Below are positions 1 through 33,033 of a stretch of DNA of 33,033 bases, in pieces. Origin of the DNA: Verrucomicrobiota bacterium (GTDB lineage Bacteria; Verrucomicrobiota; Verrucomicrobiia; Chthoniobacterales; UBA10450). Under the pieces are notes generated by a model. The model was not told the origin of the DNA. It did no database searches and was given only the letters and a program-made list of their open reading frames with translations. Positions within the stretch are counted from its first letter, which is position 1. Every line of letters begins with the position of its first letter. The position numbers were made by a program, and so were the translations under genes. The stretch spans positions 1,499-34,531 of the forward strand of contig QHOF01000001.1 of assembly GCA_003219335.1 (NCBI GenBank). The letters run 5' to 3'.

Positions 1-857
1 AGCAGGGTTTTGCCTGTCCCTGGCGGGCCCACCAACAACACGCCTTTCGGCGCGGCCCCACCCAAGCGGGTATACTTCGGCGGGTCCTTAAGGAAATCCA
101 CGACCTCGACCAGCTCGTTCTCGGCTTCGTCGATGCCGGCGACATCATCGAAGGTGACCTTCGTATCCTTCTCCTGGTCGTAGCGGCGCGCCTTGCTCTT
201 GCCGATGCCCATGATCCCACCACCCATGCCGCCGCCCTGCTTCGCCATTCGCCGAAACATCCAGACGTAAAAACCGATGAAGAGCAGGGCCGGACCAAAC
301 CCGTAAAGGAACGTGGCCAACGGACTGCCGCCTTCTTCGATCGGCTTAGCGCTGATCTCGACGCCGTTGTCGATCAAAAATCTTTCCAAACCGGGATCGA
401 CGAAGGTAGGCAACGTAGTCGCGAATGTGCTCGCGGTTCTGGGCTCCTCTTTGGGCGCCGTATCACGCTGGCTCGTCTTGGGCGACTCGCCGGTGGGCGC
501 GGCGCCCTTTTCTCCCGCTGCTTGGGACTGCACGCCGGGTGCGGCGTTCTTCTCGTGCGGCGGATAGGTAACCGGCGCCTTGAAGCGGCCTGTGATGGAC
601 TCGCCCTGGCTGTAGATTGCTTCGACATTGCCCTTGCTGACCTGCTCCTTGAAGAAAGTATAGGGCACTGTGATCCGTGAGTCCGGGGTCGGGAATAGGA
701 GCCTCATCAGCAAATAGTTCACGAGCAAGACACCCACGAGCCATAGCCAAGTCCTGCCCGGCGGCATCGTCGTCTGCCCGGTTCCCTTTCCGGGTCCAGT
801 GGTAGTTTTGGATGGGGAGTCGCTATTGCGTCGTGTCTGATGTCCCGTCGAATTCAT
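1..857 (-). CDS. ftsH: ATP-dependent zinc metalloprotease FtsH, N-terminal portion (rest lies beyond the window start)
   Basis: Absent from the ORF track because it runs off the edge. Own minus-strand translation from ATG 857-855 (GAGGAGG 6 nt upstream) gives [15 protein letters not shown]...[20 protein letters not shown] (TM1)...[19 protein letters not shown] (TM2)...[53 protein letters not shown]. This is the FtsH layout ending in the AAA+ Walker A at the window edge. Confidence 0.9.
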
Positions 858-1296
858 TGGTCACCTCCTCGAGCGCACCTTGAGTCATCAGGCAGAGATC
901 CTCGCAGTATGCAGTAGGGGATGTAGCCGACTCCTATCACCTACACTTTTTGGCAGCAAGATCTTTATTGTCTTTTCCGGGAACTGGCTCGCTTCCGAGG
1001 TTACACACTTCGGCGTCGTGGTGCTGTTTGTTCAAACATCTCGCTGCACGCACAGCACTGAGGCAATTTTTCACAACGTATCTTGATTGATCGCTTTATA
1101 GTTATAGGCTCAAAAAGAGGCTCCTACATCACGCTTTTCTACCAGCGTATTCGGAAGTGACGGCCACTTTGGACCAGTTCATCCGGGTGGAGACCGGAGA
1201 TGGCGTCGCGATTCTCGAGGGGTGAAGCATCGAATGTTCGACCGACCGCTGCCGTTATCCCCGGGGGAACGTGAAAGAGCATGAAAGGAGAAGGTT

Positions 1297-1863
1297 ATGT
1301 CGATTGCATGGAACAAGGACGTTGATGCTGCGCTTGCGCAAGCGCGGACCGCCAAGCGCCCGTTGTTGATAGACTTCAACGCAGCTCCGATGTGAGGGGC
1401 TTGCGCTCGGCTGGATGCCGAGGTTTATCCCGACCCGCGCGTCGAGAGCTTCATCAATGACAACTACTTGCCGGTCAAAATCCACATCAAAGAACAGCCC
1501 AAAACCTTCGAGCGCTTCGGCGCGCAGTGGACACCGACGATCCAGGTGCTGGATCCGGATGGAACCAAGCGACACCAGTTCGAAGGTTTTCTACCGCCGG
1601 ATGATTTTCTTGGACAACTGAAGCTCGGGCTCGCGCACTCCGCCTTTGCGCGCCAACAGTGGAAAGAGGCAGAGAGTCGCTACGATGACATCGTGAAAAC
1701 CTTGCCCGACTCGGATGCGGCTCCTGAAGCGCTCTACTGGGCGGGTGTCTCACGCTACAAGAGCAGCGGTGATCCGACGGCACTGCAGCAGACGACCGAA
1801 GCGTTCAAAATTCACTACCAAGGCAGCACGTGGGCAAAGAAAGCTTCCGTCTGGGCAAAGTGA
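1297..1863 (+). CDS. Thioredoxin-fold + TPR-like protein with in-frame TGA (1393-1395) at the first redox-Cys position; candidate selenoprotein (alternatively a nonsense pseudogene)
   Basis: ATG 1297 is preceded by AAAGGAGAAGG. Own translation: MSIAWNKDVDAALAQARTAKRPLLIDFNAAPM-[TGA]-GACARLDAEVYPDPRVESFINDNYLPVKIH. It continues in the same frame into track ORF 1468..1863 (1468-1297=171, divisible by 3). The LLIDF strand followed by x-x-x-x-x-[U]-G-A-C is the position of a thioredoxin CxxC motif. Confidence 0.6.
1396..1431 (+). promoter_or_regulatory. Candidate bacterial SECIS-like stem-loop immediately 3' of the in-frame UGA
   Basis: Perfect 6-bp helix CTCGGC(1406-1411)/GCCGAG(1417-1422) with 5-nt apical loop TGGAT, starting 11 nt after the TGA. 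GGG(1396-1398)/CCC(1429-1431) could close a lower stem around an internal loop. Folded by eye only. Confidence 0.4.
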
Positions 1864-1914
1864 GCGAAGGTTGAGCGTCGGCAACAGGATTTCATTGGCG
1901 GACGCTATCATAGT

Positions 1915-2241
1915 ATGCGGCGGCCTCTAGCCTGCCGAAGGCCTACTGCCCGCGAGGTGGATCACCTGAGAAAGCCTCGAACCTCTCACCTGGAAGGAGA
2001 CGACGATGCCCTTCGCCTGCATGACTTGGATAGTGGAGAAGACTTCGTCTATACGCTGGTGTTTCCTGCAAGGGCTGATTCGGCGAGTGGAAAAATGTCA
2101 ATTCTCGCTCCGCTGGGAACCGCGGTGTTGGGATGTCGGGTCGGAGATACCGTCGAGTGGGAGGCACCCGCAGGGCGGAAAAGGCTCAAGGTCAAAAAGA
2201 TCGTCTATCAGCCAGAAGCCGAGGGCAATTATCACGCATAA
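1915..2241 (+). CDS. GreA/GreB-family C-terminal domain protein (Rnk-like), lacking the usual N-terminal coiled-coil domain
   Basis: The C-terminus (FVYTLVFPARADSASGKMSILAPLGTAVLGCRVGDTVEWEAPAGRKRLKVKKIVYQPEAEG) matches the Rnk/GreA C-terminal domain pattern (iSvlaPlGaAllG..GD...w.....l.v..v.YQPE). The frame is closed only 52 nt upstream by the stop of the preceding gene. No clear RBS, so the start is uncertain. Confidence 0.6.
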   Translation: MRRPLACRRPTAREVDHLRKPRTSHLEGDDDALRLHDLDSGEDFVYTLVFPARADSASGKMSILAPLGTAVLGCRVGDTVEWEAPAGRKRLKVKKIVYQPEAEGNYHA

Positions 2242-2274
2242 CTGATTCACTGTACGCTCCCAAATAGCAGTCAT

Positions 2275-2309
2275 CGACAAAGTCTCGCGCTCCGCGGTAG
2301 GTCGTTTTT
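2275..2309. terminator. Weak candidate terminator between convergent genes
   Basis: CGAC(2275-2278)/GTCG(2301-2304) outer pairs plus inner CGCG(2286-2289)/CGCG(2293-2296), followed by TTTTT 2305-2309. The stems are short. Confidence 0.25.
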
Positions 2310-2431
2310 AAACACTGCGTGCAGTTAGACGATCTCGGCGTTTATAGGGTTAATTTCGCGTTCAAGGAGCGCTTGCCAGATTGCCCGGGCTTACGGTTAA
2401 TGGAATGGTATTGGCACCGCGCACGCGAATA

Positions 2432-3688
2432 CTAGAGTTTCCTGTGGGGCTTATCGCGATTCCTCTCCTTCTCGCCTAATGCTTCCATTTGTCTTTCGGC
2501 ATCAGCCGGCTGTGTTCTGGTAAGAGAGAATCGGTTCAAAAATTCTGGCGCGGCGCGCATTAAGATGGCATTGAGTAGAATCGTCAAAAGCGACGCGGCC
2601 AGTGTCGCACTGTAAACATGGGCTTCCACCAGACCGGCATCTCTGGCAACCCGGACGAGAACATAGGAGAACTCGCCGATCTGGGTCAATCCCACGCCTA
2701 CCAGTACCGCGGTCCTGAGAGAATAACGAAACAGTTTCACAACAGAACTCCAGATTACAAACTTGCCGACTATGATGACTGCAACGATGGCCCCGAGGAG
2801 AGCCGGATTCGAGATGAGAGCTTTGGGATCTATGAGAGTGCCGATCGTAACAAAGAAGAGAGCGACGAAAGAATTCCTCAGCGGAAGCAACTCCGCCAGT
2901 ATTTCATGCCCGGCCTCAGATTCACTGACGACCATTCCGGCCAAAAAGGCGCCTAACGCGAGTGATAATCCGAGAGCTTGCGTCGTCGCGGCGGTTGCAA
3001 ATCCCAAAGCCAGAGCCACCAGGATACGGAGCTCCTGATTCCTCGTATCGGGAATGTGCGGCATAAGCAGCGGCACCAGTTTCGCCGCTATGAAGATGAC
3101 TGGAGCCAGAATCAATAGCGCCTTCCCGAAAGCCATCCCGATGCTCACGAACTCACTCCCGCTAAACGTTGTCAGCACTGGAACAACGACAATCATCAGG
3201 ACAAATGCCAGATCATCGACTAGAGTGATCCCGATCATCACTCGCCCGTGTTCAGAATGGAGCTCTCCTCGATCAATGAGAAGCTGCGAGAGCACCATGG
3301 TGCTGGCGAGGGACGTAACTGCGCCAACGATTATACTTTGTGAAATAGTCCAACCCAGTGCCCACCCGAGGAGCAGGGCCAGAGCGATCACAAGCCCGAG
3401 CCCGAGCGGCCCACCGATCAGCGCAACCCATTTCACCTGGAGAAGGTCGCGGAAGGAGAACTCGATACCGATGGAGTACATGAGCAGAATGACGCCGATT
3501 TCGGCGAAGGGCTCAAGAACATGGATGTCCGAAAGGCTAGGCCCAGGTGTGAAGGGGCCGATGACGATTCCGCCCAGCACGTACCCCATGATAAGCGGCT
3601 GCCCCAGTCGCTTGGCGATTAGGCCACCCAAAACAGCGGCGACAAACACGTATGCGAGATCGCGATAGAGAACAGCCTCAGCAGCCAT
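2432..3688 (-). CDS. Cation:proton antiporter, CPA2 (Kef/YbaL-type membrane domain, no RCK domain)
   Basis: 418-aa polytopic ORF. The N-terminus (LAYVFVAAVLGGLIAKRLGQPLIMGYVLGGIVIGPF...EIGVILLMYSIGIEFSF) is the typical Na_H_Exchanger/KefB signature. Confidence 0.85.
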   Translation of the reverse strand: MAAEAVLYRDLAYVFVAAVLGGLIAKRLGQPLIMGYVLGGIVIGPFTPGPSLSDIHVLEPFAEIGVILLMYSIGIEFSFRDLLQVKWVALIGGPLGLGLVIALALLLGWALGWTISQSIIVGAVTSLASTMVLSQLLIDRGELHSEHGRVMIGITLVDDLAFVLMIVVVPVLTTFSGSEFVSIGMAFGKALLILAPVIFIAAKLVPLLMPHIPDTRNQELRILVALALGFATAATTQALGLSLALGAFLAGMVVSESEAGHEILAELLPLRNSFVALFFVTIGTLIDPKALISNPALLGAIVAVIIVGKFVIWSSVVKLFRYSLRTAVLVGVGLTQIGEFSYVLVRVARDAGLVEAHVYSATLAASLLTILLNAILMRAAPEFLNRFSLTRTQPADAERQMEALGEKERNRDKPHRKL

Positions 3689-4120
3689 AGCTTCTCATAG
3701 CGCTATTCACTTGCGTGAAGGTACAATCAGAAGTGCAATATAGAAAGAAGAGAGGCATACCCTTTTGCAAACCCAAAATATGGAGAAGCGGGGGAAAGGG
3801 CTACTTACGATGTGAGTGACCGCGCCAAATTGTTTACTGTGACAAGTTACTTTTTGCCCGTCCCGTCGGCTTCGTATGACCGACGCTCTTCAAACTTCAG
3901 GAGGGCAACTTCTCGGGCTTTCCATTAAACCGTGTTCGATACTCTCGAATGAGATCTCTTGGGAGTTTGGCCATTTTCTCGAGTCGCAGCTATCAATACG
4001 AATAGCACAAACAATGTCTACCCGCACACGGTAGGACAGAGCAAGCCTCCTAGGGCAGCAACTTCAGGCGCTTCGGTACGCTAGTGTCGGCGCGAACGGT
4101 CATCTGCCGCGTGTCGCGTC

Positions 4121-4756
4121 TTGCCACACGTCCATTCTCAAAGTAAGTGTAGGGAGGTGCCTGCTGATTTCACTTGGCAAATTACTGCTGCAGTAGTCGC
4201 TCTCGTTGCGCTGATTGGCTATCTCTGGTTTAGGACACCAACAATTGTCTTTGGGTATCCGGAAAACATCGCAGATCAGATATTTCTGAAGTGGTGGCAT
4301 CTCCCGATCGAAATCAGGCCGGTTTTTTTTCAACGTAAGTTGCTCAATGATTGTGCCATCTCCGTTTACGTTCACGGCGGGGGAGCCGGCACGATTGTCA
4401 ACGAAATCGGTCTATGTTGGCAGACTGCCGATGGCACGCAAACAACAGTGAAGATAGAGAAAAACGGAAAATACTACGCGCCCGTCAGTCTGAGATCGAC
4501 GCATTGGACGAAGTATTCCCTTGACGTGAATCGAAATAAAGGCCTATCACTGGCGCTGCCTCCAAGAATCGCCTTCTTTTGTGATCAGGAAATGATGCTC
4601 GCGGCACGGATTCCGATGTCCGGACTGTCCAACGACTATTATCTTAGCTTTCGTGTGCACAGGTCTGGCAAGACACTTCAACGCAGCGGTCTTTATAAGC
4701 TCGCTGTTCCCTTTCAAAGAGCTGAAAACTCGGAATTTACCTTCGAAAAATTATGA
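4121..4756 (+). CDS. Hypothetical protein with one N-terminal TM helix; no family recognised
   Basis: 211-codon ORF (TTG start; true start uncertain) in a visibly AT-richer stretch. It has a TM segment ITAAVVALVALIGYLWF followed by a beta-rich-looking soluble part. Confidence 0.4.
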   Translation: MPHVHSQSKCREVPADFTWQITAAVVALVALIGYLWFRTPTIVFGYPENIADQIFLKWWHLPIEIRPVFFQRKLLNDCAISVYVHGGGAGTIVNEIGLCWQTADGTQTTVKIEKNGKYYAPVSLRSTHWTKYSLDVNRNKGLSLALPPRIAFFCDQEMMLAARIPMSGLSNDYYLSFRVHRSGKTLQRSGLYKLAVPFQRAENSEFTFEKL

Positions 4757-5001
4757 TCCAAGCCTAACCGATGCTCGGTCACAACGTTAGTGCTTGTTCT
4801 GTAATGATGCGGCCGCTTGGTCGGGATTATAATCGCAACGGAAATCCTCCAGGCGTGCTTTCGATATATCGGACGCTCCAACGAGAATCTGCTCACATCG
4901 CTTTCGTCCTTAATCAAGAGCAGGACATTGCGCCGGAGTCCAAGAGAATCGGCGAACCGGAGAGAAGAAACACTTGAAACCGCTGTGTGGAACTTTTTCA
5001 T
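4714..5001 (-). pseudogene. Possible degraded PIN-domain (VapC-like) gene
   Basis: The 95-aa ORF itself is unconvincing. PIN-like pieces appear across frames: PILLDSGAM / NVLLLIKDESDVSRF near the 5' end, and DQAAASLQNKH / NVVTEHRLGLDHNF near the 3' end (compare D..iAA.A......LvT.n..F). At least 2 frameshifts are needed. A short upstream ORF ends in ATGA overlap with its ATG. Confidence 0.25.
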
Positions 5002-5076
5002 TTATCTAGTTGACCTCTCTCATCCGATATAGCGTCACTCAATTGGGGCAGGAGCAAACGCAATTTAAGGACGCTT

Positions 5077-5199
5077 ATGCATTCACTCGCCAATGATTAC
5101 GCGGCCGGGCTCTTGACCTCTCACGAACCGCCCTGCCTGTCGCTTTACCAACCCAGCCACCTCGGCGAGCATGAGTTTGTCTTCACAATGTCGGGTTAG
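5077..5199 (+). pseudogene. Possible N-terminal stub of an eRF1-like (baeRF-type) family gene
   Basis: Own translation: MHSLANDYAAGLLTSHEPPCLSLYQPSHLGEHEFVFTMSG*. From memory, the segment PCLSLYQPSH resembles the conserved PC(V/I)SLY.PTHR N-terminus of a bacterial eRF1-like family. Similarity stops after about 28 aa. Confidence 0.2.
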
Positions 5200-5401
5200 G
5201 TGCTCGAGCGATAAGGCGTGGACGCGGATAAAAACGACGCGGGACTCCGTTCGCGCTGAGGGGTTTTGCACAAATGCCCGCAAAAGTCCGTTCGATGGCA
5301 CGGATCCGTAGCATTGGGTCCAGCAGAGATAAACTGCGTCTCGACCTGGCGATCAATTGTGGGCTTCAACTGCCGGGGCTACGCGAATTGACTGAACACG
5401 G

Positions 5402-6308
5402 ATGGCAACAGTGACGGAGCGTCGGAAGATACTGGGTCTAAAGCGGCTGCTGGTCGCGACCGATCTCTCGTCACGCGCCGAGAAGGCAATAGCGCGTGCC
5501 GTGCAGTTGGCCGAGGAGCACAGCGGCACACTTTCAGTCTTACATATATTGACGGGAGCGTCGGGACATGAAACCGAGCGCTCGCAGATCGTTTCTCGGA
5601 TCGAGAAAGATCTACGCCGCAAGCTTGAGGCACTTTCTCTTAAAAGGACCGCTTTAGCGTCTGTTCGGGGTTCTTTCCGGTACGCCATTTGTGGAGATTA
5701 TCCGCCAGGGCCGTGAGGAAGCAGCCGATCTTATTGTTGTCGGGGCGCACGGAAAAGATTTTATGAAGGACCTGTTGCTCGGTGCGACCGCCGAGAAAAT
5801 CGTCCGTAAAGGAGACCGTTCAGTACTGGTAGTCAAGCGGGCGGCTCAAAGTTCGTACCGCCGGGTGTTAGTGGGGGTGGATTTTTCCGACAATTCTCGG
5901 CATGCGCTGGAATTGGCTCTGCGGCTCGCGCCGCGGGCAGAATTTCATGCCTTACATGTTTATGCAGGGGTTGAAGGAATGCTCAGGCGAGCCGGTGTCA
6001 CAGATTCGGGAATCGTACGCTACCAGCGTGAGGTGGCGAAGGAGGCGCGCAAACAAATGGAGATATTCATACGCAGCATTGATCGGCACCGTAAACCGAT
6101 CAGGAGAGAAGTATGGAACGGGCGGGCAGGTCGGGAAATCACTACGATTGCCAGGCGCCAGCGTGCCGATTTGGTGGCGGTTGGAACGGCTGGTCGCACA
6201 GGCATTCCTTATATCTTACTCGGCAGTGTCGCCGAACACGTGATGCGGGAGGCTGCCTGCGATGTATTAGTGGTGCGATCCGGCTCCATACCGTTTGAAC
6301 TGCCATAG
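5402..6308 (+). pseudogene. Tandem universal stress protein (2 USP domains) interrupted by a +1 frameshift in a GGGG run (5667-5670)
   Basis: Track ORFs 5402..5716 and 5691..6308 are two halves of one gene. Removing one G from 5667-5670 gives ...LKRTALASVRVLSGTPFVEIIRQGREEAADLIVVGAHGKDFMKDLLLGATAEKIVRKGDRSVLVV, a canonical USP domain 1. A second domain follows (RVLVGVDFSDNS...GTAGRTGIPYILLGSVAEHVMREAACDVLVV). Confidence 0.8.
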
Positions 6309-6664
6309 CAGGGTACCGCTTTCATCCAAGCACGATGTTCGAACGGAACGGTATCCATATGCTAAGCGGGACCGCGGCGGCTCTGTACATCCGTCCGCGT
6401 CGTATCCGACTGCCTGCGTGATGGTCGCGGCCATTATCCCCTGCATTGGACGCGCGGCTTTGCATCGACTGGTACGATAGCCAGAAAGACGAGGGATTCG
6501 AATACCACATGCTTGTGCCAGATATGGCCGTCACCTGTTGTCGTGCGCGGTGACGCCTAGTCGCTGGATAGCGATCTCGCAAGCGCATGCTATTTGCGCC
6601 AGACTTGCATGGTGATAGACAGAAGTTATCTCCAATCGAAACCGAGGCCTCAAAGGAGACGGTC

Positions 6665-7951
6665 ATGACCACAGACGCAAGTGCCGTCGGTCACGTTCTG
6701 CCAGGACCATCCGACGATCTTCTCGCCAAGCTTGAGGGTATCTATCGAGATATTCATGCCAATCCGGAACTGTCGATGCAGGAGCATCGCACGTCCGGCA
6801 TCGCCGCTGCATGGTTGCGCGAGCGGGGATACGACGTGACGGAGGGCGTTGGCGGCACGGGCGTTGTCGGGTTGCTCCGCAACGGCGACGGCCCCACCGT
6901 GCTGCTGCGCGCCGATATGGATGCATTGCCGATCAAGGAAAGCACCGGCCTACCTTACGCGAGCGATAGGACCGGAACCGATCGCTTCGGCCAAGCAACG
7001 TCGATCGCACATTCTTGCGGACACGATATGCATGTCACCTGGCTGATGGGGGCGACGCGCGTGATGGCCGAGAACCGTACCGACTGGCGCGGCACCGTCA
7101 TGGCTGTCTTCCAACCGGGCGAGGAAACCGGCCAAGGCGCACGCGCAATGATCGAGGATGGCATGGTCAAGCGCTTCCCCAAGCCGGACGTTACCTTGGG
7201 CCAGCATGTGATGCCGCTCTCGGCAGGACAGATCGGCTGGCGCACCGGGACGATGCTGTCGGCTGGCGACAGTTGGGAGGTGACATTGTTCGGACGTGGC
7301 GCTCACGGGTCGATGCCACAAAAGAGTATCGATCCGGTGGTGATGGCTGCCTCGGCCGTGATGCGTCTGCAGACAGTGGTATCGCGGGAAGTGGCGATGA
7401 CTGATTCCGCGGTCGTTACTGTCGGCACAATGAGCGCGGGTATGAACGAGAATGTTATCCCTGACCGAGCGTTGCTTCGCCTGAACGTCCGTACCTTCAA
7501 GGACGGGGTGCGCACGCGTGTGTTGGCGGCGATCAAGCGGATATTGAAGGCGGAGGCCGAAGCTTCAGGCGCTCCAAAACCTCCGGAATTTTCCGTGCTC
7601 AGTGAATTTCCGCTGACACGCAACGATGACGCGGCGACACGCAAGACGGTAGCCGCCCTGGAGCGTTGGTTTGGCACGGATCGGGTGACCGAGATCGCTC
7701 CCGCCACAGCGAGCGAGGACTTTGGTCGGTTCGGCGCAGCGTGGGACGTGCCGGCGGTATTCTGGGTCATCGGCGGTATCGACCCCGCCACTTACGCAAA
7801 CGCCGAGGAGGCCGGCAAGCTGGACGAGCTTCCGGCGAATCACGCTCCCGACTTCGCGCCGGTGATTCATCCCACTCTGCGCACGGGTGTTGAGGCGATG
7901 CTCGCTGCGGCCGGCGCCTGGATTTGCCCGGCCGCCGCCAGCTCAGTTTGA
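6665..7951 (+). CDS. M20-family amidohydrolase (aminoacylase / hippurate-hydrolase-like, M20D)
   Basis: ATG 6665 has AAAGGAG upstream and is in frame with track ORF 6587..7951. Motifs: YRDIHANPELSMQEHRT, LLRADMDALPI, HSCGHDMH, FQPGEE. Confidence 0.85.
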   Translation: MTTDASAVGHVLPGPSDDLLAKLEGIYRDIHANPELSMQEHRTSGIAAAWLRERGYDVTEGVGGTGVVGLLRNGDGPTVLLRADMDALPIKESTGLPYASDRTGTDRFGQATSIAHSCGHDMHVTWLMGATRVMAENRTDWRGTVMAVFQPGEETGQGARAMIEDGMVKRFPKPDVTLGQHVMPLSAGQIGWRTGTMLSAGDSWEVTLFGRGAHGSMPQKSIDPVVMAASAVMRLQTVVSREVAMTDSAVVTVGTMSAGMNENVIPDRALLRLNVRTFKDGVRTRVLAAIKRILKAEAEASGAPKPPEFSVLSEFPLTRNDDAATRKTVAALERWFGTDRVTEIAPATASEDFGRFGAAWDVPAVFWVIGGIDPATYANAEEAGKLDELPANHAPDFAPVIHPTLRTGVEAMLAAAGAWICPAAASSV

Positions 7952-7956
7952 TTGTG

Positions 7957-8628
7957 ATGGCACTGCGCAGCGTACTCAGTCTTGGCATGCAGAGCGCCTT
8001 TCTGCAGGATCTGATGCATGTGCTCGACTGGATAGGAACCTTCGTATTCGCCCTAAGCGGGGGACTGCTGGGCATACAAAAGCGGTTCGACTTGTTCGGC
8101 GTTCTCTTTCTGTCGTTTGTGGTGGCGGTCGTCGGCGGCATGATGCGCGATGTTCTGATCGGCGCAGTCCCTCCGGTCGCAATCACGGACATTCGTTATT
8201 TCGCCATCGCGATGGTCGGCGGCTTGGCGACCTTCTACTGGTATCCCAAAGTCGCATCGCTCCAGCGCCAGATACTGCTGTTCGACGCGGTTGGCCTTAG
8301 TTTGTTTGCGGTCACCGGAGCGCAAAAAGCAATAGATCACGGCATCAATCCGTTGATGGCGGCGATTCTGGGCATGCTGTCCGGAATCGGCGGCGGGATG
8401 ACCCGTGATGTCCTCGCCGGAAACATCCCATTTGTTCGGCGGGGCGATCTTTACGCGCTTGCGGCGCTCGCGGGCGGAGCGATCGTATCGATCGGGATGA
8501 TGTTGGGTGTGCACCCGACCTATCCGATGTTGTTGGGCGCCGCTGTCTGTATCTTCCTTCGGCTGATGGCAATCTATCATGGTTGGCGCGCGCCTGTCGC
8601 CCGCTGGAGCGGCGACAAGGAAAAATGA
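7957..8628 (+). CDS. Trimeric intracellular cation channel (TRIC) / UPF0126 (YadS-like) membrane protein
   Basis: Two UPF0126 repeats: DWIGTFVFALSGGLLGIQKRFDLFGVLFLSFVVAVVGGMMRDVLIG and DAVGLSLFAVTGAQKA...ILGMLSGIGGGMTRDVLAG. The start is taken as ATG 7957, just after the upstream stop; the track ORF starts at 7924. Confidence 0.8.
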   Translation: MALRSVLSLGMQSAFLQDLMHVLDWIGTFVFALSGGLLGIQKRFDLFGVLFLSFVVAVVGGMMRDVLIGAVPPVAITDIRYFAIAMVGGLATFYWYPKVASLQRQILLFDAVGLSLFAVTGAQKAIDHGINPLMAAILGMLSGIGGGMTRDVLAGNIPFVRRGDLYALAALAGGAIVSIGMMLGVHPTYPMLLGAAVCIFLRLMAIYHGWRAPVARWSGDKEK

Positions 8629-8925
8629 GTGAGACCGCGCGTCGTAATTACGTAAGATGTGTTCGATTTTCGCGCGATAGCAATTTAAGCGTGGTCATGA
8701 CGCACGTCGCGTCGCGTGCGGCCGGGACAACTGGCATGAGCAGGCGCAGCATTCCTGATCTGATGTTCCCAACTGGTGAATTGGTAATGAAATTCACGAG
8801 AAGAGACATTCTCGAGTGGGATTGTTGATGGGCGCGTCCTGTATATTGGGAGATTGCGGCAATATGGCCGCAAAAAATAACCAAGCGGATCCTATTTTTA
8901 CACAACGGGAGGAGGGTTACCGGCC

Positions 8926-9123
8926 ATGGGCATATTGGTCGATGGCGTCTGGAAAGATCAATGGTACGGCTCCCGCGTCGAACTGATGGAGGTGATCGCG
9001 ATGGCACGTGACGGGCGAATTCACACTGAAACCGCCGAGTTCCCCTTAGAGCAAGCACTCGAGGTGTATGACAAACTCAAGGCCGGCCAAATCAACGGAC
9101 GGGCTGTGCTGGTCCCGGCATAA
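8926..9123 (+). pseudogene. 65-codon chimeric ORF: GS-hydroquinone-reductase (YqjG-like GST) N-terminus fused in frame to a Zn-alcohol-dehydrogenase C-terminus
   Basis: GGGAGGAGGG RBS. The first 14 aa (MGILVDGVWKDQWY) match the recalled E. coli YqjG start MGQLIDGVWHDTWY. The rest (GSRVELMEVIAMARDGRIHTETAEFPLEQALEVYDKLKAGQINGRAVLVPA) is the typical extreme C-terminus of medium-chain ADHs. Confidence 0.55.
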
Positions 9124-9354
9124 TTGCGAGTGCTACACGTGGAGGGAGTCCCTTAAGGGTCCGAACGGAAAGGCGTCGTTGTTGAAATAACGATGCGGCT
9201 ATTCTCACTGCATCCCCGCGATGCCACAAGCAAAATAAGAACGACGGCTTTATTCAGTTCGTGTATGGCTCACACAAGGAGAGAGAACCCAAGACATTTC
9301 ATCATTTCAACCGTTCATGAGCAGGTTTCCAGGCGCAAGTTCGCTTAGTTCGTC

Positions 9355-9382
9355 TTGACAATTCACGGCAAGGTAATAGAGT
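9355..9382 (+). promoter_or_regulatory. Sigma70-like promoter candidate upstream of the tandem USP gene
   Basis: TTGACA (9355-9360), 16-nt spacer, TAGAGT (9377-9382). It would give a leader of about 185 nt before ATG 9573. Confidence 0.4.
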
Positions 9383-9572
9383 CAAGCGTCATCGCTTAAT
9401 TGCTCCATTGGACATCGCTGAGATCACGTAGGCGCTGCGAAGTCGAAATTCCACCTCGGGTGTTGTTAATATCTTTTAGCCTGTTTTCGCAGGCGCAAAA
9501 TATGAAATGCCGAGAACGATCGGCGGAATAACCGTGACGATCTGACACACCTGGATATCTGTGGAGGGAAGC

Positions 9573-10481
9573 ATGTATACCAGGATCCTGGCTCCGCTGG
9601 ATGGCTCCAAGACCGCGGAAAACGTATTGCCATTCGTTCGCTCGTTTGCGCGGAATTTACAGATTCCCGTCGAATTTTTTGCCGTTGTGGACGTGGTGAA
9701 TATGGCGCGCGACGTTTACGCAGCCGAAAGGTTATTTCTGGATTCATTGGTGGAAGACGAGGCTCGCAGGCTGGGCGAATATTTGAACGACGTTGCCAAG
9801 AATTTTCCCGTCGGCACCGTGCACTGGCGAGTGCAGCCGGGATCGCCGGCCGAGGCCATCATCGATGCGGCGTTAGCGGAAAAGGACGCGCTGATCGCGA
9901 TGGCGACCCACGGACGCTCAGGTCTTAACCGCTGGCTTCTTGGCAGCGTCGCCGAAAAGGTTCTTCGCGGCGCATCGAATCCGCTGCTCCTGGTAAGGGC
10001 CACGGAGAGCGCGCCGCAGTGGAGCATGGCGGCGCTCAAGTCGGTCATCGTTCCGCTGGACGGTTCAGAGACCGCCGAAAGGGTGCTGCCGTCCGCTGGG
10101 GCGTTGGCGAAGAGCCTCGATCTAGAAGTGGTCTTGCTACGCGTTTACGGCATTCCTTACGGCGCCTATTCCCCCGGCGAAGGATTGTACGATGCTATGC
10201 AAATGGAAAAATTCGCGGCCAGCCTCCGGGACGAGGGGAGCGCGTATCTCGAAGAAAAGGCGAAGGCGCTCCGAGGCCGCGGGGTCAAAAAGGTCTCGAC
10301 CATTGTCAAGGAGGGTCTTGACGCCGATGAGATCATTTCGTTGGCTCGCCAGACTCCCGACAATCTGATCGCCATGTGCACCCACGGGCGCTCCGGCGTG
10401 AAGCGCTGGGCATTGGGCAGCGTAACCGAAACCGTGGTGCGCCACTCCGGCGATCCGGTGTTAATCGTGCGCACCGCCTAA
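9573..10481 (+). CDS. Tandem universal stress protein (UspA family, 2 domains)
   Basis: ATG 9573 follows GGAGGGA; the track ORF starts at GTG 9561. Domain 1: RILAPLDGSKTAE...ATHGRSGLNRWLLGSVAEKVLRGASNPLLLV. Domain 2: VIVPLDGSETAE...CTHGRSGVKRWALGSVTETVVRHSGDPVLIV. Confidence 0.9.
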   Translation: MYTRILAPLDGSKTAENVLPFVRSFARNLQIPVEFFAVVDVVNMARDVYAAERLFLDSLVEDEARRLGEYLNDVAKNFPVGTVHWRVQPGSPAEAIIDAALAEKDALIAMATHGRSGLNRWLLGSVAEKVLRGASNPLLLVRATESAPQWSMAALKSVIVPLDGSETAERVLPSAGALAKSLDLEVVLLRVYGIPYGAYSPGEGLYDAMQMEKFAASLRDEGSAYLEEKAKALRGRGVKKVSTIVKEGLDADEIISLARQTPDNLIAMCTHGRSGVKRWALGSVTETVVRHSGDPVLIVRTA

Positions 10482-10589
10482 TTCGTCGGCTGACGAGGTC
10501 GTTCTCGCGTCTTGCACACGACCCAGTACCTTTCAAGCGGAGCTTTCAGCTTGCTGCCGTTATTGGCCGGGCAGTAATTAGGAGTGAGT

Positions 10590-12053
10590 TTAGAGAAGCG
10601 GTGATAACAGCCTTGCAACTGAATCCCGGAACCGGATCGCCGTGCCGCGCTTCCGGTAAGCCGCCGGGTCGAATTCGCTGCAGTATTCAAGGTCTCGCTC
10701 GAAATCGGTTTCAACTTCTTTGGCGATCCGCTCGCTGTAGAACACTGCGTTGAGCTCGTAGTTGATACTGAAGCTACGAATGTCGATATTCGCCGAGCCG
10801 ATCGAGCAAATATCAGAGTCGATGCTGATCGTCTTAGCATGCAGATAGCCCTTTTCGTACAGGAACACACGCACGCCGGCCGTCACGATCTCCTCGATAT
10901 AAGTGTTCCCTGCCCAATCGGGGAGTGTGTTGCCCGACGGGCGCGCGCTCACCATCACCTTGACGTTGACACCCGAGAGCGCCGCTGTTCTCAGAGCTTC
11001 GGCAAGGGTCGCGTCGGGAATGAAAAACGGTGATTGGAGATAAACATGTCGCTGTGCCGAAACAATCATGAAGGCGTAAAGCTGTCTAATCGCAGCCCAC
11101 TGCGAATCGGGACCCGACGTCAGGATCTGCACCGGAACGTCACCTTCCGCAGGGTCCGTTGCGTTAGCGGGAAAGTACTTGGCGTAAAATAGGTTCTCCC
11201 GGACGGCATTGTACCAGTCGACCATAAACACCGACTGTAGAACGGCTGCGCTTTCTCCCACAAGCCGGACCTGGGTGTCCCGCCAGGAGTCAAATCCTTC
11301 GCCACCATCGAGGTGCTCCTGTCCGATATTCATACCGCCGGTGTAACCGATGCGGCCGTCGATCACGGTGATCTTCCGATGATTGCGATAGCTGATCGTA
11401 TGCAGTTGGAAGGGCGGTGATGTGGGTGCCATTCGGATCCCCGCCGCGAGCATGTCTTTGACATAGCGGCGGCCCACATGCGCTTGGGATCCTATCGGAT
11501 CATAGAGCAGCCGGACTTCGATCCCTGCCTTGGCCTTCTCGGTCAAGATCTGCTTCAACCCGTCAGTGAATGGGTCCACCGCCCAGATGAAGTACTGGAG
11601 GTGGATCGAATGCTGTGCAGTCTCGATATCCTGGATCAGGCTTGGATAAAACTTGGCTGCGTCCTGTTGTATCTCTACGTGGTTGCGCGTTGTCAGTGCC
11701 GACAGAGAGTTCCGCCGCACCAGCATCGCGAGCTTTTTTCGGCCAATGCTTTGACTTTCCAACTGCGCCAGCTCCGCGTCCTGGCGGGAGAAAATGGGCG
11801 ACAGCAAAGGCAAAGCATTCGCTTCGAGATCTTGCATCCACAGCCTGCGACGTTTGCTGAAAGCCTTACTGTCTCTGCCAAAGAAGAGATAGATCAGCAG
11901 CCCGACTCCAGGGGCGAAGAAGAGAACCAGCATCCACGCCAAAGTCGATTGAGGTCTTCGGTTTTCCATCAGTAGGAATACGCCGGTTACCAGGGCATAA
12001 AGAAACAGCAGCGTCCACAGGATCGTAAAGATATGGCTCATGAGGAACTGCAT
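10590..12053 (-). CDS. cls: Cardiolipin synthase (two PLD/HKD domains, two N-terminal TM helices)
   Basis: HRKITVIDGRIGYTGGMNIG and HAKTISIDSDICSIGSANID are the two HKD motifs. The N-terminus MQFLMSHIFTILWTLLFLYALVTGVFLLMENRRPQSTLAWMLVLFFAPGVGLLIYLFFG aligns with the ClsA start. ATG 12053 is preferred over the track start 12170, which reads through the NhaA remnant. Confidence 0.85.
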   Translation of the reverse strand: MQFLMSHIFTILWTLLFLYALVTGVFLLMENRRPQSTLAWMLVLFFAPGVGLLIYLFFGRDSKAFSKRRRLWMQDLEANALPLLSPIFSRQDAELAQLESQSIGRKKLAMLVRRNSLSALTTRNHVEIQQDAAKFYPSLIQDIETAQHSIHLQYFIWAVDPFTDGLKQILTEKAKAGIEVRLLYDPIGSQAHVGRRYVKDMLAAGIRMAPTSPPFQLHTISYRNHRKITVIDGRIGYTGGMNIGQEHLDGGEGFDSWRDTQVRLVGESAAVLQSVFMVDWYNAVRENLFYAKYFPANATDPAEGDVPVQILTSGPDSQWAAIRQLYAFMIVSAQRHVYLQSPFFIPDATLAEALRTAALSGVNVKVMVSARPSGNTLPDWAGNTYIEEIVTAGVRVFLYEKGYLHAKTISIDSDICSIGSANIDIRSFSINYELNAVFYSERIAKEVETDFERDLEYCSEFDPAAYRKRGTAIRFRDSVARLLSPLL

Positions 12054-12105
12054 AACTACGTGGCCAAACTCTTGTGCTTCGTTGATGACTCGACTGCTGT
12101 GTCCG

Positions 12106-12358
12106 CTACATCGGTCGTTTATTTTCGCCGGACGCCGACTCTGCGGCGAACCAGAGCATTGAGGTGCCAATTCCGCCCGCGATCAAAGACGCAAGAAAGG
12201 TTCCGATCTTCGCAGCGGCGAAATCCGATTCGTCCGGCAATCTAGAGAGAAATGGTGAAACCGATGCCGGCGAGCGCTCCCGCGCCGAGTAGTTGCCGCC
12301 ACGAATATTCCTCGGACCAGCCGAGCGGCGAGTGGCGAAAGAGGTATAGCTCCCCCAT
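12106..12358 (-). pseudogene. nhaA: NhaA Na+/H+ antiporter C-terminal remnant (frameshifted)
   Basis: Own translation of 12358..12242: MGELYLFRHSPLGWSEEYSWRQLLGAGALAGIGFTISL*, containing the NhaA signature L.GIGFTMSLFI. It continues in another frame as ...DESDFAAAKIGTFLASLIAGGIGTSMLWF...* ending at 12106. Only about the last 80 aa of a roughly 390-aa protein are present. Confidence 0.55.
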
Positions 12359-12749
12359 TACACCACAGCGATGGGGGCATCAGACTACCCAGCATGTGAT
12401 CGAGCCGGCCATTTACCAGCGGATCCAGTCTATATATGTCGCGGCAAAACGCGACGAGTTGTTCGAGAGGTGTGTTCAAAGTTGTTCCGTAGTCTTCAGA
12501 TCGTTCGGAGAACCAGGACCGGAACGCGAGTTTTGGACGACCTTTGCAATGACGCTGCTAAGGACCCACCGATCGATGACCTTCCGTGAGTCGTGGCTAT
12601 CATCTCTCAATGTCAGCGCTGCAGGGTTCCGATATAGTCAGCGATCACTTTGGCCTTTAATAGAGTCGTCAGTTCCTTGTATCTTTCTTTTTCAAGCTCC
12701 TGCTGAAAAACCTCGCCCCAGACCGGCATCTAATGCGTTCTTGCTCACT

Positions 12750-13054
12750 ATCCAAGACGTGGAGGAGCATAGCCTGTGCCAAAACCGGCTCCAGAATTGT
12801 TTAACAATTCTAGATGAAATAGTCGATTTGTTCTTCGCAGCGCTGAAAAAACAAAAAACGCTTTCGTCAAACTTAACAAAAACACATCAACGTTTAGAAA
12901 ACGACGTGGTTTACGTCCTTTGACCGACATAGATCTTGCGCAACCCGAATATCAGGCTGTGTGTTGTCCAATCGACGTCATGACCTTTCTCCTTCAGAAC
13001 CTCAGTCAGAAGCTGACAGAAAGTTTTGTCGTCATCTACAATCAAGATCCGCAT
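12750..13054 (-). pseudogene. Response-regulator receiver domain remnant (stops and frameshifts)
   Basis: GGAGAG RBS, then ATG 13054: MRILIVDDDKTFCQLLTEVLKEKGHDVDWTTHS...* (stop at 12911-12913). Downstream, in other frames, EEQIDYFI and ILEPVLAQAM resemble the GA.DY(L/I).KP / alpha-5 end of a receiver domain. Confidence 0.5.
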
Positions 13055-13349
13055 TTCACGCAGACTCTCCAATAGAACCGGCCTGGATCATGAGTGGGCC
13101 TTATGATGGCGCTGTTTCACCGGCGGAGCATCGGAATCTTTCCAATCCTGATAGGCAGCTAAGAGGAATACAACGCTCCCGCCAAATGACCACAGTAACG
13201 TTGTAGTAGCTATACAAGAAAGGGTTGACAAGCGTGAGAAACCCAAGCACCGTGACAATCCAATCGTCAAGGCACGTGAGGACTGCGCAATACTACTTAC
13301 GTTTGCGATGCCCTGAGCATCCCAACGAATATCTGTGAGAGGGAATAAC

Positions 13350-14324
13350 TCAGCTAGCTGTTCCTCCCGACTTTATTGGGGGACAGCTCAAATATCCCGT
13401 TTCGTTGAGGCGGTACAGCAGCATGTGAAAGTAAGTAAGTCCGGCGTAAGGTTTCCATTTGGCGAGCACCCGGCGCGTACCGTTGTAATCCAGGGGCTTC
13501 CTGAGGCCAAGCCATTGTTGTAAAGTATTCCGCGCGCCCACGTCGTCGCCAGGAAAAATATGCAGCCGGTCTAGGCCCCGTAGTAAAACGTATTCAGCCG
13601 TCCAGCGCCCCATGTTATGGAGTCCTTGTAGTTGCTCGACGGCCGACTCATCATCCAGAGAAGCTAAGCCGTCCCTATCTAGGTTGTCTGTGACAATAGC
13701 GCGACTCAGTTCGATTATTGCTCCCGCCTTTTGTCGACTAAATCCGAGGCCCCGCAATAGCTTCGGCTTGAGTGCGGCGAGGTCTTCTGGCCTGGGGAAG
13801 GCGCGGGCGCCGATTCCTGCCTGGTTGAAAGATACGCCGAAGTTTTCGGAGAGGCGATTGAGCATTTGAATGCCAGAGGCGAGGGTGAATTGTTGACAAG
13901 CAATGCCGTTGACCAAAGCCTCAAACAAGGAGGGAAACTGGGGCGGCTTAAGTCCACGAAAGCGTCGGGCGAGTATCGCGAGCCTTCTATCATTCGCAGC
14001 ATACCGATAGAAGCCCTTGAGATCTACTTGCAAGCCCAACATCCGGTTTAATGTCTCGGTTACACCTGACTTCACTTCGGGCCCGAATGGTACACCAGTC
14101 ACGGTGGCCTGAAGTCGTGGCGCAGTCATTGAGCCTATCTGTGTAACGGCAATTTCCACAGGCTTGCCGTTCAGCATCAGCGCTCTGCGAAATGTTTTCC
14201 CGTCCCATCGATCCATTTTGTTCTCTGGCCAGCGGCGCAGCGCCCAGACCGTGAGATCAAGCCGGAACGGTGGAACCACTTTGAGCGGGAAACGGGGCTC
14301 CCCTTCTGCTTGGGTTGGTCTCAT
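13350..14324 (-). CDS. DNA-3-methyladenine glycosylase II-like (AlkA-type HhH-GPD) protein
   Basis: 324-aa ORF with an AlkA-like N-terminal domain. HhH-GPD region: LRGLGFSRQKAGAIIELSRAI...LQGLHNMGRWTAEYVLLRGLDRLHIFPGDDVGARN (the catalytic Asp context resembles AlkA WTANY...PDD). Confidence 0.75.
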   Translation of the reverse strand: MRPTQAEGEPRFPLKVVPPFRLDLTVWALRRWPENKMDRWDGKTFRRALMLNGKPVEIAVTQIGSMTAPRLQATVTGVPFGPEVKSGVTETLNRMLGLQVDLKGFYRYAANDRRLAILARRFRGLKPPQFPSLFEALVNGIACQQFTLASGIQMLNRLSENFGVSFNQAGIGARAFPRPEDLAALKPKLLRGLGFSRQKAGAIIELSRAIVTDNLDRDGLASLDDESAVEQLQGLHNMGRWTAEYVLLRGLDRLHIFPGDDVGARNTLQQWLGLRKPLDYNGTRRVLAKWKPYAGLTYFHMLLYRLNETGYLSCPPIKSGGTAS

Positions 14325-14333
14325 AACGCTGCA

Positions 14334-15323
14334 TTAACGAGTGCCGAGCTCGATTTTTTCTCTAACGGTAGCCAAGGTTTTCTCTGCAATAGACCGAACC
14401 TTGGAAGCTCCCTCGGCAAGTACCGAATCAACGTAGTTAGCTTCAGCGATTAAGGCGCGATACCGGGACTGCAGAGGCTGTAGACTTTCGATAATGACTT
14501 CTGCTAGTTCTCGCTTGAACTCTGCGTAGCCTTTTCCTTCAAAACGCGCTTCTATTTCCGATGTGCTGAGTCCGGTGAAAAGTTGGTAGATCGTCAGCAG
14601 GTTGTAGATTCCGGGTCGGCTCGCATCGAAACGAATCTCACGCCGGGAATCCGTCACTGCGCTCATGATTTTCCAGCGAATCTCATCCGAAGAATCAAGC
14701 AAGTGAATTGCATGGGCAGAACGTATTTCACTTTTACTCATTTTTTTAGTCGGATCGTTTAACGCCATGATGCGTGCCCCTAATTTCGGGATGGATGGTT
14801 CCGGCAGCGTAAACGTCTGTCCATAGAACGAATTGAATCGCCGCGCCACGTCACGGGTCAGTTCCAAATGTTGCTTCTGATCCTCACCAACCGGAACGAG
14901 ATCGGTTTGGTATAACAGAATGTCGGCGGCCATCAGCGCAGGGTAAATAAAAAGGCCGACCGGAACCGATTCCTTTTGCTTTTGCGATTTTTCCTTAAAC
15001 TGAGTCATCCGCTGCATCCACCCCATCGGGATGAAACAGCTTAAGATCCAGGCGAGTTCGGCATGAGCGCTGATATGCGACTGAACAAAGACTGCCGATT
15101 GTTTGAGATCTACGCCGGAAGCAAGTAGGAGAGCTGCGATCTCGCGGGTCTTGGCCTTTAGAGTCTCAGGTTCTTGTGGAATGCTGATAGCATGCAAGTC
15201 GACAATGCAAAAGATGTTTTCGAATTCCGCCTGCGTTGCTACCCAATGTCGTATCGCACCCAGATAGTTTCCAATGTAGATGCTGCCTGTTGGTTGGATA
15301 CCAGAAAATACTCGCTTCTTCAT
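14334..15323 (-). CDS. trpS: Tryptophan--tRNA ligase
   Basis: 329 aa. Motifs: FSGIQPTGSIYIGNYLGAI (class I HIGH-equivalent region), YPALMAADILLY, GEDQKQHLELTRD, KMSKS. Confidence 0.92.
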   Translation of the reverse strand: MKKRVFSGIQPTGSIYIGNYLGAIRHWVATQAEFENIFCIVDLHAISIPQEPETLKAKTREIAALLLASGVDLKQSAVFVQSHISAHAELAWILSCFIPMGWMQRMTQFKEKSQKQKESVPVGLFIYPALMAADILLYQTDLVPVGEDQKQHLELTRDVARRFNSFYGQTFTLPEPSIPKLGARIMALNDPTKKMSKSEIRSAHAIHLLDSSDEIRWKIMSAVTDSRREIRFDASRPGIYNLLTIYQLFTGLSTSEIEARFEGKGYAEFKRELAEVIIESLQPLQSRYRALIAEANYVDSVLAEGASKVRSIAEKTLATVREKIELGTR

Positions 15324-15351
15324 CCTTTTTGGAAATCTCTTCAGGCCACTC

Positions 15352-15582
15352 TCATACGGGCTTCAGCGCCTGTTCGAACAAACGTCGCGTCTCGTCCGGA
15401 CAGCCCTCGCCATAACAAGGCAATGTGTCTACCCCGACTATTTGCGGTCTTTCATGACAGGAAAGACGATGGGCAGCCGCAAGCGCGTACCAATCGGCAA
15501 GCATCACTGTTGGCGTCCCATGGACTTTGTAATGTTCCCGCCCCAGCTGCGACTCAAAGCCGCGCCTTTCCGTCAAGCACAA
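15352..15582 (-). CDS. Small hypothetical protein or C-terminal gene remnant (start uncertain: TTG 15582 or ATG 15504)
   Basis: The frame stays open for 100 codons (track ORF 15352..15654) and overlaps the 3' end of the upstream gene. HYKVHGTPTVML is reminiscent of the G(T/V)PT motif of DsbA-like thioredoxin-fold C-termini. PCYGEGCP is a Cys pair. No family recognised. Confidence 0.25.
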   Translation of the reverse strand: MCLTERRGFESQLGREHYKVHGTPTVMLADWYALAAAHRLSCHERPQIVGVDTLPCYGEGCPDETRRLFEQALKPV

Positions 15583-15589
15583 GAGAACT

Positions 15590-17191
15590 TCAGATATTGG
15601 CAAGCTCGCCGAAATATTCCTGATCCTCGTTATATCCTCCTTCGCCTTGGCCAATGGACTCGACGCTTTCTACGAATTCGATTGACCGAATCCACTTGAC
15701 CATCTTGAAGCCAAGTTGGTTCTCAACTCTGAGCCGCAAGGGCGCGCCATGCAGGTCACCGAGCGGCTTAAAATTCATCTCGTAGGCGAGCAAGCTTTGC
15801 GGGTGCCGGAGATTCGCAATCGAGTGACTGTCGTAGTATTGGCCTCCCTCCAGTCCTTCTCCGAAGGAATAGAAAACAACGATCCGCGCATTCGGCTTTG
15901 GTCGGACCAGACGCATTAACTCACTCGTCGGCAACCCGCCCCACTCGGCGATGCCCGACCAACCCTGGATACAATGGTGTAGCGTGGTCTGCCTCTTCAC
16001 GCCCATCGCTTTGAGATCATCTAACGAAAGTTCAGCGGGGTTTTCGACCAGGCCGTTTACTTTCAGCCGATAATCCTTGAAATTTTCCGCAGCCAACGTC
16101 TTCCACTCTTTAGAGGTGGGTACCTTACCGTTGGGCCAGAGAAAAGGAGAGATCTCCCGGCGGTCGAACTCGGCGGATGGTGCCGCGTTATTGAGAAGGA
16201 ACTCCATCGCCGGCGTGACAACGGCCTTCGCGAGATGCTGGACGGCTCTGGGACGTCTCCAGGCCAACCAGTTAGCGAAGACATTCACAACTATGATGAT
16301 GCCGATCCCCAGGAGACCCAGAAACAAACCGAGCCGGCGGGAGTCGTCCGTTCCGAGCACGATGTGGTTCATGTTCCGGACAAAGCCGGTGGCCGACACC
16401 ATGGCTACGTGTACAACGATAAAGAGGACAAAGGCACACATCACGAAGAAATGAAGCGATCGGCCGATTTGCCGGTTGCCCGGCAGCTTCGGATACCATC
16501 TGAAGCGATTCGTCAAGGCTGGCGACATCGACGGGCCGGTGAGAATCGCTAAAGGGGCCAAAACAAAGATAACAGCGAAGTAAGTCAGTTGTTGAAGCGC
16601 ATTATAGCGGTAAAAGCCCAACTCCGGCGGCAAATGAAAAGTTGCATAGTGAACAAAAACAGCCCAGGCGTCAGGCACAACCTGCCACGTGGTGGGCACT
16701 AGGCGTTTCCACTGCTCAGTGCTGAACAACAGGATGACATAGACTAGGCCATTGATCACCCAAAAGAGAACACTAAGAAAATGCCAGTGTCGAGCCATGC
16801 CAACGGTATGCCGGTAACCTGGCAGGCCGATCCACGGAGAAAGGTACCGCGAGTCGTCCTTGGCAGTCCAGACGCGATCTTTCGGCACCTCGAGCGGTGT
16901 GAACCGAAGCCACTCCGTGCCAGGAGTGCAGTGAACATTCCAGTAGAGCCGGGGGTGGTCGACAAAAATTTGCAGGCCACTGCGGATCAGAAGGATGATG
17001 AAAAAGAAATTGATGTAGTGGGTGAAACGAAGCCATGCTGGAAACCCCTGGGGAGCCATAGTTTTGACGAAAGCCTGACGACTCGGCGGCAGTGCGGGGA
17101 GACCAAGCAGTGCCCATTGGATGTAAGCCGCCACGACCAGGAGCACTAAAGGTACAATCACAAGCAGCGGTATAGTGAGTCGGATACGCAT
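15590..17191 (-). CDS. Membrane cytochrome-b561-like domain fused to a sulfite-oxidase-family molybdopterin (MsrP/YedY-like) domain
   Basis: The N-terminal ~330 aa are polytopic with His-containing helices (LRFTHYINFFFIILLIRSGLQIF, ARHWHFLSVLFWVINGLVYVILLF, HFFVMCAFVLFIVVHV). The C-terminus is an Oxidored_molyb pattern: FKDYRLKVNGLVENPAELSLDDLKAMG..QTTLHHCIQGWSGIAEWGGLP...GAPLRLRVENQLGFKMVKWI. Confidence 0.8.
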   Translation of the reverse strand: MRIRLTIPLLVIVPLVLLVVAAYIQWALLGLPALPPSRQAFVKTMAPQGFPAWLRFTHYINFFFIILLIRSGLQIFVDHPRLYWNVHCTPGTEWLRFTPLEVPKDRVWTAKDDSRYLSPWIGLPGYRHTVGMARHWHFLSVLFWVINGLVYVILLFSTEQWKRLVPTTWQVVPDAWAVFVHYATFHLPPELGFYRYNALQQLTYFAVIFVLAPLAILTGPSMSPALTNRFRWYPKLPGNRQIGRSLHFFVMCAFVLFIVVHVAMVSATGFVRNMNHIVLGTDDSRRLGLFLGLLGIGIIIVVNVFANWLAWRRPRAVQHLAKAVVTPAMEFLLNNAAPSAEFDRREISPFLWPNGKVPTSKEWKTLAAENFKDYRLKVNGLVENPAELSLDDLKAMGVKRQTTLHHCIQGWSGIAEWGGLPTSELMRLVRPKPNARIVVFYSFGEGLEGGQYYDSHSIANLRHPQSLLAYEMNFKPLGDLHGAPLRLRVENQLGFKMVKWIRSIEFVESVESIGQGEGGYNEDQEYFGELANI

Positions 17192-17445
17192 AGCTCTCTA
17201 TCTCTCAGCAAAAACCCGTTAGTAGCTTTATCCACGAAACTAGAGCGTCGCTCCCGAGTTTCTTGATTAGAGCGATCAAACCATATCTCCTTTGGTTTTA
17301 TTCATTCTCGGATTCCAAGGCACCTCATCGCAGGTCTTCGAGAAGCTCTTTTAAAGCCATCGCGTTATTGTGTTCTTTGTCTCGCGCGCCGTAAAGTAAA
17401 ATGAGCGGCAGCTGTGATATGTTGCCAGACCGCCTTATCAGGAGC

Positions 17446-17952
17446 TTATTCAACAACCCAAACGGTGAGGTTGTGGGCGTTGCGGACCAATTCGTCTGCC
17501 ACGTGATGGTGGAAAAGTTCTTTAAGCCAGGAGAACGATTTTCTCCCGACTACGACCGTGTTGCATTTGTTCAATCGTCCCGCATCTAAGATATCACCGG
17601 CCAAGCCTTTGCTTTTGACATCAATCCAAAACTCCGTGTTTACGGCTTTAGCGGGAAGTCGTGCCTTCTTAAAAGTTGATTTTGCTTTTTTCAATATCGG
17701 TAATGCCTTTGTTTTGGCTTTTTCAATCCATTGTTCGCGTTTATCTTTGAGTTCGTTCTCCAGTTTCTCCTCCCTCTCAGGATCCTCCGACCCTCCGAAT
17801 TCCGTTAGTTCCGGCGGCAGGGGTCCAAGCACATTCAGCAAGCAAATAGTAAAGTCTCTCTTTCCCGCGATCATGTTGGCTACATAGTTAACCGCCCGCA
17901 TCGAGGCCTTTGAATCATCCACAGCGACGAGAATCCTGTTTTTTCTGTTCAT
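17446..17952 (-). CDS. Universal stress protein (single domain with a charged insert)
   Basis: NRILVAVDDSKASMRAVNYVANMI...VVVGRKSFSWLKELFHHHVADELVRNAHNLTVWVV. This is the USP fold pattern with a Lys/Glu-rich insertion. Confidence 0.8.
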   Translation of the reverse strand: MNRKNRILVAVDDSKASMRAVNYVANMIAGKRDFTICLLNVLGPLPPELTEFGGSEDPEREEKLENELKDKREQWIEKAKTKALPILKKAKSTFKKARLPAKAVNTEFWIDVKSKGLAGDILDAGRLNKCNTVVVGRKSFSWLKELFHHHVADELVRNAHNLTVWVVE

Positions 17953-17954
17953 TT

Positions 17955-17975
17955 AACTCTTGTCTGTTAAGAGTT
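17955..17975 (-). promoter_or_regulatory. AU-rich hairpin whose 3' arm contains the only SD-like element of the USP gene
   Basis: mRNA sense: A-run, AACUCUU, loop AACAGAC, AAGAGUU, AA, AUG(17952). The 7-bp stem has only 2 G-C pairs, and AAGAG lies within the 3' arm. Confidence 0.3.
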
Positions 17976-18100
17976 TTTTTTCGTACTACACCCTAAACCC
18001 TCTGTGCGAAGACTATGTCCACATCTGGCTCTGCCTTCACCGGACAGACAGGCCAGACAAAACCTCACGCCTGAACTGAGTGCGATCCCCGTTAAAGCAA

Positions 18101-18271
18101 TTATTTTTTGCTTTCGCCCAGAGATTTTTTTAGAAGTTCCAAAGTATTCTTCTTAGCTTCTTCCACCGATTGGCCGGCCGCTTTGGCTGCCTCCGCGAAG
18201 GTCTTATCAGTGATATTTTTGGCACTGCCTCCATCGTTGTCCGGCAATTCGCACCCGCAATTGTAACACAT
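18101..18271 (-). CDS. 56-aa Cys-triad microprotein (MCYNCGC...), function unknown
   Basis: ATG 18271 has AGGAGG 7 nt upstream; the track ORF 18101..18346 extends upstream without an RBS. Sequence: MCYNCGCELPDNDGGSAKNITDKTFAEAAKAAGQSVEEAKKNTLELLKKSLGESKK. Cys2, Cys5 and Cys7 are followed by a helical Lys/Glu/Ala-rich tail. Confidence 0.6.
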   Translation of the reverse strand: MCYNCGCELPDNDGGSAKNITDKTFAEAAKAAGQSVEEAKKNTLELLKKSLGESKK

Positions 18272-18424
18272 ATAGAAACCTCCTCTTTTCCGAGATCGAC
18301 CCGTATTATTCTGTAAAGATCGAGCCTGCCCCCGCGATTTCAACAAACTAAAACCGCCGATTGTCCGCGCCTCAGACCATGGAGCAAAACCTCCAGCTCT
18401 AAGGGCGCAGTCCGACTCAGCACC

Positions 18425-18634
18425 TTACTCCTCTAACGTGAAGCCTATGTTCAATATGACCTGATAATGCGCTACCTTCCCGTCTTCGATCTGCCCGCGT
18501 GTTTCGGTGACCTCGAACCAATCAAGGTTACGGACCGTTTTGGCAGCTTTCGCGATGGCTGTTTCGATGGCATCCTCAATACTGGTACTAGAAGACCCGG
18601 CGAGCTGAATGATTTTATAGACATGGTTACTCAT
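18425..18634 (-). CDS. Dodecin-family (flavin-storage) protein
   Basis: 69 aa with GGGGAGG RBS. MSNHVYKIIQLAGSSSTSIEDAIETAIAKAAKTVRNLDWFEVTETRGQIEDGKVAHYQVILNIGFTLEE matches the recalled bacterial dodecin pattern (hVYK..el.GsS..s.edAi..Ai..A.kT.rnl.WFEV.e.RG.i.dG.....QV.l..gF.le). Confidence 0.8.
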   Translation of the reverse strand: MSNHVYKIIQLAGSSSTSIEDAIETAIAKAAKTVRNLDWFEVTETRGQIEDGKVAHYQVILNIGFTLEE

Positions 18635-19282
18635 TGTTTGTTCCTCCCCTGACGCCCGACGGGCGTGCTCCTTACTGTTTCAATCTTCAATTGTCCAGCG
18701 TCTTCCACGCTGGCGAACTCTGCATGCTGTTCCATCACCATTTCCGGTTAACGACGTACAACGCAAATACGACGCCAGTTTTTCGAATGACCAGCATTGC
18801 TTTCACTTCCGTGCGATCACGTAGACTTTTTGCTCGGACGAATAAACTCTTGGTACCACTTCGTGGAGACATACCTGGGTTATGCAGCCTGGTCCGCTTG
18901 CGATGCCATACAATAACGCTTCAATTGCCGCACGTTTTTGCCACAATCTCTGCGCTCTTTCCTCGGTCTGTTCAATGGCAAACACTGATCTGCTCATCCC
19001 AGATTTTCCGGCACTTTTATTGCGTTAAGATTTGCACAGTCACAGGCGTTGAATCGGCGGCGCGACCGTTTAGCAGCAATCCAACGTATGTTGCGTCGCT
19101 GTTTATTCGAGTGTGAGAACGGGTCGGAGGCGAATCTTAAAGTTGCGGGATTAGATTCAAACGTCGCTCGGTCGGGGAAGACGAAATCAGGTCACTATAA
19201 AAATGGGGATGCGATCTCTGTTGAGCCGTGGCGGTCCAACGCGTTTCCAATGGTTCGGGATTTGATGTGAACCGCAGCGCGT

Positions 19283-19298
19283 TGGATAGGATTATCCA
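19283..19298. repeat. Palindrome TGGATAGGATTATCCA upstream of GH15 (copy 1 of a motif seen twice)
   Basis: TGGATA/TATCCA arms with a 4-nt spacer, nested in outer GCAGC(19274-19278)/GCTGC(19300-19304) arms. It lies 63 nt upstream of GTG 19361. Confidence 0.5.
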
Positions 19299-19360
19299 GG
19301 CTGCATCTCTGTTTCTGCCGGCAGCGCCCCCGGTTACCGGCCAGCATTTGATATCCTAAC

Positions 19361-21763
19361 GTGAATTCACTTGAAAACTCGGTCGCATTTGGCGCCCCCG
19401 GAATCGAACCCCGCTGGACGTCCAGCGCTAAAAACGGCCTCGGCACTGCCTATCATACGAGTTGCCGGCTGTGGTTCACGCTCAGCCATGGCATTGTCAA
19501 CGAAATCTACTATCCCTCCGTCGACGCACCGAACACGCGCGATTTTCAATTTCTTATCAGCGACGGAGAAACGTTTTGCCACGAGGAAAAACGCGACCTG
19601 GATCACCGGATCGAATACCCGGAAAAGGATTGTGTTTTTTACCGCCTCACCAATTCGGAACGCGACGGACGCTACCGTCTCGTAAAACACGTCCTTACAG
19701 ATCCACACCGGTCAGTGCTGCTCATGCACACTAAAGTTGAAGTGCTCGACGAGGAATTGCGCGGCAAGTTGCGCCTCTACGCGCTGCTGGCGCCGCACAT
19801 TGCGCGTCATGGCGCGGGTAACTCCGGCTGGTGTGCCGAAATCAGCGGCAACAAAGTGCTTCATGCCGAGCGCAAGGATGTTCATCTAATCATTGGATGC
19901 AGCGGAGGTTTTTCGCGACGATCCGTTGGCTTTGTCGGTGCTAGCGATGGGTGGCAGGATCTGATGAATAATTTCAAAATGGACTGGGAATTCCATGCCG
20001 CGGAGAATGGCAACATCGCGCTGACTGGGGAAATCGATCTTCAGGGCGGCGATGAGTTTACAATCGCAATTGCTCTGGGAGAAAGTTATCAGAGCACAGT
20101 GGCCGAATTGCTGCAATCGCTGGCGCAGCCGTTTGATGTTCACCGCGAAGCCTATGTTCGCCAGTGGCAGCGCACGGTTGTCAATCCAAAGTATGATTTC
20201 AGCGACCAGACGTCGGACGGCGGTCAGATCTATCGCCTGAGCCGCTGCATCCTGCTCGCCCATGAAGATAAATCGTTTCAAGGCGCGCTGGTTGCGTCGA
20301 TGAGCATCCCGTGGGGTGAGACACGAAATGACGATGATCTGGGCGGATATCATCTTGTCTGGACACGCGACCTGGCGCAGAGCGCGACCGCACTCCTGGC
20401 AACAGGCCAGACCGGAACCCCGTTGCGCGCTTTGATCTGGCTCGCGGCCATCCAGGGAACGGACGGCAGGTTTCCCCAAAATAGCTGGATCAATGGGAAC
20501 GCGTATTGGTCCGGTGTGCAACTCGATGAAATTGCCGCCCCAATCCTGCTTGCGTGGCGTTTGCGCAGCGAAGGCGTCCCGCTAGGGTTGTTCGATCCGT
20601 GCGTCATGATTTTCCGCGCAGCAGCATATCTCATCCGGCAGGGGCCGGTAACCGCACAAGAACGCTGGGAGGAAAACGCCGGCTATTCACCCTCGACGCT
20701 CGCTACAATGATTGCCAGTCTCGTGTGTGCCGCGGAGTTCGCCAGACAGCGCGATGAAACGAGTACGGCGGATTTCATTCTGGAGTATGCTGACTGGTTG
20801 GCGGCGCACGTTGAAGAATGGACCGTCACTACATGCGGTCAATCGGTCGAAGGTTTTCCGCGTCACTACATTCGCATCAATCCCACTGATCCAGAGTCAC
20901 CCGATCCGCACGCCGATCCGAACACAACGATGCTCGCGGTGGCCAACGGCGGCGGCCTCCATCCGGCAAGGAACGTTGTCGGCGGTGATTTTCTTCACTT
21001 GGTGCGGCTGGGCATTCGTGCTGCGAACCATCCCATCGTCCGTGATTCGATCGAAGTCATCGATCGCATACTCAAGCGCGACTTGCCGCAAGGTCCGTGC
21101 TGGCGCCGCTACAATCATGATGGTTATGGGCAGAAGGAGGACGGCAGCGCTTTCGATGGCAGGGGCGTGGGCCGCTCCTGGCCGATTTTGACGGGGGAAC
21201 GCGGCCATTACGAGATTGCTGCCGGACGCGATCCAATGCCGTTCATTTCCGCGATGGAAAAGTTTGCCAACGAAGGTGGCATGATCAGCGAGCAGTTGTG
21301 GGACGCCGAAGATCTGCCGGAGAGAAATATGAGGCGCGGTCGGCCAACGGGTGCGGCCATGCCGTTGTGTTGGTCGCATGCCGAATATGTCTCACTCGTG
21401 CGTAGTGCTCACGACGGCATCTCTTTTGACCGGGTCGAACCGGCATTCCAGCGTTATGTCATCAAGCCGGTGCATAGCCGGCATGAGATCTGGAGCTTCC
21501 GCTACCAGCTTCGCCGACTGTCCCATGGAAGAACCTTGCGCCTCATCGTTGCGGCAGACGCGACTATTGTCTGGTCAGCCAATGATTGGGCGAGCACCAA
21601 CAGGGCGGATGCCATTAATAACAGCGTCCTGAATTTATGGTTCGCAGATCTTCCAACGGAGAACTGTCCTGCCGATTTGGTGATCGAGTTTACATTTTTC
21701 TGGAAAGAAGCTCAGCGCTGGGAAGGCAGGAATTATAGAGTCGCTGTAAGCGAACCAAAGTAA
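19361..21763 (+). CDS. Glycoside hydrolase family 15 glucoamylase/glucodextranase-like enzyme
   Basis: 800 aa with GTG start (in-frame TGA at 19349). N-domain: APGIEPRWTSSAKNGLGTAY...WFTLSHGIVNEIYYPSVDAPNTRDFQFLISDG. Catalytic domain: YHLVWTRDLAQSA, ERWEENAGYSPSTLA. Confidence 0.88.
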   Translation: MNSLENSVAFGAPGIEPRWTSSAKNGLGTAYHTSCRLWFTLSHGIVNEIYYPSVDAPNTRDFQFLISDGETFCHEEKRDLDHRIEYPEKDCVFYRLTNSERDGRYRLVKHVLTDPHRSVLLMHTKVEVLDEELRGKLRLYALLAPHIARHGAGNSGWCAEISGNKVLHAERKDVHLIIGCSGGFSRRSVGFVGASDGWQDLMNNFKMDWEFHAAENGNIALTGEIDLQGGDEFTIAIALGESYQSTVAELLQSLAQPFDVHREAYVRQWQRTVVNPKYDFSDQTSDGGQIYRLSRCILLAHEDKSFQGALVASMSIPWGETRNDDDLGGYHLVWTRDLAQSATALLATGQTGTPLRALIWLAAIQGTDGRFPQNSWINGNAYWSGVQLDEIAAPILLAWRLRSEGVPLGLFDPCVMIFRAAAYLIRQGPVTAQERWEENAGYSPSTLATMIASLVCAAEFARQRDETSTADFILEYADWLAAHVEEWTVTTCGQSVEGFPRHYIRINPTDPESPDPHADPNTTMLAVANGGGLHPARNVVGGDFLHLVRLGIRAANHPIVRDSIEVIDRILKRDLPQGPCWRRYNHDGYGQKEDGSAFDGRGVGRSWPILTGERGHYEIAAGRDPMPFISAMEKFANEGGMISEQLWDAEDLPERNMRRGRPTGAAMPLCWSHAEYVSLVRSAHDGISFDRVEPAFQRYVIKPVHSRHEIWSFRYQLRRLSHGRTLRLIVAADATIVWSANDWASTNRADAINNSVLNLWFADLPTENCPADLVIEFTFFWKEAQRWEGRNYRVAVSEPK

Positions 21764-21837
21764 TGATGCGTCTGTGATGCGGAAAAGTATTAAAAAATGA
21801 GCGTGCCTCGAATCAATAGTAAGAGAGCTGCTCTCGG

Positions 21838-22449
21838 ATGAAAAGAATGCCAAGGCGTGAACCTTCGCTGATCGTACTGACGATTGGGCATTCCACACGC
21901 ACGGTCGAGGAATTCATTGGCCTGCTTCAGGCGCACGGCGTATCTCGCGTAATAGATGTGCGGACGGTGCCGTGCTCCCGGCACAACCCTCAATTCAATA
22001 AGACTTCGCTGCCAGGCTCGTTGAAGAAAGCCGGATTGAGCTACGTTCACCTGCCGGGACTCGGCGGGCTGCGTCATGCTCAGCGCGATTCGGTCAACCT
22101 GGGCTGGCACAATGCTTCCTTTCGAGGTTATGCGGATTATATGCAGACGCCGGAGTTTGAGAAGAACCTCGAGGAATTAGTTCAATTGGCGAAGCAAGAC
22201 CGGATCGCATTGATGTGCGCTGAAGCGGTGCCTTGGCGCTGTCATCGCTCGCTCATCGCAGATGCTTTGTTAGTTCGTGGGATTCGCACCGAAGACATCA
22301 TGAGCCCAACTCGCCGCCAGGTTCATACTCTGACTCCCTTCGCCAAAGTCCGGGGCACCACGATCACATATCCGACCGAGGCATCACGGAGCACTGCAAA
22401 GAAGCCGTCGGCCAAACGTTCCCGGTCGCAGCCCGTCGAGAAAACCTGA
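21838..22449 (+). CDS. DUF488 family protein
   Basis: LTIGHSTRTVEEFIGLLQAHGVSRVIDVRTVPCSRHNPQFNK...ALMCAEAVPWRCHRSLIADAL is the DUF488 (YeaO-like) pattern. The tail is basic. Confidence 0.8.
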   Translation: MKRMPRREPSLIVLTIGHSTRTVEEFIGLLQAHGVSRVIDVRTVPCSRHNPQFNKTSLPGSLKKAGLSYVHLPGLGGLRHAQRDSVNLGWHNASFRGYADYMQTPEFEKNLEELVQLAKQDRIALMCAEAVPWRCHRSLIADALLVRGIRTEDIMSPTRRQVHTLTPFAKVRGTTITYPTEASRSTAKKPSAKRSRSQPVEKT

Positions 22450-22481
22450 AACGATCTCCACCCCATAACTCACGACGCCGA

Positions 22482-22496
22482 TTGGATAGGTTATCC
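22482..22496. repeat. Palindrome TTGGATAGGTTATCC downstream of DUF488 (copy 2)
   Basis: Shares TTGGATAGG and TTATCC with 19282-19297, differing by a 1-nt deletion in the spacer. It lies 33 nt after the DUF488 stop. Confidence 0.45.
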
Positions 22497-22498
22497 TG

Positions 22499-22851
22499 TT
22501 AGACGCCAAATGCAGGGTCAATAAGACTTCGGCATCGGAGAGAATTCCCGTGAGAAGTGGCCTGATGAATGAACAGAATAAACGGAAGCACATCATCGGG
22601 CAGCTTGCGGAATTGCGCTCCAGCAACGATAAGCTGATCCAGATCGCGCGAAGTATCGTTGTCTATGGAGCACAGATAAGGTGCCTAAGATCACGCGTCG
22701 ATTCTTCAGCTCGTGTCTCTGGCGCGCTGATTGTGACGAGCTCGGCGAGTACCTGGAGCGAGAAGTCGGGAAGAAGTCCTCTTTCAAGCATCGACCGACG
22801 AGCAAGTTTTTTTAAGATAGAGCGGTGTTGTCTGTCGTTTTTATCCGTCAT
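22499..22851 (-). pseudogene. RNB-domain ribonuclease (RNase II/R-like) N-terminal remnant, frameshifted and truncated
   Basis: Track ORF 22663..22851: MTDKNDRQHRSILKKLARRSMLERGLLPDFSLQVLAELVTISAPE...RDLRHL. After a frameshift it continues as CSIDNDTSRDLDQLIVAG (own translation), the start of the RNB catalytic domain. It terminates at 22499 with no further RNB sequence. Confidence 0.5.
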
Positions 22852-22888
22852 GCCGTCACTGATAAAGGATCTGCCCTGTTCAGTACCT

Positions 22889-25411
22889 TCAAAATTTCAC
22901 CTTTTTGTAAAAAACCGTCTTCACCATTTCCGCTGCGATAATGTAAAGCATGACAATTACCACTATGAGCAAAAGGAACGAAATCGGCAGCCGGCTAAAT
23001 CCAAAAATCTCACCAAGCGGCGTGAAGGGCACAACCACCGTCACGATAACAGTCAATAGAGTCGCCATTAAGAGATACTTCGAGGGTCTACTCTTGAAGG
23101 AAGGTTTCCGACTTCGAATAACAAGCACAATCAAGGACGCTGAAATAACCGACTCCAGAAACCAGCCGGTTCTGAACTGATCCTGGGTCGCATGAAGCAT
23201 GATCAAAAGTGCGGCGAAGGTGAGGTAGTCAAACACCGAACTCAGCAGGCCGAAGGTTATCATAAACTTGCGAATGGCCTTGATGTCCCAGCGCCGCGGA
23301 TGGTCAACCATTTCGCTATCCACCCGGTCGGTGGCGATGGTCATCTCGGGAAAATCGGTCATCAGGTTGGTGAGCAAGATCTGCTTGGGCAGCAATGGGA
23401 GAAACGGCAGGTAGAGCGATACTCCGGCCATGCTGAACATGTTGCCGAAATTGGCGCTGGTGGCCATGAAGACATACTTGAGCGTGTTCGCGAAGGTCGT
23501 CCGTCCTTCACGCACGCCCTGCACAAGGACACCCAGATCCTTTTCGAGTAAGACGATATCAGCCGCCTCTTTGGCAACATCGACGGCGCTCTCAACGGAA
23601 ATACCAACATCGGCGGCATGGAGCGTCGAGGCATCATTGATGCCGTCTCCCATATAACCGACGACGTTTCCAGCCGTCTTGAGGGCGAGGATGATGCGCT
23701 CTTTCTGGTTGGGCTCGATTTCGGCGAAGACGTCCACGTCAACCAGATGTTTGAGCAGCGCGCCATCGCTTAGCCGGCGAAGGTCCGGCCCTGTGAGGAT
23801 TTTTGTACTCGATAATCCCATCTGTTGACTGACATTGGCCGCGACCAGGTGATTGTCTCCGGTGATGATCTTCAGTGCAACGCCGAGGTTTTTCAGGCTG
23901 GCAATGGTCTCGATGATCTTGGGCTTGGGCGGATCAAAAAGAACAAGGAATCCCAAAAACGTCATGCCGGCCTCGTCGACTTTGCTCATCAGTGATGCAG
24001 ATCCCATATTTTTATATGCGACGCCGAGGGTGCGAAAGCCCTTATTACTGAACTCCTCGAAGTGCTGCTGGATTTGGACCTGCACCACGGCGATATCGAC
24101 GAGGGTTCCCGCTCCAGTTTCCGCCGCTGAACAGACGGCAAGCACATTTTGCAGCGCGCCTTTGGTCACCATCAGATGGGTATCATCATGAGCAACCAGA
24201 ACGCTCAATCGCCTCCGAAGAAAATCATACGGGATTTCGTCCGCCTTCCGGTAGCCGGACAGGTCAAACTGGCACTGGGCGCGGATAGCTGCATCGATGG
24301 GGTTTGTAAAGCCGGTCTCGTAAAACGCATTGAGATACGCATGAAGAAGCACTTTATCGCTTGAAGCACCTGTCACATCAAGGGCGGATTGTAAGCGCAC
24401 GCTGCCTTCGGTCAGGGTGCCGGTCTTATCGGAGCAGATCACGTTCATGCTGCCGAAGTTTTCAATCGAAGCGAGCCGTTTGACGATCACTCTTGCTTGC
24501 GCCATCCGTTTGGCGCCGTGGGCAAGATTGATGCTGATGATTGCCGGCAACAGTTGCGGAGTGAGGCCAACCGCGAGTGCCAGGGAAAAGAGGAAGGAGT
24601 CCAGAATCGGACGCGCCAAGTAGACGTTGATAGCGAAGATAGCCATCACCAGCACGAGCGTCACTTCCATGAGGAAATAACCGAATCGCCGTATGCCACG
24701 TTCAAAGTCCGTTTCCTGCGGCCGGAGTCTTAACCGCTCGGAGACCTTGCCGAACTCGGTTTGCTTGCCTGTGGTTATGACCAGCGCCTTAGCGCTGCCG
24801 CTAACCACATGAGTTCCCATCCATAGCGCATTTGTCCGCTGGCCAAGCGGTGTCTCCGGCGCAAGCACCCCAACGGATTTCTCTACAGGGTAGGTTTCAC
24901 CCGTCAGGGTTGCTTCATCGACAAAGAGATCTTTAGATTCATCAACCAGACAGTCACCCGGGACGATATCTCCGGCGTTTAGAATGACGATATCTCCGGG
25001 CACAATCTCTTCGACGGGAATTTCATAAGGCCTTCCATCACGAAGCACGGTAGCCTTAATTTGCACCATGGCCAGCAGTTGCTCCACGGCGTTGGTTGCG
25101 CTGTGCTCTTGCCAAAACCCGAGAAGGCCGCTTACGAGGACAATTGTGAGAATGATGAGAGCGTTAACAGGATCGTGTAAAAAAAATGACAATCCAGTGG
25201 CAAACAAAAGAAGGAGGATGAGCGGGCTCTTGAATTGAGCCAACAGGAGCGTGAGCACATCCGACCGCTTTTGGGGCTCCAGGAGATTAGAGCCATAGCG
25301 GGCGAGCCGCTGCCTGGCTTCCTCACTGCTCAATCCTTCCGTTGCCGTTTCAAGGCGCTGGAGTATCTCGATCGCAGAGACGCACCAGAAGGCCGAAAGG
25401 AGTTGGTTCAT
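22889..25411 (-). CDS. mgtA: Magnesium-translocating P-type ATPase (MgtA/MgtB type)
   Basis: GLSSEEARQRLARYGSNLL, TGE, CSDKTGTLT, MVTKGA, TGDN, GDGINDA, and the C-terminal WFLESVISASLIVLVIRS typical of MgtA. ATG 25411 is preferred. The track ORF begins at TTG 25468, overlapping the upstream gene by 35 nt. Confidence 0.88.
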   Translation of the reverse strand: MNQLLSAFWCVSAIEILQRLETATEGLSSEEARQRLARYGSNLLEPQKRSDVLTLLLAQFKSPLILLLLFATGLSFFLHDPVNALIILTIVLVSGLLGFWQEHSATNAVEQLLAMVQIKATVLRDGRPYEIPVEEIVPGDIVILNAGDIVPGDCLVDESKDLFVDEATLTGETYPVEKSVGVLAPETPLGQRTNALWMGTHVVSGSAKALVITTGKQTEFGKVSERLRLRPQETDFERGIRRFGYFLMEVTLVLVMAIFAINVYLARPILDSFLFSLALAVGLTPQLLPAIISINLAHGAKRMAQARVIVKRLASIENFGSMNVICSDKTGTLTEGSVRLQSALDVTGASSDKVLLHAYLNAFYETGFTNPIDAAIRAQCQFDLSGYRKADEIPYDFLRRRLSVLVAHDDTHLMVTKGALQNVLAVCSAAETGAGTLVDIAVVQVQIQQHFEEFSNKGFRTLGVAYKNMGSASLMSKVDEAGMTFLGFLVLFDPPKPKIIETIASLKNLGVALKIITGDNHLVAANVSQQMGLSSTKILTGPDLRRLSDGALLKHLVDVDVFAEIEPNQKERIILALKTAGNVVGYMGDGINDASTLHAADVGISVESAVDVAKEAADIVLLEKDLGVLVQGVREGRTTFANTLKYVFMATSANFGNMFSMAGVSLYLPFLPLLPKQILLTNLMTDFPEMTIATDRVDSEMVDHPRRWDIKAIRKFMITFGLLSSVFDYLTFAALLIMLHATQDQFRTGWFLESVISASLIVLVIRSRKPSFKSRPSKYLLMATLLTVIVTVVVPFTPLGEIFGFSRLPISFLLLIVVIVMLYIIAAEMVKTVFYKKVKF

Positions 25412-25433
25412 ACCGATTGTTGAACTTACAACC

Positions 25434-25820
25434 TTATTTTCGAAAGTGTTGTCGAACTTTTGCCGCAATCTGGCGATCGGTCATCTTGTCGACTGTTTCA
25501 ATGCCGACGATGCGCTCACCAAGTCCCTTATTCGCAAGTCGTTTTTGGAGCTCGCCCTTTGCCTCGCCAGGACCAAAGATCAAAATAGATTCTGAATCGC
25601 GAAGATGCGAGGTTACCTCGTCATAGTATCTGTTAAGATGGCTGGTAAATTGTCTGTCTCGCTGGTCGTCTGCCTTGCCTTCTTCTGCTCTAGAACCGCC
25701 AGAAAATCGGACATGCTTCTCCATGCCTGATTCTATTCGCCTCGTTTCTTCTCCGTCGTCTTCGATAAACACGATAAACGTCTCGCTGTGGTCAATCCAC
25801 AAACCCGCTTGTCTTTTCAT
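25434..25820 (-). CDS. Small eRF1/Pelota-domain-like protein (family often annotated 'translational machinery protein'; assignment from memory)
   Basis: 128 aa with AAAGGAGGGA RBS. MKRQAGLWIDHSETFIVFIEDDG...SILIFGPGEAKGELQKRLANKGLGERIVGIETVDKMTDRQIAAKVRQHF. The WIDH..a.I N-terminus and the GPGeaK..l segment resemble eRF1-like domain proteins. Confidence 0.5.
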   Translation of the reverse strand: MKRQAGLWIDHSETFIVFIEDDGEETRRIESGMEKHVRFSGGSRAEEGKADDQRDRQFTSHLNRYYDEVTSHLRDSESILIFGPGEAKGELQKRLANKGLGERIVGIETVDKMTDRQIAAKVRQHFRK

Positions 25821-25945
25821 AGATCCCTCCTTTGCCTACGCAATCCGCCTGATATCTTTCAGGGGAGCATCGCGCCGTGCTTGGGCCCGCCGTGGGCTGG
25901 CTCTGAAGGCCGTTCCGCATCAGTGACTCCCTCAAAGCATCACAC

Positions 25946-25961
25946 GCTTGCAACCGCAAGC
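25946..25961 (-). terminator. Candidate terminator hairpin after the tandem USP gene
   Basis: In mRNA sense: GCUUGC GGUU GCAAGC, then GUGUGAUGCUUU. The stem is 6 bp and the U-tract is poor. Confidence 0.25.
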
Positions 25962-26018
25962 CTTATTGGTTAGCAGTGGTTGCCATTTCTTGAGCAGGCG
26001 CTGGACTCTCCTGTGCCG

Positions 26019-26921
26019 TCACGGCATTTCAAATTGAAACGCCTCCGGTCTGATGGTGAGGACAGGGCAGGATGCCGTACGCACCACCTTTTCGGCCACG
26101 CTGCCTAAGAGCACATGGGGCAAACCGCTTCTACCGTGCGTGCCTATCACGATTATATCCGCTTGCACGTGCTTCGCTTGATGCACAATCGCGGTGGCCG
26201 TTTGACCTTCTTCAGTGCATTTTTCCCAGGCGACTTTCTCTAAGGGCAAACCGGAGAGGAAAGCTTCCCACTCGGGTTCAATCTCTTCTGGGGAAGGCGT
26301 TGAAATCGGCACGCTTACGCCCAGATCATGCGCATATGCGATAGTATATGAATGATAAGAGTCCAGAACATGAAAGAAAACGATCCGGGCAGAAAAGTTC
26401 TTCGCTAGCATGAGCGCCTCCTCGGCGGCTTTTCTGGCACAAGAGGAGAAATCCGTGGGGACCAAAAATGTTTTGGCTTCGGAACTCAGGGACTTTTTCG
26501 TAACCATTACGGGTACCATGGCCTTGCGTAGGATCCGCTCGCTTGTACTGCCGAGAAAGGGCCCTTCCGTCCGGGACGCGCCACCGACTACTATCAGATC
26601 CGCCAGCCAGGCCCTTCCGGCAATGATGAGTTCAACAAATGGTTTGCCCATGCGCACCTCGTATTCCACTTGCAGGCGGGCGAGCGCCGGGCTTACCGCT
26701 AACGCCCGCAGTCTTGCTCCGGTTTTCTGTGCGATCTCCTCTAGAGTGAAAGGCGAAGTGAGCGGATGCGAGATCCTCTGATAGGCATCGAGCGGTTCTA
26801 CCACGTGAACCAGTCGCAGTGCAGCACCACATCGATTGGCAAGCGCCACTGCGGATCCTAGCGCTACCTCTCCGCCGACTCCCAGATCATGACCAACAAT
26901 AATCCTTTTTAGCTGTCTCAT
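26019..26921 (-). CDS. Tandem universal stress protein (UspA family, 2 domains)
   Basis: Domain 1: RIIVGHDLGVGGEVALGSAVALA...GASRTEGPFLGSTSERILRKAMVPVMV. Domain 2: FLVPTDFSSCARKAAEEAL...GTHGRSGLPHVLLGSVAEKVVRTASCPVLTI. Confidence 0.88.
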   Translation of the reverse strand: MRQLKRIIVGHDLGVGGEVALGSAVALANRCGAALRLVHVVEPLDAYQRISHPLTSPFTLEEIAQKTGARLRALAVSPALARLQVEYEVRMGKPFVELIIAGRAWLADLIVVGGASRTEGPFLGSTSERILRKAMVPVMVTKKSLSSEAKTFLVPTDFSSCARKAAEEALMLAKNFSARIVFFHVLDSYHSYTIAYAHDLGVSVPISTPSPEEIEPEWEAFLSGLPLEKVAWEKCTEEGQTATAIVHQAKHVQADIIVIGTHGRSGLPHVLLGSVAEKVVRTASCPVLTIRPEAFQFEMP

Positions 26922-27007
26922 ACGGGGTCCCCCTTTTTAACCGATTTCTTTTCTGACGAGTGAATGTTTTCCTCCAAGAGGAGACTTGGTTACTTGCCGC
27001 AAAGCTA

Positions 27008-27036
27008 AGGATAGTGATAGTTTACCCATTGTCCAA
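27008..27036 (-). promoter_or_regulatory. Sigma70-like promoter candidate for the tandem USP gene
   Basis: Minus-strand TTGGAC (27036-27031), 17-nt spacer, TATCCT (27013-27008). About 85 nt upstream of ATG 26921. Confidence 0.35.
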
Positions 27037-27106
27037 GAAGATGCTCCTTCGATCATTACAAAAGAATCAGCATGCTGCAGTTGGTTCACGACGCGCTTTA
27101 CTCCAT

Positions 27107-27628
27107 TTACGTTGCGGCCATCGGCTGCAGTAGTGGTCTTTGCATCCTGAAAAAGGACAATTCCATACTATGCCCCAGAAGATATGTCTCCTCCGCGTTC
27201 ACGCGATGAGGCTTTCGCGCCATGACCCATCTCTTTTGCGACGTATTCAGTTTCGCCAGAGCGCGTTTGATCTCTAGAACCCTTAGCAGTCCCGTTTGAG
27301 TGATCATGCCCATCATCTGATCCCCGCGCATGACCAAAAGGCGAGTTACGTTCTCTTGTGACATCTTCTTTAAGGCTTCGATCAGAGAAACCAGACATAG
27401 TTCATGTGAGGCGCGCGCGTCACTCTCCGGCCATAACAAGGGCAGGCCGACACGGTGGTGGAGCAGGTGATGACGCCGATTAACGCAGCGATGACCATTC
27501 TCCCGGAAACCTCTTTGATCGAGCAGCGCAGGACGCGCGCCGTTAGTGCAAAGTCCAGGAAAGGTGAAGAGGTCCTTCCGGCTCTTCAGCTTCAACGAAT
27601 AAATGGGCCAACTTGGCTCGGTGGGCAT
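27107..27628 (-). pseudogene. CBS-domain gene remnant (only one CBS motif readable)
   Basis: Good RBS (AAAGGGAGGAG) before ATG 27628. However, only LCLVSLIEALKKMSQENVTRLLVMRGDQMMGMITQTGLLRVLE looks like a CBS domain. The N-terminal ~85 aa (..HRCVNRRHHLLHHRVG..) and the tail look non-native. Confidence 0.35.
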
Positions 27629-27782
27629 AGCTGCTCCTCCCTTTTATGACCCGGAACCTGGCCGATCGCGTGGATGACAAAGGCGCTTGGACGCGCGCGA
27701 TCGAAGCTCTCGTGGTGCTGCTGTTCTCGCTCGAGCACGAATCCGAATCCGGCACAAACACTGATTGAGTGCAGGTAATAGC

Positions 27783-29552
27783 TCAGAGGTCGATGACAAC
27801 GTCGCCCCGGGGCTGAGAGCAGCAGATGAGCACATTGCCCTCGGCAGGGATTTCGAGTGGATCGGGCCGGTAATCGACCGCTCCGGCCACGAGTCCGCTC
27901 TCGCAGCGGTGGCACACCCCGGTGCGGCACGACCATCTCACGGGAACATCGCAGGCTTCGGCAAGCTCCAGCAGGCTTCGGTACTTCGGATCCCAGTAAA
28001 TCGAGAGATTGCTGCGCGCAAATGAAACGAGCGGCCCGGTCCCCACGGTCCCGACGGGGGAGTGTGGAAGTCGATGATGGGGATCAACGATGCCCGGCAT
28101 GCTGGATTCGCCAGAGCCGAACACTTCGGTATATATGCGCGCGCGGGGAACGCCCCAGGCTGCGAGATTCGTGCTCACGGCGCGCATGAATGCTGTTGGA
28201 CCGCATAGGTAAAAATCGGCGGTGCGGGGAACATTCAGCTCGTCGAAGCACGCTACCGCCAGATGCCCACGGGCATCGAAATCCGTGCCGAGTCGATCCT
28301 CGGGCGTCGGTCTGCTGTACCAGATTCGGCTCCGGCCATGGGGCAGGAGGCGCAGCAAGGCACGCGACTCCAGGGCAAACGGGTGGTGCCTGGCGTTGCG
28401 GGCGCCGTAAAGCCACCAGATTTCCCGTGTTGAAGGCTTAGCGACCAGCGCGTGCAGTATCGCCAGCACCGGAGTGATGCCGATACCGGCACTCGCCAGG
28501 ACGAGCGGGCGCTCGCCCTGTTTGGGCGTGAAGCTGCCTCGTGGCGCGCTCGCCTCCAGCATGTCGCCAATGCCGATCTGGCGATCGAGATAAGTGCTGG
28601 CCGCACCGGTGATCTCGCATTTAATGCTTATACGGTACTGTGCCGTATTGGGCGCGCCCGAAAGCGAGTAACTGCGCATGAGCGGTAACGCTTCGCGCTT
28701 CGGTTGTAGGCGCAGGACAATGAACTGACCCGGCAGCGGGGTGGCGAGCGGCAGCGCGTCCGCCGGTTCGAACACGAGCGAAATCACATCGATACTCTCA
28801 CGCGTTTTTGCGGTGACACGCATGGGACGGAAGCCCCGCCAGGCGGGCGGCGAGAGCGAGACGTCTGAAGGTGCAAGCCCCGCGTTCCCGCTCGCCGGGC
28901 CGGCGCTGAGTTCTTGCTGAAGCAGAGCCTGGAACGAGTTTTTCCATCCGGCGCTGAGTGCTGGAATGCGCAGCGCGCGCTCGAGTTCTTCGCGGCGATG
29001 GCCGGGGAGGTAGAGCAGCGCATTGACTTGGGCAACGGTCATCCGCTCGGCCCCCGAGGCAACCTTGATGATTTCCTCGCCTGCCTCGACCTCGCCCTCT
29101 TCAAGCACACGGAAGTAAAAGCCGGGCCTGCCGTGGGAGACAAGCAGCGCGGCCATCCTGAGCTCGTTCATCCGGATGCCGATGCGGTAGCAGGTCACAC
29201 GCGGCTGCGTCACCTCGAATAGCGCGCTCCCGATCCGGTACCGGTCACCGATGCACACCTCGTCATCGGGCAGGCCTTCAACGGTGAAGTTTTCGCCAAA
29301 CTGTCCGAAGCTGAAGTCATCCCGGTCAAGTTCCCGCTGCCAGTAGCGGTAGCAATCGATCTGGTAGACGAAGACGGCCCGATGTTCGCCGCCGTGGCCG
29401 ATCAAGTCGCCCTGTTCGTCACCGTCGAGATTGAGCCGACGCGCCATACGCCGGCCCGAAACTGCGCGCTTCCAGACCGCCGTATGGACCGTCTCCCCGT
29501 GCCACGCGATATCGTTTGGAAGACCAACGTTAACCGACAATAGCCGCAACAT
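27783..29552 (-). CDS. MOSC domain fused to an FNR-type flavin reductase and a plant-type 2Fe-2S ferredoxin
   Basis: MOSC/YiiM-like N-terminus: LLSVNVGLP...GDEQGDLIGHGGEHRAVFVY...GENFTVEGL..FEVTQPRVTCYRIG. FAD/NAD module: RSYSLS, LASAGIGITP. C-terminal CRTGVCHRCESGL...VLICCSQP. High GC. Confidence 0.85.
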   Translation of the reverse strand: MLRLLSVNVGLPNDIAWHGETVHTAVWKRAVSGRRMARRLNLDGDEQGDLIGHGGEHRAVFVYQIDCYRYWQRELDRDDFSFGQFGENFTVEGLPDDEVCIGDRYRIGSALFEVTQPRVTCYRIGIRMNELRMAALLVSHGRPGFYFRVLEEGEVEAGEEIIKVASGAERMTVAQVNALLYLPGHRREELERALRIPALSAGWKNSFQALLQQELSAGPASGNAGLAPSDVSLSPPAWRGFRPMRVTAKTRESIDVISLVFEPADALPLATPLPGQFIVLRLQPKREALPLMRSYSLSGAPNTAQYRISIKCEITGAASTYLDRQIGIGDMLEASAPRGSFTPKQGERPLVLASAGIGITPVLAILHALVAKPSTREIWWLYGARNARHHPFALESRALLRLLPHGRSRIWYSRPTPEDRLGTDFDARGHLAVACFDELNVPRTADFYLCGPTAFMRAVSTNLAAWGVPRARIYTEVFGSGESSMPGIVDPHHRLPHSPVGTVGTGPLVSFARSNLSIYWDPKYRSLLELAEACDVPVRWSCRTGVCHRCESGLVAGAVDYRPDPLEIPAEGNVLICCSQPRGDVVIDL

Positions 29553-29657
29553 AACCGTTCCTGGCTTTTTCGAGCTTCACGCCGGCCTTGGCTCCGGCGA
29601 TCACCGCAAAGGTCTTTTCAGAAACCGATGCGGTCACCTTGCCGCCGTGCGCCTCAA

Positions 29658-29843
29658 TCAGGCACTTGCCTTTTCTGAGCGATCGAGAGCCGTACCCGTC
29701 AACACAAAGCTCTGCCTTGCGAAAAATGCGCTCGGCGACTCTTGGTTGACCGCGGCCACCTCGAGCGCCGGCTCGTCGATGACCAACTTGAGAATCGCGC
29801 GTCCGATTCGTCCCAGGCCATTGATGGCGATTATGGTGCTCAT
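29658..29843 (-). pseudogene. Glyceraldehyde-3-phosphate dehydrogenase N-terminal stub
   Basis: MSTIIAINGLGRIGRAILKLVIDEPALEVAAVN is the GAPDH Rossmann N-terminus (INGfGRIGR...evvavND). Similarity is lost after about 33 aa, and no catalytic domain follows. Confidence 0.55.
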
Positions 29844-29856
29844 TCTGGAAGCGTGC

Positions 29857-30603
29857 TCAACTCTTCACCACGGTCACCGTAGATACCGTGATTTCCCCAA
29901 GGTAAGCTCGCTGCACTTCAGGGTCGTTTTCCAGTTCCTTGGCGGTGCCCTCGCGTACGATCTCGCCGGTCTCCATCACGTAGCCACGGTCGGCAACGGA
30001 CAGCGCAGCGTGCACGTCCTGCTCGACCAGCAGCACGGTGACTCCCTGGCTGCGGATCTGCGTCATGGTTTCGAGCAGCAAATCGACGACCACGGGGGCC
30101 AGCCCCAGGCTCATCTCGTCCACCATCATCAGCCGCGGCCTGGCCATCAGGGCGCGCGCCATCGCGCACATCTGCTGCTCGCCGCCCGACAGGCTCCCTG
30201 CAAGCTGGCGGCGGCGCCCGGCGAGCGCCGGGAAGAGCCGATAGACGCGCTCCAGATCGTCCTTGATCGCCGTCATGTCCCGGCGCTTGTAGGCGCCCAT
30301 CCGCAGATTTTCTTCAACGCTCATCTGGTCGAAGAGCTGGCGTCCTTCCGGGACCTGCACTAGGCCCATGGCGAAAACCTGGTCCGCGGTGGCGCCGGCA
30401 ATCGACCGGCCATCGAAGCTCATGTCACCCCGCGACGGTATGAGCCTCGAAAGCGCGCGCAGCAAGGTGGTCTTGCCGGCGCCGTTACCGCCGACCATGG
30501 CCACGATCTCGGCCGGCTGGATGTCGATGCTTACGTCGCGCAACACCGGCATTTCGCCATATCCCGCACTGAGCCGCGTGGTCTTGAGCAATGCGTCGCT
30601 CAT
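29857..30603 (-). CDS. livF: Branched-chain amino acid ABC transporter, ATP-binding protein LivF
   Basis: GGNGAGKTT Walker A, LSGGEQQM signature, MMVDEMSLGLAP Walker B. Last gene of a livHMGF-ordered operon. Confidence 0.88.
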   Translation of the reverse strand: MSDALLKTTRLSAGYGEMPVLRDVSIDIQPAEIVAMVGGNGAGKTTLLRALSRLIPSRGDMSFDGRSIAGATADQVFAMGLVQVPEGRQLFDQMSVEENLRMGAYKRRDMTAIKDDLERVYRLFPALAGRRRQLAGSLSGGEQQMCAMARALMARPRLMMVDEMSLGLAPVVVDLLLETMTQIRSQGVTVLLVEQDVHAALSVADRGYVMETGEIVREGTAKELENDPEVQRAYLGEITVSTVTVVKS

Positions 30604-31334
30604 TGTCGTTTGTGCCCCAGGTAGGCTTCGATCACTCGCGAGTCGCGCAGCACGTCGTCGGTTCCGCCTTCCATGATCTTCTCGCCGTGATGCAGCACCA
30701 ACACCCGGTCCGAGAGGCTCTTTATCGCTTTCATGACATGCTCGATCACCAGGATGCTGATGCCTTGGTCGCGCACTTTCTTGATGTCCTCGATGACCTC
30801 TTCGATCTCGACGTGATTGAGGCCGGCCATGACCTCATCCAACAGCAAAAGTCGGGGCTTCATGGCGAGCGCCCTCGCCAGCTCCAGCCGCTTGCGATCG
30901 GGGCCGCCCAGCGCATCCGCGTGCTGCGCAATGCGCTTGCCCAGACCGACGAACTCCAGGCATGCGCGGGCTTGTTCGCGCGCGCGCCCGAGATTGCGCT
31001 CGCCGCCGTTCGCGCCGAACAGCGCCCCCACCGATACGTTCTCCAGCACGCTCATACCGGGGAACGGCTTCATGACCTGGAAAGTGCGGCCGATGCCCAA
31101 GTGGGCGCGCCGGTAGGCCGGCACCCCGCGCATCGATTGCCCTTCGAACACGATATCGCCCTCGGTCGGATCGAGTGTACCGTTCACCATGTTGACGAGC
31201 GTGGTCTTGCCGGCGCCGTTCGGCCCGATCAGGCCGAGAATCTCGCCGCGCTTCAGATGGAAGCTGACGTTGCTGACCGCCACCACACCGTGGAAGCGCT
31301 TAATGAGGCCGCTGACTTCGAGAATATTTTCCAT
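30600..31334 (-). CDS. livG: Branched-chain amino acid ABC transporter, ATP-binding protein LivG
   Basis: ILEVSGLIKRFHGVVAVSNVSF, GPNGAGKTT, LLLLDEVMAGL. There is a 4-nt overlap with livF. Confidence 0.88.
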   Translation of the reverse strand: MENILEVSGLIKRFHGVVAVSNVSFHLKRGEILGLIGPNGAGKTTLVNMVNGTLDPTEGDIVFEGQSMRGVPAYRRAHLGIGRTFQVMKPFPGMSVLENVSVGALFGANGGERNLGRAREQARACLEFVGLGKRIAQHADALGGPDRKRLELARALAMKPRLLLLDEVMAGLNHVEIEEVIEDIKKVRDQGISILVIEHVMKAIKSLSDRVLVLHHGEKIMEGGTDDVLRDSRVIEAYLGHKRQ

Positions 31335-32285
31335 TTACAAGCGGTGCGTCCTGACATTATCGATGAAGTAGCCCCAGCCCATCCGCTTGATGTGCTGAAC
31401 GAGATGGGCGATGCCGCGCGGCATGAACATCACCGCAATGACAATGACGATGCCGAAGAACATGCTGGCGATGCTCGTGACCTTGGTCGCGAGAACTTCG
31501 GAGATGGCCGACAGGATAAACGCCCCCGCCACCGGACCGAGTACGCTGCCCGGGCCGCCGAACACCGCCATGATGATCATCTTGACGTTTAGACCGATAT
31601 CGAACACGCCGACCGGATCGATAAAGGTGATGTAGTAGGCATAAATCCCGCCCGCGAGCGCGGTGAACGCCGCCGAGAGCATGAACGCCAGAACCTTGTA
31701 GAGCGTGGTATTGACGCCCATCACCGCGGCGCCTTCCTCGTTCTCGCGAATGGCAATCAGGCCGAGACCAAAGCGGCTGCGCGAGAGCCAAAAGATGGTC
31801 AGCGTGGCGAGTACCAGGAGTCCCAGCGCCAGTTCGTAGAACAGCACCTCGCTTCTGAGGAGCGGCAAAACCAGTCCGATATTGCTGCCTGCGATCTCGA
31901 GGTTGGAAACGATCGCGGTCATGACAAGAGCAAGGCCGAGGGTGCAAATCGCAAAATAGTGGCCCTTGAGCCGTAGCACCGCTAGCCCCAGCAGCCCGGC
32001 GAACACGACTCCCAGGCCCAGACCGAGCAGCATCCCCACCCAGAACGGCAGGTGGTACTGCACCATTGCAATGGCCACGCCGTAGGCGCCAAGTCCGTAG
32101 AACACCGAATTGCCGAACGACGGATAGCCGGTATAGCCACTGATGATGTTCCAACCCTGCGCCAAGGTCGCCAGCAGAAGGACGTTGATGCCGAACTGCA
32201 CCAACACGGTGTTGCCGATCCAGGGCAGCGCGGCAAGCAGCGCGACGATTACCGCCAGCACTATCCCCCAGGCAGTGCTTTTCAT
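31335..32285 (-). CDS. livM: Branched-chain amino acid ABC transporter permease LivM
   Basis: 316-aa polytopic ORF. GWNIISGYTGYPSFGNSVFYGLGAY is typical of LivM. It abuts livG and overlaps livH by 4 nt. Confidence 0.85.
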   Translation of the reverse strand: MKSTAWGIVLAVIVALLAALPWIGNTVLVQFGINVLLLATLAQGWNIISGYTGYPSFGNSVFYGLGAYGVAIAMVQYHLPFWVGMLLGLGLGVVFAGLLGLAVLRLKGHYFAICTLGLALVMTAIVSNLEIAGSNIGLVLPLLRSEVLFYELALGLLVLATLTIFWLSRSRFGLGLIAIRENEEGAAVMGVNTTLYKVLAFMLSAAFTALAGGIYAYYITFIDPVGVFDIGLNVKMIIMAVFGGPGSVLGPVAGAFILSAISEVLATKVTSIASMFFGIVIVIAVMFMPRGIAHLVQHIKRMGWGYFIDNVRTHRL

Positions 32286-33033
32286 GTCGTTCTGCCGAGA
32301 AGGCCGCTCGGCCGCACATTCAGGATCAGGACCAGAATGCCGAAGCTCGCCACATCCCGGTAAGTGGACCCGATGTAAAGCGCAGTGAGCGATTCAATGA
32401 TGCCCAAGAACAGGCCGCCGACGATCACCCACAGCGGATTGTCGAGGCCACCGATGATCGCTATCACAAACGACTTGGCGGTAAGCGGCCCGCCGATATA
32501 GGGATTGATTTGTGACACGGTTCCATAGAGCCCCCCCGCGACCCCGGCGAGCGCCGCCCCCAGACCGAAGGTCAGTGCGTAAACGCTCTTCGGACTGACG
32601 CCATAGAGCCGCGCAGCGACCCGGTTCTGCGCGGCGGCGCGGATGCCCCGCCCGGTGCGGGTGTGAAGCAGCAACAGCCACATCGCCACCGTGAGCCCGA
32701 TCGCGATCACGAAGACGAGAACCTGCACGTAAGGAATCGTGATGCCGCCGACGGTGTAGTTCGACCCGGCGTAGCCAGGATTGATGGTGCGGAAGTCCGC
32801 CGAGAACCAGAGCTGTGTCAGATAGGTAAGGACCACCTCGATGCCGAAAGTGATCAGCAGGGTGTTGAACATCGGCCCGCGGATCACCAGGTTGAGAACG
32901 CCGCGCTGGATGAGATAGCCGATGGCGAACAGCACTGCCGCCGCAATTGGCAACGCGGCAAAGGGGTCGATGTACGCGCCGGTCACCAGGAAATAAGTGA
33001 CATAGGCGCCCAGCATGATGAGCGCCCCGTGCG
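32282..33033 (-). CDS. livH: Branched-chain amino acid ABC transporter permease LivH (5' end beyond the window end)
   Basis: The frame stays open upstream of the track start (33016) to the window edge: ...HGALIMLGAYVTYF matches the LivH FAHGe..MlGAY motif, so the true start lies outside the window. Confidence 0.85.
   Translation of the reverse strand, partial: HGALIMLGAYVTYFLVTGAYIDPFAALPIAAAVLFAIGYLIQRGVLNLVIRGPMFNTLLITFGIEVVLTYLTQLWFSADFRTINPGYAGSNYTVGGITIPYVQVLVFVIAIGLTVAMWLLLLHTRTGRGIRAAAQNRVAARLYGVSPKSVYALTFGLGAALAGVAGGLYGTVSQINPYIGGPLTAKSFVIAIIGGLDNPLWVIVGGLFLGIIESLTALYIGSTYRDVASFGILVLILNVRPSGLLGRTT

Follow-up and report, generated by a model that had tools for sequence, protein, structure and literature searches.

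The frame at 1297–1863 of the window, the whole 33,033-nt stretch of DNA analysed here, is in all probability (about 0.9) one intact gene for a 188-residue selenoprotein that belongs to a known family. At the in-frame UGA at 1393–1395, SelB carrying Sec-tRNA(Sec) would bind the 17-nt hairpin at 1406–1422, a 6-bp stem with a UGGAU loop that starts 16 nt past the UGA, and selenocysteine would be inserted without termination. Translation would then run to the true stop, the TGA at 1861, and the predicted product would consist of a thioredoxin fold of the DsbD-gamma/DsbH type followed by a YbgF-like TPR helical domain. The upstream codons are free of stops, the TGA is conserved, Cys36 is invariant, TGA often terminates the gene itself and no conserved start follows; these observations exclude that the gene is a pseudogene or split, that the TGA is an assembly error, or that the code has been reassigned. 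Feature coordinates are given in Table 1.

Table 1. Features of the predicted selenoprotein gene; positions are those of the window.
Feature	Position	Strand	Details
Ribosome-binding site GAAAGGAGAAGG	1283..1294	+	AGGAG core 1286-1290, 6 nt upstream of ATG 1297
Full predicted selenoprotein gene	1297..1863	+	188 codons, Sec = codon 33, then stop TGA 1861-1863
First 32 codons, encoding helix alpha-0 plus strand beta-1 (...KRPLLIDFNAAPM)	1297..1392	+	stop-free in 85 relatives
UGA predicted to be decoded as selenocysteine U33, first position of the U-G-A-C redox motif	1393..1395	+	comparative sequence data
TGC codon for the resolving Cys36 (UxxC motif)	1402..1404	+	column is Cys throughout; TGC 57 / TGT 28
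Putative SECIS core hairpin CUCGGC / UGGAU / GCCGAG	1406..1422	+	within codons for A-R-L-D-A-E
Possible extended SECIS (tentative)	1396..1431	+	GGGG 1396-1399/UCCC 1428-1431; GC 1403-1404/GU 1423-1424
Thioredoxin-fold domain, DsbD-gamma / DsbH (Thioredoxin_7 / DUF255) type	1297..1620 (boundary approximate)	+	Pfam, AlphaFold/Foldseek
C-terminal all-helical TPR-like domain, five helices	1612..1860 (boundary approximate)	+	weak Pfam, Foldseek, DSSP

The first-pass annotation, made from the letters of the window, had described a strong ribosome-binding site and ATG opening a frame with one TGA and 155 further codons, and had taken the mechanically listed ORF 1468–1863 for only the tail of this frame. 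Our translation agrees, the listed ORF having a TTG start and 131 aa. The N-terminal part reads MSIAWNKDVDAALAQARTAKRPLLIDFNAAPM as far as the TGA and continues as GACARLDAEVYPD..., the residues around the single internal stop being ...KRPLLIDFNAAPM-stop-GACARLD..., and the starts of homologues coincide with the residue encoded by ATG 1297 (MSIAWNKD, MAITWRKD and the like). Conservation at the first, second and third codon positions was 0.76/0.78/0.59 upstream of the UGA and 0.78/0.83/0.57 downstream; protein-level selection acts on both sides of it. The codons just past the UGA are evidently translated, since Cys36 is invariant and yet its codon varies synonymously. A conserved start is absent downstream of the UGA: the next one in the window is the TTG at 1468, and the codon for Val43, at which gene callers choose a GTG start in other loci, is GTG in only 38 of 85 sequences. 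In 42 of 84 relatives the gene itself ends in TGA.

When U was replaced by C, the 188-aa product matched Pfam Thioredoxin_2 (PF13098, 3.7e-12, residues 17–106, 46.9 bits against a cut-off of 27) and Thioredoxin_7 (1.4e-11, residues 4–87). Both matches cover residue 33, so the thioredoxin-fold homology spans the UGA. A search of 5.8 billion proteins returned 3,533 relatives. The closest of these (60–98% identity) are nearly all 129–150 aa long and start right behind the UGA column, as expected if they share an in-frame stop, and the relatives that appear to be full length carry W, C or R at the column. Inspection of the DNA showed that the W in two loci (L003 and L004) is a TGA mistranslated on a short contig and is not reproduced by code 11, that the C in L002 is a true TGT, and that the R in L001 is CGA.

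A scan of one genome per species yielded 534 matching stretches, with TGA at the column in 80 of the best 80. Among 85 relatives found via the active-site peptide, a set that includes these 80 species genomes, TGA occupied the homologous codon in 83. The carriers are spread over at least five phyla in total and include Terriglobia, Thermoanaerobaculia, Bryobacteraceae, Vicinamibacterales and Pyrinomonadaceae as well as Gemmatimonadota, Myxococcota, Eisenbacteria, Binatia and others. The probes of the species-genome scan included a peptide near the UGA site, C[AV]RL[DE]AE. A control scan of metagenome contigs was restricted to C-terminal alignment (probes WAK[KR]ASVW and EA[LQ]YW[AQ]GV) and gave TGA in 73 of 75 evaluable loci, the two exceptions having no homologous N-terminus whatsoever.

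We also ran a clade profile against 1.84 billion representatives, which recovered 21,427 relatives. Among the best 150 of them, 84 end at the U column and 43 have Cys there, the latter counted among representatives of at most 260 aa with N-terminal coverage that are more distant than the TGA clade. Cys in the homologues does therefore align with the UGA, a point on which the first-pass annotation had made its reading depend. Within the window's own clade Sec is nearly fixed: of about 160 loci, one has a Cys form and one an Arg form. Taken across these relatives, UGA 1393–1395 is almost certainly a genuine selenocysteine codon.

The hairpin proposed in the first-pass annotation, with six base pairs and a position 11 nt after the UGA, can be read directly from the sequence: a perfect helix (1406–1411/1417–1422) closes the UGGAU loop and begins at the eleventh nucleotide after the UGA, with ten between. 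Its calculated energy is −10.0 kcal/mol alone and −11.4 kcal/mol in context. The minimum free energy (MFE) fold of the UGA plus 45 nt (−18.7 kcal/mol) includes the core hairpin, and so do the 45-nt folds of 83 of the 85 sequences. For the 58-nt stretch 1393–1450 the MFE fold lacks the hairpin and its energy does not stand out from that of shuffled sequences (z = 0.2); the hairpin is thus statistically unremarkable in a single sequence, and the case for it rests on comparative data.

Those data are as follows. Three codons in the hairpin are the same in 85 of 85 sequences, namely CGG for Arg, CTG for Leu and GCC for the second Ala, which make up 27%, 37% and 35% of the codons for these residues elsewhere in the same genes; the third positions of the flanking Val, Tyr, Pro and Asp codons are free to vary. 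Hairpin columns are paired in 98.8% of cells in 87 sequences, compared to 28–50% in slid controls. Two independent compensatory changes preserve the helix. The closing C-G became U-A in L004 (GUU ... GAA), and an inner G-C became A-U in the clade of protein P0058 (L088–L091) and again in L112, Arg CGG turning into Gln CAG and Ala GCC into GCU. As many double changes were produced by 0 of 500 shuffles, and the pattern of hairpin conservation recurs in the control loci, which were sampled without reference to the UGA region. Frozen synonymous sites and two compensatory changes bear out the expectation, voiced in the first-pass annotation, of a conserved structure downstream of the UGA, and orthologues keep the hairpin more strictly than the encoded protein would demand. 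Its conservation is in part protein-level, given that it codes for the conserved A-R-L-D-A-E, and the synonymous and compensatory counter-evidence amounts to few events. The unusual invariance of the element across phyla can be explained by its overlap with this conserved peptide.

The bSECISearch consensus (Zhang and Gladyshev 2005), as quoted in Fig. 2 of PMC13188914, sets four criteria: an apical loop of 3–9 nt on an upper stem of 4–16 bp, at least one G in the first two loop positions that is usually followed by G/U, a spacing of 16–37 nt between UGA and loop, and an energy of at most −7.5 kcal/mol. The window element has a 5-nt loop and a 6-bp stem, a loop of the form U-G-G-A-N in which G-G is invariant in 87 sequences, a spacing of 16 nt (1396–1411) that is at the lower limit, and an energy of −10 to −11.4 kcal/mol. 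The SECIS that had been suspected downstream of the UGA hence lies within all the limits of this published bacterial model. For the possible extension of the element, the lower stem could pair in 73–87% of cells in two registers, with covariation no better than in shuffles. RNAalifold suggested a register with a bulged A that is indistinguishable from the perfect 6-bp register; we adopted the latter, with which the double changes seen in L004 and L088 agree. A search of Rfam returned no relevant match around the gene with E up to 10, and no match that reached gathering score anywhere in the 33-kb window.

Like the bSECIS consensus, the window element is located in coding sequence just 3' of the UGA and has a loop G at position 2 followed by another G. 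It is unrelated in sequence to the minimal SECIS of E. coli fdhF, which reportedly is likewise a 17-nt stem-loop 11 nt after the UGA. In contrast to both, the window element has no clearly supported bulged U and is unusually invariant across phyla. The Cys variant (L002) and the Arg variant (L001) retain the hairpin, which suggests a recent loss of Sec in these loci.

The thioredoxin and TPR architecture had been thought to fall outside the known selenoprotein families. On this point the first-pass annotation was mistaken, as the product gave a full-length match to the family of WP_011366075.1 (35% identity over 181 aa, E 1e-35) and aligned similarly with a second member (32% identity over 188 aa, E 6e-37), U being opposite U in both cases. 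The reference sequences were from the supplement of PMC12013277 (deep-Sep), and the alignment to WP_011366075.1 takes in the C-terminal helical region (APEA.Y..GV.RY...W). [quoted passage not shown] According to later reviews it was first predicted in 2004 (Kryukov and Gladyshev, EMBO Rep 5:538), and its review grading is 'predicted with high confidence'. A literature search found no experimental demonstration of Sec insertion in the Trx-like 2 family.

Several features of the window protein are those of the family: a PF13098 / DsbD-gamma-type domain, a UxxC motif with the Sec codon at its first position, homology to the reference over the full length, and Cys homologues aligned to Sec (the 43 representatives and the TGT of L002). 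The likeness extends to the length of about 190 aa, the Thioredoxin_2 match, the position of UxxC and the C-terminal helical extension, and P0159 and P0170, close Cys homologues of WP_011366075.1, are among the best matches of the window-clade profile. On sequence grounds we regard the protein as a member of the known Trx-like 2 family and not of a new one, placed in a large soil-bacterial clade in which Sec seems to be nearly fixed.

Within Trx-like 2 this clade is distinct, tight and, in soil phyla, very widespread, with the motif DF(N/S/T)AAPM-U-(G/S/A)(A/G)-C-ARL(D/E)AE. Its carriers are soil Acidobacteriota, Gemmatimonadota, Myxococcota, Eisenbacteria and others, whereas the family was described from other organisms. 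The GOS ocean table gives 22 versus 2,098, which we read as Sec forms versus Cys homologues; on this reading, Sec forms of the family are uncommon in ocean data, in contrast to the near fixation of Sec in the window's clade. The accessible parts of the family literature contain no TPR-like description of the C-terminal domain. Whether the clade defined by DF-x-AAPM-U-x-x-C-ARL[DE]AE is an unrecognised Trx-like 2 subfamily in which Sec is essentially fixed is, in our judgement, an even call. The putative 17-nt SECIS is almost unchanged in at least five soil phyla, and if the clade is such a subfamily, the 534 matches in one genome per species could rank the protein among the most widespread selenoproteins of soil bacteria. 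The gene would then also be a convenient marker of Sec decoding in Acidobacteriota and Gemmatimonadota, where it is now annotated as truncated 'TPR' or 'TolA-binding' proteins.

The fold was examined in an AlphaFold model of P0048, a Cys homologue 54% identical to the window protein (pLDDT 91, pTM 0.87). The model has a thioredoxin fold followed by five helices as assigned by DSSP; the active-site loop (residues 31–40) is of low confidence (pLDDT about 59). With Foldseek, the N-terminal domain matched DsbD-gamma (1VRS/2FWH), 1UC7, a Thermus thermophilus Trx (2LST) and DsbH (2JU5) with TM (target) values of 0.71–0.78 and rmsd values of 2.1–2.8, DsbD-gamma being the top structural neighbour. The C-terminal part matched the TPR domain of YbgF (2XEV) over 82 columns with an rmsd of 1.2–1.4, and its Pfam TPR matches were weak and below cut-off. 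YbbN/CnoX (3QDN) and a Brucella DsbH-domain protein (7TKV) were the sole matches that spanned both domains, and their superposition was poor: 3QDN aligned over 207 columns with a TM (query) of 0.42 and an rmsd of 10.7, and 7TKV gave an rmsd of about 17.

Judging from the model, U33-G-A-C36 would take the place of the CxxC of relatives, where helix alpha-1 begins. Fold and motif together suggest that the protein is a thiol/selenol-disulfide oxidoreductase that cycles via a Se-S bond between U33 and C36, and that a client or partner protein may be held by the TPR-like domain. Residues 1–30 are polar and a hydrophobic N-terminal signal sequence is absent; the selenoprotein is therefore probably located in the cytoplasm.

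The window protein was also compared with other known systems. It resembles DsbD gamma, DsbH and DUF255 proteins (Thioredoxin_7, Thioredox_DsbH) in structure, Pfam matches and the position of CxxC, but these proteins have Cys in the motif and no TPR-like tail, and most of them are periplasmic or tethered to the membrane. With the 'chaperedoxin' CnoX/YbbN (3QDN) it shares an N-terminal thioredoxin fold followed by C-terminal TPR-type helices, whereas CnoX is about 285 aa long and has more TPR units. The only hint of a link to CnoX was a match to the classical thioredoxin model PF00085 barely over cut-off (24.7 versus 23.5 bits). No NCBIfam model ties the window protein to CnoX/YbbN, no family-level sequence match was found, and we treat the similarity as one of architecture only. 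TsoB (NF045694), VPGUxxT types 1/2 (NF041382/3) and Trx7/PDZ (NF041199) likewise combine a Thioredoxin_7-like fold with Sec in or near a redox motif. The NCBIfam models of this Trx7 type gave weak partial matches (41.4 versus 805, 35.9 versus 275, 18.7 versus 350 and 23.9 versus 300 bits), and membership in these families was rejected, the scores being far under the cut-offs and the motifs and architectures different. No model in NCBIfam attains its cut-off for the window protein. A literature search for a selenoprotein with Trx and TPR domains, or an acidobacterial selenoprotein of such a type, gave nothing specific, and the main text of the ISME 2016 paper, like that of BSepDB, does not mention the carrier phyla.

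A Pfam search of 30 window ORFs and a tRNA search of the window, which returned no tRNA, gave no selA, selB, selD, tRNA-Sec or second selenoprotein gene in the 33 kb. By tblastn, SelD was absent from the window and from 84 related loci, and queries with SelD, AhpD-like and deiodinase-like proteins returned only a Cys-form AhpD-like gene in L005. We infer that the source organism is capable of Sec decoding. Sec use by the acidobacterium Occallatibacter riparius is documented in PMC12013277. As for the genetic code, 10 of 19 window ORFs with Pfam support terminate in TGA, among them the ones that end at 7951, 8628 and 22449, which indicates the standard code and agrees with the earlier claim that UGA is an ordinary stop elsewhere in this DNA.

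Two ways of explaining the locus without SelB were weighed together: read-through of the UGA by a near-cognate Trp, Cys or Arg tRNA, and a split gene with a 32-residue leader and downstream re-initiation. Gene callers do yield a 32-aa ORF plus an ORF of 129–150 aa, the Sec machinery was not seen in the 33-kb window, and the CGA (Arg) and TGT (Cys) relatives mean that the column tolerates other residues in rare lineages. We nevertheless consider this pair of explanations improbable. A conserved downstream start is lacking, be it the TTG at 1468 or the GTG of Val43, and the nine codons from the UGA to Val43, invariant Cys36 among them, are under protein-level selection. A protein body started downstream would be deprived of the entire redox motif and of strand beta-1. 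Either explanation would also leave without a role a frozen hairpin that has a G-containing loop at a SelB-type distance, and the family is already listed as a selenoprotein family.

Much less probable still is that the TGA arose by a recent nonsense mutation or that a TGC or TGT was miscalled. The apparent frameshift in the universal-stress-protein gene of the same window makes a damaged or misread gene conceivable, but TGA at the column in 83 of 85 and 73 of 75 independent sequences from many assemblies, projects and phyla, with the frame intact on both sides, effectively refutes this explanation. Genome-wide reassignment of UGA to Trp or Gly (code 4 or 25) is the least credible of the alternatives. 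It draws on several JGI proteins that show W at the column (P0029, P0041, P0069 and others); in the DNA of L003 and L004, however, this W is a TGA on a short contig that was not re-translated under code 11. TGA as a stop in the supported window ORFs and at the end of the same gene in half of the relatives (42 of 84) refutes reassignment, and the carrier phyla use the standard code. The selenoprotein reading is thus preferred, and homology, TGA conservation, selection and the hairpin strongly support the first-pass proposal that the locus is no pseudogene but encodes a thioredoxin-fold protein with Sec in a U-G-A-C motif and a TPR-like domain at its C-terminus.

The gene is mis-annotated everywhere it is found, and NCBI and JGI annotations of the relatives are truncated. 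Public gene calls start after the UGA and give proteins of 129–150 aa named 'tetratricopeptide repeat protein', 'TolA-binding protein' or 'thioredoxin-like negative regulator of GroEL', separate spurious 32-aa ORFs were called in four loci (L085 and L088–L090), and in other miscalls the UGA was rendered as Trp on short contigs. Such calls deprive the protein of strand beta-1 and of its catalytic residue, and they hide a selenium requirement in abundant soil phyla. According to one review, selenoprotein surveys beyond marine environments are very rare. A dedicated profile combined with the invariant SECIS would permit automatic re-annotation in hundreds of genomes. The main value of the locus is in annotation and ecology, in that it corrects a widespread annotation error in soil bacteria; it offers neither a new mechanism nor a new family.

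On one side of the gene lies ftsH, divergently oriented on the minus strand (3 to about 770), and on the other a GreA/B-like gene (1915–2241). Clustering of gene neighbourhoods in 80 loci revealed no conserved neighbours that would point to a partner or pathway, and synteny between the window and its closest relatives was not found. Recurrent neighbour 'clusters' in the 80 loci were discarded, as they turned out to be alternative-frame ORFs overlapping the gene itself. The sole real recurrent neighbour was an ABC-F ATPase in 13 loci, which looks like lineage synteny. Elsewhere in the window, the universal-stress-protein gene has an apparent frameshift near 5670–5700.

Two relatives of the selenoprotein gene have rare non-Sec variants at the Sec column, the first position of the U-G-A-C redox motif. 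In locus L001, which lies on a 979-kb contig, the codon is CGA (Arg), and in locus L002 it is TGT (Cys). The nucleotides of the SECIS hairpin are intact in both loci, which suggests that Sec was replaced recently. With Arg at this column, the protein would be missing its first redox residue. Several metagenome loci are aberrant in other ways. In L152, a GAG to CAG change (Glu to Gln) disrupts one base pair of the hairpin. L101 and L142 retain both the TGA and the hairpin, but most of their 32 N-terminal codons are replaced by unrelated sequence, and L103 and L134 are without both the N-terminus and the TGA. Contig chimerism or decay of the gene copy may explain these metagenome loci.

On short contigs of about 1 kb, public gene calls from JGI show Trp at the Sec UGA, apparently as a result of choosing, for the contig, a code in which UGA encodes Trp. 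Through these calls, "W-x-x-C" pseudo-variants of the selenoprotein enter the databases. A different annotation artefact was seen where the 32 codons before the UGA had been called as a separate 32-aa "protein", with a 146-aa ORF beginning 27 nt further on. This pair of ORFs is recognisable and could help to find other missed selenoprotein genes.

In L085, a close relative with 88% identity, the selenoprotein gene is directly followed by a gene for a pyridine-nucleotide-disulfide oxidoreductase (Pyr_redox_2 / AIF_C), a possible candidate for the electron donor. In the other loci, this gene is not conserved as a neighbour.

Coordinates of genes around the selenoprotein gene and of sites in its relatives (L, DNA loci; P, proteins)
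Feature	Source	Position	Strand	Remark
FtsH-type AAA protease, N-terminal part	window	3-860	minus	identified by eye
Na+/H+ exchanger	window	2432-3688
Universal-stress-protein genes (n=4 in 33 kb)	window	5402-6308, 9561-10481, 17446-17952, 26019-26921
Cytochrome b561-type membrane domain (Ni_hydr_CYTB) + molybdopterin oxidoreductase domain (Oxidored_molyb)	window	15590-17191	minus	one 533-aa ORF
P-type cation ATPase	window	22889-25468
Arg codon at Sec column	L001	10112-10114
Cys codon at Sec column	L002	118-120
Sec UGA shown as Trp	L003	765-767
Sec UGA shown as Trp	L004	196-198
Sec UGA shown as Trp, proteins	P0029, P0041, P0069, P0073, P0078, P0080, P0082, P0087
Spurious 32-aa ORF before UGA	L085	914-1012
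Spurious 32-aa ORF before UGA	L088, L089	1375-1473
Spurious 32-aa ORF before UGA	L090	435-533
Pyridine-nucleotide-disulfide oxidoreductase	L085	1574-2779

The surroundings of the selenoprotein gene in the window are rich in stress and ion-homeostasis genes, namely those for universal stress proteins (USPs), the Na+/H+ exchanger and the P-type cation ATPase. The ftsH-type ORF is divergent from the selenoprotein gene and extends past the left window edge, and it is therefore absent from the ORF list. The 533-aa ORF looks as if both subunits of an MsrQ/MsrP-type system had been fused. Three of the four USP genes contain two Usp stretches. The first of the four, a tandem gene, appears to be split near 5660-5700 by a frameshift: frame 2 encodes the first half of a USP domain from 5402 to a stop at 5716, and frame 3 carries the gene on with ...GTPFVEIIRQGREEAADLIVVGAHG..., which corresponds to the ORF listed as 5691-6308. 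The apparent split reflects either a pseudogene or an assembly indel.
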